The position numbers and the translations under genes were made by a program. From Candidatus Gottesmanbacteria bacterium RIFCSPHIGHO2_01_FULL_40_15 (GTDB lineage: Bacteria > Patescibacteriota > Microgenomatia > 2-02-FULL-39-11), in NCBI GenBank assembly GCA_001779115.1, contig MFJF01000001.1:1-48300 (forward strand): a stretch of DNA of 48,300 bases, given 5' to 3'. The notes below the pieces were generated by a model. It had not been told where the DNA came from and did not search any database. It saw only the letters and a list, made by a program, of their open reading frames with translations. Positions 1 to 48,300 of this stretch are shown here, piece by piece; position 1 is the stretch's first letter; every line of letters begins with the position of its first letter.

Positions 1-213
1 CTAATCCCCGTAAAAGTCTGCGCCGTAAACGGACTTTTAACATGCCCCAACTGTCCCCAGGAAAAAACGGAATATTTCACCGCGGACAAAGTCCCGACTA
101 AAACATGTTTCTTCAGGCCGCCCCATGAATGTGAGGAAGCTAAAAAACTGTCGGAGGGAAAATCAGACGAAGAAAAAAAGCAACTCCTTGCCAACTGTCC
201 CTTGACCAACTGA
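1..213 (+). CDS. 3' end (partial) of a probable class A penicillin-binding protein (PBP1A family), Cys-rich C-terminal tail
   Basis: Frame 1 is open from base 1 to TGA at 211-213: LIPVKVCAVNGLLTCPNCPQEKTEYFTADKVPTKTCFF...CPLTN*. The V-x-C-x-x-x-GLL..CP....EYF....P...C pattern resembles PBP1A C-termini. Not in the ORF track. Confidence 0.55.
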   Translation, partial: LIPVKVCAVNGLLTCPNCPQEKTEYFTADKVPTKTCFFRPPHECEEAKKLSEGKSDEEKKQLLANCPLTN

Positions 214-224
214 ACCTTAGTTAA

Positions 225-233
225 TGATATAAT
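225..233 (+). promoter_or_regulatory. Extended -10 promoter (TGaTATAAT)
   Basis: TG at 225-226, TATAAT at 228-233, 10 nt before ATG 244; no SD sequence. Confidence 0.55.
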
Positions 234-243
234 TTAAGAAAAT

Positions 244-855
244 ATGTCATTACCGTCTCCTGATATTAAAGCCAATACTCCTCCACCTCCTCCCGAAGGT
301 TCAAAAATTACATTCACCGGAGTCGATTTTTCTAATTTTGGCCGCGATCTCAGGAATAATCTTCCTAAAATGGCTAATCCTGAAACTGCTTCGTGGGTTA
401 GTGGACAATTTGATGAAAAATTTCGCCCGATTTTAACGGTGATAATGTCAACTGCTAAAAAAGTATACGGTGAATTTACCGAGTCCGGCATGGCTTCTCA
501 GGACCTTTTATTTAAAGCTATTAAAGTAATTACCGGTATCGGTCCTTCTGAAAAAAAACTACAAAAACTACTGTTGGATAGATATACGGGAATCAACCCT
601 AATCCCGATCCGTTATCACCCGGAGTAACCATAGAATTAGAAGAAAAAACTCTAAATCAAATTGCCGAAATAATCGGCACATTGATAATCCATCACGGTA
701 TAAATGATCGGCCCTTGAAAGAAATCAATCCTTTACGGGGAGAATTGGGAATTAAACGGGGAAAACTGTCTATAACAGATCCTGACCAACTTAAAGCCTT
801 GGATACTATTCTGCTAACTTTAAGAAATAATGAAGTAAATCCCCAAACCCAATGA
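244..855 (+). CDS. Hypothetical protein (203 aa)
   Basis: Long ORF with its own -10 box and a Pro-rich N-terminus; no recognised motif. Confidence 0.75.
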   Translation: MSLPSPDIKANTPPPPPEGSKITFTGVDFSNFGRDLRNNLPKMANPETASWVSGQFDEKFRPILTVIMSTAKKVYGEFTESGMASQDLLFKAIKVITGIGPSEKKLQKLLLDRYTGINPNPDPLSPGVTIELEEKTLNQIAEIIGTLIIHHGINDRPLKEINPLRGELGIKRGKLSITDPDQLKALDTILLTLRNNEVNPQTQ

Positions 856-898
856 ATTTATGTTAATAAATTCAATGCCGGCCTGTCAATACGGTAAA

Positions 899-2167
899 TT
901 ATTTCTCTTTTAAATCTGCAATATATATTATTCCGCTCTTTAATTTTCCGGTTATTCCGTCATAAAAATTATATCCTTCAAATGCCGGAGCTATATTCCC
1001 CTTTGTAAACTGGTATTCTATAACTTTCTTCTCCGGACCGGGATTATATAAACACCTTTTGACTAATTGGTAATCCTCATCGGTTGCCTTATCTGCCGCC
1101 ATTTTTATTAATGCGGCAATCGGTTTGGCCAATGATTGAAGTCTTAATCTTGGATGAAGTACCTGGGGATTTAAAGGATCAACAATCTTTTTGTAGTTTG
1201 GTAAAGAATCCGTCGTATAAATATAATCTAATATTCTCTCATCCAGGGCATGCAGTAATATTTCAGGAGAAGAAAAAACCGGATGTGTTGCGCAAAAAAC
1301 AACTTCTCTTGCACCGGCCGCTTTTACTGCCGAAGTGTCTTCAATAGCCGTCCGGCCGGTATCCATCATATCATCGAAAAAAATCACTCTTATTCCCTTT
1401 AAAAAATCATAATTCTTTTTCTCAACCGATCCGTCCTTTTTAATTAGGTAAACTCCTTCTATCTCAACCCTGTTAGGTTCAGGCCTTGTTTTCTTAATAA
1501 AGATTAATTCTTTTCCCAACACTTGAGCCATTTGTCTTGCTTTGGTAATGCTCCCGAAATCCGGTGCTGCAACAAATGTTTCATCATCAATTAGGCCGTC
1601 TTCCTGGAGTCTATCGGTAAATAGTGGCATTGCCGTTATAGAAATCACTTCCGGAATATTTTTTCTGCCGTTTACATTTTTCAGTTTGTTCAGTGTGATT
1701 ACATCATGAACATCCCAAACAGCATATACTGATATTTTTTTATAAGAATGTGTCCTGACATCTCTGATATATTGTTCTAATGCCGTAACACCGCCGAAAT
1801 GTTTTTTCGGATTGCTGTCCCTTCCTTCAAACATTGTAAATATTGTAATTATCTCTCCTTTAAGTCCGGTTTTGGGACTGGCAACTGTTTCCAAAACATT
1901 CCATGCATCTGCATAATACCTTCCCAATGATGGAGTCACAGCTTCAACAATAACTCCTCCAAATGAACGGTTATCAGGATGAATTCCGGCAAGCAGAGTA
2001 CTGTCAGCCAGTCTTTTTTGAAATTCATCGGCAACCAGAGGAATTGTTAAAACGTTATTTCCAAGTTCCTTTCGAATTCCTTTTATAAGTTCAGGATTCG
2101 ACGGTGCCTGCCGTTCTAAATCTAAATGGAAAAAGGCAAACTTACCCGTCTCTAAATCATTGGACAT
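899..2167 (-). CDS. prs: Divergent ribose-phosphate pyrophosphokinase (PRPP synthetase)-like protein
   Basis: AAPDFG, IKKTR flexible loop, PRTase motif VIFFDDMMDTGRT, CATHPVFS, YTTDSLP, and DVH (DLH-like). The N-terminal half is strongly diverged. Confidence 0.75.
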   Translation of the reverse strand: MSNDLETGKFAFFHLDLERQAPSNPELIKGIRKELGNNVLTIPLVADEFQKRLADSTLLAGIHPDNRSFGGVIVEAVTPSLGRYYADAWNVLETVASPKTGLKGEIITIFTMFEGRDSNPKKHFGGVTALEQYIRDVRTHSYKKISVYAVWDVHDVITLNKLKNVNGRKNIPEVISITAMPLFTDRLQEDGLIDDETFVAAPDFGSITKARQMAQVLGKELIFIKKTRPEPNRVEIEGVYLIKKDGSVEKKNYDFLKGIRVIFFDDMMDTGRTAIEDTSAVKAAGAREVVFCATHPVFSSPEILLHALDERILDYIYTTDSLPNYKKIVDPLNPQVLHPRLRLQSLAKPIAALIKMAADKATDEDYQLVKRCLYNPGPEKKVIEYQFTKGNIAPAFEGYNFYDGITGKLKSGIIYIADLKEK

Positions 2168-2214
2168 ATATATTTAGCGAAGGCAGGAGTGATCTTGAGG
2201 AGGATGGACTTAGT

Positions 2215-3204
2215 TTAAATTCCGACCCGTTCCCTGTCAACTGTTTCCGCAACAGTTCTTCCAGAATAAATAATTTCCTGAATTTCATCTTGGTTCTCAA
2301 AAGGCACCAATCCCATTGCTTTTAATGCCAGTAAAGTCATGTCAGGAATTTCATCGTGTAATTTCTGAGTATAGTGGATATGCGTTTGATCTCCATTATC
2401 GGATTCCAAAGGCGATTTTGAACTTTCCACTTTTCCGGTTTGCATATCAACAGCTTTAGTCATGGTTTTTTCCGAAACTTCATCAGGCTTTAATAATTTA
2501 CTGATTCGGCTTCCGACACTTCTAATTAGCCTATGTATCATTTTTTGGCGGTCGTTATTTTCAGGAACAGGTTTCCCTGTAATAAAATCAACTTCTTCTT
2601 CCGGTCCTAATCCGTTTGTATGTCGATTTATTCCGGCCTGATTTGAATCAATGTAAGCTGTTTCCTTGGCTTTTTCGATTTTTTCTGCCTCATCTGGTAC
2701 TGGTAATTTTTTCAAAACCGGATTAAGCCTTTTAGAAAGGCCTTTTTTAAAATTAACTCTGTCTTCTTCCGGTAATACAATTGGAACCGGTTCTTCATTG
2801 CTGTTACCGTTTACGAATATCCGAAAATTAGTCAGATTAACGGTTTCTCTTAAAAGAATCACTCCATCAGCGTGGCTTAAAAATCCGATCAAATCCTGCA
2901 GATTTTTCAATTCTCCCGATTTGTCCCGTTCACTGAAAAAATTCCTTAATTGATTTCTTTTTTCATCCATCGGCTTGATATCATTTTTATCTTCTTCGGA
3001 CGGTGCAAATGCAACTGAATCGAAAAGCCATCTTCTTGCCTTATAAAGCGGCAAAACAATTTTTGGGCTTTCCCCTGTTACGGATATTGGTGTTTCCATT
3101 ACATCCATAGGTCTTACAATTTCAATTATTCCATACAATCCCGTCGGTGGTAAAGCGGATCTCTCCGTCAGTGTCTGTCCTGTATATCTTAATTTTTCGC
3201 TCAT
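2215..3204 (-). CDS. Hypothetical protein (329 aa; start uncertain)
   Basis: Long hydrophilic ORF; as called it overlaps the upstream gene by 83 bp. Confidence 0.7.
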   Translation of the reverse strand: MSEKLRYTGQTLTERSALPPTGLYGIIEIVRPMDVMETPISVTGESPKIVLPLYKARRWLFDSVAFAPSEEDKNDIKPMDEKRNQLRNFFSERDKSGELKNLQDLIGFLSHADGVILLRETVNLTNFRIFVNGNSNEEPVPIVLPEEDRVNFKKGLSKRLNPVLKKLPVPDEAEKIEKAKETAYIDSNQAGINRHTNGLGPEEEVDFITGKPVPENNDRQKMIHRLIRSVGSRISKLLKPDEVSEKTMTKAVDMQTGKVESSKSPLESDNGDQTHIHYTQKLHDEIPDMTLLALKAMGLVPFENQDEIQEIIYSGRTVAETVDRERVGI

Positions 3205-4054
3205 CTAAAGTAAGAAGGGCTTCTTTGGTCGGGTGTCCCCAGGGATTTTTCCCGACGGAAATAACCGCCGCCTCCGGTTTAATTTTATCCAAAAACTCGG
3301 TCATTATGCCAGTCTTTGATCCGTGGTGGGGAAATTTAAGCACCTCAACATCGGGAAGTCTGCCTGCTTGAAGCAATAACGGTTGCACCTTAATATCACC
3401 GTCTCCGGTAAAAAGAGCGTCAAATTCCCGGTATTTCAGATGAAGAATATAAGAAAAATCATTTAGATTTATCTTCGTTGACAGTCCCAAAACGTGGCTT
3501 CCCGGTTGATTAATATTTGCTGCCATAATTTGGCCTCCTGCCTCTGTATCAAGGCTTTGGGCTGCCCAGTTTCTGTCAGGCCATAAAACGTTAAACCGCA
3601 CCTCATCCAGGGAAAAATAATCTCCCCGGTACAAATTTTTATACGGTATTTCATTACCGGCAATAAGCTCCACCAATTTTTTATAACCCTCCGACTGGTT
3701 TCCGACGGCTCCTATAACAAAATATTTCACACTATAACGTTCCAGTACAGATATTAAGCCCTGCAGATGGTCTTTTTCCGGATGGGTAAGAACAACTATA
3801 TCTATCGTCCTGTCATAAAAGGGCATATTACTGCCAAGACAAGACAAAACTTTATCATTGGGTCCGCCGTCAATCAGAAGATCGCTGCCGCCGGGAGTTT
3901 TAATATATACCGCGTCTCCCTGGCCCACATCACAAAAAATAAGATGCAGTTTCCCGTCCGGCTGGCTGAAAATATATGTAAATAAAAGAACCAATCCGAA
4001 AAGTAATCCTGATAGGAAATATTTTTTGGAAAATTTCATATAACTAGAATTCAA
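3122..4054 (-). CDS. ComEC/Rec2-type metallo-beta-lactamase (nuclease) domain protein with N-terminal TM anchor
   Basis: CDVGQGDA, LIDGG, LTHPEKDHLQG, FTGD, KFPHHGS, ISVGKNPWGHP, YRTD. True start may be ATG 4039 (MKFSKK). Confidence 0.9.
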   Translation of the reverse strand: MNSSYMKFSKKYFLSGLLFGLVLLFTYIFSQPDGKLHLIFCDVGQGDAVYIKTPGGSDLLIDGGPNDKVLSCLGSNMPFYDRTIDIVVLTHPEKDHLQGLISVLERYSVKYFVIGAVGNQSEGYKKLVELIAGNEIPYKNLYRGDYFSLDEVRFNVLWPDRNWAAQSLDTEAGGQIMAANINQPGSHVLGLSTKINLNDFSYILHLKYREFDALFTGDGDIKVQPLLLQAGRLPDVEVLKFPHHGSKTGIMTEFLDKIKPEAAVISVGKNPWGHPTKEALLTLDERKIKIYRTDTDGEIRFTTDGIVWNN

Positions 4055-4847
4055 CTGACGCCATGGGAAATTTAGCCAGAAATTTAACTACCGTCAAAAG
4101 ATACGTTAAAGGTACCCATGTCATCCATCCGGCAATTTTACCCACAGGCAAAAAAATCCAGCCGGTAATTGCAGTTATAAATCCAAGTACCATAATCGGT
4201 TGGATTGTCCATTCAATCAGAAGATTGGCAATTGGTGATATTAAGGATAACCTCCGGAAATTAAATAAAATAACCGGCAAAGTAAAAATTTGGGCCCAAA
4301 GCGTCAGTCTTAAATTTTCATATATTGGCCATAGAAAGCTTCCCCATGCTTCTTTCCGGTATTGGCCGGTACCTTTCTTATTTGCCGTAATCAGTCCCAA
4401 AGTTGCCAAAAATGACAGTTGAAAAGAAAGATTTTTAATTAAGCTCAGATCCATTAAAAGCATTAATATGGAGGTCAAAATTAAAGATAGCAGAGCGAAA
4501 TATCGTCTGCCAAAATAAACTGCAACAAGTGACATACTGCCCATTATGGCGGCCCGGACTATTGTCGGACCGGGACCGACAAACCGGACAAATAATCCTA
4601 TAAGACAAATTGTCAAAAGACTGGAAAATTTCCGGCCAAAAATTAAGGTGACCTTGGCCGTCAGATTAGTCAGAATAGTGATATTCATCCCCGACAGGGC
4701 AATTATATGAAGCGTACCCGTATCAACTAAGGCCCGGTAAAAAGAGCCGGAAATGTTTGATCTTATTCCGAATAATATCCCGTTGAGAAGTCCCGCTTGA
4801 GGTTCGGGCAGAAGTGAATTTATTACCTGGGAAAAAGGATTAAACAC
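4044..4847 (-). CDS. comEC: ComEC competence (channel) domain, standalone
   Basis: GLLNGILFG, TGTLHIIALSGMNI, RAAIMG, SFQLSFLATLGLI, AQIFTLP, SPIANL. Lacks the N-terminal OB/DUF4131 region; the MBL domain is on the next gene. Confidence 0.9.
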   Translation of the reverse strand: MFNPFSQVINSLLPEPQAGLLNGILFGIRSNISGSFYRALVDTGTLHIIALSGMNITILTNLTAKVTLIFGRKFSSLLTICLIGLFVRFVGPGPTIVRAAIMGSMSLVAVYFGRRYFALLSLILTSILMLLMDLSLIKNLSFQLSFLATLGLITANKKGTGQYRKEAWGSFLWPIYENLRLTLWAQIFTLPVILFNFRRLSLISPIANLLIEWTIQPIMVLGFITAITGWIFLPVGKIAGWMTWVPLTYLLTVVKFLAKFPMASVEF

Positions 4848-5607
4848 TTAAAATTCTGGATAAAAATTGAAGTCTTCTCTTCTTGGATAACCGGGAAAAT
4901 ACCATAAATTGCCGGGCTATAAATGTTCCGATTATTCCCGTAAATACCATTGAAACAAGGATATTCAAGGGATAATAAGCCAGTTTTAAATTATCACTTC
5001 TGTAAATTCCCGTTAAAACCAGAAGCATGGCCAGTGTAATTAAAAAAAGTGGTTTATTGTATCCCCCGAACCAGGTATTGGTATAAAAAATCATTTTTGT
5101 TGCTGAAAATCCTCCCAAAGTTCCCGCCATTATAATAAATAATATTGAAAATTGTGTTAATTTATCTGTCATCGGGTAATTTATCTCCAAAAGCGCCAGG
5201 GTAAAAAGTACCATGTAAACACAGACAAATGTAATGTAATGGCTTAATTTTCCGTGGAAAATCTCATTAATATAATAAATTTTGGATTGGGTATTCCTTC
5301 TAATGTATCGTGAAAGAACTTTCCCGACAAAATGAACGCTCATTCCCACAAAAGCATATATTAAAAAAAGTGCGCCTACCCCCAATAACTGGACATCCTC
5401 AAAATCAAGAATATTTATTCTTGGCCTGATCATGATATTTTTAACAATCATTGTCAGGCCGAAATAAAAAATAATCGGAAATACAAATATGTTCAGCCAG
5501 TCAACCACGGGAATATTTTTAATGACTCTTTGCTCAAGCTTTGGCCGCCGGTAAGAAACTACGGCAATAAATGAAACTAGGGAAATCAGAAGAATGCCGG
5601 TTAGCAT
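4840..5607 (-). CDS. Polytopic membrane protein of unknown function (~7 TM)
   Basis: Hydrophobic helices; lies between comEA and comEC and overlaps comEC by 8 bp. Confidence 0.8.
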   Translation of the reverse strand: MLTGILLISLVSFIAVVSYRRPKLEQRVIKNIPVVDWLNIFVFPIIFYFGLTMIVKNIMIRPRINILDFEDVQLLGVGALFLIYAFVGMSVHFVGKVLSRYIRRNTQSKIYYINEIFHGKLSHYITFVCVYMVLFTLALLEINYPMTDKLTQFSILFIIMAGTLGGFSATKMIFYTNTWFGGYNKPLFLITLAMLLVLTGIYRSDNLKLAYYPLNILVSMVFTGIIGTFIARQFMVFSRLSKKRRLQFLSRILSV

Positions 5608-5616
5608 TTACCAAAT

Positions 5617-5644
5617 ATTGTAAATTGTTAATTTATATTGTCAA
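5617..5644 (-). promoter_or_regulatory. Sigma70-like promoter TTGACA-N16-TACAAT
   Basis: Minus strand: TTGACA at 5644-5639 and TACAAT at 5622-5617, 9 nt before ATG 5607. Confidence 0.55.
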
Positions 5645-6289
5645 CTTGTCCTTAATTTTATTATAAAGGCTTTCTCCGATAACTTTTTTTGACTTGAGCT
5701 CTTCAATGGACTGGTATGGCCTTCCGTTAATAATTTTTTCCGCGTAAACCGGTCCTATCCCCGGCAAGCTTTCAAGCTCGGATTGGGTAGCGCTGTTAAT
5801 ATTAATTAAGTCTGCCGTTTGTCCGCTTGCCGCAATACTGTATATTGATTGATTTTCTCCCCCGGCTGCATTACCGGCAACGGAATCCTTGGTATCACCG
5901 GTTTTTGGAATAAATATTTTACCCCCGTCAATTAGTTTTGCCGCTTTATTCAAATTCTTCTCCATCCAGCCAAGATCAGCTTCCTCGGTCAATCCCCCGG
6001 CTTTCTCAATTGCATCCCAAATTCTCTCACCTTCGTTAAACTCATATACGCCTGGCCTTAAAACACTTCCTTCAATATCAGCTTTAATCGCAAATCCTGC
6101 AGATACGCTCGCGTCAGTTGAAAACAATACATTACCCGTCTCTGTTGAAGGTTTAATAAGTAACGCCAAAGATATTCCGGTTAAAAAGAAACCGGAAATA
6201 GAAAGAACTAGGGGAATTTTATAAAATGACAGGAAGTTTTGAAGCTTCTCCGTGTTAATGAAGGGACTTTCATCTTCTTTGGCAGGCAT
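5633..6289 (-). CDS. comEA: ComEA DNA-binding/uptake protein (TM + SLBB + helix-hairpin-helix)
   Basis: DIEGSVLRPGVY...RIWDAIEKAGG...NKAAKLIDGGKIFIP (SLBB) and ININSATQSELESLPGIGPVYAEKII (HhH). Confidence 0.93.
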   Translation of the reverse strand: MPAKEDESPFINTEKLQNFLSFYKIPLVLSISGFFLTGISLALLIKPSTETGNVLFSTDASVSAGFAIKADIEGSVLRPGVYEFNEGERIWDAIEKAGGLTEEADLGWMEKNLNKAAKLIDGGKIFIPKTGDTKDSVAGNAAGGENQSIYSIAASGQTADLININSATQSELESLPGIGPVYAEKIINGRPYQSIEELKSKKVIGESLYNKIKDKLTI

Positions 6290-6453
6290 ATTTCCTCTTT
6301 CCGTTTACAGACTAGCATAGCCGGTATCACTTTGTCTAATCAACTTAACATCTTAACTACAAATATGATTATCTATTAAGTAATATATAAATAGATAACC
6401 TTTTAGGTTAATTTACTTGAGGATATTTTCAGAAGAAACTTCTCTCACCCGGA

Positions 6454-7239
6454 CTAATCGGTAACAACAACAACACATGCTCCGTTCCGGCATTCATACC
6501 CGGCAGCACATTGGTAAATTCTGACATCTGGTTCGTATACTATCCGGTTTCCTGTCATTTCAAAAGAATCTTCTGGCTGTTTCGGATTGCAGTAATTCTC
6601 CTCAACCTGGTTTAACCCCTCAATGCACTTGTCAAATAAAGTTATTAACCCTTCCCCGGTCGGATTGGAATAGGTAATGCTGCCTCTTTTAAAATAATTC
6701 AATCCGTCACTGTCCAGACAACCATTGGGTAATATACATTCGTCATTCATAAAAGATCCGGGACAAAGTGTTGTCATAGTCAAGCTGGCAGGAGATCTGT
6801 AAGGTGTCGGTGTCGGTCTCATTGCGTAACTGGGAATTGAATAGCTGATGCAATCATAACCTTTCCGGTGGGATGTGCTCGAACTGGAATTACTATATAT
6901 AACGCCTCTTTCAGGTCCCGACTTTTCGGTATCCGCGGAAAACTCCGTGCATAATTTATATTGCGTTGAACTGATGACTGCAAAGTCGTATTCCTTTCCG
7001 CTTTTGGGATCGGATAATTTAATATTTGACGGCAAAATTCTTAAATTAACAGGTAAAACTTTCTTATCCCTGTAATAATTTTCAATTGCGTATTTGATCG
7101 TATTGAAATCGTTTAATCTCTGTTGGTCAAGCTTTATCAGTTTTTCACTGAAAGGACTGCCTGTCAGGGACAAACCCCCGATTATAAATACGGCCGTCAG
7201 AACGCCCAAAGCGGCAATAAAAATATAGTATTTACGCAT
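6454..7239 (-). CDS. Membrane-anchored pilin-like protein with a Cys-rich C-terminal domain
   Basis: N-terminal TM; DQQRLNDF..I..AIENYY...LP...DPKSGKEYDF...YKLCTEF (pseudopilin-like globular domain); PTPTP linker; Cys-rich tail. Start placed at ATG 7239, which overlaps the upstream stop. Confidence 0.7.
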   Translation of the reverse strand: MRKYYIFIAALGVLTAVFIIGGLSLTGSPFSEKLIKLDQQRLNDFNTIKYAIENYYRDKKVLPVNLRILPSNIKLSDPKSGKEYDFAVISSTQYKLCTEFSADTEKSGPERGVIYSNSSSSTSHRKGYDCISYSIPSYAMRPTPTPYRSPASLTMTTLCPGSFMNDECILPNGCLDSDGLNYFKRGSITYSNPTGEGLITLFDKCIEGLNQVEENYCNPKQPEDSFEMTGNRIVYEPDVRIYQCAAGYECRNGACVVVVTD

Positions 7240-7732
7240 AAGCTTTCCGTTCTTCTTTAATTTCATTTAAAAGATAAGCAAAAATAATTGAGGCTACTCC
7301 CACCGTTGCCGCGAAATGAAGAAGAAAATTTAATGTGACGTTCCCGCTTAAAAAATTATAAATTATCGATGTAATATTGATAAGAACAATGATAAAAGCC
7401 ACAATCATCGTAAAATAAATAAGCCTTTTCCTTGAAGCTAAATGCCTAACATCCGGATTTTTCTGGGCTCTTTTTTTCACTCTTAAGAAAAAAAAGGAAA
7501 ATAAGGGATAGGACACAATAAGTGATGCCAGATATCCTCTCACCAGATATTTGGAAACATATCTTAAAGCGTTTGTATTTTCAGCTGCCGGGGAAATTCC
7601 GTCAATAAACTGGTGGAGCATTAATGTAAAGGCAATTGCAAAAACATAAAGGCTGATAAAAAGAAGGATATGCTCAAAAGTATCCCAAAGACTCTCTTTT
7701 ACCGGCAGGTTGACGACTTTATCTTCAGCCAC
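7232..7732 (-). CDS. DUF5671-like 4-TM membrane protein
   Basis: F.HILLFISLY...LASLIVSYPLF...SRKRLIYFT pattern typical of this CPR-rich family. Confidence 0.65.
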   Translation of the reverse strand: MAEDKVVNLPVKESLWDTFEHILLFISLYVFAIAFTLMLHQFIDGISPAAENTNALRYVSKYLVRGYLASLIVSYPLFSFFFLRVKKRAQKNPDVRHLASRKRLIYFTMIVAFIIVLINITSIIYNFLSGNVTLNFLLHFAATVGVASIIFAYLLNEIKEERKAYA

Positions 7733-7738
7733 AACTCT

Positions 7739-7768
7739 ATCATAAGATGAAAATCAAACCCGTGTCAA
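7739..7768 (-). promoter_or_regulatory. Sigma70-like promoter TTGACA-N18-TATGAT
   Basis: Minus strand: TTGACA at 7768-7763 and TATGAT at 7744-7739, 6 nt before GTG 7732. Confidence 0.6.
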
Positions 7769-7790
7769 ATAAATATTACATGAGGGGAAA

Positions 7791-9389
7791 TTATACCTGG
7801 GCAATTTCATCAGTCAGTCTTACGGCTTTCACATCAGGATTAACCAGTTCCAACATAATCGAAAACGGATCATCAGGAATAAAATTTGTATCCGGTAGTG
7901 GTTCAGTTAACAGCAGAAAATTAGTTCCGTGGTCCATCGCGTCAAATGCAGCCACCTGTATTCCCGATCCAACCGGAGTTGTTCTGATTAATCTTCTGGC
8001 GGCATCTGTAGATGTGGCAAACATTATATCCTTTCCGCAACCGACCGGATAAGGATATTCATCTAAATTAAAAACGATATAGCGGAATAATTCCGCCACT
8101 TTTATACCCCTGACCGCTTCATAATTACGTATTTCATCCAAACCCTGATGCAAATGTACAAATCCCCTGATTCTTGGAAGATTAATATTTCCTCCGGGAT
8201 CAATTTTAAAACCTGATCCGTTATCATGCCGGCTCACTCTTACGGCCCCGGAATATAATATTGCTGCTGACATCTCATCAAATTCAATCGAAGGGCCGAC
8301 AATTCTGTCTCCTTCAATACCTAATGAGTATCTCCGGAAGGAATCTAAATTTAAAGGATCATCTTCCTTAGGTGAATAATCGGCATTTGGCACAATCGCT
8401 ACCGGAATAGTATCTTCTCTTTGTAAATTTGTCTTATCAATATTAAAACGACCGGATTTGGAAGAAACTATGACTCCGTCAAACACCCCCATCCGGTATG
8501 CCGGAGGTGGTGTAATATTATATGCGTGAGCGGCAATAGCGCTTTCTGATTGACGGCTCCATCCCATAATTCTTTCAATAAAATTGGCTCTCTCGTCAGT
8601 GGCTATGTCTCTGATAACAAAAGGTTTATCAATATAACCCCAACCGGCCAGAGTCCGTGAAGCGTTGGCAATGTGTTCGGCAATTCCATAGACTTCCCAA
8701 TCAGATCTGGTGACGGCGTTTTCCACTTTATCAAATCTGCCTGATTCCCTGGCACAGGCATGAGTCACCAGTCTGTCTCTTAGTCGATCAATCGCTCCTT
8801 CCCTTCTGGCATTTTCAATTGCCAAACCGCCTTCCATTGTCCCTAAAGCGTAATAATCAGCATTTCCATCATTTCCGCTCTTAATTATCAGTATTTTCAG
8901 AGCGCCTAATCTGGCCATTAACATTCTGGTAATCTTCTCTGACTCTCTCTTAGGCAAGTTTCGTATATCCTCATCAATAGTCACTGCCAGAGTATAGTTT
9001 TTGGCAAATGCATCAACGTCATATTTTTTACCTGCCTGTATGATTAATGGAGTTATCTCTTTCACCCTTTCGAATAAACTTCCTTTCCCTTTTGGAATAT
9101 CATGAAAACCGATTATTAAATCCGTATTTTTATCAGGTAATTGCGGTAATTTATGCCCTTGTGTTGTAATGGAATGAGTCAGAGATTGCTTGAGTTCCTT
9201 CTGCAATGAATCGGTTGGCTGTCCGGTTTTTAAATCAAAATCAATCTGAACAGCCCGGTACCACCAGCATTTTTCAATCTTTCTGGGATGGGAAGCTACA
9301 GTTTCAGTGAATACTCTTACAGGTCTCAGAATATCTGTTGGTGATGAAGTAAAACCCCGGTCGGCATTATAAAATGCTTCAATACGCAT
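7791..9389 (-). CDS. Hypothetical protein with a probable C-terminal class II aldolase/adducin-like metal-binding fold
   Basis: VSSKSG (T-x-SG-like), GPSIE (PSSE-like), GFVHLH, YPVGCG, MDHGT. Starts 2 bp after the leuS stop. Confidence 0.55.
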   Translation of the reverse strand: MRIEAFYNADRGFTSSPTDILRPVRVFTETVASHPRKIEKCWWYRAVQIDFDLKTGQPTDSLQKELKQSLTHSITTQGHKLPQLPDKNTDLIIGFHDIPKGKGSLFERVKEITPLIIQAGKKYDVDAFAKNYTLAVTIDEDIRNLPKRESEKITRMLMARLGALKILIIKSGNDGNADYYALGTMEGGLAIENARREGAIDRLRDRLVTHACARESGRFDKVENAVTRSDWEVYGIAEHIANASRTLAGWGYIDKPFVIRDIATDERANFIERIMGWSRQSESAIAAHAYNITPPPAYRMGVFDGVIVSSKSGRFNIDKTNLQREDTIPVAIVPNADYSPKEDDPLNLDSFRRYSLGIEGDRIVGPSIEFDEMSAAILYSGAVRVSRHDNGSGFKIDPGGNINLPRIRGFVHLHQGLDEIRNYEAVRGIKVAELFRYIVFNLDEYPYPVGCGKDIMFATSTDAARRLIRTTPVGSGIQVAAFDAMDHGTNFLLLTEPLPDTNFIPDDPFSIMLELVNPDVKAVRLTDEIAQV

Positions 9390-9391
9390 CT

Positions 9392-12040
9392 TTATATCAC
9401 AAAATTAATCAGTTTGCCGGGTACAAAAACAGTCTTTTTAATTTTTTGTCCTTCCAGATATTTACTGACTCTTCCGCTTTTCCTGGCTTCCTTTTCGACT
9501 GTTTGCTGTTTTTTTGCTTCCAAACTGGCTATTTTCAGGCTGTCCCGTAACTTACCGTTAACCTGGATTATTATGACTGTCTTTTCCTCCTTCAGATACT
9601 TCGGATCAAAAGAAGGCCAAGGATGGATATGGATCGAATCCCTCCCCAACGCCAAATTATTCCACAACTCTTCCGTTATGAAGGGGGCAAACGGCGCCAA
9701 TAGTAACAGAAGGTTTTTAATATAAATTAAATCCAGATTTAACATTTGAGATTTGACATTTGATATTTCATTGACATACTCCATGATGTGGGCAATTGCC
9801 GTATTGTATTTAAGCGCGGCAATATCGTCGGTCACTTCCTTAATCGTCTTATGCATGGAACGTGTCAATGTGTCTTGAGCCCGATGATTATCGGAAGAAG
9901 TAACTCTCAATTTATTTGTGCTCGTATTCGCAAGAAATACTTCACTTTGGTTCAGGACCACCTCACTCCCGAGTCGCCAAACACGATTAAGAAAACGGTG
10001 CATCCCGGCAATTCCTGTATCCCGAAAATCTCCTCCCTGGTCAAATGGACCTAAAAACATCAAATATGTACGAAGTGTATCAGCTCCGTATTTGTTGATA
10101 TAGGCGTCGGGAATAACAACATTTCCCCTGGATTTACTCATTTTGGCTCCTTCGGCAATAATAAGTCCGTGGGCATAGAATTGCTCAAATGGTTCCTCAA
10201 AATCCAAATATCCGAAATCCTTTAAAGCCATTGTAATAAACCGGGCATACAAAAGATGCAAGACTGTATGTTCCGCGCCTCCGGTATACTGGTCAACCGG
10301 TAACCATTTTTTGGTAATATCAGGATCCCAGGGTATATTTTTACCGTCGCTTTCTTTGTTAACTGACGGATATCTTAAAAAATACCATGAACTGTCTAAA
10401 AACGTATCACAAACATCGGTTTCCCGCAGTGCCGGTCCTTTGCAATTTGGACATTTTGTTTCTACAAACGATTTGACTTTTGAAAGGGGTCCCTTACCTG
10501 TTCCCTCCGGTTTCCAGTCGGATACATCGGGAAGTTCAACAGGCAAATCTTTCTCAGCAACCGGATACCAACCGCCCTGTGCTGGAGCTGTTGAAGCACA
10601 TTTTTTACAATAAATCATCGGAATCGGCGCTCCCCAATATCTTTGTCTTGATATGCACCAGTCTCGTAAACGGTACGTAGTCACCCTCTTGCCCCACCCC
10701 TTCTCTTCTAAATAATCCATAATTTTTTCTGTCGCTTCATGAATATCCATCCCGTTTAAAAATTCCGAATTGACCATTGTTCCTTCTTCTTCCTGAACCT
10801 GTTCTTCACGGGTAATTTCCGATTTGTCTCCGTTTTTCCCGACGACAACCCTGATAATCTTCAGTTTAAATTTATTGGCAAACTGAAAATCCCTTGCGTC
10901 ATGCCCCGCAACCCCGACGACCGCTCCGGTGCCGAAATGTCCTAAAACGAAATCGGAAATAAAAATGGGCATTTTATAATCGTTCAGCTGGTTTACCGCG
11001 TAATATCCGGTAAACACTCCTGTTTTCTCTCTCCCCTCGGCAATCCTCTCCATCTCCGACTTCGCTTTAGCCCTTTTGACATATTTCTCAATCTCTGTTA
11101 GCTTTGAGCTTTGAGTTTTAAGCTTTGAATTTAGGAGGGTAGCGACGAAATCGTGTTCCGGAGCAACAACAACGAAAGTCGCACCGAAATTAGTATCCGG
11201 TCTGGTTGTAAAACAGGTAATTTTCTCTTTGGTTGGTCCGGTATCTGAAAGGATAGGATAAGTAATATTTATTCCTTCTTTTCTGCCGATCCAGTTTCTT
11301 TGGCCTACTTTTACTTTCCCGCTCCATTTGAATGACTCCTTAAAAGTATTTTGGTACAATTTCTCGCCGTAGGCTGTTATTTTGAAAAACCATTGCTCCA
11401 TCTCCCTTTTCTCAACCAAAGATTTACACCGCTCGCAGTGTCCGTCTATCACCTGCTCATCGGAAAGAACTGTCTTGCATGATGGGCAGAAATTAACCAG
11501 CGATTTTTTCCTGTATGCCAATCCGTGTTTAAACATCTGGATAAAAATCCATTGAGTCCGTTTGTAATAATTAGGATCATAAGTTTCCAGTGTATTTTCC
11601 CAGGCGAACCCGTTACCCGTAGCATGCAATTGCCGGTAAAAGTTTTTCTCACTGACAATAGCCTGCTCCTTTGGGTGCCTGCCGACCTTTAAGGCATAAT
11701 TTTCACTGTGGATCCCGAAGCCGTCCAGCCCGATCGGTTCAAAAACTTCAAAACCCTGCATTCTTTTGAAACGGCCGTAAATATCGGCACCCGTAAACGC
11801 GTAAACGTTACCCACATGAAGGCCTTCAGCCGAAGGATACGGAAACATCATCAGGTTATAAAAAGGTTTACGGGCGCGTTTTAAATCCGGCTGGTAAATT
11901 CTGACCTTCTCCCAATAGTGTTGCCATTTACCTTCAAATGACGTTGGATTAAAAGCCTGTTTACCCCGTGAATGCTTTAGCCTTTTACGGGGCCATTTTT
12001 TTTCAAACCCGGTCGGATTATATTTAATTTCTTTATCCAT
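9392..12040 (-). CDS. leuS: Leucine--tRNA ligase
   Basis: MFPYPSAEGLHVGN (HIGH motif), CPSC/CERC zinc motifs, FTTRPDT editing domain, RDWCISRQRYWG, DTFLDSSWYFLRY, KMSKS, IQVNGKLRD, VPGKLINFV. Confidence 0.98.
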   Translation of the reverse strand: MDKEIKYNPTGFEKKWPRKRLKHSRGKQAFNPTSFEGKWQHYWEKVRIYQPDLKRARKPFYNLMMFPYPSAEGLHVGNVYAFTGADIYGRFKRMQGFEVFEPIGLDGFGIHSENYALKVGRHPKEQAIVSEKNFYRQLHATGNGFAWENTLETYDPNYYKRTQWIFIQMFKHGLAYRKKSLVNFCPSCKTVLSDEQVIDGHCERCKSLVEKREMEQWFFKITAYGEKLYQNTFKESFKWSGKVKVGQRNWIGRKEGINITYPILSDTGPTKEKITCFTTRPDTNFGATFVVVAPEHDFVATLLNSKLKTQSSKLTEIEKYVKRAKAKSEMERIAEGREKTGVFTGYYAVNQLNDYKMPIFISDFVLGHFGTGAVVGVAGHDARDFQFANKFKLKIIRVVVGKNGDKSEITREEQVQEEEGTMVNSEFLNGMDIHEATEKIMDYLEEKGWGKRVTTYRLRDWCISRQRYWGAPIPMIYCKKCASTAPAQGGWYPVAEKDLPVELPDVSDWKPEGTGKGPLSKVKSFVETKCPNCKGPALRETDVCDTFLDSSWYFLRYPSVNKESDGKNIPWDPDITKKWLPVDQYTGGAEHTVLHLLYARFITMALKDFGYLDFEEPFEQFYAHGLIIAEGAKMSKSRGNVVIPDAYINKYGADTLRTYLMFLGPFDQGGDFRDTGIAGMHRFLNRVWRLGSEVVLNQSEVFLANTSTNKLRVTSSDNHRAQDTLTRSMHKTIKEVTDDIAALKYNTAIAHIMEYVNEISNVKSQMLNLDLIYIKNLLLLLAPFAPFITEELWNNLALGRDSIHIHPWPSFDPKYLKEEKTVIIIQVNGKLRDSLKIASLEAKKQQTVEKEARKSGRVSKYLEGQKIKKTVFVPGKLINFVI
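9738..9765. repeat. Degenerate 7-bp tandem repeat x4 inside leuS
   Basis: TTTAACA TTTGAGA TTTGACA TTTGATA; encodes ISNVKSQMLN on the minus strand. Confidence 0.75.
9872..9958. repeat. Imperfect palindromic element inside leuS
   Basis: GTCTTGAGCC (9872-9881) pairs with GGTTCAGGAC (9949-9958); inner GAAGTA/TACTTC pair. Corresponds to the atypical segment VLNQSEVFLANTSTNKLRVTSSDNHRAQD. Confidence 0.55.
11103..11130. repeat. Degenerate 7-bp tandem repeat x4 inside leuS
   Basis: TTTGAGC TTTGAGT TTTAAGC TTTGAAT; encodes NSKLKTQSSK. Confidence 0.75.
11923..12022. repeat. N-terminal duplication in leuS (69-bp period) flanking a GC hairpin
   Basis: YNPTGFEKKW and FNPTSFEGKW are separated by CCCCGTGAA-N11-TTTACGGGG (11964-11992). 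Confidence 0.65.
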
Positions 12041-12055
12041 ATATCTCTATCATAC

Positions 12056-12082
12056 AAAAAAATCCTCTCTTGGCGAGAGGAT
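12056..12082 (-). terminator. Intrinsic terminator (attenuator) in the leuS leader
   Basis: Minus strand ATCCTCTC-GCCAA-GAGAGGAT followed by TTTTTT, ending 15 nt before the leuS ATG. Confidence 0.85.
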
Positions 12083-12111
12083 AATATTTTTCCCACGCTC
12101 CTTCCTCGCCT

Positions 12112-12213
12112 TTAAGCGATTTCCGGAAGGGTAAGTGAAGACTTAAAAGTCTGAAATCCCATATCGGCCCGATTTAATCGGGACTGGTATTGGGATGATA
12201 ATAATCTTTTCAT
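12112..12213 (-). CDS. Putative leuS leader (attenuator) peptide, 33 aa: MKRLLSSQYQSRLNRADMGFQTFKSSLTLPEIA
   Basis: ATG at 12213, TAA at 12114-12112, 5 Leu codons (TTA TTA ... TTA ... CTT ACC CTT). Lies between a promoter and the terminator. Not in the ORF track. Confidence 0.65.
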   Translation of the reverse strand: MKRLLSSQYQSRLNRADMGFQTFKSSLTLPEIA

Positions 12214-12221
12214 TTTGATCT

Positions 12222-12251
12222 ATTTTATATCCTCTGCAAGGAAAAAATCAA
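12222..12251 (-). promoter_or_regulatory. Promoter TTGATT-N18-TAAAAT for the leuS leader
   Basis: Minus strand: TTGATT at 12251-12246 and TAAAAT at 12227-12222, 8 nt before the leader ATG. Confidence 0.55.
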
Positions 12252-12360
12252 ATAATTATTTTTTAACCGAATAAAAATATTTTAAAACCGCTTCCCTGTC
12301 AGTAAAGCTCACCAATGTCAAGATTAAAATGCAGCACCTGCTATGTTATACTGACTTCCG

Positions 12361-12921
12361 ATGTTCACAAAAACCGCCAAACACTCAATAATGCTTGTTA
12401 TCGCTCTTTTATTGACTTATTTTTGGATAAATCACGCTATTTTATCAAATTTTTCCCTCCAGTTAACCGCTTTCCTGATAATCTTCCTCATTTTGGCACA
12501 CCGTTTACTAAAAACACAAAATTTTCTCTTAACCGAATCGGTTATCTCAGGGATTAGCGTTGTTCTTATTACCGCTTCAACAGGCGGTCTTGCCAGCCCT
12601 TTTTTCTTTCTCAATCATTTCCTCCTCTTTGAGCTTTCACTCCTCTTGGAACCCTCAATTGTTATTACTTTAACACTATCACTAATGACCCTTTATATAT
12701 TCAGTCATCGTGTTGCGCCTTCATTTCATGACTTAACTCTTCTTCTCTCGTTTTTATTCATGACACCTATAGCCTATTTTACAGGTAATATTTATAACAG
12801 AATCAAAAACCAGAAAAAAGAAATAAAAGTTCTTTCGGAAAAAATTGAAAATCTGGAAGAAGAGCTGACTCACGAAGAATTGGAGCGCCTCCGCCGGGAA
12901 CATTTTGCTCTGCCTGCCTGA
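12361..12921 (+). CDS. ~5-TM membrane protein with C-terminal coiled coil (resembles a sensor-kinase membrane domain without the kinase)
   Basis: TM helices, STGGLASPFFFL motif and a charged coiled-coil tail; TGtTATACT (12344-12352) lies 8 nt upstream. Confidence 0.75.
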   Translation: MFTKTAKHSIMLVIALLLTYFWINHAILSNFSLQLTAFLIIFLILAHRLLKTQNFLLTESVISGISVVLITASTGGLASPFFFLNHFLLFELSLLLEPSIVITLTLSLMTLYIFSHRVAPSFHDLTLLLSFLFMTPIAYFTGNIYNRIKNQKKEIKVLSEKIENLEEELTHEELERLRREHFALPA

Positions 12922-12938
12922 AATTTCCGGTTTCTCCT

Positions 12939-12962
12939 AAAAAGAGACTGCTGTAACAGTCT
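12939..12962 (-). terminator. Possible minus-strand intrinsic terminator
   Basis: Minus strand AGACTG-TTACAG-CAGTCT-C-TTTTT. Confidence 0.4.
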
Positions 12963-13119
12963 AAACCGTTAATTACTTCACTGAATTAGCAGTCAAAAAT
13001 CTAATCTGCCAACCTACCGCCTTCGCGTTATTACAATAAGATAATCTGTTTTCGAAGAAAGAATTTTTCTGATATGTCTTATAGACTTTTTACGGGTTCT
13101 GTTTTAGTCTGAAAATAGA

Positions 13120-13851
13120 ATGATCTTTAATCTCTTATTTTTGACTTTTTCACTGTTGTCCTTTTATTTGGGCTCTCCTCCGGTAATGGCCCAGGATATG
13201 AACTCAGAAAATTATATTTTGCAGGGAGGAAACTTCAATATTGCCGGAGGCAATAAATCCTCTTCGGGATACCGCCTTATCGATCTTGTTGGACAAACAT
13301 CTGCCCAGGTTTTTTCCTCAAAAGGATACCTTATCCAATCGGGATTTAACAACCGTGCGGCTGGTTCCTCCCTGATTTTTTCCATATCACCCCTCGGAGT
13401 TAACTTCCCTGGTCTGGTACCCAATTTGCCGCAAACTCGGGATCTTCTGATAACTGTAAAAAGTGGCAATTTCCCCGGATTTGCTGTTTATTTGGCTGAA
13501 GATAAACAGCTGTCATCGGAAACTAACGCCGTAATTCCCGATACTGTCTGTAATGCCGCCAAAGATGCTCCCTGCAATAAAGACTCAGCCGGTCTCTGGA
13601 ATTTATCGGATTCATACGGATTTGGTTATCAGTTGGAAGGAAAAAAGATACCTGAAGATTTTAAAAAACCAGGCTTTTTTCGTCCTTTCGCCTCACTTAA
13701 TAAAAATGAGCTTGCTTCCCTTATTATGGAAACAGCAGAACAAAATTCAGAGCAAAATGCCAGAATGATACTGAAAATTAATGTCTCCCGCACACAGCCG
13801 GTGGGTATCTACAGTAATAATTTAAATTTTACAGCCCTGCCGGGTATTTAA
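13120..13851 (+). CDS. Secreted WxL-like surface protein
   Basis: Signal peptide (..PVMAQ), MNSENYILQGGNFN N-domain, a Cys pair, YGFGY, and C-terminal PVGIYSNNLNFTA resembling the WxL terminal strand. Confidence 0.6.
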   Translation: MIFNLLFLTFSLLSFYLGSPPVMAQDMNSENYILQGGNFNIAGGNKSSSGYRLIDLVGQTSAQVFSSKGYLIQSGFNNRAAGSSLIFSISPLGVNFPGLVPNLPQTRDLLITVKSGNFPGFAVYLAEDKQLSSETNAVIPDTVCNAAKDAPCNKDSAGLWNLSDSYGFGYQLEGKKIPEDFKKPGFFRPFASLNKNELASLIMETAEQNSEQNARMILKINVSRTQPVGIYSNNLNFTALPGI

Positions 13852-13854
13852 TCG

Positions 13855-15843
13855 ATGCTGAAACATCTTTTTTATTGCCTCTTATTGCAATTATTTCTGA
13901 TTATTCTCTTTTCAGTTTTCCCCCGTGTCAGGTCTGAAGTATCAGCTCAGTCACTTTCATTAACTGTAGAACCTCCGGTTACGGAAATTATGATCAAACC
14001 GGGACGCTTCGTCAGTCAAAAATATACTCTGAAAAACCAGGGTGAAGACACACTGATGAGTGTTGTCCTGTCGGGATTTAATGAGAATGGCCTGGCTGAT
14101 ATAAATAGCCATGATATGGTTATAGACTGGATAAACCCCGTCTCAGCTAAACTTTCCTCCGATATTACACCTGACACGCGGGATCTGAAAATAATTTCCC
14201 CGGTAGTTTCCCGGGACCTGTCAACCGTTTTGTTGATCGATCCCTTTCTTCTGCCGAAAAACGGTCGTCTGGATCTTATTCTCAATATCAGTCCAGCCAA
14301 ATCAACAAAAGAACAGGATTACTATATGGCACTGGTATTTTCTTCAAATCCGAAATTTCCGGCCCGGGAAAACCGGAGCCAGTTTAATCAATCTCTGGCC
14401 GGTCTTCTATTGGTAACAGTAACTGAATCAGGTTTGAAAAAAATTGTGGAAATTCCGGAATTTAACCTTCCCGTTATTCATGATTCCTTTTCCCCACTGG
14501 AGGTTGACATACAGGTTAAAAACTCCGGTCAGACATATTTCCGCCCCAACGGCAATTTGGTAGTTATAGGACCGGTCGGACAGGCTAAATTCCCTTTAAT
14601 CCCCCGGGTTCATTTAGTCGGCCAAAGCCGTCCGCTCCTTCTGGAAGGCATGAGTGAAAATAAAATATCCGGCTTTTTTCTGGGTAAATATCAGGTTAGG
14701 CTCGATTTCGTCCTTGACGAAGGTAAAATAAAAATAATCCGGGAAAAAACTTTATTTGCCCTGCCTTGGAAATTGGCAACTCTAATCATATCAACTGTTT
14801 TATTAATAACACTAATGAATAAATTGAAATCACGTTATAAATCTTCTGATTTGAAACATTCCAAGAAAGTTCAGACAAAAAAAACCCGCCGGAAACATAC
14901 TTTGTCATTGTTATTGCTGTTGGAGTTGCTGCCGGCGCTTTTCCTGAACTGTCAGCTTTTCTTTCCCCGATCTGTCTTTTCAGCCAATAACCCGTCCTCA
15001 AATATTCCTGTCAAAGCTAAACTGGGTTTTCGCTCCTACGTCAGAATTTACGGTTATACGTCACCATATACTATTGTAAAAGCCGAAGCTCCCAGAACTT
15101 ATGGCACCGCGGTCTCGGATAATAACGGATTTTTCTTTCTTGATAATCTGGCTGTTCCCGATAGGGTTAATGAAATTTGTCTTGAATCATTGGACGCTGA
15201 AAACAGATCCGGTTTCCCGGTTTGCCTGCCTGTACCTCAGGGAAAAATTAAAAAAAATCTCGGACCGGTTTTTCTTCCTCCGACCTTATCTCTTTCTCAT
15301 AATCTGTTTTATGTCGGCCAACAGGCCTTCGCCTCAGGACGAACATTACCGTACCAGACGGTTAAAATTGCTCTATTTGAAGCAAAATCCGATCGGTCCC
15401 GTCTTTCTAATTTTACTATAGGACAAGTCTTTGCTTATAAATTACCGGTTTTAACTACTGTCTCCGATTATGAAGGTAGATTTAACTTTACTCTTCCGAC
15501 GGGAAAAGTTTCCGCATTCCGATTGTATGCTGCGGGAGATTATAAGGATAATCCGATTCCGAAGAGTCAAACTATATACTTCTATATAAATCCACTATCA
15601 CACTTTTATTTTCAACGGCTCTTACCGCTCATTCTTTGGACAATAACATCGGGCGCTATTTGTGTTGCACTTTATTTATATGACAAAAAAACCGGAACAA
15701 TAAGTTCTTTACTCAAAGAAATAAATTATTTTCTGTCTGATTTTATTGATAGGAAATATGCACCGTTTGGGGTAAAACTGCGTTTGAAACGGAAACGTTT
15801 ATGGTATAATCTCCGGGCTTTGCTGAAGTTGCGTCAAAAATAG
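13855..15843 (+). CDS. WxL-interacting (DUF916/DUF3324-like) domains plus TM, fused to a second Ig-like membrane-anchored module
   Basis: LTVEPPVTEIMIKPG..YTLKNQG; QVKNSGQTYFRPNG..GKYQVRL..FALPWK-TM; then an internal signal-like segment and YGYTSP..SDNNGFF..EICL..PVCL..LPPTLSL..C-terminal TM. Confidence 0.6.
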   Translation: MLKHLFYCLLLQLFLIILFSVFPRVRSEVSAQSLSLTVEPPVTEIMIKPGRFVSQKYTLKNQGEDTLMSVVLSGFNENGLADINSHDMVIDWINPVSAKLSSDITPDTRDLKIISPVVSRDLSTVLLIDPFLLPKNGRLDLILNISPAKSTKEQDYYMALVFSSNPKFPARENRSQFNQSLAGLLLVTVTESGLKKIVEIPEFNLPVIHDSFSPLEVDIQVKNSGQTYFRPNGNLVVIGPVGQAKFPLIPRVHLVGQSRPLLLEGMSENKISGFFLGKYQVRLDFVLDEGKIKIIREKTLFALPWKLATLIISTVLLITLMNKLKSRYKSSDLKHSKKVQTKKTRRKHTLSLLLLLELLPALFLNCQLFFPRSVFSANNPSSNIPVKAKLGFRSYVRIYGYTSPYTIVKAEAPRTYGTAVSDNNGFFFLDNLAVPDRVNEICLESLDAENRSGFPVCLPVPQGKIKKNLGPVFLPPTLSLSHNLFYVGQQAFASGRTLPYQTVKIALFEAKSDRSRLSNFTIGQVFAYKLPVLTTVSDYEGRFNFTLPTGKVSAFRLYAAGDYKDNPIPKSQTIYFYINPLSHFYFQRLLPLILWTITSGAICVALYLYDKKTGTISSLLKEINYFLSDFIDRKYAPFGVKLRLKRKRLWYNLRALLKLRQK

Positions 15844-16174
15844 CTTTACCGTATTGGTCGGTCATCTGTTGTACCGGGTCGATTTCAATCTCATCAGGAG
15901 CTATTATCAACGTTTTCTGCCCTGAAACGCCCAGTCCCTGACTGTCCAACAGAAATACTGTAATGCGGATGGCAGTTTCTCCGTCAGCTAATGCGGAAAT
16001 TGGCGAAGCAAAAATATAAGAATTGTCCTTTGAAAAAATACTGCTGTATCTTGTTCCTGACCCGGTTGCCCTTCCTGAAGTAGACAATCTGTCGCGGGTA
16101 ATTGAAATTGCGGTAATTATTATAATGAGCGACAAAACTATACCGGCTATAATATAAGGTTTAAGGAGTTTCAT
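15743..16174 (-). CDS. Membrane-anchored bacterial Ig-like (Big_1/invasin-type) domain protein
   Basis: ALADGETAIRITVFLLDSQGLGVSGQ...TDQYGKAIF..TS.KPGDYTINVSV. Start moved to ATG 16174, which follows TTGACT-N18-CAGAAT. Convergent 101-bp overlap with the previous gene. Confidence 0.8.
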   Translation of the reverse strand: MKLLKPYIIAGIVLSLIIIITAISITRDRLSTSGRATGSGTRYSSIFSKDNSYIFASPISALADGETAIRITVFLLDSQGLGVSGQKTLIIAPDEIEIDPVQQMTDQYGKAIFDATSAKPGDYTINVSVSNAVLPQTVHISYQ

Positions 16175-16491
16175 AATCTTATTCTGGCAGATAAGGAATA
16201 TGGTAGTCAAGTTTTGATCAGGCTGATGCTTAATATACAAAATGTCCTATAATAATAAGCCTAAAGAAGAATGATACTGTATTATATAATTTGGATCATA
16301 ATACAATGTTTTATACTTGCCCGAGCGTAAGAAGGAGAAATTATATTCTTTTGTAATAAAGAAAGTCTTCAAAGAACAAAAAAGATTGTCCTAATAACCC
16401 AAAATCAGTGTACCCTTTTTTTAGCAGTTATGATCGTCTATTTGCTAATATAAATATTAATCTATCTTCAAAAATTATTTTAAATATTACC

Positions 16492-16559
16492 GAAAAATCA
16501 CCAAAAATAACTATTAGCTGCTGTTAGACCTATAGTACATGGATTTTTGGCGATATTTC
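16492..16559. repeat. 17-bp imperfect inverted repeat with a 34-bp spacer
   Basis: GAAAAATCACCAAAAAT (16492-16508) versus ATTTTTGGCGATATTTC (16543-16559), 15/17 complementary. Confidence 0.65.
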
Positions 16560-16812
16560 TTTTGGTTTTTAATTATTAATTATTACTGTCCCATAATACT
16601 ATATTATATATATAGATATATTTAAGATTATTTAATCTATGGGGTATCCTCGATTTTTTCCGCAAAAATTAAAAATTTCTGTTTTGCTTGAAAAAAATAA
16701 CAGATCATACTATATCATTAATCGGAAAATCAAACAATGGAATATCTGATATCAAAAGATATATTAAGCATGCGTATAAATAAATGCGGGAATTCGTGAA
16801 ATGTGTCAGTCC

Positions 16813-16848
16813 CCCACATATCTTCCTCATTCTCCCATATCTTCCTAC
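16813..16848. promoter_or_regulatory. Direct-repeat operator-like array (MraZ-box-like)
   Basis: CATATCTTCCT occurs twice (16817, 16836). Pentamers CCCAC/TCCTC/CCCAT/CCTAC occur at 10-11-bp spacing, i.e. GTGGG-like boxes on the minus strand. Confidence 0.4.
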
Positions 16849-16873
16849 TATACATTAAATAGGTCAATTCCTA

Positions 16874-16904
16874 TTGACAAACTTATTACTATTGTGTTTA
16901 CTTT
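16874..16904 (+). promoter_or_regulatory. Probable promoter of the giant fibre gene (TTGACA ... TACTTT)
   Basis: TTGACA at 16874-16879 overlaps the palindrome GTCAAT-TCCT-ATTGAC (16863-16878). TACTTT at 16899-16904 is 5 nt before the ATG. The 19-bp spacer is long. Confidence 0.45.
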
Positions 16905-16909
16905 AATTA

Positions 16910-19900
16910 ATGAGTATATCACAATATAATTTATCTAATTTTGAGGCTAATTTTTATATCTATCTTAAAAATCTGAGTATTTCCCGCATAGTAAAAAAAA
17001 GGCTTAAAAATGACTTTAAAGACTATCTTACTGTACTGCGGTTATCTTTTCCCGCATATAATCTCGGGAATTTCAACAGGCTGTTTACCGCAAATATATT
17101 GCAAACTGTTTTGAAGCTGAATCGGAGAAAAAATAAAAATATCAAGAGGTGGTCTCATTTTAAGGAAATTCTGCTCTCCTACAAAGATCATCTTAATCGT
17201 CAAGAAAATATATATCAATCTACAGCAAATAACAGCCTAAGTGACTCAGAAATCTTTTCAGAATATCTTAAATCTCTTACTAAGAAAAAATTATCCTCAT
17301 CTACGTATCACAATTACAAAGCTGATATTAAACAATTTATTGCCTATATTTACTCACGTCAATTAACCCTGGACTTTATCAATTCTTCCTCTACCCTGGC
17401 TGATTTTTTAGTTTATTTAAAAAATAATCTTAAATTATCTGATCAATCAGTTTCCAGAAAATTATCAGCTTTAAATTCATTTAAATTATGGATAAAAGAA
17501 GCTGGAAAAGAATTTAATTACCTTCAAATATTATCCGAAGAAATCCCGAAAATAAATGAATCCGGCCTTAAAATTCCGATCGGGAAAACAACTCCTGAAA
17601 GTTTATACTCCGACCCCCAATCGAATCCGGCTGTTTCTTCAGTATCTCCTCCTTCTGCTTCCCCGTTAACTTCATTTTTCTATTCTTTTATTTTGCTCAT
17701 CCTTTCAGTATCATTAAGTATCGGAATATATCAACAGTTCTTCAAGGATACTCCGTCACCTCAAGCCTTTCCGGCTCAACCGGTCAGACCGGGTCGGGTA
17801 CTAAATTTTCAAGGAAGACTGACTGATCAGACAGGAAATCCGGTTTTCGATAAAACCTCTATAAAATTCCGTATTTGGGATAAAGATTCAGGAGGATTGG
17901 AACTTTATGATTCTGATTTCTGTTCCATAACTCCCGACCAAAATGGTATTTTCTATATCTTATTAGGATCAACGTGCGGCAAAGAAATTGACAGTAGTGT
18001 TTTCTCAGAAAACCTTTACACTTATCTCGGAATTACTGTCGGAAATGATGAAGAAATGCGTCCCAGACAACAAATCGCCTCAGTAGGCTATGCACTAAAC
18101 AGTGAAACTTTACAGGGCTTGCCTCCGCAATCACCGGCCGGTATATCAACAATACCGTTTATTGATAAAGAGGGCCAGATGTTAATCAGTGCTCCCGGTC
18201 CGATGATCAGATCAACATCGGGCACTTTCACTTTGGAAGGAAGAAGTATTAATTTTCAAACAGGTTCGGGTTCGGGAGGTTCCATCAGTTTTTCTCCTGA
18301 CGGCAATGGGACCGTTAATCTGAATTTGGGAGGATTCTCACCTGCCTCCGGATCCGGATTCCTCAATGTCCTGGGGCCTAATATTATTTCAGGCAGTTTA
18401 ATTTCTGCTATAGGATCAACTCTGACTGCCGGATATAAACTTATAGAACTTTCTTCAGGTAATCCCTCGACCGGTAAATTTTCCGTAGATGCCGGCGGAA
18501 ATACTATCATTTCCGGAGATTTAAGTATCGGCAACCACCTCCATTCAACACCTTCCGGTACTCTTGTAAATTCACCTCTTAGTGTAAACGGCCAGATTTA
18601 TGACGGTGGTCTGGGAATTTACGCAACAAGCGGCCGCAGAATCCCTGTTGCTTTTGACTTTACTAAAGATACCGTTATTGAATTTGATTTCAAATCAGCA
18701 TCAAACAAGATCGAAATACAAACAAATATAAATGAAGAAGGTTTAAAATACTACCTTTTTACCTGGGCTGCGACAGGTGCTATGACGATCGAGAAATGTA
18801 ATCCGGCTTGCACTCAACTAACCTCCTCTACTCTTTCTTTTACCAATGACACCTGGCACCACGGTTTTATCAGCTTTTCAGGCAGTAATATAAAATGGGA
18901 TCTCGATAAAGGCGGAAAAACAATAACCGCATCAGTAAATTCAGATGTGCCTAAAATTTCAGGAGGTTACACCGCCTTTACTTCCGGATTTCGGGCCATA
19001 TCAAATCTTCGGTTTTCCCCGACATCTGATCTCATCTTATCTTCCGGAAATGCCGCTTTGGGAGGCCGGTTAACGGTCGCAGACCATATTGTCACTTCTG
19101 GTCAGATTCAAACAGGCAGCTTTTCTTCGGAGCCGCAGGCATCAGGCAACGGAGCTTTGTATTTTAACTCCACAGACGATAAGCTTTATTATTACAACGG
19201 CACAGATTGGACTTCAACCAACTTGGGTGACACCGGTCCGACCGGAAGCGTCGGTGCCACAGGTCAAACCGGCCCTACGGGAAGCGCCGGTTCAACAGGC
19301 GCGGTCGGCCAAACCGGCCCCACGGGACCGGAAGGAGAATCAGGTCCGACAGGTTCAACTGGTCCCTCAGGCGGAACAGGCACAACAGGGCAAAGTGGTC
19401 CGACAGGCTCAACCGGAGCTACCGGTCCGGCCGGACCGGGAGGTGAAACTCTGCTCTACTATTCAGGTTCGGGAGAATCCGCGTTTCTTTATCCGAATAC
19501 CGACTACTCATATGATCTGGCCATGAAAGGCCTTATCCTGGGCTACAGCGGTGCTGCCGGAGCCACCATCACAACCGGGGATACCAATGAAGGCCTGGTC
19601 ATCGACCCTGACGGAACAGGCTCTGTCAGTATAGTTGGGAATACGGATATTGAAGGGTATCTGACAATTGACACTGATCCTTCCGGAGCATTTAACGAAA
19701 GTCTTTGTCATAGCGGTGGTGACGGAGATACAAATGATCTGAAATTAGGAGACTGTATAGCCGGAGGAGCTGATCTGGCCGAATATTACGGTGCCTCACC
19801 GGATGTTGCTGCCGGTGACATTGTCGTAATTTCAGCTGAAGGCTACCAGATTGATAATAAAAAGTTAGGCCGATCTTCAAAAGCATTTGTTGCCAAATCA

Positions 19901-22039
19901 TCAGTACCATATCAAAAAGATATAATTGGCATCGTTTCTGCAAATCCTTATTCTGAAATACTCTCCGAAGGCGTCTTTGAAAATGATGAAAACCCTGTTC
20001 CCGTCGCCCTGGCCGGACGTGTTCCTGTCAAATTCTCTTCGGAAAATGGTCAGGTAGAAAAAGGTGATCCGGTAACTTCGGGAAGCATTCCCGGATTCGC
20101 CATGAAAGCAAATGAAACCGGGCCGGTTGTCGGTAAAGCATTGGAAAGTTTTAATTCTGACTATTCCCAACTATCCTGTCCTGATGGCACTCCCTCCCGT
20201 ATAAAATGCGGTGAAATTTTGGTTTTGCTCAATTTGAGCTTCTATATTAAAACCCTTTCCCAGGATGAACTCAGCCGGTATACCCTGATAGCTGGTGGGT
20301 ACTCTGGCCAAAGCACTCTCAATTCCTTGAAGGAAGTTGCTGCCGGTGTTATGGACTCTGCCGCCGGTGTACTCTTTTCCCTCAAAGCTTCTTTTGAATC
20401 ACTTACTGCCGGGGATATTGAAGCGGAAAAACTTACTTCGGCCATTATTGAGTCGGATGAAATTTTAACGCGAAACTTAAAAACTGATGTTATTTCACCA
20501 CTTTCTGATAATGGGGAAGTAATAATTGAAGGCAATTTGGCAGTTTATAACGAAAATGGCACCATTTCAGCAATACTTGACCGTCAGGGTAATCTTAACA
20601 CTCAAGGTAATATCACCGCCGGTTATGCTACTTTTAGATCACTCCTTGAGGCTGAAAATGCTTCCGTTGCCGGATTATTAAACACAGCCTCACTGAGAGT
20701 GGAAAATGCTACTGTTACCGGAACTCTCCACGCTGACGATATCCGTTCAACCCGTCTTGATAATCTGCAAAACTCATTCGGCAGTCTTTTGGAAAAATTA
20801 AATGAAATTGCCACAGCATCCGCCGCTCTGCCTGCCCCTTCTCCAAAAACGGGCGTACCGGCACCGACCGTGTATCTTTCTCCGACTATAAGTCCGCCAT
20901 CCGATACGGCATTTCCCAAAGAGACGGGATTTTCAACGCTCTCCGCCTCATTGCTTGTTCAATCTGATAAGTCCGGTTCGGACCGGTATATTTCCGACCT
21001 TGTCACAGCTTCTCTGCAAAATACGGATAATCTGCTTACGTTAAACCAAAGAATTGAGGATTTCCTGAAAAATTCTTCCTCAGTGCTTGACGATACTTAT
21101 AAGAAGTTTCCCTTATCGGATTCACATTCTTCCATAAATGTGGATTCACCGGTTGAAATTGACCCCGCTATGCTGAAAAACCTCACCGTTACCGGAGAAT
21201 CTTCTCTTGCCGATACATCAATAGCCGGCCAGCTTCTGATTGACGGATCCTTAATATTGGAAAATAGCAGTATAAAAGCTTTAGAAACTTTATATCTTTC
21301 TTCCGAAAAAACAATTGATCTTATGGGAGGAAAAGTTTTAGTTGACGAAAACGGCAATCTAACCGTTAAAGGTGAAATACTGGCTGAAAAAGGAATAAAA
21401 ACCAATACCGTTAGCGCCTCCGGCAACCTTAATATTAATTTGGCCCCGTTGCCTTCTGAAACGCCTGCAGATTCTTCTTCCGGGCAATTTGATTCATCAC
21501 CCATAAAGGATCAATCTGGTCAGGCTGCTTCGGAAAGAATAGGAGGCTTTGGAAAGCTTCTTATTAATAATTCTTCAATTACGGTGGCAGCCATTGACGG
21601 ACAGGGAAATGCCAAGTTCTCGGGTGATCTTCAAATTGATAAAAATGCCAGTGTTAAAGGCGCCTTAAGCACCTCGAAATTATATCTGCAAAATTCGCAG
21701 GATAGTTCCGGTAATCCTGAAACTATATCCGCGGCCGAAAATTTTCTGCAAAATAATATTAATGCTCCCGGCCTTAATGCGTCGGGTTCGATAGGTTCGG
21801 CAGTCATTCCCGCTTCCAACCGGGAATTCGTCATCTTCACCGACAGTCTTTCCCAAAACTCGCTTATCTACCTGACTATTACTTCAAAGGTACAAAATAG
21901 AACATTATATCTGGCAAAACAAAAGTCCTGTCAGGAGGATACCGCTGCCGATTCTGTTTCCTGCCGGCCTTACTTTACTGTTGCGCTCGATATTCCTTAT
22001 GAGAAAGATATTTCATTCAATTGGTGGCTGGTCAATTAA
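16910..22039 (+). CDS. Giant membrane-anchored fibre/adhesin with an N-terminal tyrosine-recombinase core-binding (SAM-like) domain, collagen repeats and a peptidase G2/IMC-like domain
   Basis: aa ~114-199 EYLKSL...[16 protein letters not shown]...[19 protein letters not shown]; TM at aa ~256-274; [10 protein letters not shown] fibre N-domain; G/S/T-rich beta repeats; 25 GXY triplets; [46 protein letters not shown]; C-terminal FNWWLVN. Confidence 0.85.
19226..19450 (+). repeat. Collagen-like (Gly-X-Y)25 repeat, Thr-rich at Y
   Basis: [18 protein letters not shown] ... GPA GPG GET, uninterrupted. Confidence 0.95.
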
Positions 22040-22081
22040 GTCTTTCCGCTGCTCATATATTAAATAAGGTATAATGAAAAA

Positions 22082-22381
22082 ATGCTAAATCAGATAAAAA
22101 AAGACCCTTTTATTCCGGTAATTCTTGTTCTCACTTTTATGCTGTCTATTATGATCACTTCGTTTGTTAGGGGAAAAATCTATAAACCGCTTCAATATAA
22201 AAATTCTTCCAATGTCCTGGGTCTTTCCACATTTCATCCGCTCCCTCCTGACTGCCGGCCAGGCAGTTGCGGCTTCTGCGCAAATTGCGGTTCAAATCCG
22301 GGAATAAGTTGCGGACCTTTATCCCGGTGTTCCCAAAAAGACGAAAATTACTACTGCCGGTTTGACTTCAATTGTCAATAA
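22082..22381 (+). CDS. Small membrane-anchored Cys-rich protein (8 Cys)
   Basis: N-terminal TM, VLG linker, then CRPGSCGFCANC...C...C...C...C; TATAAT (22070-22075) lies 6 nt upstream. Confidence 0.75.
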   Translation: MLNQIKKDPFIPVILVLTFMLSIMITSFVRGKIYKPLQYKNSSNVLGLSTFHPLPPDCRPGSCGFCANCGSNPGISCGPLSRCSQKDENYYCRFDFNCQ

Positions 22382-22415
22382 AATAGGGCAATAATAGACC
22401 TGTTGAGCCAATAAC

Positions 22416-24245
22416 ATGAGGCTATATAAACTGAAAAGTTTACCTGATTCCTTAATAACCGCTGTTTTTACCTTTTTCATACTGAGCTTTCCCTTGTTAT
22501 TTCTTAATCTCACTTTCGAACCGGCCGAACACAGCAAACTTCTATCGTTAATTTTAATTTGCAGCCTGCTGCTTTCTCTGATGTCATTAAACATTCTGAA
22601 GGTAAAAAAAGTTACGCTTGTCAAAAGCACTTACGCGATACCGCTGATTTTGATTACCGCTTTTTACCTGTTAAGCTCGATTTTAGTCTCGCCTAATATA
22701 TTTCTGACTCTCAATACTTCCCAATCAACATCATCTTGGCTGGCTCTTCTTTTCCTTTATTTAACCCTCACGGGATTTTTTTCATTTAATGACCGGTTCC
22801 GGAAAACCACACTTATTCTGATTTCCGCAGGAACATCACTTGTAGCTCTCTATCAGTATTTAATGTATTTGCGCTATATACCGTTTAATCTTATTCTGCC
22901 GACCGGCAATCTGCTCTCTTCAGCAGTTTTTTTCTCGGTTGTCATTATCTTAACCATTGCCAATTTAACCGTACTGATAAGTAAAGAAAAAGATAATCTG
23001 GTTCAAACTATCAAAAAAAATATCATCCTGCTTCTGTCATTAGTAATCCTCATCCCTGCGGATATGCTTCTTATTCTCCATCTTCTTTCTGATCAAAAAC
23101 CGATTCTTCTTCCGCACACCATTGCCTATTCCATAGTCGGCCAAATAATAAACCATCCAAAAACTTTCTTATTAGGAGTCGGGCCGTCTAATTTCATTTC
23201 CGCTTTTACTTTAGGCAAACCCCTTTCAATAAATTATTCATCTCTTTGGAATATTACTTTTACCAGTTCTTCTTCATTTTTCACGACACTGATTACGGAA
23301 ACAGGAATTTTAAACGGTATTATTTTCCTGTCTGTTGCCGTAATATCGATCTGGCGTGTCAGAAAATTCAGATATTTGGACCGCTTTCCTGCCCTTTTTG
23401 GATTGAATATCCTGCTTATATTACTGATAATATTTCCGGGTAGTCTTTCTCTTCTTATTCTTCTGGTTATTCTTTTATCGCTGTCGGCAGACGTTAATAA
23501 TAAAAAGACTGTCAGTCTTAAAAGAATTGGTCCCCTAATCTATTTTCTGCCGGTTTTGTCAATATTTATATCCTTCTTAATAATCTATTTCACCGCAAGA
23601 GCCTATTTAGCTGAAAGTTTTTACCGTCTGTCATATAACTACCTGGATAAAAATGACGGAACAAATGCTTATAATTATCAAAGAAAGGCCGTCAGCCTTA
23701 ATCCTTATATCGATAAATACCATTTGGCTTTATCCCAAAGCTCAATCATTCTGGCTGATGCCATGGGCAAAAAAAAGGATTTATCCCAAGATCAAAAACA
23801 GATGATACCCAAGCTGGCTCAACAGTCAATTGAAGAAGGCCGGATGAGTATTAGTCTTAACAAAACCAATGTTTTTAATTGGGATAATTTGAGTAAAATT
23901 TATTCGGCTCTTATTAATTTTGCCGCAGATTCTGACCGCTGGGCAATTGAAACCGCCAAACAAAAAGTAACTCTTGATCCCAAAAACCCCAATAACTGGC
24001 TCAATTTAGCTCTTATATATAACAAACTGGAAAATTATGATGATGCGGAAAAATCGCTTCTCCGGGCTATCGAACTAAAAAATGATTTGCCCGGCCTCCA
24101 TTATCAATTAGGATTAGTCTATAAAAATAAGAATAATTTAGGGAAAGCCCGGAGCTATTTTGAAAAAGCCTTAAACATGCTGCCTGAGGATAGTCCCGAT
24201 TACATAAAAGTCGAAATGGAGTTAAAAACATTTGCCTCTCCTTAG
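22416..24245 (+). CDS. O-antigen ligase/PglL-like polytopic membrane protein with C-terminal TPR repeats
   Basis: ~12 TM; FLLGVGPSNF, TLITETGILNG (Wzy_C-like); TPRs such as DPKNPNNWLNLALIY and LHYQLGLVY. Confidence 0.8.
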   Translation: MRLYKLKSLPDSLITAVFTFFILSFPLLFLNLTFEPAEHSKLLSLILICSLLLSLMSLNILKVKKVTLVKSTYAIPLILITAFYLLSSILVSPNIFLTLNTSQSTSSWLALLFLYLTLTGFFSFNDRFRKTTLILISAGTSLVALYQYLMYLRYIPFNLILPTGNLLSSAVFFSVVIILTIANLTVLISKEKDNLVQTIKKNIILLLSLVILIPADMLLILHLLSDQKPILLPHTIAYSIVGQIINHPKTFLLGVGPSNFISAFTLGKPLSINYSSLWNITFTSSSSFFTTLITETGILNGIIFLSVAVISIWRVRKFRYLDRFPALFGLNILLILLIIFPGSLSLLILLVILLSLSADVNNKKTVSLKRIGPLIYFLPVLSIFISFLIIYFTARAYLAESFYRLSYNYLDKNDGTNAYNYQRKAVSLNPYIDKYHLALSQSSIILADAMGKKKDLSQDQKQMIPKLAQQSIEEGRMSISLNKTNVFNWDNLSKIYSALINFAADSDRWAIETAKQKVTLDPKNPNNWLNLALIYNKLENYDDAEKSLLRAIELKNDLPGLHYQLGLVYKNKNNLGKARSYFEKALNMLPEDSPDYIKVEMELKTFASP

Positions 24246-24247
24246 TT

Positions 24248-25273
24248 TCACTTAACAATGGCAAACACCGCTCCGGAAAGGATAATAAGATATAAAATCC
24301 AACCGGTAAAAAATGACTTTACGGCAAAAAGTGTTCCTTCCTCTCTTGCTGAAAATAATAGAAATTTTCTGACCCCCCAAAGATGCACTAAAAGAAATAA
24401 AATAAATCCGGCAGCCGTTAAAAGAGACCAAAATCTTAATCCGAAGATTTGGAACAGGATATATAATCCCAAAAAGAAAGCTGTCAAACCGGCCGATATT
24501 GTCGTTAGTGCTTCCTTGGAGGTAGTCGCCACCGGGTCAAATTTTTTTCTTTCCCGGTATATCTTGCTCCAAAAATAACTTCGCCAGAAATATTTTTTGG
24601 CAATCGGCAGAAAATCCTCAAACTCATGCCTGACCATAACTTTGGGATTAAATACAACAGCGTATCTTCGGGCAATTCTGTAAGTCAGTTCAATATCTTC
24701 TACCAGTGCCGTTTTATATGTCGTATCAAAGCCCTTAAGTCTTAGAAATAAGGATCTGTTTATGGCGGCAATCCTGGTCGAAAAAAGATAATAGTAATTC
24801 CGGGGATCTCTTTCGTTAATCCAGTAACTCCAGTCTCTTAATGCTTTAAACTTTGGAAAAAATTTTCTGTTTTTCTGGGTTCGGGTCCAGACGCCGGTTA
24901 GGGCAAATAGGTCCGGATCTTTCTTAAATGAACTGATTACCTCAAAAAGCGTATTTTTATATAGATAAACATCAGCATCCAAAAAAAGGGCAATTTTCCC
25001 GCGGGCGTATTTTACTCCTATATTCCGGGCTTTTGCCGGACCGCAATTCTCTTTTAAGGAAATTATTTTTACCCCGGAAGTATTTTTCCTTTTCGCAAAT
25101 CTCGCAATAACTCTTTTAGCTTCCGGCAAAGTTTGATCAATGGAAAAATCATCAACTAGACAAATCTCTATTTCATTTAAATCAACGCTTTTTGAATTAT
25201 AAATGGACGTGAGTAATCCGCCGATCTTTCCCTGGCTGTTATAGGCCGGGATGATAATGGAAAGAAACGTCAT
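24248..25273 (-). CDS. GT2 glycosyltransferase with C-terminal TM helices
   Basis: SIIIPAYN, LVDDFSID, GPAKARNIG, LFLDAD, EDIEL. Confidence 0.92.
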   Translation of the reverse strand: MTFLSIIIPAYNSQGKIGGLLTSIYNSKSVDLNEIEICLVDDFSIDQTLPEAKRVIARFAKRKNTSGVKIISLKENCGPAKARNIGVKYARGKIALFLDADVYLYKNTLFEVISSFKKDPDLFALTGVWTRTQKNRKFFPKFKALRDWSYWINERDPRNYYYLFSTRIAAINRSLFLRLKGFDTTYKTALVEDIELTYRIARRYAVVFNPKVMVRHEFEDFLPIAKKYFWRSYFWSKIYRERKKFDPVATTSKEALTTISAGLTAFFLGLYILFQIFGLRFWSLLTAAGFILFLLVHLWGVRKFLLFSAREEGTLFAVKSFFTGWILYLIILSGAVFAIVK

Positions 25274-25311
25274 GCTGAAAATTCCAACCCATCTTAAGCT
25301 ATAATCAATTT

Positions 25312-26967
25312 ATGTTCAAGTATAAAAATTGTATTTTGCTTGGCATCTTGCTCTTTTTCCTCACCTTTTCCTTTTACCCGACCGTCTATGAAATACGCCA
25401 GTCACCGCGCCTAAAGGTCAAAAACCGGAATTTTATCCTGGAACACAACTATTACTGGCCTGATTTTAACCTCTATCTGTCCAAAGTCAGGCAGGGTTAT
25501 GAAAACAGATGGCTGGCGGTTGAAAAATATACCTCGGAACCCCACCGGGGCTCCCTTATTCAGATCTTCTATCTCTATATGGGAAAAATCGGTATGAGTT
25601 TGGGTCTTCAACCCAATATTGCCTACCAGCTTGGCCGGATAATACTCTCGCCGCTCCTTTTAATAGTTATTCTTATGTTGGTCCAGTATTATTTCCGCGC
25701 TCCTTTATGGCAGATTCTTGCCTTTGTCATAACTCTTGTCTCCGGCAGTTTTTTGAAAATCAGCCGGATTGACGGCACTTTAAGATTGGAGCGCTTCATG
25801 GAATGGTGGTCAAATATTGATTCCCTCCAGCGTATTACTTTTATTCCCCACATTCTCTTCGGTCAGGTTATTTCTTTTTATCTCCTTTTCCGGATAACCC
25901 TGTCAAAAAATCCCCTAAAAAAAAGCCGGCTCCTTATTTATATAATTCTGGCAAATCTCGTCGGATTAGTTTTTCCTCCCAGCTTGATTACCCTCTTGGG
26001 TGTCTTAATCCTGCTTCAAATAATTGAGTTTATAAAAAATCCGAAACCTGTTTCTCAAAAAGTAAACCTTTTGCTTTCATCACCCGAATTGCGGTTTATT
26101 CTATTCTCTCTTCCTTCACTTTTATACCTTTATATTACCACCAAAATTATCCCCTGGTCTGCCCTGGTAGAATTTCACCGTACCCATCCGATGATGATTC
26201 CTTTTGATCAGTATGTTCTGGGCACCGGCCCGGTCATATTTCTTGGATTTTTGGCCGGAATTTTGGCAATTATCAGTAAGGAAAAAAGATTTTACCCGAT
26301 GATTCTCTGGGTAGTTGTTACTTTCCTGTTTGCCGCGCTGTTTTCGGTTGTTAAGGAACAAAGTCCTCTCCGCTTCACCCAAACAGGACTCTTTATTCCC
26401 TTAGGCATATTGGGTACTTATTTTATGTACCGGCTTGCCGGTGTAATCAACTTAAACTTCTATAGGTATTTGATCTTTTTTTTAATTGTTCTGTATATCG
26501 GATCAAACTTATTCGTTATGAAAATGAGCTTAAATTGGCAACTTTCTTTCATTAATCAAAGGGTTGGTGCTGACATTCCCGCAGTACCCTTTCCTCCGCA
26601 AACCATGTATCCGCTGACCGAGTGGATGGACGCTATAATTTGGCTGAAAAATAACACCGGGAATGAAGATGTTGTCCTGGCGGAAATAACAGCCGGGAAT
26701 TTTATTCCGGCTTATTCCGGCAACTTTGTCTATTTCGGCCAAAGTAATACCGTTGATTACAACCGGAAAGGTGATGAAGTTAACCGCTTCTTCACCGCTC
26801 AAATGACCGACAGCCAGGCCGGGATTTTCCTCCGGAATGGCCGTATCGGTTACGTTTTCTTCGGAGTCCAGGAAAAGGAAAAGTTGGGCTGGAAAAATCT
26901 GGAAGAATATTATCCCTTTTTAAAACCGGTCTTTAAGAACAATTCTGTTGTTATTTACCGGATTTAA
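25312..26967 (+). CDS. GT-C-type polytopic membrane protein (paralog family A)
   Basis: DFNLYLSKVRQG..YTSE..FYLYMG, IPH, and a C-terminal soluble domain W.KNNT...FIPAYSGNFVYFG; TATAAT 6 nt upstream. Confidence 0.7.
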   Translation: MFKYKNCILLGILLFFLTFSFYPTVYEIRQSPRLKVKNRNFILEHNYYWPDFNLYLSKVRQGYENRWLAVEKYTSEPHRGSLIQIFYLYMGKIGMSLGLQPNIAYQLGRIILSPLLLIVILMLVQYYFRAPLWQILAFVITLVSGSFLKISRIDGTLRLERFMEWWSNIDSLQRITFIPHILFGQVISFYLLFRITLSKNPLKKSRLLIYIILANLVGLVFPPSLITLLGVLILLQIIEFIKNPKPVSQKVNLLLSSPELRFILFSLPSLLYLYITTKIIPWSALVEFHRTHPMMIPFDQYVLGTGPVIFLGFLAGILAIISKEKRFYPMILWVVVTFLFAALFSVVKEQSPLRFTQTGLFIPLGILGTYFMYRLAGVINLNFYRYLIFFLIVLYIGSNLFVMKMSLNWQLSFINQRVGADIPAVPFPPQTMYPLTEWMDAIIWLKNNTGNEDVVLAEITAGNFIPAYSGNFVYFGQSNTVDYNRKGDEVNRFFTAQMTDSQAGIFLRNGRIGYVFFGVQEKEKLGWKNLEEYYPFLKPVFKNNSVVIYRI

Positions 26968-26968
26968 C

Positions 26969-27688
26969 TTACTTAAATATTGCCGATCCTATCCTTATCA
27001 TGTCGCTACCCTCGGAAATTGCTTCTTTCCAATCATTGCTCATACCCATTGATGTCAGTAAATCGTACTTCTGAGCCAATTGCTTCAACCTCCCAAAATG
27101 CGGCCGGACATCCTCAGGATTATCAGAATAAGGCGCCATGGTCATAAGGCCTTTTAAATTAAGATTGTCCATTTTTCTTATTTTTTCAATTACCTCTCCG
27201 GCTTGATCCGGAATAATTCCCTGTTTTGTCTTCTCACCGGAAACATTAACCTGAAGATATATAGGCACAACTTTCACTGCCCTATAATTTACAGCCTCAG
27301 CTGTCGCCAAATTGTCAAGGGAATGAATTTCGTCAAATATTGACAATGCTTTGTTTATCTTGTTCTTCTGTAAAGTCCCGATCATCACCGGTGTATATTT
27401 CCCGTCAAACCCCGCCCCTAGTGATGATAGATATCCGAATTTCATAAAAGCTTCCTGGACGCGGTTTTCTCCGATAATGGCGGCTGCCTTCTTTTTTTTA
27501 TTAATAAGACTAATAAATACTGCCAGTTTTTCGCCGGATATGTATTTAGTGGCAAATAAAACCTCTATCTTTGCCCGGTCACGGCCGCAATTTACGGCTG
27601 CCTTTTCAAATTCGTCATTAAATAAATCCAGTTTTTTTCCGGTTTCCTCCTCCCAGTCTAAAATCGAAGTTTGAGCTTCCTTAACCAT
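26969..27688 (-). CDS. yggS: PLP homeostasis protein, YggS/PROSC family
   Basis: ATK (PLP lysine), GENRVQE, IGTLQKNKIN, QVNVSGE..KQG, GLMTM, SMGMSND, GSDMIRIGSAIF. Confidence 0.93.
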   Translation of the reverse strand: MVKEAQTSILDWEEETGKKLDLFNDEFEKAAVNCGRDRAKIEVLFATKYISGEKLAVFISLINKKKKAAAIIGENRVQEAFMKFGYLSSLGAGFDGKYTPVMIGTLQKNKINKALSIFDEIHSLDNLATAEAVNYRAVKVVPIYLQVNVSGEKTKQGIIPDQAGEVIEKIRKMDNLNLKGLMTMAPYSDNPEDVRPHFGRLKQLAQKYDLLTSMGMSNDWKEAISEGSDMIRIGSAIFK

Positions 27689-29382
27689 ATAAGTTCACCT
27701 CCTAAAATTAATAGTCCGGCTATAGTAATCATATTGGCAACTTTTTCAGTTTGGCTGTAAGAAAAATAAAGTTTAACAAGATGTCGGCCTGCCGGTATCT
27801 GTATTTGCATTCTTCCGTTTGGATCATTCCTTATTGCTGCCTCTTTATTGTCAATTATTGCCTTCCAATTCGGAAAATAAAAACTGTTAACTGTTAAAGT
27901 ATTATCACTTGGAGAACTGTATTCAACCGACAATTTCTCAACCCCCGTTTCCTGTCTGTTAATTTTAACTGGCTGTAAAAACTCAAACTTTTCAGGTAGT
28001 TTCCCCGTTTCCAAATAATTTTTTTCAACTTCAAGTATATATGGTATGGAGACATTAACCGGTAAAAACTCCGCCGTTGCCATATTTTTTAAAGTTCCCG
28101 GTGCCAGTAAAAATGTCTGCGGCTGGGAAAAATAATCGTCACCGAATGGAAAAATCTCAACCCAGGCTTTCGTATAGGGATATCCGGCAATTACGGCCAA
28201 TATGACAATAATAACAGCCGCCTGACGTCGGCCGAAAAATAATAACCCGGCAAGCAATGATCCCAAAAAGGTAACAGGAGAAAGCATCCGGAAGGGATAA
28301 ACAATAAATTTTAAAAACGTTAATTTTGACCAGATAAAATCAGACTGCAATGTCGTCAGGAAAAGGCACAAAATAAAAAGTATATACAAAGCTAAAAGAA
28401 ACACTTTATTGTTTCCGGTATTTTGCCCCTTTCCGTTAAATGGCGTCTTTCGCCTGCGGGTCAACAAATAAATTGCCGGAAAAAGTAAAATTAAAAAAAG
28501 AATGGGTAATCCGGCGGTGAAATCATAATATTTGGCAATGCCTGTCTTTATCGTCTCAAGGGAAGTCATAAGCTGAATCTCCAAGGATTTGTAATATGAT
28601 CCCCTCATCCCCATTTCCTTACTGATAAGTGAGGGATAAGCCGTCAGATTATTTAAAAAAATTGCCGGCAGGGTAAAAAAACTGCTTATAATTGAGGCTG
28701 ATATGAATGAATTTATATATAAAAGCATAGGCGCTAGAGTAAACCGGTAAAGAGTTGCCCCCAACAATAAAAGGATTGGCGTATAAATAAGAACGGAAAC
28801 GTTATGGGAAAGAATAAATAAAAACCAGCTTAAGGTTAGAAGTACAAAGGGAATTGCCTTCCCTTGAGTCTCTTTTAATCTTAATGCCAGATATAAAATA
28901 AGGGGCGGATATACAAAAGCGGTCATTTCTCCCCAACCCTCATACAGATAAATTGTCAGCAAATGATAAGGAGCGTATGTATAAACAACCGCCGCAATAA
29001 TACCGGCTGTTTTCCCCCGCAGCTTTTCGGCTAAAAGGAACATAAAAATAAACGACATTACCAAAGTCAGCCCCTGGTAAATCTGCACTGAGGCTCTGAT
29101 ATCGAATCCCGACAGTTTAAAAATCGAAGTAACGTAATAAGGCAAAAGGTAATTGAACAAAAATATCGGCGAACCGAAATTCAATGCCTGATCCGACAGC
29201 CACCTCACTCTCAAATTTCCTTCAGTTAGGGATCTGGTAAATGACATCAGCCGGAATTTATGGGCCAGCCCGTCAGCCGTACCGTATACATTCGGTGAAA
29301 AAAGCGGCAGCATGACCGGTATCAATATCACGGTACTTAAAACCAAAATAAGTATTCGCTTTTTGTCCCGGATATTTTTCAT
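27658..29382 (-). CDS. PTPS-related/YfhO-like GT-C membrane protein
   Basis: DGLAH..R...VRW......FGSPIFLFNY, YAPYH, GE, SHN, FPFR-like YPFR, and C-terminal FYFPNWKA.ID...IPAGRH.V.L. Confidence 0.8.
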   Translation of the reverse strand: MKNIRDKKRILILVLSTVILIPVMLPLFSPNVYGTADGLAHKFRLMSFTRSLTEGNLRVRWLSDQALNFGSPIFLFNYLLPYYVTSIFKLSGFDIRASVQIYQGLTLVMSFIFMFLLAEKLRGKTAGIIAAVVYTYAPYHLLTIYLYEGWGEMTAFVYPPLILYLALRLKETQGKAIPFVLLTLSWFLFILSHNVSVLIYTPILLLLGATLYRFTLAPMLLYINSFISASIISSFFTLPAIFLNNLTAYPSLISKEMGMRGSYYKSLEIQLMTSLETIKTGIAKYYDFTAGLPILFLILLFPAIYLLTRRRKTPFNGKGQNTGNNKVFLLALYILFILCLFLTTLQSDFIWSKLTFLKFIVYPFRMLSPVTFLGSLLAGLLFFGRRQAAVIIVILAVIAGYPYTKAWVEIFPFGDDYFSQPQTFLLAPGTLKNMATAEFLPVNVSIPYILEVEKNYLETGKLPEKFEFLQPVKINRQETGVEKLSVEYSSPSDNTLTVNSFYFPNWKAIIDNKEAAIRNDPNGRMQIQIPAGRHLVKLYFSYSQTEKVANMITIAGLLILGGELIWLRKLKLRF

Positions 29383-30941
29383 AAATTCACTTTATAGATA
29401 ACCATTGTCTTATTGTCATAAACAGGTTCAAAGATTGGAAACTGCCTGAAATAATTATTGGCCGAATACAAAAGCAAATGGCTTATCCTGTATTTTTTCA
29501 AAATCATCGAAACTTCATCCCCGGATGCCTTCCCGTCTATTAAGGAAAAAGCATCTCTGACCTTCTCGGAGATATTGATGGTAAACAGATCGAATCCGAA
29601 AACTGTTTTCCGGCCGGTAAGTCCCGGAAAGGGTTCATTATAAGGCCATTGCACCAGAAAAATATCCTGCGGTGTTGAAATGTCACGTGCTTTTATAATT
29701 GCCAGGTACACGTTCTTGGGAATGTAGTAATAACTGTTATTTATCTTAGGGGTCAAAAGATCCTTGTACTGCACGTAATAAGTAGGTAGAAGTGAAGCGC
29801 AATAAATAATTATAATAAATACTAAAATAAATACTTTTATCCGTTTGAAACGGGAGGAAAGAAAAATTATTCCCTCGGTTGCCAATACCGCAATTGGTAT
29901 ATAGACTTGCGATGGCCAAAACCTGGCGTTGGAAATCCTTATTTTCTCGGGAACTCCGGACAGGTAGAAAAAGACTGCAAAAGATAAGAAAATAAAAACC
30001 AAAAGTCTTGCCCAGGAGGGTTTCCGCCAATACTGCCAGATACCCAATATCGCCAAAATCACGATAAGCCCTGAATTATAAAATAACCATAAAGGTGTCA
30101 TTTTAAGTTGTTGGGCTGATTCCCAAGCTGAAGATAATAAGTAAGGACTGACGGAAAAAACCGATTTTACGTAAATTGCCGGTAAGACCCCGGCCAAAAG
30201 AAGAATTACCCCCGGAACCAGATACTTAAGTTTTTTCATCAATCCTCCTGCAACTGATGCTGCCAGTGTTGTCAGACCCCAAGTCACCGGATTAATTGAA
30301 GAAAGTAAAAATCCGCTTGCTGCCAGTAATGACAAATCAAGCTTTTTTTTGAATCCATTTTTTACCCAAAAAACTGTTAAGAGAAGGATATAAGTGCCTA
30401 AAGAATAAGCGATTAAATGATGAGGTGTCGGACCGAACCGTGCTAAAGATATACCCAGGTTATACCAGTGGGTCCAATATGAAAATTCCCATCCTCCTCC
30501 CGCTTTGGGTAATATCTGAAACATCGAATTTGAAGTTATAAAAAGAAAAAGCGCCAGTAAGCGTTTTCCCCAATTCTGGGGAAAAATCTCCCGTAATAAA
30601 AAATATGACACAACCAAATAAACACCCAAATAAACGGCTACTGCAACCTGGTAGGCTAAAATCACATCAAGTCCAAGTCCGGTCAATATCCGGCCGGTTA
30701 AAACATTCTGCCATCCGACCAGAACCGGTTTGAGTTTCTCCGGGGTAAAAAGCATGGTCGAAGATAAAAAATTGTAAGTCCCCTGGGCAAATTGAGACAG
30801 ATAATAAAAATAATCGGAAGGCCAGTGAACTGTACCCAGATAAACCATGTTGGGAGGTGTCGCCAGCTTGCCTACAATATACTGCAGTTCAATCCCAAGT
30901 ATGGCTGTCAGAATAAGGATAGTTACAATTATCCCTTCCAT
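29379..30941 (-). CDS. GT-C-type polytopic membrane protein (family A)
   Basis: SDYFYYLSQFAQG..FTPE, TPHH, FPGLTGRKTVFG. Confidence 0.7.
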   Translation of the reverse strand: MEGIIVTILILTAILGIELQYIVGKLATPPNMVYLGTVHWPSDYFYYLSQFAQGTYNFLSSTMLFTPEKLKPVLVGWQNVLTGRILTGLGLDVILAYQVAVAVYLGVYLVVSYFLLREIFPQNWGKRLLALFLFITSNSMFQILPKAGGGWEFSYWTHWYNLGISLARFGPTPHHLIAYSLGTYILLLTVFWVKNGFKKKLDLSLLAASGFLLSSINPVTWGLTTLAASVAGGLMKKLKYLVPGVILLLAGVLPAIYVKSVFSVSPYLLSSAWESAQQLKMTPLWLFYNSGLIVILAILGIWQYWRKPSWARLLVFIFLSFAVFFYLSGVPEKIRISNARFWPSQVYIPIAVLATEGIIFLSSRFKRIKVFILVFIIIIYCASLLPTYYVQYKDLLTPKINNSYYYIPKNVYLAIIKARDISTPQDIFLVQWPYNEPFPGLTGRKTVFGFDLFTINISEKVRDAFSLIDGKASGDEVSMILKKYRISHLLLYSANNYFRQFPIFEPVYDNKTMVIYKVNL

Positions 30942-30971
30942 AATATTGCGTTTTCATTTATCGGCCTGGGT

Positions 30972-32540
30972 TCAATTGAGACGGACCATTATATTTAATG
31001 CCGGCAGTTTCGGATCAACCATTGCCGGATCACTCGTAAATTTTTCCTGGATTTTACGTGTATGTAAAATTGGTAATACTTCAAGTCTGTCGGTTATACC
31101 GATATGCACATATTTCGTTCCCCGCCGGATAAGTTCACTTTCAATTTCCGGAAAATTAAAATTCAGAGATTGCTCATATTGTCCGTAAGGGAGGCAGCAG
31201 AAATAATAACCGTTGGGATAAAACACCGTCTCCCCGGTCAGATCAAATACAGGCTCATTTTCAGGAATTCCTGATAAAAATCCTTCAATCTTTTTGAGTG
31301 CTGGCTGGTTTGTCCATTGTGATTTAGACTGATACATGAGTTTAGAAAGGTAAAAACTGCAGCCGATCACCAAAAGGTAAATTGCCGTCCTTACCCCGAT
31401 TTTAAGATTTGGCATCTGCGGAAAAAATCTGCCTGCTTTTTCAGCAAACACCCTGACCAAATCGGCAAAATAAAATGCTACAAAAGGTGAAACCGGAATC
31501 AGATACTGAAGGTGTTTCAGGGGAAATATTTTCACAAATGCATACAGATTGACGAATAAGGATAAGGAAAACACAAATTCCCGGATATTTTTATCGGCCT
31601 CATCATAAGATAAGGAGGATATGAAATTTTTAATCCCCCAGACTGTTCCCAGAACATAAACAAAAAGATTGGAAAGAAGAATTCTGTTAAGTCCCGGCAT
31701 ACCGTAGAAAATATCATTGGGATAAAAAAAGATATCCGGCCTCATGTAAAATCTCAAAGCCAAAGTCCGGGTTACATCGCTTGCCAGTTTGGAAATTAAG
31801 TAAACAGAAAGGGTTATGTTGCCGCTTAAAAAAAGTAATACCCCGACAACTGCCAGATTAATCCCCATTCCTGCCCCCATAAATAGCATGTGTTTTATAA
31901 AAATAGCTGATTTAGGCTTCTTTAGTGTTAAAAACTGGTGGATCAGTATAAGTGCAACCGGTACCAGGAAAAAAACAGTTTTCGGAACTACCGCCAGGCT
32001 GGCAGTGAAAAAAAATCCGGTGAGAAAATAATATACGGCCTTCTTTTTTTCATTTGCCAAAACAAAAAGGTAAAGCCCGGTAATGGATAATAAGGCCGCC
32101 AAAAGATCGGGTCTGATTTCCAACAGTTTGTCGGAAGGCAGGGGTAAATAAATAAATATTACTAAAGTCAAAAGTGCGGTCAGGAGTCCTCTTAATTTTC
32201 TGGCCCATAAAAATAAAATGGCATATGTGGCCATTTGCACCAGAAAAATGAAAAATCTGACGGCAATAACGGCCTTTACGGTTCTCCCGAAAATTGACAT
32301 TATAAATGCCACCGGCAATAAAAAATAAGGAGGAAATATATAAAAAAAGTCGGTATAAGGTTTTTCTCCTGTCAGAAAGCTATATCCCCAGTGAAGATGG
32401 GCAAATTCATCGGCGTCAAAATAGCGTGTCAAAGTAAGTTTATAGCGGAAAAATATCAGGATTAAAATGGTCGGAAGGCACAAAAATATTAATAAAAAGT
32501 AGGCAATTCTTGCATTTTTAGCCTCTTTCATAAACCCCAT
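30972..32540 (-). CDS. ArnT/PMT-like GT-C glycosyltransferase (family B)
   Basis: FDADEFAHLH..G.KPYTDFF..PP, EIRPD, and QYLIP. Confidence 0.8.
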   Translation of the reverse strand: MGFMKEAKNARIAYFLLIFLCLPTILILIFFRYKLTLTRYFDADEFAHLHWGYSFLTGEKPYTDFFYIFPPYFLLPVAFIMSIFGRTVKAVIAVRFFIFLVQMATYAILFLWARKLRGLLTALLTLVIFIYLPLPSDKLLEIRPDLLAALLSITGLYLFVLANEKKKAVYYFLTGFFFTASLAVVPKTVFFLVPVALILIHQFLTLKKPKSAIFIKHMLFMGAGMGINLAVVGVLLFLSGNITLSVYLISKLASDVTRTLALRFYMRPDIFFYPNDIFYGMPGLNRILLSNLFVYVLGTVWGIKNFISSLSYDEADKNIREFVFSLSLFVNLYAFVKIFPLKHLQYLIPVSPFVAFYFADLVRVFAEKAGRFFPQMPNLKIGVRTAIYLLVIGCSFYLSKLMYQSKSQWTNQPALKKIEGFLSGIPENEPVFDLTGETVFYPNGYYFCCLPYGQYEQSLNFNFPEIESELIRRGTKYVHIGITDRLEVLPILHTRKIQEKFTSDPAMVDPKLPALNIMVRLN

Positions 32541-32568
32541 GATACTATATATAATCCTTATTATTAAA

Positions 32569-34041
32569 GTGGAAAAAATACCAATTAAAAAGGTTCCTTT
32601 AAAAGTAATCTTCTTCCTCGGTTATATCATAACAATTCTTATCCTTCTCAAATCGGTCATAACAGGCGGTATCGGCTATATGTATGATATCGACGAACTG
32701 TTCCACATCCAGTTGGTCTGGCTTTATGCCAAAGGTTTTATTCCCTTCATGGATTTCTTTACTATCCATTCACCCCTTTTCCATAAATTGATCGTTCCGT
32801 TTATGAGTAGTTTCGGCTTTAAATATGAATCTGTTTTGAATATCAGAATTATTATGTCGGCAATTTTTATTTTCCGCCTTATAATTACATTTCTTATCGT
32901 CTTTCGCCTCTACAGCCTTCCGGTTGCTCTTATATTCTTGCCGCTTTTTCTGCTTGATCCCCTGAGCAATTTCTCGGCCATGCAAATTAGGCCTGATAAC
33001 TTAATGATGCTGTTTTTTATTTTGGGATTGTTTTTTCTGGTTTTTGAAGAAAAACGGTTGACATTTTACCGGCTTTTCACCTCCGGCCTCTTCTTTTCAC
33101 TCTCAGTTCTCACCAGTTTGAAAATCGCTCCTTCCGTATTACTTATAACCGTCTTCCTCTTTTTTACCGGAAAATTGAATAAGAAAACACTGTTGGCAAC
33201 AATAGCCGGACTTATTCTTCCTGCTCTTATCTTTATCCTCTACTTTTCTCTCCATAATCTCCAAAACGAAATGATTCAACAATTAATTTTGGATGCAAGA
33301 ACTGTCAACAGCGCCATTCTTAATCCCGGAAAATTGTCCGCTTATTTTAAACCGGATAATATTTATTTATATACAAGACCGGGTAAACCGCTTCTCTGGT
33401 ACTTTCTTATAAGCTTGCCGATACTGTCTTTATCGGGGTGGCTTTTAAATCTTTATCGACTGGTAAAAATTAATATAAACCGTTTTCAACTTCTTTTGAG
33501 CTTAATTTTCATTTTCCAAATATTTTTTACTCTGTCGGTCCGGTCAGTATTTATCCAATATCTTTTGCCCGTCAGCTGGCTGGCTTCTCTCTATTCTGCT
33601 TATCTTCTTAATTTCCCTCTGAATTTAATAACAAACAACTCCGTTAAAAAAATTTATGCCTCACTGATTACCGCGGTTTTATTAATTCTAATATCTTTAT
33701 CAGTCGATATTAATTACCGCCGGGCCAAATATGATAATCCCCAAACCGGAGAAAATCTAGAAAGACTTTGGCGGCAAATCCCCGAAAACCAATATGTCTA
33801 TCCCAATCTGCTATTCCGTCCTCCGGTTTACCCGCTTACCTATGGAGTTTTTATCGGTGATATCCCGCCGGCTCTTCTTTCCCGGTTCCCAAAAATCTCA
33901 TACAGCCTTGAAAAACATCAGGTAAAATATTTGCTGGTTACCGAATATATATTGGGTTTTCATCCCAAAGAAGCGCAGGATTATATAAGGAAAAATTACC
34001 AAAAAGATCCCGTCAGCGGTTTTTGGCTAAGAAAAAATTAA
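32569..34041 (+). CDS. ArnT/PMT-like GT-C glycosyltransferase (family B)
   Basis: YDIDELFHIQ..G.IPFMDFF..HSP, QIRPD, QYLLP. GTG 32569 is preferred over ATG 32539, which collides with the divergent gene start and lies upstream of TATAAT 32550. Confidence 0.78.
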   Translation: MEKIPIKKVPLKVIFFLGYIITILILLKSVITGGIGYMYDIDELFHIQLVWLYAKGFIPFMDFFTIHSPLFHKLIVPFMSSFGFKYESVLNIRIIMSAIFIFRLIITFLIVFRLYSLPVALIFLPLFLLDPLSNFSAMQIRPDNLMMLFFILGLFFLVFEEKRLTFYRLFTSGLFFSLSVLTSLKIAPSVLLITVFLFFTGKLNKKTLLATIAGLILPALIFILYFSLHNLQNEMIQQLILDARTVNSAILNPGKLSAYFKPDNIYLYTRPGKPLLWYFLISLPILSLSGWLLNLYRLVKININRFQLLLSLIFIFQIFFTLSVRSVFIQYLLPVSWLASLYSAYLLNFPLNLITNNSVKKIYASLITAVLLILISLSVDINYRRAKYDNPQTGENLERLWRQIPENQYVYPNLLFRPPVYPLTYGVFIGDIPPALLSRFPKISYSLEKHQVKYLLVTEYILGFHPKEAQDYIRKNYQKDPVSGFWLRKN

Positions 34042-35317
34042 AGATAACAAATAAGCCGAAACCGCCAAATAGGATAATCAGAGGATAAACGGGCAGTGAG
34101 TACCTCTCCTCGGTACTGGAAAATGCATTGGCAACAGTTGTGTAGAAAATGGGAAAACCTGTAAATAAAACTAACCCTTTACCCTTAATAAAATTATTAA
34201 TTGTTTGAGCTTTTGACCAAAAAATAAAGCCCATTGCGGCCAAAAACAAATAAATAACATTCCCCCAGTATGAAATAATGGAAAGTATGGGAGTTTGCCC
34301 GTTATTATAAGGAAAAATCATGTGTTTCTCCCAGATATACCACATTTTTTCAATTCTCCAGATAATAAATTTTACCGGATTATTCTTTATTTCTTCTAAA
34401 GCCAATCTGAAAAATAAGTCCCGTGTGGTTTTTCTTTTTTCAGGAGTATCCTTCCGGTATGAATACTCATTATAAGCCCATCGGACTTCTTTGGGATAAT
34501 CGTCCATTGAAACCGGAATTTTTTTTGATCTCTTGACAAACATGCTTATATAAAAATTTTCAATCGATAATCTGTCCACATCCATTAAAGAAATTTCACT
34601 ATACCATTGGTAATTGCCCCATACCGTATAAATAAACGGGATACAAAAACCGATGCTGAGGAAAAATAATAAAATCCATCTGAAATCTTTGACAAACCGT
34701 TTTAATACATAAAAAAGCATCAGGAATAACATGAATATGGAGAAAAAATAGTATACCGGTCTGACCTGTGGTATAAAACCAAGAATTATACCGGTGAAAA
34801 ATACTAAAATTAAAGAACGTGATTTTAAAAAAGTAATGCTTAAAAAATAAAGTGAACTGAATAAAAATGCCGCTAACACCTCGGGCAGCATCACCCCGGT
34901 AAATCCGGATGTAAACGGATTAAAAAGGTAAAGGATGTATGAAATAAGCGCTTTTGTATAACTTCGGAATAATGCGCCGGCGGTGCCAAAAACCAAAAGT
35001 GCTGATATTGTATCCAGGACCGCCTGGGCTAATTGAAAATTATTAAATCCTAAAAAAAGTCCGTTATTTGATATTTTATCAATCACTAGAATAAACAGCG
35101 GATAACCGTAAATTCTGAATGAATGCGCGTATAATCCGTAGACTTTCATTAAATTAGCGTAATCCCGGTATTGTAACTGGTCAAACGCGAACGGTTGGGG
35201 AAAAATCTTAATTAAAAGCAATCGGTATAAAAGTCCTGTAAGAAAAAGAAGTATTATAATAAGAAACCTTTTTTTCTTGGAAGAAAATTGCTTTTTAATC
35301 CCGGATTTCATACTCAT
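34013..35317 (-). CDS. PMT_2/GT39-like GT-C glycosyltransferase (family C)
   Basis: PQPFAFDQLQYRDYA, RIYGYPLF, MLPE, QVRP, EERYSLPVYP. Confidence 0.8.
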   Translation of the reverse strand: MSMKSGIKKQFSSKKKRFLIIILLFLTGLLYRLLLIKIFPQPFAFDQLQYRDYANLMKVYGLYAHSFRIYGYPLFILVIDKISNNGLFLGFNNFQLAQAVLDTISALLVFGTAGALFRSYTKALISYILYLFNPFTSGFTGVMLPEVLAAFLFSSLYFLSITFLKSRSLILVFFTGIILGFIPQVRPVYYFFSIFMLFLMLFYVLKRFVKDFRWILLFFLSIGFCIPFIYTVWGNYQWYSEISLMDVDRLSIENFYISMFVKRSKKIPVSMDDYPKEVRWAYNEYSYRKDTPEKRKTTRDLFFRLALEEIKNNPVKFIIWRIEKMWYIWEKHMIFPYNNGQTPILSIISYWGNVIYLFLAAMGFIFWSKAQTINNFIKGKGLVLFTGFPIFYTTVANAFSSTEERYSLPVYPLIILFGGFGLFVIFNFFLAKNR

Positions 35318-35870
35318 AATAATTCATCAACTCACCCATGAATTCAAAACTCTCGGTAAGTTTGCAGCCGGTTTTCATGTAAAACGCATTGGCCGGCAGC
35401 CTGTCATAAACGCTTATTTTGAATTTTTTTATTCCCTTTTTCTTCATATCCGAGGCGGTTATTTTTAGAAGTTTTTTTCCTATTCCCTTCATCCGGTGGT
35501 TTCTGTCAACGGCAATGGACAGAAGTTCTGCACGTTTACTTGAAAATCCGGGATAGGCGATGATTTTAATGAATTTTACCGTTTTTAACGGATGAGTAAT
35601 TATGTACCTCAATAATACAATTACGAAGCCTAATAGATCCTTTTTTAATATTCGGGAATTTAATCCTTCCGTGTTTACGCTGTAACTTACAAATCCTCTG
35701 ACTTTTCCGTTTTCTTCTTCAACATAGGTCACCAAATCAGGAGTCTCTAAACTGGCACGGTAAAATTTCGTCAGGAATTCCTCCCCCAGTTCAGGTAGGA
35801 AACCGGATAATTCATTTCTATGCAAGTTAACCACTTGATCAATTTTTTGATCTGTTAACGGTTTAATCAT
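35295..35870 (-). CDS. GNAT family N-acetyltransferase
   Basis: ELLSIAVDRNHRMKGIGKKLL (acetyl-CoA motif A) and ANAFYMKTG. Confidence 0.9.
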   Translation of the reverse strand: MIKPLTDQKIDQVVNLHRNELSGFLPELGEEFLTKFYRASLETPDLVTYVEEENGKVRGFVSYSVNTEGLNSRILKKDLLGFVIVLLRYIITHPLKTVKFIKIIAYPGFSSKRAELLSIAVDRNHRMKGIGKKLLKITASDMKKKGIKKFKISVYDRLPANAFYMKTGCKLTESFEFMGELMNYYEYEIRD

Positions 35871-37008
35871 TTGATTTGCCTTCCGGGAAAAACTTATTTA
35901 TTTCCGAACATACGTATTCAACCTCCCCGTCAGTCAACTCCGGAAAACAGGGCAAAGACAGCTCTTCAAGGCAGGCTCTCTCGCTCTCGGGAAAATCACC
36001 TTTTTTGTACCCCAGGTATTTAAATGATGGCTGCAGATGGATCGGTTTTGGATAATGAATTCCTGTCCCGATCCCCTTTCTTTCCAAATATGACTTCAAC
36101 TTATCTCTTTTTTTACTTCTTACCGCGTATAAATGATAAACATGCCTGGCATATTCTGCTTCTCCCGGTACAACTATCCTTTTATTTAATTTTGCATTTT
36201 GAATTTTGACTTTATATAAAGATGCAATTTCCCTTCTCCTTTCATTCCATCTGTTTAGATATTTCAGTTTAACAAGTAAAACAGCTGCCTGTAGTTCGTC
36301 CAGACGGCTGTTCCTGCCCAAAACCGTACTCTTATATCTTTTTTCTTCCCCGTACATCCTTAACAGTCTGACCTTCCTGTAAATATCTGTGTTGTTGGTT
36401 ACAACCATTCCTCCGTCTCCTAGGCAGGAAAGGTTTTTTGTCGGATAAAAAGAATAACATCCGGCATCCCCGACTGTCCCTGTCCTTCTCCACCCGTTAT
36501 GCCCAAACCGGATTTGTGCTCCGTGCGCCTGTGCGCAATCCTCAATAATTTTCAATCCGTGTTTTAATGCATGAGGGGCAATTTTGTTTAAATCAGCCGC
36601 CTGACCGTAAAGATGGACCGCTATTATTGCTTTGGTTTTCCCCGAAATAGCCTTTTCAATTTTATCCGGATCAATATTGAATGTTTCAGGATTTACATCA
36701 ACAAGCTTGGGTATTGCTCCGATTGTTGTAACCGAAAATGCCGTCGGATAGGAATTAGCCGGCATTATTACCTCATCCCCGGAAGACACTCCGGCTGCCG
36801 TTAAACTCAAAGATAAGGCATCGGTACCCGATGCCACTCCCACTGCGTACTTTACTCCCAGATACGAGGCAAATTTCTCCTCAAATTCAAGAACATTTTC
36901 TCCCAGTATGAATCTGCCTCCGCTCATTACTTTATCAATGGCTTTTATTAACTCTTTTCCGATATTCCCAAGTTGTCTTCGGGCATCAAACACTGGTACG
37001 GTTCTCAT
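35863..37008 (-). CDS. DegT/DnrJ/EryC1/StrS sugar aminotransferase
   Basis: SGTDAL, VHLYGQ, IEDCAQAHG, SFYPTKNL, NSRLDELQAA, HYP.P.HLQP. Confidence 0.95.
   Translation of the reverse strand: MRTVPVFDARRQLGNIGKELIKAIDKVMSGGRFILGENVLEFEEKFASYLGVKYAVGVASGTDALSLSLTAAGVSSGDEVIMPANSYPTAFSVTTIGAIPKLVDVNPETFNIDPDKIEKAISGKTKAIIAVHLYGQAADLNKIAPHALKHGLKIIEDCAQAHGAQIRFGHNGWRRTGTVGDAGCYSFYPTKNLSCLGDGGMVVTNNTDIYRKVRLLRMYGEEKRYKSTVLGRNSRLDELQAAVLLVKLKYLNRWNERRREIASLYKVKIQNAKLNKRIVVPGEAEYARHVYHLYAVRSKKRDKLKSYLERKGIGTGIHYPKPIHLQPSFKYLGYKKGDFPESERACLEELSLPCFPELTDGEVEYVCSEINKFFPEGKSND
36184..36211. repeat. Degenerate 7-bp tandem repeat inside the DegT gene
   Basis: ATTTAAT TTTGCAT TTTGAAT TTTGACT; encodes VKIQNAKLN. 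Confidence 0.65.
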
Positions 37009-37019
37009 TTTCAGTAATT

Positions 37020-38648
37020 CTAAATTTTTGTTTTATAAATAACAATGTGTTCCTTCCGGAAAACAGGAGCCATAAATTCGGAATATATTTCCGGCAGCGG
37101 TCCGCTGTCCCAAAACACATATTCAATTCTATTATTCCCTAATATTTTTTGGACTTCATCCCGGTTCATATCTTTTTCATAGAAAAACCTGTTTGACAAT
37201 GCGTATTTGCCCCAAAAATCAGCAGTTGATACTTCATGTCCGATATAGACTTTATTATGGGTATATGCCGGAAGTAATGTTCCGATATTAAAGGGAATTA
37301 AAACATTGGAAAATTCTTCCGTGTTTCCGTTAAGATAGTCAGCTGCTTCAAAATAAATTGTCGGGATAAACTCATTGTTATTATAATTGGTAATTTTAAC
37401 ATCTCTTTCCCGGTAATTTTTTAAGCTGATAAAAGTATTCGGCAAAAACAAAAGAAACAGAAATAAAGCAGGAATCAATTTATTATGGAATTTACCAATA
37501 ATCAGCCTGATTGCCATTATTGCCGCAATCCCGCCGAAAACATAGGGAGCCCCGTAAACAAACCGGATCTTGTTAATTGTTAAAATCCCGCCGGCTGACA
37601 GTAGATAAAGAATAATGGGCATCATACCGATTAATAAAAGAAATATCTTCTCAAAAGTCGGTTTTAATATCGTATTTACAAAAAGAATAAGCATGAGATA
37701 CGGAAGAGTCCCGTATGAAGACAAAAATATGAAAAACTGGTAAGGAAAACGCTCAGCGTGGTATGTGTTGTATTCCCAGATAAGGTTATCGCTCCAGGGA
37801 TGGCCCAATAATTTAAGCTGAAGATAAACAAAAGCCTGCGTCAGGACAGACAAAGCCAGAATAATAATAAGTCCTGTTAAAATCTGCCTGTTAAAAAATA
37901 CCTGAATTTTGTTTTTTTTCAGGGGTTTTATTGCCGATAAATAAATTATTGCCGGAAAAATTATACAAGCGGCAATAACCGAAACCAAAAAGATAAATCC
38001 CGGTACGGCGAAAAATAAATTGGCCGTTCCGGTAATAAGTCCGCAGATTATAGCCGGTTTAATCTTCTTTTGGCGCAGGTACAGAATAAAATAAAAAACA
38101 GTTCCGATTAATAATGCGCCGGTAAAAAAATGATGAGGAATAAGGCTTAATCGGTGATAAATATCCGTATTCGTCCACCAGCCGTATGTCGTTGTTATTT
38201 TTTTATCAAATAAATAAAATGTGAAATCGGGCAAAGGTGCCGCCAGGTATATAATCAGAAGTGTAGGTATCATCCATTTTTCAGGTAAAAGTAAACGGAT
38301 TAGGCGGCAGGTATAAAAGTAAAAGATAATAAGCGAAACAGTTATCGCACCGTAATAAGCGTCAGAATCGGAAATCCCGGTAATTCTGGCAATTTTGCCC
38401 AAAAATAAATAAAACAAATGGACCCTGCTTGGATTAGTTTTCTCGGTTGTATATTGGTCAACCTCTGCCCAATTACCCCTTCCTTGCCTGATTACCGACA
38501 GATAATAATAGTAATCTTCAAAAATCCGGTGGACTTTCGTGTAGGTTTTTCCCGGAGGGACGGCTTTAATCCTGTTAATTACCGGTAAATATAAAATCGT
38601 CAGAAATATCGTCAGGAAAAAAATATGCCAAAAAATCCGCTTCATCAT
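37020..38648 (-). CDS. GT-C-type polytopic membrane protein (family A)
   Basis: EDYYYYLSVIRQG..YTTE..FYLFLG, IPHH, LPAYTHNKVYIGH. Confidence 0.7.
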   Translation of the reverse strand: MMKRIFWHIFFLTIFLTILYLPVINRIKAVPPGKTYTKVHRIFEDYYYYLSVIRQGRGNWAEVDQYTTEKTNPSRVHLFYLFLGKIARITGISDSDAYYGAITVSLIIFYFYTCRLIRLLLPEKWMIPTLLIIYLAAPLPDFTFYLFDKKITTTYGWWTNTDIYHRLSLIPHHFFTGALLIGTVFYFILYLRQKKIKPAIICGLITGTANLFFAVPGFIFLVSVIAACIIFPAIIYLSAIKPLKKNKIQVFFNRQILTGLIIILALSVLTQAFVYLQLKLLGHPWSDNLIWEYNTYHAERFPYQFFIFLSSYGTLPYLMLILFVNTILKPTFEKIFLLLIGMMPIILYLLSAGGILTINKIRFVYGAPYVFGGIAAIMAIRLIIGKFHNKLIPALFLFLLFLPNTFISLKNYRERDVKITNYNNNEFIPTIYFEAADYLNGNTEEFSNVLIPFNIGTLLPAYTHNKVYIGHEVSTADFWGKYALSNRFFYEKDMNRDEVQKILGNNRIEYVFWDSGPLPEIYSEFMAPVFRKEHIVIYKTKI

Positions 38649-38711
38649 TCCTTTCTGAAAAGAAAAATTTATTATCTCTTTACTATTTATATTATATTTA
38701 TTTGAGAAACC

Positions 38712-40061
38712 ATGGCTTTTAAAAACACTTTACTGTTTCGCTTATTTCCCTTTATCCTTCTTTTTATCCTTGCAGTTTTAGTCCGCTATCAATATTGGAC
38801 CGTTCATCCTGTTCTCTTTGCTTCTCCGGATACTTACGGTTATTATATTGCCGGCCAAAGGTTGATTACCGAAGGAATTATAACCGATGATGCCAGACCT
38901 CCTTTTTACTCCCTTATTCTTATTCTTCCTTCTTTTTTAAAAGGCAGACCCGAAACACCGATACTGTCAGCGGATTTCTTTGCTGATATGCGGATTATCA
39001 TTCTTTTTCAGTCATTTTTGGGACTATTATCACTTGCGGTTCTTTACCGTATTTTGAGTATTTTGAAATTCTCACGGCTTGTTTCTTGTCTTTTTACTCT
39101 CTTTACCGGTCTCAATATCATGATTTTTTCCATGGAGAGGATACTGATGACTGAAACCGTTACCGCATTTTTGATTCTTCTCTATACTTTGACTTTTATT
39201 AATTTGATAAAATCCTGGAGTTATAAGAAATTAACTGCCCTCTTTTTTCTGCTGATACTTATTTTTCTGACTAAACCGATTTACATTCTTCTTCCTGTTT
39301 TCAGTTTTATTATAATAATTCTTATTTTCGGAAAGAAAAAAATCATTCCGGCTTCGATTCCTCTGCTTTTTTTTGTTTTGCTCGTTTTTTTATACAGCAG
39401 TCTCAATTACGTCCGTTATGGCTATTATGGATTTTCCAGAACCATTGACTTTAACCTCCTGGGAAAAATTTTAACCCAGAATCTAAATATTGAACCCTCC
39501 CGGGATAATTATTACTATCCTTACCTTTCCCGGTATGTTTCGGCGGGCAAAGAGCCTCAACCGTACCGCTTTATGGAGTCTGTTAATCCTCTGTATTATC
39601 TGGATAAAAAGAAAATGAATAATCTCCAGCCGCTTGTAAGATCAGTCATCACCGCAAATTTTCCGGTTTACTTATATAAATCCCTGTTGGAAATTCCGAT
39701 TGCCATGGTACAACCCAATCTGGAAGTAATTGAAAAACCCGGTTCGGGATCACTTGCCCATATCATTGTTTCCTTTTTAAAATTCTTTTACGAAAAAGCT
39801 CTTTATATAACACTCCTGGCAATTCCTTCTGTATTTTTAATCTCCCTAAGTTTTATTAAGCAAAAAAATTCTGATAACTCTGTTTGGATAATAATTGCCA
39901 TGATAGCTTTTTATCAGGTATTTTTTACGGAAATGTTCGGATATGGGGAATTCGGCAGGATCATATCAGTGACACAACCCCAAATTTATCTCCTTGTTCT
40001 CGGCTTTCTCCTAAAAAAATTTCCCCTTAATATTTTCAGATTGCCGCTTGATAATGACTGA
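38712..40061 (+). CDS. GT-C-type glycosyltransferase-like membrane protein (related to family C)
   Basis: SPDTYGY, RPPFYS, LMTE, LTKP, and EFGR near the last TM. Confidence 0.7.
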   Translation: MAFKNTLLFRLFPFILLFILAVLVRYQYWTVHPVLFASPDTYGYYIAGQRLITEGIITDDARPPFYSLILILPSFLKGRPETPILSADFFADMRIIILFQSFLGLLSLAVLYRILSILKFSRLVSCLFTLFTGLNIMIFSMERILMTETVTAFLILLYTLTFINLIKSWSYKKLTALFFLLILIFLTKPIYILLPVFSFIIIILIFGKKKIIPASIPLLFFVLLVFLYSSLNYVRYGYYGFSRTIDFNLLGKILTQNLNIEPSRDNYYYPYLSRYVSAGKEPQPYRFMESVNPLYYLDKKKMNNLQPLVRSVITANFPVYLYKSLLEIPIAMVQPNLEVIEKPGSGSLAHIIVSFLKFFYEKALYITLLAIPSVFLISLSFIKQKNSDNSVWIIIAMIAFYQVFFTEMFGYGEFGRIISVTQPQIYLLVLGFLLKKFPLNIFRLPLDND

Positions 40062-41706
40062 TAAAATTGTAAAAAACTGTTTCCGGATAGGTTTCATCAC
40101 AATAATCTTATCCTTACTTTACTTCCTGATATTTTCAGCTGTTACTTATCCCGTCATAAAATTTTTCTCTTCGCATTTTTTTACCGGAAACACTGACGGT
40201 TTTCTCCATATCTGGAATCTCTGGTGGATAAAAAAGGCAATAACCCAACTTCATACTGGTATTTGGTATACCAATTTTCTGAATTTCCCCCATGGAGTCT
40301 CCCTTCACGGGCATACTCTCAATCCGTTTAACGGTTTTCTGGCTTTATTTCTTTCAAATTATTTTTCCCAAATCCAGTCACATAATATTATTATCATCTT
40401 CACTTTTGTTTCCGCTGGTGTCACTGCTTTTTGGCTTGCCTTCTATTTTTCCCGGTCTTTCTGGGCTTCATTTATCGGAGGATTTATTTACACTTTTTCC
40501 AGTTATCATTTTTCCCATGCCATGGGACATATGGAACTTATCTCTATTGAATGGATCCCGCTGTTTGTTCTTTTTTGGTTTCTCCTGCTGAAAAAACCCG
40601 GTATTTTCTCTGCCCTCGGATCAGCCCTTTCGCTTTACCTGGTATTTTTATGCTCCCACTATTATTTCATCTATTCAATAATTATCGCCGTTATAATACT
40701 TATCTGGTTTATTGTTAAAACGCGCGGTTTTATTCTCTTGAATAAAAACTTTTATATTCCGTTATCGGTTTTTATTATTGTCTTTATTGTTACTTCTGGT
40801 CCGCTTATCTATTCATATTTCATTTTGCTGAAAAATGATGTGCTAATGGGTTCACATATACCTGAATTCAACTCGCTTGATCTTTTTGGTCTTATTATTC
40901 CCGGCGGCCAGTGGCGGTTTGCCGAAATTACCAAATTTTACTGGTCCCGTCTTGCTTCCGATAATATCAGTGAAGACAGTGTTCATATCGGCATTTCAAC
41001 CGTTATAGTTCTTGTCTATCTTCTGATTAACAGGAAAAAAATAAAATTCCCTTCCCTTTATCTCTGGCTTTTTATTTTTATTTTCTTTGCTGTTGTGAGT
41101 CTCGGACCGGTCCTTCACATACAGGGTCTGACGATTCCCTTGCCCTTAATGCCTTATGTTTTACTGGAAAAAATATTACCTGTTCTTTCCGGTTCCGGAG
41201 TTCCCCTTCGCCTGACTCTGATAGTCTATCTTTCTCTTTCCGTACTGGTGGCCATAGGTATTAAAGAGTTGGCTGCCGGAAACACTTATGAAAAAATCTT
41301 ATTGCTTTTTGTAATAATTCTTCTTTTTATTGAATATTTACCAAAGCCGATTTCTATTACCAAAGTTGCGATTCCTAAGTACATAAATACTTTAAAAGAT
41401 TTGCCTGACGGCGCGGTTATCGACGGGGTATCCGACCGTTATCAAATAATGTATAACCAGACGGTTCACGAAAAACCGATGGCTTTCGGCTATACATCCA
41501 GGGTTCCGATCAGCGTTTGGCAGAAAAATAATCATTTGTCCGAACTGATTAGACTTCGGGATTACACTGCACTCTGCCGTCAGTATAATTTCCGGTATTT
41601 CTTAACAGACAGTGTCGTTGATAATTATTCTGCTTCCGTAAAATATGATGACGGCCGGATTAAAATTTATGATTTTTTCGGGGAAAAAAATAAGTGTGCC
41701 GGATAA
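40054..41706 (+). CDS. YfhO-like GT-C membrane protein
   Basis: DG..HIWNLWW, FPHG, FSSYH....GH, WIPL, SLGP, PLR, and C-terminal YNQTVHEKPMAFGYTSR. The ORF track starts at TTG 40048; ATG 40054 is preferred. Confidence 0.72.
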   Translation: MTDKIVKNCFRIGFITIILSLLYFLIFSAVTYPVIKFFSSHFFTGNTDGFLHIWNLWWIKKAITQLHTGIWYTNFLNFPHGVSLHGHTLNPFNGFLALFLSNYFSQIQSHNIIIIFTFVSAGVTAFWLAFYFSRSFWASFIGGFIYTFSSYHFSHAMGHMELISIEWIPLFVLFWFLLLKKPGIFSALGSALSLYLVFLCSHYYFIYSIIIAVIILIWFIVKTRGFILLNKNFYIPLSVFIIVFIVTSGPLIYSYFILLKNDVLMGSHIPEFNSLDLFGLIIPGGQWRFAEITKFYWSRLASDNISEDSVHIGISTVIVLVYLLINRKKIKFPSLYLWLFIFIFFAVVSLGPVLHIQGLTIPLPLMPYVLLEKILPVLSGSGVPLRLTLIVYLSLSVLVAIGIKELAAGNTYEKILLLFVIILLFIEYLPKPISITKVAIPKYINTLKDLPDGAVIDGVSDRYQIMYNQTVHEKPMAFGYTSRVPISVWQKNNHLSELIRLRDYTALCRQYNFRYFLTDSVVDNYSASVKYDDGRIKIYDFFGEKNKCAG

Positions 41707-42949
41707 TATAAAAAAAATAACCGGCAAACATTAATACATATGGATAAAGCGGCAGTGAAAATCGCTGTTCGGAAACTGACAGAACATGGACCAGTGCATA
41801 ATATCCTGTCATTAAGGTAACACCGGATACGAAAATTAAAGCGGTCTCGCTTTTGGTTTTCTTTAGCCTTGTAATAAATCCCAAAAGTCCCGCTGCGGCG
41901 CTAAAAAGAATCGTTCTGTTTAACCATAACAGAAACACGCTCAATGTCTTATTTTCAGGCTCGGTAAAATAATAAAGAGTTTCTTTATCGAATATATACC
42001 ACATCTTTAAAAGTGCCCGTTTCAGGTAAAAAACCGGTTTTGATTCTATCTCAGAAAGTGATAACTTCAGATATTTTTCAGCCATTTCTTTTCTTTCTTC
42101 CTTGTCTTTAGGAGCAAATGAGAATTCACTGTAAATTTGCCCTACCTGATACGGATAGCTGCTGTTTTCCGTAGGATGAAGAGGCCACCTGTCAACATAA
42201 AGCGACAGGTAGAGCTGTTGAACGAAAAAATTATCAACAGTCATCAGGGAAAATTGGTTGAAATATTTAAGATTACCAAAAATATTGTAAACAAACGGTA
42301 AAAAAAAGAAGAATATGCCGGCAATAATTGCTGCCGCCTTCCATCTGAAACTATCAATTATAGACATGCTTTTATAAATTATAAATGGCAAAATCATTAA
42401 GGCAAAATATAAATTGGTTGATCGCACTTGGACCAGATACCCGGTTAAAATAGTAATTATTGACAGCTTAACAAGAGTCAGTTTCTTCCAAAAACTGACC
42501 AGCAGGTAAAAAATAAGTGCCGTAAAAAATATTGCCGCCGTCTCAGTCAGCATCAGTCCGCTATAAGTTGCGGTGAAAGGATTAATTTGGTAGAGGATAA
42601 ATCCCGTAAATGCCGCGGCCCGGTTTTTAAATATTTTTTTCCCGGTAAGATATACCAGAGAGCCGGTTGCTATATCCATAATGATCTGAAATATGTAAAT
42701 GCTCCATTTAGCGTCAGGTCCAAAGAGAAGAAAAAACGGTGCGATTAGAATTGGGTATCCGTAAAGCCGGTAAGTTTGGGCGAAAAGCCCGTTATTGGCA
42801 ATTCCAATGGCAAAATCCCTGTATTGCAGTTGGTCGTGTACCAAAGGTTGCGGGACAAAAGTAATAAGTATTAGCCGGAAAATAAATCCCGCCGCCAAAC
42901 CGGTCACGATGAGGAAAAATTCCTTTCTGTTGTCTGTTTTTCCTGTCAC
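41660..42949 (-). CDS. PMT_2/GT39-like GT-C glycosyltransferase (family C)
   Basis: PQPLVHDQLQYRDFA, RLYGYP, MLTE, QVRS, EQRFSLPLYP; close paralog of 34013..35317. Confidence 0.8.
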   Translation of the reverse strand: MTGKTDNRKEFFLIVTGLAAGFIFRLILITFVPQPLVHDQLQYRDFAIGIANNGLFAQTYRLYGYPILIAPFFLLFGPDAKWSIYIFQIIMDIATGSLVYLTGKKIFKNRAAAFTGFILYQINPFTATYSGLMLTETAAIFFTALIFYLLVSFWKKLTLVKLSIITILTGYLVQVRSTNLYFALMILPFIIYKSMSIIDSFRWKAAAIIAGIFFFFLPFVYNIFGNLKYFNQFSLMTVDNFFVQQLYLSLYVDRWPLHPTENSSYPYQVGQIYSEFSFAPKDKEERKEMAEKYLKLSLSEIESKPVFYLKRALLKMWYIFDKETLYYFTEPENKTLSVFLLWLNRTILFSAAAGLLGFITRLKKTKSETALIFVSGVTLMTGYYALVHVLSVSEQRFSLPLYPYVLMFAGYFFYIIRHTYFFPRKNHKF

Positions 42950-42972
42950 TTTTTAGGTTATTATAGTCATAA

Positions 42973-44490
42973 ATGTTAATTCTCCACAAACCTGCATTGG
43001 TTCTTTTCATTCTGTTAACTGCTATCTATTTTGCCTCAACATCGGGAGGAGTTAACAGCGGTGACGGATCATCTTATGCTTTGACGAAATCCCTGGGAGA
43101 AAGTCTGACGGTTGAAATTGACCGTTTTAAATCATTCACCTATGATGTCGATTTCGCGCGGGTTAAGGGCCATTATTACCTTGATCGGGAACCCGGTTTG
43201 TCTTTTTTAAGTCTTCCCTTCTACGTCTTGGCCAAAATCCTTTCTCCTTTTGCTTTCCCTCCCTATGCCGGCACTAATCCTGTTGTTGACAGTGAAAGTA
43301 TCCTACAATCCCTGACTTATCTGACAACGGCCGTTTTCGGCTCTTTGGCTGTTGTTTTTCTCTTTCTTATTTGCCGGTCTTTTGGTGCGTCAAAATGGAT
43401 TTCTTTTTTATCCGCTCTCGTTTTTGGTTTGGGTACGCTTAACTGGAAATATTCCGCCGGCTATTTCCGGGAACCAGTCCTTACTTCATTTCTTTTGGCA
43501 TCCGTTTATTTGTTAATTCTCCCTCTGCCATTAAAGAAGTTAAAATCGGGTTTTTGGGTCAAGGCAATCTCCGGTTTTCTCTTCGGAATGGGACTGTTTG
43601 CCGATTACTCCAAGTTTTATCTTTTTCCCTTCTTTCTTCTTTATCTTTTTTTCAGGAATATATCGCAGGTAAAATATGCTGTATCCGCTTTTTTATTAGG
43701 GGTAAGTGTTCCTTTAATATTTATCTTTTCTTACAATTTCAGGGTTTTTAACAATCCGTTTACTAATCCTCATTTGCATAAAACATATTTCCGTTGGATG
43801 AGTGATCCTGCCCTTCTTTTCTCCATTCCGCTTATTCCGGGAATCCGGACTAATCTGATAAGTAACGGGCCGATTGCGGAGGATGTTCTTGTTTTTTTTA
43901 AAAATAACCCGTCCGTTGCCGAACAATATGCCGTGGAACTTTACCATACCTGGATGTACAAAGGAATTCTGGTTCAGACCCCATTGTTAATTTTGGCGAT
44001 ATTCGGCTGGTTTTTTATTTTCCGAAAAAAGTTTTGGGAAAGTCTGCTTTTTATTATTTGTGCCGTATCAATATTTGTGTCAACTTCCAAATTGACGGTT
44101 TTTTGGGGTTCAATCAATCAGGACGGCCGGTATTTCTTGCCCGTTGTTGCCCTCCTTTTTCCCGGATTGGCCGTTTTCATTAATGAGTCATTAAAAATCA
44201 GAAATCGGTTTGTCAGAAATTTATTAATTCTGGTTACCGTTTTTTTGTCAATTATTTCCGTATATAATGGCTGGTATTCCAACATTACCCAATTTGCGCC
44301 TAAAAATACCGGATTCTATCGTTTTAACTATTCATCTCTTTCATCTCCGTTATTCTCTTTAAATAATCTTAAATTGATACTGATAAATACCTTCCCTAAT
44401 TTTCTTAATACGATATTTCTTATTCCCTTATATGCATTTATTTCTCATATACCGGTCAGGATATTTAAGAATATCAAAACCCGTTCTTGA
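42973..44490 (+). CDS. GT-C-type glycosyltransferase-like membrane protein
   Basis: SGDG..YALT, D.A...GHYY.DREPGLSFL.LP, GLGT..W.YS, GRYFLP. Confidence 0.72.
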   Translation: MLILHKPALVLFILLTAIYFASTSGGVNSGDGSSYALTKSLGESLTVEIDRFKSFTYDVDFARVKGHYYLDREPGLSFLSLPFYVLAKILSPFAFPPYAGTNPVVDSESILQSLTYLTTAVFGSLAVVFLFLICRSFGASKWISFLSALVFGLGTLNWKYSAGYFREPVLTSFLLASVYLLILPLPLKKLKSGFWVKAISGFLFGMGLFADYSKFYLFPFFLLYLFFRNISQVKYAVSAFLLGVSVPLIFIFSYNFRVFNNPFTNPHLHKTYFRWMSDPALLFSIPLIPGIRTNLISNGPIAEDVLVFFKNNPSVAEQYAVELYHTWMYKGILVQTPLLILAIFGWFFIFRKKFWESLLFIICAVSIFVSTSKLTVFWGSINQDGRYFLPVVALLFPGLAVFINESLKIRNRFVRNLLILVTVFLSIISVYNGWYSNITQFAPKNTGFYRFNYSSLSSPLFSLNNLKLILINTFPNFLNTIFLIPLYAFISHIPVRIFKNIKTRS

Positions 44491-44493
44491 ACA

Positions 44494-46227
44494 ATGTTTA
44501 TTTTTTTATTCAGATTATTCTTCTTTTTTTCAATAATCCTTTTTGCTCTCCGTAAGGGTGTTTCTTTCAGTCGCAAAATTACCGCCTTATTCCTTTTTTC
44601 GGTTTATTCTCTGGCCTTTCTGTTATCTCCGTATTGGCTTATATTTATTCAATCGGATAAACGCGTGTTTGCCGTTATTACTCTTCTGTTTATTGGTTTG
44701 TTTTGGTCTTATCACTCATCCGGATCATTCAAAATCAAAAGAAAAATTCCTTATCTTCTGCTCATTGTCTTAATTCCGGTCATTATCATTAATTTGCCTC
44801 CTTTGTCCGCCGATATCGCTTATCGGGGGGATGAAGATTACCATTTGACAAGACTGATGGGCTTGACCGGATATTTTGAGCAGTTCAAAACCGGTTCTCT
44901 AAATCTCAAGCTGTTATCGGGCGAAAAACTTTTCCGGTACCCCTACTTAGCCAATTGGTTTTCTTTTTTTCTGTCTTACCCCAATTTGTATGTTCACACA
45001 TCCTTAATCAGAATTTTGCCGTTTTTTTCACTGTTTCTTTGGCTTTACTATGTTACTGCCCGGCTTCACGGATTAAAAATAAATCCGGCAGTTATCTTTA
45101 TTTCCGTTTTTCTTATTGCTTCGCTTCCCTTGGTCTTTTTTTATTCGTCTCTTTTATATCTGGAACTTCCGGCAGTATTTCTTATCACAGTCGTGCTCTT
45201 CAATTTGCCTATACTGATAAACTCTCCCGTAAACCAACTCGTAAAAACACCATCCTGGTACGCCCTTCTTATATCCGGATTTATAAAAGAAACAGTCTTA
45301 CCCGTTACGGTTGCCTTAATCATTTTAAGACTGGTTAAAATTATATTTTCGGGGCCGCTGCTGTTAAAAGAGGCAAAAATTATATTCTTTCTCATGCTCC
45401 CCTATTTTATTTTTCTTTTTTTCCATATATCATCAGGTTTTGCAGCCTCCCGTTACACTTTAAATTTGACCGCTCTATTAACTCCCGAAAACTATCTTAT
45501 TTTGGCAAACTCTTTTTTTTCCCAGTTCGGCTTTTTCTTGATATTGGCGGTTTCCGGTGCTGTTGTTCTCTTTATAAAAGACAGGCGGTTGTTTTTATCA
45601 TATTTTCTTGTGGCTTTAATTATTTTTCTCTTTTTCCTGTCATATTCCGAAAAATATCTGGGTTATTCCCGCTGGAATCTCTACCTTTTACCCGTCTTCA
45701 TCGTATTTTTCATCCGTTTAATTAGCCTCATACCGGTCAAATTTTCGCTTTTGCTTCTGTCATTATCGGTGACCTCTAATCTGCTCCTATCCCCTGTTAA
45801 TCCGGACGGCAGCCGCCGTCCTAACTGGGGATCTCCGCTTATTGATACCGCCGAATACAGCTACCCCTACCAAAAAGCTCTGATCTCGCTTAAAGATTCA
45901 AATATATCCTCTGTAATTCTTGCCGGCATTTATTATCCTTATGACGGTTTTTCCTATTACTTCCGTAACCTTGACTATCATCCGTACATGAAATACGAGT
46001 TTTTTCCCGGCCTGGCAAGCCCGGAAGAGGAAGAATCAGTGTTTACCGGTTTTTTGTCAGCTTATGCTTCAGGAGCCTCATCTCTTCCCCAAAATGCCGC
46101 CATTCTTTATCATTCCCAGAAAAATCTGAATGTTGACAATTCTCTCCTGAATAACGCGGGTTTGGTGGTTGATAAAAAAATAAGAAATATTGAACATTCT
46201 CTTTATATCCTAAAAAGTAATAAATGA
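44494..46227 (+). CDS. GT-C-type polytopic membrane protein
   Basis: RGDEDYH, RYP, YLE, IKE, SRW; about 12 TM and a C-terminal soluble domain. Confidence 0.65.
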   Translation: MFIFLFRLFFFFSIILFALRKGVSFSRKITALFLFSVYSLAFLLSPYWLIFIQSDKRVFAVITLLFIGLFWSYHSSGSFKIKRKIPYLLLIVLIPVIIINLPPLSADIAYRGDEDYHLTRLMGLTGYFEQFKTGSLNLKLLSGEKLFRYPYLANWFSFFLSYPNLYVHTSLIRILPFFSLFLWLYYVTARLHGLKINPAVIFISVFLIASLPLVFFYSSLLYLELPAVFLITVVLFNLPILINSPVNQLVKTPSWYALLISGFIKETVLPVTVALIILRLVKIIFSGPLLLKEAKIIFFLMLPYFIFLFFHISSGFAASRYTLNLTALLTPENYLILANSFFSQFGFFLILAVSGAVVLFIKDRRLFLSYFLVALIIFLFFLSYSEKYLGYSRWNLYLLPVFIVFFIRLISLIPVKFSLLLLSLSVTSNLLLSPVNPDGSRRPNWGSPLIDTAEYSYPYQKALISLKDSNISSVILAGIYYPYDGFSYYFRNLDYHPYMKYEFFPGLASPEEEESVFTGFLSAYASGASSLPQNAAILYHSQKNLNVDNSLLNNAGLVVDKKIRNIEHSLYILKSNK

Positions 46228-47354
46228 AAAAATTATTTACCCGGTTATCATTATTCCTGCTGTCCTTTTTTGTTGCGTTTCTATTGGGAGAAATCATTTT
46301 GTCATACGCCGGCAACAGATATATAACCGGAGACTCTAAGGAAATATTGGTTGCCGACCCTATCCTCCATCATAAATGGCGGCCTAATCTGACATATTTG
46401 GATAAAGCCAGAAAAATTCCTTATCTGATTGAAACCAATTCTCAATCTTTCATTGAAAAAAAGGATATTAAAATAAAAAAACCCGGCGGAACTTTCCGCA
46501 TATTCTTTATCGGTGATTCAAATTCTCAGGGAGTAGTTAATTTTGGTAAAAAAACCGCCGATATTATCGAAAATGAACTCAATCTGCCGCTAAAAAACAA
46601 AAACCGGAGTGTGGAAGTCATAAATAGCAGTACTTCAAGTTATGCCATAATCCAGTATTATCTGCTGGTTAAATACATATTGCCTGTTTATTTTCCCGAT
46701 CTGGTCATCATCAATATTGATATGACTGATATCCCTAATGACTATGCCTACAGAAAATTGGCTGAATTTGACAAAAAGGGTCTGCCTGTTGCCGTCAAAC
46801 CTTCCTCCGGTCAAGCACTTCTTACACCCCGCGGTTTAATTAATCCTTCCGGAAGTAATTTTTTTGTCCGCCTGATCAATAGATCAAAAATCTTATCCAT
46901 GGTTTACGGTTTGTATTTAAAAACCTTTTCACTTGACCGCTTTGAGGATGTTTCCAATATCGTTGATACTTCAGCTGACTGGTTAAGTCTCAATTGGACG
47001 CCCGGCATTCAACAAAATGTCAACTGGTCGCTTAACCTGCTTCTGGAATCTGTAAAAGAATTAAGAAAGAAAAATATTGCTTTTTATGTGACGAGCGTGC
47101 CTCACTATCATCAGTATACGGGCCTTTGGTCGGATAAACCCCACCAAGTTCTTTCTCAATTAAGTTCCCAAAACGGTTTCCCTTTTCTTAATTCGTATCT
47201 TTCACTAAAAAAGTATATAAATACTGTTTCACAGGATGTTTTTTATTGGCCTAATGATCCGACACATTTCAATGAAGAAGGCAATAAAATCTGGGCCGGG
47301 GCTCATCTTGACTTTATCCGGAAAAATAACATTATCCCTCCCGGATTTAAATAA
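46224..47354 (+). CDS. Membrane-anchored SGNH/GDSL hydrolase or acyltransferase
   Basis: N-terminal TM, RIFFIGDSNSQG (block I), VINSS, DPTHFNEEGN (DxxH). Confidence 0.85.
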   Translation: MKKLFTRLSLFLLSFFVAFLLGEIILSYAGNRYITGDSKEILVADPILHHKWRPNLTYLDKARKIPYLIETNSQSFIEKKDIKIKKPGGTFRIFFIGDSNSQGVVNFGKKTADIIENELNLPLKNKNRSVEVINSSTSSYAIIQYYLLVKYILPVYFPDLVIINIDMTDIPNDYAYRKLAEFDKKGLPVAVKPSSGQALLTPRGLINPSGSNFFVRLINRSKILSMVYGLYLKTFSLDRFEDVSNIVDTSADWLSLNWTPGIQQNVNWSLNLLLESVKELRKKNIAFYVTSVPHYHQYTGLWSDKPHQVLSQLSSQNGFPFLNSYLSLKKYINTVSQDVFYWPNDPTHFNEEGNKIWAGAHLDFIRKNNIIPPGFK

Positions 47355-47402
47355 TTTTCGATCAATAATAATGAGTTCCCGACTGTTACTCGTTCAAAGG
47401 GA

Positions 47403-48300
47403 TTACCAGTATTTATTCCTGTACTTTAGATAATAGCCGATTGTTTTTTCGATTCCTTCCGTAAGTTTCGTCTTCGGTGCCCACCCGTATGTTTTTTTAA
47501 TCTTTTCGTAGGATGCGATATAATCTCCTATTTCAATTTTCTCCCGCTCCTCGGGAAACGGTACAACGGATACCCTGCCCATTTTCGCTGTCTTGACGGC
47601 TGTTTTGACAAACTCTGATAGAGACACCGGTATTCCGCCCAGATTATATGCTTCTCCCCATCCTTTTTCGCTTCTCCCGGTCAGATATAAAGCTTCAACC
47701 ACGTCGTCAATATAATTGACATCCCGTATCTGGTTGCCGGTCCCGTAAAGCTTAACTTCCTGCCCTTCCAAAATTAGTCTGATAAACCAGTTTAATACAC
47801 CCTGGCGGGAATGTTTCATCTGATGCCTGGGCCCGAATGTATTGGTCATCCGCAGGGAAACCGTTTTAATTCCGTATACTTTTGTATACATCAGATGGTA
47901 TTTTTCAGCCGCTATGCTGTTAATTCCGTTTATATCGGTCGGCTCCTGCGGATGGTCTTCGTCAACCGGCAAATATTTGGCTTTACCGTACTGATTTCTG
48001 GTTCCCGCAAAAACTATCCTGACATCTGGGTTATATTTTCTGACTGATTCAAGAAGGGACAATTGTGCCCGGCAGTTTATTTCAAGATCCGTCATCGGAT
48101 CTCTCATTGAATCAACATGGGATAATGTTCCAGCCAGATTAAATATTAAATCTTGTCCGCCGACCAGTTTGTTCATTTGCCCGGTATCTCTTACATCGGC
48201 AATAATGACCCTGACTTTGTCTTTAACGGGATTAATATTAAACAAATTTCCCCCGTATCCCGGTATTAGGCTGTCAACTATAACAATCTTTGCTCCCTCC
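47403..48300 (-). CDS. NAD-dependent epimerase/dehydratase (extended SDR), 5' end outside the window
   Basis: The frame is open to the window edge (EGAKIVIVDSLIPGYGGNLFN...). ADVRD, FNLAG, LRMTNTFGPR, YGTGNQIRDVNYIDDV. Confidence 0.9.
   Translation of the reverse strand, partial: EGAKIVIVDSLIPGYGGNLFNINPVKDKVRVIIADVRDTGQMNKLVGGQDLIFNLAGTLSHVDSMRDPMTDLEINCRAQLSLLESVRKYNPDVRIVFAGTRNQYGKAKYLPVDEDHPQEPTDINGINSIAAEKYHLMYTKVYGIKTVSLRMTNTFGPRHQMKHSRQGVLNWFIRLILEGQEVKLYGTGNQIRDVNYIDDVVEALYLTGRSEKGWGEAYNLGGIPVSLSEFVKTAVKTAKMGRVSVVPFPEEREKIEIGDYIASYEKIKKTYGWAPKTKLTEGIEKTIGYYLKYRNKYW

Follow-up and report, generated by a model that had tools for sequence, protein, structure and literature searches.

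Classical attenuators of enterobacteria govern the trp, leu, his, thr and ilv operons as well as pheST (cited in PMC1262725), the latter by means of the pheM leader. Their design comprises four RNA segments: segment 1 holds the regulatory codons, the stop codon separates it from segment 2, and segments 3 and 4 form an intrinsic terminator (3:4); the same design is predicted for the leader described here. T-box riboswitches serve the same purpose, as they raise the level of a synthetase when its cognate tRNA is uncharged, likewise through a choice between terminator and antiterminator, but they sense the tRNA directly and have no upstream open reading frame (uORF). The T-box motif TGGNACC is absent from both strands of the region analyzed here (12041-12360), in agreement with the first-pass annotation of this DNA, and there was no match to the T-box model of Rfam either. 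Patescibacteria (CPR) have small genomes and few known regulators, and most of their lineages lack a cultured model.

More closely related designs have been described in other phyla. In Streptomyces, classical attenuators were predicted before leuS and trpS (Seliverstov et al. 2005, PMC1262725), and the leuS leader of S. lividans TK24 is described as having a leaderless leader peptide of 12 residues, three of them Leu, as well as a hairpin and a U stretch (PMC8079986). As far as these descriptions go, the Streptomyces attenuator (leuL2) agrees with the leader reported here in its target, leuS, in a short leaderless uORF with consecutive Leu codons, in the antiterminator/terminator pair and in the U-run, and its uORF of about 12 codons has the length of the uORFs found in CPR relatives. 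The likeness, judged from the published descriptions, is one of architecture, between Actinobacteria on the one side and CPR/Patescibacteria on the other. Unlike leuL2, the leuS copy studied here carries a 60-nt insertion and has two Leu codons left. For Deinococcus deserti, 14 leaderless leader peptides before synthetase and biosynthesis genes were predicted (PMC4007540). According to that account, Deinococcus shares with our organism a set of leaderless leader peptides with cognate residues and an abundance of leaderless mRNAs; it belongs, however, to another phylum, and its transcription starts were mapped, whereas ours are predicted from sequence. The same source describes enterobacterial leaders as beginning with a Shine-Dalgarno (SD) site (PMC4007540), in contrast to the leaderless or near-leaderless leuS uORF. 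The targets here are mainly synthetase genes, in an organism with few biosynthetic pathways, which also sets them apart from the enterobacterial attenuators, and the leader families of Rfam did not match our leader.

A literature search combining Patescibacteria, CPR or Microgenomates with leader peptide or attenuation retrieved no report. The first-pass annotation knew of no description of such a device in CPR. This stands for the CPR, for which we found no paper, but not for leuS attenuators as such, which have been published for Streptomyces (PMC1262725, PMC8079986). The mechanism is already known, and within the literature searched the CPR host alone is new. Since the same design has been published for Streptomyces leuS and for Deinococcus, we claim no mechanistic novelty.

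The leuS locus and its predicted switch

The window, i.e., the whole stretch of DNA analyzed, comprises 48,300 nucleotides of a contig from a Candidatus Gottesmanbacteria bacterium. leuS is encoded on its minus strand (Table 1), and orthologues of this gene were present in all 41 genomes searched. The neighbor on the other side of the intergenic region is an ORF of 186 aa on the plus strand, without a Pfam match. As this neighbor is divergent, the terminator of the leader cannot belong to an upstream gene. Among DNA contigs from four runs, three cover all of 11900-12450 without a difference; these near-identical records may be the source of this very DNA and therefore carry no information on the age of the insertion described below. 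None of the listed runs that contain this DNA is recorded as RNA.

Table 1. Features of the leuS leader region (positions refer to the window).
Feature	Position	Strand	Evidence or remark
leuS	9392..12040	minus	Pfam LeuRS editing domain, E 2e-55
Intergenic region between leuS and the divergent ORF	12041..12360		
Promoter-like P1, TTGATT-18-TAAAAT	12222..12251	minus	promoter scan; putative start site
Leader ORF (uORF), 33 codons plus TAA	12112..12213	minus	list of ATG ORFs; homologous in alignment A1 to relatives' uORFs of 12-13 codons
In-frame insertion in the uORF, 60 nt, two hairpins, member of a small repeat family	12143..12202	minus	five of six aligned leaders have a clean gap of 60 columns here
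Regulatory codons CTT ACC CTT (Leu27, Thr28, Leu29)	12127..12135	minus	inside segment 1; aligned with the Leu runs of relatives
Segment 1, 5' strand of the 1:2 hairpin	12115..12135	minus	MFE fold; covariation on alignment A4
Segment 2, partner of segment 1, or of segment 3 via GGCGAG and AGGA (antiterminator)	12092..12110	minus	folding and duplex tests
Segment 3, 5' arm of the terminator and loop bases, CTCGCC	12072..12083	minus	terminator scan and folding
Segment 4, 3' arm of the terminator and U-run	12056..12069	minus	terminator scan
TATGAT, -10-like, candidate second promoter P2	12049..12054	minus	8 nt upstream of the leuS ATG (12040); putative

The -10 hexamer of P1 ends 8 nt upstream of the ATG of the uORF, so that the uORF is predicted to be leaderless or nearly so. 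The leader of one relative (G014) retains identical -35 and -10 letters, and other leaders have a -10-like hexamer 6-12 nt upstream of the uORF start. Across the genome, an SD-like motif was found before 66 of 852 long ORFs, and a -10-like hexamer ending 5-14 nt before the ATG in 220 of them, with a peak at 6-8 nt. Leaderless mRNAs appear to be common in this genome, which makes a near-leaderless start of the uORF plausible. Within the uORF, Leu27 (CTT, 12135-12133) and Leu29 (CTT, 12129-12127) are followed by the stop codon TAA at 12114-12112. P1, the near-leaderless uORF of 33 codons, the two CTT codons, the U-run and TATGAT all proved to be present base for base as the first-pass annotation had described them.

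Folding of the 185-nt leader gave a minimum free energy (MFE) of -53.5 kcal/mol, compared to -39.5 +/- 4.3 kcal/mol for 200 dinucleotide shuffles (z -3.2), none of which equaled it. In the MFE structure of the free RNA, segments 1 and 2 pair (1:2) exactly as had been proposed, through CCTTCC (12130-12125) with GGAAGG (12105-12100) and TCGCT with GGCGA, and this hairpin gains five further pairs between 12135-12131 and 12096-12092. The stop codon of the uORF sits in its apical loop. The proposed terminator (3:4) is part of the same structure and was also recovered by the terminator scan, with a stem (12082..12062) of 8 pairs, four of them G-C, a loop of 5 nt, a T-run and -11.1 kcal/mol. When segment 1 was masked, the MFE structure became the proposed antiterminator (2:3), in which GGCGAG (12110-12105) pairs with CTCGCC (12077-12072) and AGGA with TCCT.

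Similar results were obtained when a ribosome was represented by a footprint mask reaching to +12 nt. With the A site on Leu27 or Leu29, the antiterminator was the MFE structure (-14.9 kcal/mol), without the terminator, and it was so both before and after segment 4 had been made. The terminator formed when the stop codon occupied the A site. The claim that a ribosome stalled at Leu27/29 favors the antiterminator, and one at the stop codon the terminator, is thus reproduced by footprint-masked folding, which is an equilibrium model and ignores any kinetic advantage of 2:3.

According to the mechanism we propose, P1 would direct RNA polymerase to start on the uORF AUG or no more than a few bases away from it, and the resulting leaderless or near-leaderless 5' end would take up a ribosome. 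When charged tRNA-Leu is plentiful, the ribosome would reach the UAA in the 1:2 loop and cover the start of segment 2, so that the 3:4 terminator forms and transcription ends at the U-run. If no ribosome loads, 1:2 would form and lead to termination likewise. When charged tRNA-Leu is scarce, the ribosome would stall on the CUU codons in segment 1 and leave segment 2 free; this segment would pair with segment 3 while segment 4 is still to be transcribed, and the polymerase would read into leuS. Judged from comparison and modeled folds, it is very probable that, in both descent and design, 12251..12056 (minus strand) is a leader-peptide attenuator that controls leuS transcription through the ribosome. 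We are less certain that this particular copy still senses leucine well than we are of its identity as an attenuator. The transcription start, the translation of the uORF, the stalling and the response to leucine are steps that we infer for this leader.

Homologous leaders in related genomes

The regions upstream of leuS were read from 40 relatives. Five of them showed, at first reading, a clearly homologous leader with a uORF of 12-13 codons and 3-4 consecutive Leu codons shortly before the stop codon. In the leaders of relatives, the stop codon lies in a hairpin loop and is followed first by a G-rich segment, then by a terminator with a 5' arm complementary to the latter, and finally by a U-run. 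Further leuS leaders were found in two other families, which brings the total to ten, in eight genera and three families of the class. A conserved uORF with late Leu codons had been set beforehand as a test of the attenuator claim. Indeed, the in-frame ORF is retained in all ten leuS leaders, and nine of them, i.e., all those of relatives, have a uORF of 12-13 codons with 3-4 consecutive Leu codons. In these runs, each of the six Leu codons is represented, which points to the encoded amino acid, and not just a pyrimidine tract, as the target of selection. Outside the residue run, the peptide is not conserved among the leaders.

The distribution of the leader was assessed with two covariance models. 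At E<=0.01, model R1 matched 7 genomes in the family (21 genomes, identical to the order-level sample), six of the matches lying upstream of leuS and the seventh before an unnamed gene, and 10 genomes in the class sample (151 genomes). Model R2 matched 22 genomes of the class sample at E<=0.05. In family f14, the model matched 2 of 7 genomes and added nothing new. Among named loci found via LeuRS, the model matched 2 of 80, and a scan for a uORF plus terminator was positive at 2 of the 79 that include the 5' end of leuS; the relatives among these loci belong to Candidatus Gottesmanbacteria / Microgenomates (Patescibacteria). Three model matches outside the class (phylum sample, 151 genomes) were discarded as plain terminators without a cognate uORF. 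Taking the leuS 5' loci of relatives together with our own genome, a leader is present at 7 of 28 and absent from 21, and those without it include the two genomes whose LeuRS is most similar to ours (75-77% identity). On this patchy distribution across relatives, the leader is judged to be dispensable. These genomes are related and do not constitute independent samples.

The stems were found to covary, as the first-pass annotation had suggested one should look for. In alignment A4 (9 leaders), 83.7% of the cells pair and 13 of 24 pairs are changed on both sides. This level of pairing was reached by none of 500 shuffles, and six slid registers all gave lower values; A4 was fitted to the structure of the model, which favors that structure. 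The alignment excludes one leader whose locus also gave an antisense match (G016), as well as G115 and later leaders, which were found after A4. The place of the stop codon in the 1:2 loop is constant among the leaders, with TAA, TGA or TAG in that position.

The register of 2:3 differs between families, and antiterminator duplexes were therefore evaluated for each sequence separately. To this end, the RNA downstream of the last cognate codon was paired with the terminator's 5' arm, extended by three loop bases, and the best duplex was taken. For 17 of the 21 leaders, this duplex was better than in composition-matched shuffles (p<0.05). Matched pairs of segments 2 and 3 reached a mean of -14.8 kcal/mol versus -11.1 kcal/mol for mismatched pairs, i.e., about 3.6 kcal/mol better, and none of 5000 permutations equaled this. 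The leuS copy of the window was marginal in the comparison with shuffles, with a p of 0.055 that depends on the three loop bases, which hold CTCGCC; without them, p was 0.54-0.68. A terminator is present in all 21 leaders. It was part of the MFE structure in 21 of 21 leaders with a ribosome at the stop codon, in 17 as free RNA and in 8 when the ribosome was placed on the first cognate codon. The equilibrium model has its flaws: the modeled terminator persists in 8 of 21 stalled states and is missing in 4 of 21 free RNAs.

The same scaffold before other genes

Other synthetase genes were likewise expected to carry leaders with their cognate codons, and such leaders were found before thrS, pheS, a cysS operon and tyrS. 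Inspection of the 22 genomes matched by R2 revealed 14 leaders with a residue run fitting the downstream gene, four leader-like uORFs before unnamed genes and four plain terminators. The 14 fitting leaders precede leuS (6), thrS (2), pheS (2), a PIG-L/cysS operon (1), a PALP+CBS gene (1), tyrS (1) and metG (1, weak). Over all leaders, we found runs of Thr before thrS in two cases, Phe before pheS in three, Cys before a PIG-L/cysS operon in one and before a PALP+CBS gene in two, and Tyr before tyrS in one. Downstream genes were named by Pfam, except for pheS and the CBS gene of our own genome, which were named by their tblastn likeness to the genes of relatives. Among the 20 leaders with a named gene, density in a 5-residue window ranked the cognate residue first, alone or jointly, in 19, and first without a tie in 13. 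Runs of Leu, Thr, Phe, Cys and Tyr are clear; those of Ile/Val and Met are less clear.

Leaders in our own genome were collected by tblastn, by reading upstream regions and by a genome-wide architecture scan (16 candidates). In addition to leuS, a Phe-rich uORF with a terminator precedes pheS, a uORF with two adjacent Cys codons precedes a CBS-type gene, and an Ile/Val-rich uORF precedes ilvD (named by Pfam). Hence, a single genome of 1.33 Mb holds at least four such leaders. No leader of this type was seen on reading the upstream regions of its thrS, tyrS and metG and of its two cysS copies. The sequence TGGAACC before thrS was considered as a possible T-box, but we do not call it one, as Rfam gave no T-box match at E<=0.1 in that region. 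A scan of our own genome that required three like residues in a window of five returned mostly noise and missed the pheS and CBS leaders; the architecture scan performed better. R2 also misses the pheS leader and scores the CBS leader at just E 0.12, so all leader censuses given here are lower bounds.

We lean toward the view that leaderless leader-peptide attenuators are a class-wide means of amino-acid sensing in Microgenomatia-type CPR, acting on synthetase genes and the few retained amino-acid enzymes. In that case, there would be direct evidence at the sequence level that organisms said to be nearly without regulation couple transcription to translation and sense charged tRNA. Recurring attenuators matched to their cognate residues would mean that the cells monitor the charging of individual tRNAs, adjust the matching synthetase and couple translation to transcription on leaderless mRNAs. 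For the annotation of such genomes, they suggest a simple rule, namely to look for a leaderless uORF some 12 codons long that is followed by a G-rich segment and, after it, a terminator of the CCUCCC/GGGAGG type. The leader system is also compact enough for in vitro testing.

The insertion, a probable second promoter and alternative readings

The uORF of the window is not enriched in Leu. As the first-pass annotation had cautioned, 5 of its 33 codons are Leu codons; this is 15%, compared to 10.5% genome-wide, and Leu only ties for its densest residue. The evidence against chance therefore comes from the relatives and not from the window copy alone. The Leu run has shrunk to CTT ACC CTT, followed by CCG, and is weaker than in any relative. 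According to the alignment, the length of 33 codons is not ancestral and derives from the in-frame insertion of 60 nt, which follows the eleventh base of the uORF, keeps the frame and adds no stop codon. We estimate the chance that 60 nt keep the frame without a stop codon at roughly one in ten, and the conserved frame carries limited weight as evidence. Segments 1 and 2 have been altered together, with CCTTCC/GGAAGG here and other letters in relatives, and by this joint change the 1:2 pairing has been kept. The two stable hairpins of the insertion might hinder translation of the uORF or uncouple translation from transcription.

The first-pass annotation had also cautioned that TATGAT could be a promoter that bypasses the attenuator. 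This caveat turned out to be serious. The 8-nt spacing is typical of the leaderless promoters of this genome, and TATGAT is therefore likely to be a real promoter; the promoter scan scored it as TCGCCA-16-TATGAT with 9 of 12 matches. A similar hexamer is found downstream of the U-run in several leuS leaders. leuS probably has a basal leaderless promoter of its own, P2, on top of which the attenuator would add inducible read-through. Given the spacing of TATGAT and the similar hexamers in relatives, leuS may be expressed independently, and the dynamic range of the attenuator could be small. By comparison, the U-run directly adjoins the ATG of the gene in the CBS and ilvD leaders of our own genome, in the leader of the cysS operon of G141 and in the leader of G105. 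With the U-run abutting the ATG, these four leave no room for a bypass promoter, and read-through would be the only route of expression.

Alternatively, the element may be a relic of leucine-sensing ancestry that stopped responding to leucine in this genome once the 60 nt had been inserted and the Leu run lost; it would then act solely as a constitutive terminator of P1 transcripts, with leuS expressed from P2. Such a state would fit the two remaining Leu codons without Leu enrichment, the structured 60 nt within the uORF, the typical leaderless spacing of TATGAT and the 21 of 28 leuS loci of relatives that do without the leader. We nevertheless consider it unlikely. Nothing is damaged in P1, the reading frame, the placement of the stop codon or any of the three pairings, changes in segment 1 are matched by changes in segment 2, and both CUU codons lie within segment 1 at the site of the relatives' Leu run, where a ribosome mask yields the antiterminator. 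Moreover, two regulatory codons can suffice, as 2 of the 14 residues of the E. coli trp leader peptide are Trp (PMC4007540). A separate transcription unit, i.e., a small RNA or a gene for a hydrophobic micropeptide that has its own promoter and terminator and is unrelated to leuS, is very improbable: the promoter-like site, the terminator, the second promoter-like site before leuS and the significantly stable fold (z -3.2) would fit it, but not the occurrence of the leader before leuS in 10 genomes of 3 families, nor residue runs that track the downstream gene (Thr/thrS, Phe/pheS, Cys/cysS and CBS, Tyr/tyrS). The lack of conservation in the peptide outside the run and of any Rfam match also speak against it.

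E. coli ThrRS binds a tRNA-like hairpin in its own thrS leader. A leader bound by tRNA or protein, either T-box-like or with LeuRS on a tRNA-like hairpin, would work without translation of the uORF, and the UUAA loop of 1:2 does include UAA, a triplet that serves one of the genome's tRNA-Leu as its anticodon. In Firmicutes, synthetase genes are described as commonly T-box controlled (PMC1262725). The loop triplet is, however, the stop codon of the uORF, and since its identity varies between TAA, TGA and TAG, it fits a stop codon and not an anticodon mimic. Furthermore, a uORF with a cognate run in frame is found in every leader, and neither TGGNACC nor a T-box or other Rfam match was detected. 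With the 4227 models of Rfam (release 15), no match reached the gathering score anywhere in the window, and the nine matches at E<=10 in 11900-12450 were unrelated and at chance level; an ARAGORN search of the window for tRNA and tmRNA was negative. We regard this reading as extremely unlikely and retain that of a ribosome-mediated attenuator.

In the ribosome-mediated attenuator, a putatively mobile repeat with two hairpins, inserted in frame into the sensor ORF and retained there, may retune the timing between polymerase and ribosome. No contig joining directly across the 60 nt was found among the contigs of four runs over 11900-12450, and a short contig from another run carries the repeat as well. 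Copies of it are found elsewhere in the same genome (C31:15396-15451 and C7:35285-35338) and also in two relatives (G006 and G018), mostly just 3' of genes.

Putative amino acid leaders of other genes in the same genome

The leuS leader combines a uORF carrying late Leu codons with a terminator and U-run ahead of the gene. The pheS leader of the same genome has the same architecture: its uORF of 26 codons includes four Phe codons inside a 6-codon stretch and is followed by a terminator located approximately 57 nt 5' of the pheS start. Upstream of ilvD (dihydroxy-acid dehydratase, assigned by Pfam), Ile and Val codons are clustered in a 30-codon uORF, and the terminator adjoins the gene start. 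This arrangement looks like an ilv-type leader.

A uORF of 15 codons, two of them adjacent Cys codons, precedes the PALP+CBS (cystathionine-beta-synthase-like) gene. Its terminator is of the CCUCCC/GGGAGG type, and the U-run directly adjoins the ATG of the gene. The orthologue in the relative G011 also has a Cys-rich leader upstream. In another relative (G141, locus L131), a Cys uORF of 13 codons, with a GTG start and three consecutive Cys codons, was observed upstream of a PIG-L family deacetylase gene, which is followed by cysS. No Thr-rich uORF was found in the approximately 300 nt upstream of thrS, and the same region gave no Rfam match to a T-box at E<=0.1, despite the presence of TGGAACC.

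Features in the window, in its genome (G000, contigs C) and in relatives (other G numbers); L numbers are extracted loci
Feature	Location	Strand	Basis
pheS leader	G000:C13:21657-21800 (L148)	plus	uORF + terminator
ilvD leader	G000:C5:32351-32496 (L151)	minus	uORF + terminator
PALP+CBS gene leader	G000:C19:28453-28568 (L149)	plus	uORF + terminator
thrS upstream region	G000:C13:18380-18700 (L147)
Weaker model hits	L041 (G009), L043 (G046), L047/L133 (G087), L134 (G128), L048 (G105)
5' end of leuS with the LeuRS N-terminal extension	window 11900-12040	minus	alignment to relatives
Two-hairpin repeat	window 12143-12202	minus
Two-hairpin repeat	G000:C31:15396-15451	minus
Two-hairpin repeat	G000:C7:35285-35338	minus
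Two-hairpin repeat	L157 1501-1549	minus
Two-hairpin repeat	L158 1501-1548	plus

Leaders of relatives at a distance from leuS and before other genes

In G016 (L039), a DUF2000 gene (Pfam) sits between the Leu leader and leuS, and in G018 (L016) the two are separated by about 200 nt of other sequence. Judged from these arrangements, a Leu leader can probably drive a small operon. The weaker covariance-model hits given in the table have Ile/Leu/Val-rich or Phe-rich uORFs, each with a terminator before a gene. None of these downstream genes had a Pfam match; the one in G105 is followed by a gene for a class II D/K/N synthetase.

The 5' end of leuS, a repeat and probable leaderless mRNAs

The LeuRS of the window has about 20-29 additional N-terminal residues that are absent from relatives, whose alignments begin at residues 21-30. 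An NPxxFExKW motif occurs in this extension and again just after it, and the 5' end of leuS seems to have undergone a short tandem duplication here. Within the extension, the plus strand has a terminator-like hairpin at 11980-11993.

The insertion inside the leuS uORF is one copy of a repeat of about 50-65 nt built from two hairpins: a long one with a CCCGATTAAATCGGG-like core, then TTTC, then a short variable one. Three copies are present in G000 and others in two relatives, mostly directly 3' of genes. The copies tested had no Rfam match; the repeat may be either a small structured RNA or an element of the REP or MITE kind.

Across the whole genome, a Shine-Dalgarno-like motif precedes only 66 of 852 long ORFs, and -10-like hexamers are most frequent 6-8 nt 5' of start codons. 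Together, these two features suggest frequent use of leaderless mRNAs by this organism.

Follow-up and report, generated by a model that had tools for sequence, protein, structure and literature searches.

The window analysed here, a stretch of 48,300 nucleotides from Candidatus Gottesmanbacteria bacterium RIFCSPHIGHO2_01_FULL_40_15, carries on its plus strand a single open frame (16910..22039) that encodes 1709 amino acids plus the stop codon. From the N- to the C-terminus, its product consists of a degenerate and a canonical SAM-like domain, a disordered linker, one transmembrane (TM) helix and an acidic ectodomain of 1430 aa. This is the anatomy that a preliminary description of the locus had read from the sequence, namely an Xer-type core-binding domain that lacks the catalytic part, then a single TM helix and, behind it, a long fibre in which lectin and collagen parts occur, all in one continuous ORF; the frame is indeed open over 5.1 kb, and HMM searches, modelled structures and fold searches bear out the order of the parts. 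No description of such a protein was found in the literature that we searched.

The gene is surrounded by genes for envelope proteins. Its divergent neighbour (15743..16240, minus strand) encodes a small TM-anchored protein with an invasin-type Ig domain (Big_1, PF02369, 44.8 bits), a homologue of which occupies the same divergent position at five related loci (L007, L009, L015, L018 and L020). Downstream, on the plus strand, follow a 99-aa TM protein with a Cys-rich tail (22082..22381), also found directly downstream at L008, L010 and L013, and a polytopic membrane protein with C-terminal TPRs, recognized by TPR families (22416..24245), which is kept at the same three loci and at L016, and weakly at L019. 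A resemblance of the latter to O-antigen ligases (Wzy_C) is a lead from language-model (Atlas) features, which place it at 0.97 to Wzy_C+TPR clusters; its membrane part has no Pfam match. The conserved neighbours include no other protein with a DNA-binding-type domain, and neither partition or division genes nor an adjoining sigma-factor gene were found near the fibre gene. Since the conserved neighbours are all envelope proteins, the neighbourhood points to a job at the surface and not to one on DNA.

The region upstream of the start codon contains several conserved elements, all on the plus strand. Alignment and a genome scan define a 17-nt element, TGCGGGAATTCGTGAAA (16785..16801), 109-125 nt upstream of the start codon; GCGGGAA lies at -124 to -163 in eight of nine orthologous loci, and the 17-nt element is absent at the orthologous locus L016. 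The exact 17-nt pattern occurs once in the 1.33-Mb genome and, across 41 genomes, has 13 matches in 12 genomes, 12 of the 13 lying upstream of a SAM-fibre gene, with no match to a reversed-pattern control; there is none in the genomes of the other 20 families, six of which have SAM fibres. About 17 nt upstream of this element, conserved columns in an alignment of nine upstream regions mark the box GATATATTAA (16758..16767; (T)TGATATATTAA in orthologues), which may represent half of an operator or a -35-like box. In the same alignment a TTGACA box (16874..16879) and, behind it and immediately ahead of the start codon, a conserved TTATTAYTATTG block together form a candidate promoter; a strict sigma-70 scan returned nothing on the plus strand. 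The 17-nt element could alternatively act in RNA; it may lie at the 5' end of a transcript or begin a short ORF ahead of the gene, MRE(I/F)VK, whose tails vary.

The inner head and its membrane anchor

The canonical domain of the inner head, domain 2 (aa 108-203; 17231..17518, plus strand), is of the tyrosine-recombinase core-binding type, as had been proposed for aa ~114-199. PF02899 (Phage_int_SAM_1) matches aa 118-196 with 31.9 bits in a search with the whole protein (cut-off 22.3, E 1.7e-7) and with 36.3 bits when the domain is searched as a separate segment, and the NCBIfam models of XerC and XerD are matched over only their first ~84 positions (2-84 of ~290). Modelled with AF2, aa 108-218 have the fold of recombinase core-binding domains, with superpositions on those of XerA (Z 12.2), XerD (Z 11.5, rmsd 1.7 over 85), IntI (Z 11.1), lambda Int (Z 9.6) and Cre (Z 9.5). 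Across 12 sequences with a mean column identity of 37%, residues T132, N135, Y136, D139, Q142, R183, K184 and S186 never vary.

Domain 1 (aa 8-103; 16931..17218, plus strand) is less clear, and support for the degenerate copy suggested at aa ~8-97 is indirect. In the modelled structure it has the same five-helix pattern as domain 2, and a profile built from it can be aligned over its full length with one of 125 fibre SAM domains, at an hhalign probability of 89-93% and an E of 3e-7, the latter being the value for that single comparison. On the other hand, its hallmark residues are lost, a fold search with aa 4-103 gave no core-binding match, the HMM that we built found no in-register match to it in the window protein, and against the subfamily's own domain 2 the hhalign probability is just 6.6%. 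In subfamily B both SAM copies are canonical, and the head is often duplicated.

SAM-like families are the only family matches in the cytoplasmic part. The catalytic domain of tyrosine recombinases (PF00589) has no match in the whole protein at E<=1, in keeping with the reported lack of an R-K-H-R-H-Y domain, and aa 203 is followed instead by the linker and the TM helix. It is well supported that two tandem core-binding domains lie on the inner side of the membrane, one degenerate and one with the hallmark residues of the family, without a catalytic domain. With XerC, XerD, XerA and the phage integrases the protein shares the PF02899 match of domain 2, the core-binding superposition and the motif residues; it differs from tyrosine recombinases in that the SAM domain is duplicated and leads, via a TM helix, into a 1430-aa ectodomain where the catalytic domain would stand. 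Elsewhere in the source genome there are ordinary Xer-sized genes, with frames of 309 and 338 aa.

The Pro/Ser-rich linker (aa 204-251; 17519..17662, plus strand) is predicted to be disordered, with pLDDT below 50 over aa 200-248. Behind it lies the sole strong hydrophobic segment of the protein (aa 249-278), modelled as a helix over aa 252-277 (17663..17740, plus strand) and ending in a conserved GIGIYQQFF, so that the linker and single TM helix of the preliminary description are both found, disorder spanning aa 203-250. The position of the helix, some 250 residues from the N-terminus and preceded by a folded basic domain, makes it probably a signal-anchor rather than a cleaved N-terminal signal. 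The part on the N-side of the helix has a pI of 9.8, as against 4.5 on the C-side, which also holds all ten cysteines; among ~55 family members the cytoplasmic pI is 8.7-10.7 in nearly all and that of the ectodomain 4.1-5.2. A basic N-side would also be expected from the positive-inside rule alone. Both the invariant residues of domain 2 and the pI split across the family make it well supported that the inner head is under constraint. The same holds for the overall reading of the gene product: a fibre on the surface of a Patescibacteria-type bacterium with a small genome, bitopic with its N-terminus inside and held in the cytoplasmic membrane by a signal-anchor helix.

The fibre outside the membrane

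Outside, the well-supported order of parts starts with a trimerizing base domain of ~130 aa, the kind of domain with which fibres of the mosaic adhesive trimer type begin in Bdellovibrio. A beta-rich shaft comes next, then the galectin-like lectin and the collagen triple helix, and after further modules the fibre ends in a conserved tip. The base domain (aa 285-424; 17762..18181, plus strand), which contains the LNFQGRLTD region, begins ~10 aa after the TM helix and has a confident predicted fold (pLDDT 88-92 over aa 298-388). The family model of the N-domain of Bdellovibrio mosaic adhesive trimers (MATs), NF053851 (Bdello_MAT_N), is matched by 15 of 15 family members, the best with E 3.9e-9 and the window protein with E 3.1e-5; all these matches are below the cut-off of the model (23.8 vs 60 bits) and cover profile positions 16-75 of 162. 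Modelled as a homotrimer, the base domain scored 0.93 as compared with 0.42 for the best control, with partner pLDDT of at least 90 and contacts agreeing between runs in at least 90%; in the calibration of the tool, made with two copies and not three, the mark was reached by 20 of 30 solved homo-pairs and by 1 of 23 single chains. A collagen run implies a triple helix, and together with the relation to MAT trimers and the homotrimer prediction it supports the trimer that had been proposed. A trimer would therefore place six SAM-like domains on flexible linkers of ~50 aa beneath the membrane.

The modelled structure of aa 561-708 (18590..19033, plus strand) is a galectin/ConA-like beta-sandwich, which agrees with the lectin-like insert noted before. 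It superposes on known folds of this type with Z 13-14.9 and rmsd 2.1-2.5 over 122-130 residues, LEC-6 (Z 14.9, rmsd 2.1 over 125) and CBM66 (Z 13.0) among them, at Foldseek E values of 3e-6 to 5e-5; sugar binding is putative. The collagen segment (aa 773-847; 19226..19450, plus strand) likewise proved to be as described, with 25 uninterrupted G-x-y triplets and a PF01391 score of 32.4 bits against a cut-off of 27.2. Its copy number differs among populations: contigs from two sequencing runs (X15 and X16) and a cluster representative of 1724 aa (P0002) have a gain of 45 nt at 19265-19309, and the insert is absent from the orthologues P0003-P0005. The IMC-like domain fared less well. The beta-rich module at aa 925-1115 (19682..20254, plus strand), with the motif GGADLAEYY, has a language-model (Atlas features) similarity of 0.94 to viral clusters, 15-23% of whose members have PF11962, and weak matches to PF23982 (E 0.0034) and phrog_6427 (E 4.8e-5), but neither PF11962 nor PF13884 matched the whole protein at E<=1 or the segment at E<=10; a Peptidase_G2/IMC-like module is thus a lead only. 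The C-terminal end (~aa 1610-1709, ..FNWWLVN; 21737..22036, plus strand) is conserved in P0003-P0005 and is presumably the distal tip. It is well supported that the ectodomain, with these parts in this order, is an adhesive, probably carbohydrate-reading fibre.

The MATs of Bdellovibrio bacteriovorus are among the closest known systems. We take the host of the present fibre to be a monoderm-type CPR bacterium and that of the MATs to be a predator with an outer membrane. Like the MATs, the protein forms a long fibre of several modules, a putative sugar-binding one among them, and it is predicted to be a trimer. The structure 8OL4, the tip of Bd2439, is matched by the family profile (E 1.2e-4) in a middle region; NF053851 scores stay below the level of the MAT family. 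In both, the base domain directly follows the export signal, here a TM helix and in the MATs, as they are described in PMC10769870, a signal peptide. So far as that account goes, this peptide is cleaved and the MATs lack a cytoplasmic part, whereas the present fibre has a signal-anchor and a recombinase-type head; the S74 chaperone-protease motif (SDxxxK) is absent from the window protein. With Scl1/Scl2, BclA and Lcl it shares a surface protein's G-x-y run, here of 25 triplets, in variable copy number. Unlike Scl and Lcl, it has no LPXTG motif (LP.TG is absent from the window protein), reaches 37-46 bits with NCBIfam models whose cut-offs are 325-500, and contains the collagen as an insert.

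Distribution of the fusion

The SAM-TM-fibre fusion is real and not a chimera. The junction of domain 2, TM helix and base domain is bridged by independent contigs in four of four runs from four other studies; the stretch itself is present in 20 sequencing runs from 16 studies, 11 of them possibly the source. Orthologues 36-44% identical over aa 1-300 have the same full-length layout, as does a collagen-rich paralogue, so that the fusion is not unique to this assembly, one outcome that had been named as fatal to the proposal. In the search for the architecture that had been suggested, 14 of 40 relatives proved to have PF02899 in frames of 900 aa or more, as against none of 96 genomes from the phylum's other classes. 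Of 76 library proteins that match aa 1-250, 30 reach a length of 900 aa or more; in 29 of these a hydrophobic segment follows the SAM domains, and in 24 an F/YQGRLT motif lies 40-70 aa behind that segment. Conversely, of 18 base domains matched in relatives, 16 are preceded within ~1 kb, on the same strand, by a match to PF02899. The base-domain fibre occurs in 18 of the 41 genomes searched, usually as one match per genome (two in G034); many of the searched assemblies are incomplete. That SAM-TM-base is a conserved module, mostly single-copy in genomes of the source's class, is well supported. Repeat-rich genes of this kind do often break assemblies, and many homologous loci stop at contig ends, but an assembly chimera or a decayed integrase gene joined by chance to a fibre gene is hardly credible and already contradicted by the bridging contigs, the recurring layout and the long open frame.

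What the inner head may do

We tentatively favour the reading, to which we give somewhat less than an even chance, that the inner head binds duplex DNA and that the protein is a membrane-bound, one-component DNA binder that resembles ToxR and CadC in its working, as a regulator or a tether. Duplex DNA binding would be the activity of core-binding domains that the head has kept. The prime candidate target of the head would be the genome-unique 17-nt element with the upstream box before its own gene. Co-translational membrane insertion would keep the fibre locus near the membrane, so that occupancy of the site would feed back on fibre synthesis; occupancy could also shift when the fibre is engaged or pulled. 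The layout recalls that of ToxR, CadC and TcpP: a cytoplasmic N-terminus with a domain of DNA-binding type, a single TM helix, a sensing part outside and, at the protein's own locus, a candidate target. It differs from theirs in that the inner domain has the recombinase core-binding fold in place of an OmpR-type winged helix and the outer part is a 1430-aa fibre. The resemblance would be one of working and not of membership. In favour of the DNA-binding reading are the constraint on the head, the distribution of the 17-nt element and the lack of another DNA-binding-type domain among the conserved neighbours. Against it counts that isolated recombinase core-binding domains bind DNA weakly without the catalytic domain, and so do the loss of the hallmark residues in domain 1, the absence of the 17-nt element from L016 and from the genomes of the other 20 families, and the role that this element may have in RNA.

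The most serious competitor, in our view unlikely but well worth weighing, is that the head binds no DNA and is a recycled helical bundle serving as a cytoplasmic anchor or docking piece, with adhesion as the fibre's only job. The role of such a head might be to impose the N-in topology, to hold the three chains together or to attach the fibre to a partner in the cytoplasm or at the pole, just as the HTH domain of RodZ binds MreB. The fold is also matched by MRG domains (Eaf3/MRG15; Z 7-9.4), where it is used for protein-protein contacts, domain 1 is degenerate, and every conserved neighbour is an envelope protein; in addition, Bdellovibrio MAT fibres, as described in PMC10769870, function without any inner head, behind a plain signal peptide. 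Yet an arbitrary anchor would not need the recombinase core-binding residues that are invariant across genera, and the retention of the head by 16 of 18 base domains, together with its frequent duplication with both copies canonical, as in subfamily B, also argues against it.

Rather improbable is a nucleoid tether, the leading idea of the preliminary description, in which the six heads of the trimer would bind the chromosome with little sequence preference and hold the nucleoid at the membrane under the attachment site, with consequences for polarity or segregation. Multivalent basic heads on flexible linkers, the core-binding fold and the usual single base-domain match per genome would suit it. 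The presence of the fibre in only 18 of 41 genomes is, however, low for a core segregation function, even though many assemblies are incomplete, the neighbourhood lacks partition and division genes, and a genome-unique conserved site at the fibre's own promoter fits a specific target better.

We see still less chance that contact or tension leads to a cut near or within the membrane, after which the released head would act on DNA or a partner. Regulated intramembrane proteolysis of this kind has precedents in CadC and in anti-sigma factors of the RsgI/RseA type; those of the RsgI type are also bitopic, with a cytoplasmic partner-binding head and an outer sugar-binding module. The present fibre differs from RsgI-type proteins in that an HMM search found no anti-sigma domain and no sigma-factor gene adjoins it. 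The very strong conservation of the juxtamembrane stretch in otherwise divergent members and the long flexible linker between head and helix could speak for such release, but no cleavage motif, SDxxxK included, and no protease partner were identified, and the conserved stretch may just be the start of the trimeric base.

Whichever way the inner head works, the design is conserved, and on the DNA-binding reading that we prefer it could connect contact at the cell surface with DNA.

The inner end and its membrane anchor

The frame at 16910..22039 (+) is open throughout, as the preliminary description had claimed, and encodes a single protein of 1709 aa; the inner end of this fibre protein is a conserved tandem core-binding domain. 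Two families exceed their Pfam cut-offs in it, Collagen and Phage_int_SAM_1 (PF02899), the latter at aa 118-196 with 31.9 bits vs a cut-off of 22.3. Pfam finds no integrase catalytic domain, and the match to the NCBIfam XerC and XerD models is confined to the first ~84 model positions. The protein thus shares the core-binding domain with the tyrosine recombinases but lacks the catalytic one, so that both observations made earlier, an XerC/D-type domain and no enzyme behind it, hold; a true integrase or tyrosine recombinase was rejected, the catalytic domain having been searched for and found absent.

An AF2 model of aa 1-300 (mean pLDDT 69.8), built from an alignment of 12 sequences, displays two helical domains (aa 8-103, aa 112-202) that share a pattern of five helices. 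Residues 108-218 of this model superpose on the solved core-binding domains of five recombinases with Z scores of 9.5-12.2, namely XerA (5hxy; Z 12.2, rmsd 2.1 over 91 aligned residues), XerD (1a0p; Z 11.5, 1.7 over 85), IntI (2a3v; Z 11.1, 2.7 over 94), lambda Int (2oxo; Z 9.6, 2.5 over 89) and Cre (1drg; Z 9.5, 3.0 over 93). The top Foldseek chains are identical to this set, with weak E-values of 0.04-1. Over the 12 sequences, whose mean column identity is 37%, T132, N135, Y136, D139, Q142, R183, K184 and S186 are invariant in domain 2 (aa 108-203), and E12 and I24-S25-R26 in domain 1 (aa ~8-103).

We accept domain 1 as a degenerate SAM-like (core-binding) copy, the possibility raised before, even though the comparisons diverge. 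Its profile aligns end to end with one made from 125 SAM domains of fibres (hhalign 89-93%, E 3e-7, in one comparison), the five-helix pattern recurs, and our HMM weakly matches the equivalent region in four orthologues (iE 2e-4 to 0.01). On the other hand, hhalign gives only 6.6% against domain 2 of its own subfamily, and the same HMM has no in-register match to domain 1 in the window protein. An eight-segment search of Pfam and PHROGs returns no significant family for aa 1-110. Among the fold-search matches listed there is no core-binding match for aa 4-103, the best being unrelated helical chains (Z at most 5.4); as these matches are dominated by domain 2, the missing one is no argument against the fold.

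When the SAM-like profile is compared with PDB sequences, the best match is chain 14 of 9i5v, a 401-aa P. gingivalis protein deposited as RaiA. The core-binding domain corresponds to its N-terminal ~98 residues (E 1.8e-7), and the chain has the look of a hibernation factor fused to a recombinase-type N-domain. PMC12123416 describes P. gingivalis RaiA as having 400 aa, of which only 34 residues are modelled on the ribosome; we set the chain aside as having no bearing on the fibre.

A linker at aa 203-250, disordered in the AF2 model, leads to the sole hydrophobic segment of the protein (aa 249-278; TM helix modelled at aa 252-277), in agreement with the single helix described earlier. The pI is 9.8 on the N-side of this helix and 4.5 on its C-side, and all ten cysteines lie on the C-side, with spacings that suggest five pairs. 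The helix would thus be an N-in signal-anchor. Family-wide, the pI of ectodomains ranges from 4.1 to 5.2 and that of cytoplasmic parts from 8.7 to 10.7, save two outliers, one (5.8) a raw locus frame with upstream read-through and the other (5.2) the library protein P0066. A cleaved N-terminal signal peptide was rejected, since 250 aa, among them a folded basic domain, precede the helix.

A modular adhesive fibre outside the cell

The protein is an adhesive fibre of modular build, anchored in the membrane and probably trimeric, in which a lectin domain is accompanied by a collagen spacer whose length varies. The monomer AF2 model of aa 279-1130, aligned with 18 relatives, is poor (mean pLDDT 52.7); its confident domains are aa 298-388, in the base, and aa 578-703, in the lectin, and the shaft, collagen and G2-like parts are without usable fold. 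Segment searches of Pfam and PHROGs give no significant family for aa 280-600 or aa 1100-1709. In the model, aa 578-703 form a galectin/ConA-like sandwich (C. elegans LEC-6, Z 14.9, rmsd 2.1 over 125; CBM66, Z 13.0; Foldseek E 3e-6 to levanase and CBM66 chains), a predicted fold that bears out the lectin-like insert noticed from the sequence.

The base domain, which contains LNFQGRLTD and lies just outside the TM helix, points to a known class of fibres. All 15 of the 15 base domains aligned match NF053851 ('Bdello_MAT_N, mosaic adhesive trimer family chimeric fiber protein'), with a best E of 3.9e-9 and 3.1e-5 for the window protein, every score being below the family's 60-bit cut-off. According to PMC10769870, the MAT N-domain is predicted to lie next to the cell surface and MAT fibres are trimers. 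The tip structure of Bd2439, 8OL4, is a further match of the fibre family profile (E 1.2e-4), and the ectodomain, whose scores below the cut-off leave it a candidate member, is the closest thing to a MAT fibre outside Bdellovibrio. The base domain is itself predicted to form a trimer: in three copies it attains a homotrimer score of 0.93 vs 0.42 for the best control, with a partner pLDDT of at least 90 and runs agreeing in at least 90% of contacts, on a scale calibrated on two copies whose mark is reached by 20 of 30 solved homo-pairs and one of 23 single chains.

The collagen part is confirmed by 25 unbroken G-x-y triplets at aa 773-847 and by the Pfam Collagen match at aa 775-827 (32.4 bits vs a cut-off of 27.2); the orthologues P0003-P0005 are without the insert. 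At 19265-19309, contigs of the sequencing runs X15 and X16 and the 1724-aa cluster representative P0002 carry a gain of 45 nt (15 aa, five triplets), which is collagen length variation between populations. The IMC-like domain proposed earlier fared less well, for Pfam gives no PF11962 or PF13884 match in the region concerned, aa 925-1115; as language-model neighbours this region has viral clusters with PF11962 in 15-23% of their members (score 0.94), and an IMC/Peptidase_G2-like identity is a lead only. A 275-aa exported membrane protein adjoining ATP synthase genes on contig 32 of the same genome (locus L006, 10797-11624, -) has, in a single comparison, 27% identity over 110 aa to fibre aa ~997-1105 (E 3e-5), so that this module also exists on its own.

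The fibre protein is not one of the LPXTG collagen adhesins. It can be described either as a MAT-type fibre with a new anchor or as a bitopic regulator layout with a new head. Our survey of the open-access literature turned up no published description of an architecture in which a TM helix and a fibre are fused to a SAM-like domain.

Family, neighbouring genes and upstream region

Nucleotides 16910-18400 are present in 20 sequencing runs from 16 studies of groundwater, soil and sediment, 11 of which runs may be the source; in the one RNA run covered, next to none of the words of this stretch occur. Contigs from four other runs, in four studies, bridge the junction from the second SAM domain through the TM helix to the base, for example record 11 of run X16, covering 16853-19309.

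In its own genome PF02899 matches at five places: two Xer-sized frames, the fibre gene and two tandem copies on contig 32. The latter belong to a paralogue (L006 1-4860, -) whose frame of more than 1620 aa reaches beyond the contig end and holds two canonical SAM domains, one TM helix and over 1100 aa of uninterrupted G-x-y. Similar genes of subfamily B (two canonical SAM domains, TM, a different base and long collagen) are present at loci L012, L017, L023, L024 and L026; subfamily A has a degenerate SAM followed by a SAM domain, TM and a MAT-like base. Frames of at least 900 aa with PF02899 occur in 14 of 40 relatives (8/20 of the same family, 6/20 of other families of the class), the longest being 5641 aa. 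Several homologous loci end at contig ends; in 19 of the 20 long-frame loci fetched a hydrophobic segment directly follows the SAM domain(s), and the twentieth, L018, falls below the hydrophobicity threshold yet aligns across the TM region. In a phylum-wide sample none of 96 genomes of other classes has a SAM domain in a frame above 575 aa, and the four same-class genomes have SAM-bearing frames of 738-2581 aa; restriction to the class is thus based on samples of 40 and 100 genomes.

A phmmer search with aa 1-250 against 1.84 billion representatives gives 76 matches at E<=1e-3, ten of them Xer-sized without TM and 30 with a length of 900 aa or more (maximum 6192 aa). Within their first 500 aa, 29 of the 30 show a hydrophobic segment and 28 show exactly one; in 24, an F/YQGRLT motif follows 40-70 aa beyond it. 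The base domain is found in 18 of 41 genomes, as a single match each except for G034, with two. Outside the fibre's own genome, 16 of 18 base-domain matches have PF02899 within ~1 kb upstream on the same strand, the exceptions being G008:C119 and a contig start in G034.

Upstream and divergent lies a small TM-anchored Big_1 protein (15743..16240, -; PF02369, 44.8 bits), found in the equivalent position in L007, L009, L015, L018 and L020. Directly downstream are a 99-aa TM protein with a Cys-rich tail, CGFC..CG..SCG..C (22082..22381, +), also present in L008, L010 and L013, and then a 609-aa polytopic TPR protein (22416..24245, +), also in L008, L010, L013 and L016 and weakly in L019. The membrane part of the latter has no Pfam match, and its language-model neighbours are O-antigen-ligase (Wzy_C)+TPR clusters (score 0.97), a lead to glycan modification of the fibre or wall; both downstream neighbours may modify or partner the fibre. 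Domain searches find no DNA-binding-type domain in the conserved neighbours. Beyond the operon, a GT2 glycosyltransferase (24248-25273, -) and a 551-aa polytopic protein without family match (25312-26967, +) fit a glycan-handling neighbourhood. On the other side, a 243-aa protein (13120-13851, +) weakly matches NCBIfam CPR_pilus_PamT (E 5.6e-8, below the cut-off) and the Pam pilin C-domain (E 0.038); it and the adjacent 662-aa exported protein, which together span 13120-15843 (+), may belong to a donor-strand pilus locus of the CPR 'Pam' type, set out in a preprint (PMC13278184) whose consulted portion mentions neither integrase nor collagen.

The fibre ORF is preceded by a 670-bp AT-rich spacer. 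In a k-mer comparison of nine upstream regions, TGCGGGAA(A/T)T(C/T)GTGAAA exceeded shuffle levels; eight of the nine loci have it, at -124 to -163, and L016 lacks it. K-mers and upstream alignment place this 17-nt element at 16785-16801, about 110 nt upstream of the fibre start. A second conserved box, (T)TGATATATTAA, precedes it by ~17 nt, at 16758-16767, and a TTGACA..TTATTAYTATTG block comes immediately ahead of the start codon. The 1.33-Mb genome has a single exact copy of the 17-nt pattern, with four other sites at two mismatches (reversed-pattern control, 0). Across 41 genomes, at most one mismatch gives 13 matches in 12 genomes, that is 11 of 20 of the same family plus the genome itself, and none in 20 genomes of other families (control 0). 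Eleven of the 13 precede a PF02899 match on the same strand, at a distance of 448-600 nt, a twelfth precedes a base-domain match by 1070 nt, and the last (G008:C92) is unplaced. Subfamily-B upstream regions are without the GCGGGAA element and weakly share a TTGACA box and TTGATATNTCAA, with counts near shuffle levels.

The element could serve as the operator of a DNA-binding protein specific to this locus, mark a leader's 5' end, or begin a short upstream ORF, MRE(I/F)VK, which has tails of ~8-45 codons and no visible ribosome-binding site. Rfam has no family in 16241-16960 at E<=1, and a strict sigma-70 scan of the same region finds no promoter on the + strand and one site on the - strand vs 5.9 expected from shuffles.

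Proposed membrane-bound self-regulation and its alternatives

The model we favour is one in which the inner head, on the cytoplasmic side, would bind DNA and the fibre would act as a ToxR-like, membrane-bound, self-regulating arrangement that could also report fibre engagement. It is preferred because the conserved locus holds no other DNA-binding candidate and a genome-unique site lies ~110 nt upstream. Partly inferred as it is, we advance the whole tentatively, at somewhat less than an even chance. The likeness to ToxR is one of working; the fibre protein stands outside that class, as its putative DNA-binding fold differs. A bolder version, which we consider unlikely in this full form, would see a new class of trans-envelope one-component system, in which a trimeric adhesive fibre reads DNA at its inner end through an enzyme-less core-binding domain and contact or tension at the tip is coupled directly to DNA, without separate kinase, sigma factor or second messenger. 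The target would be either the nucleoid or, for feedback or contact-dependent control, the fibre's own operator, unique in the genome.

MRG protein-interaction domains also superpose on the head fold (Z 7-9.4), and the core-binding fold is thus by itself no proof of DNA binding; an inner head that docks or anchors without touching DNA is possible, if doubtful. A general nucleoid tether strikes us as improbable, and proteolytic release of the head as more improbable still. An artefact is scarcely credible: the fusion is neither a chimera nor unique to this assembly, given the bridging contigs in four other runs and the same layout in relatives.

CPR/Patescibacteria account for much of bacterial diversity and many are thought to live attached to host cells; to our knowledge, their attachment proteins and the ways in which attachment is sensed are mostly unknown. 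The fibre family offers a concrete handle on this attachment, being conserved and usually single-copy in one class, and combining recognisable adhesive parts (lectin, collagen, MAT-like base) with an inner end from a DNA-binding domain family. Even if the head does not bind DNA, the family would extend MAT-type fibres from predatory Bdellovibrio to CPR bacteria, and PF02899 matches in this class often mark surface fibres and not integrases, which is a warning for annotation. We know of no earlier case in which the core-binding domain of a recombinase, on its own and tethered to the membrane, reads DNA. Should the head bind DNA, for which the 17-nt element is an immediate probe, this would be the first such case known to us, and it would provide a very short path from surface to genome in organisms with few regulators.
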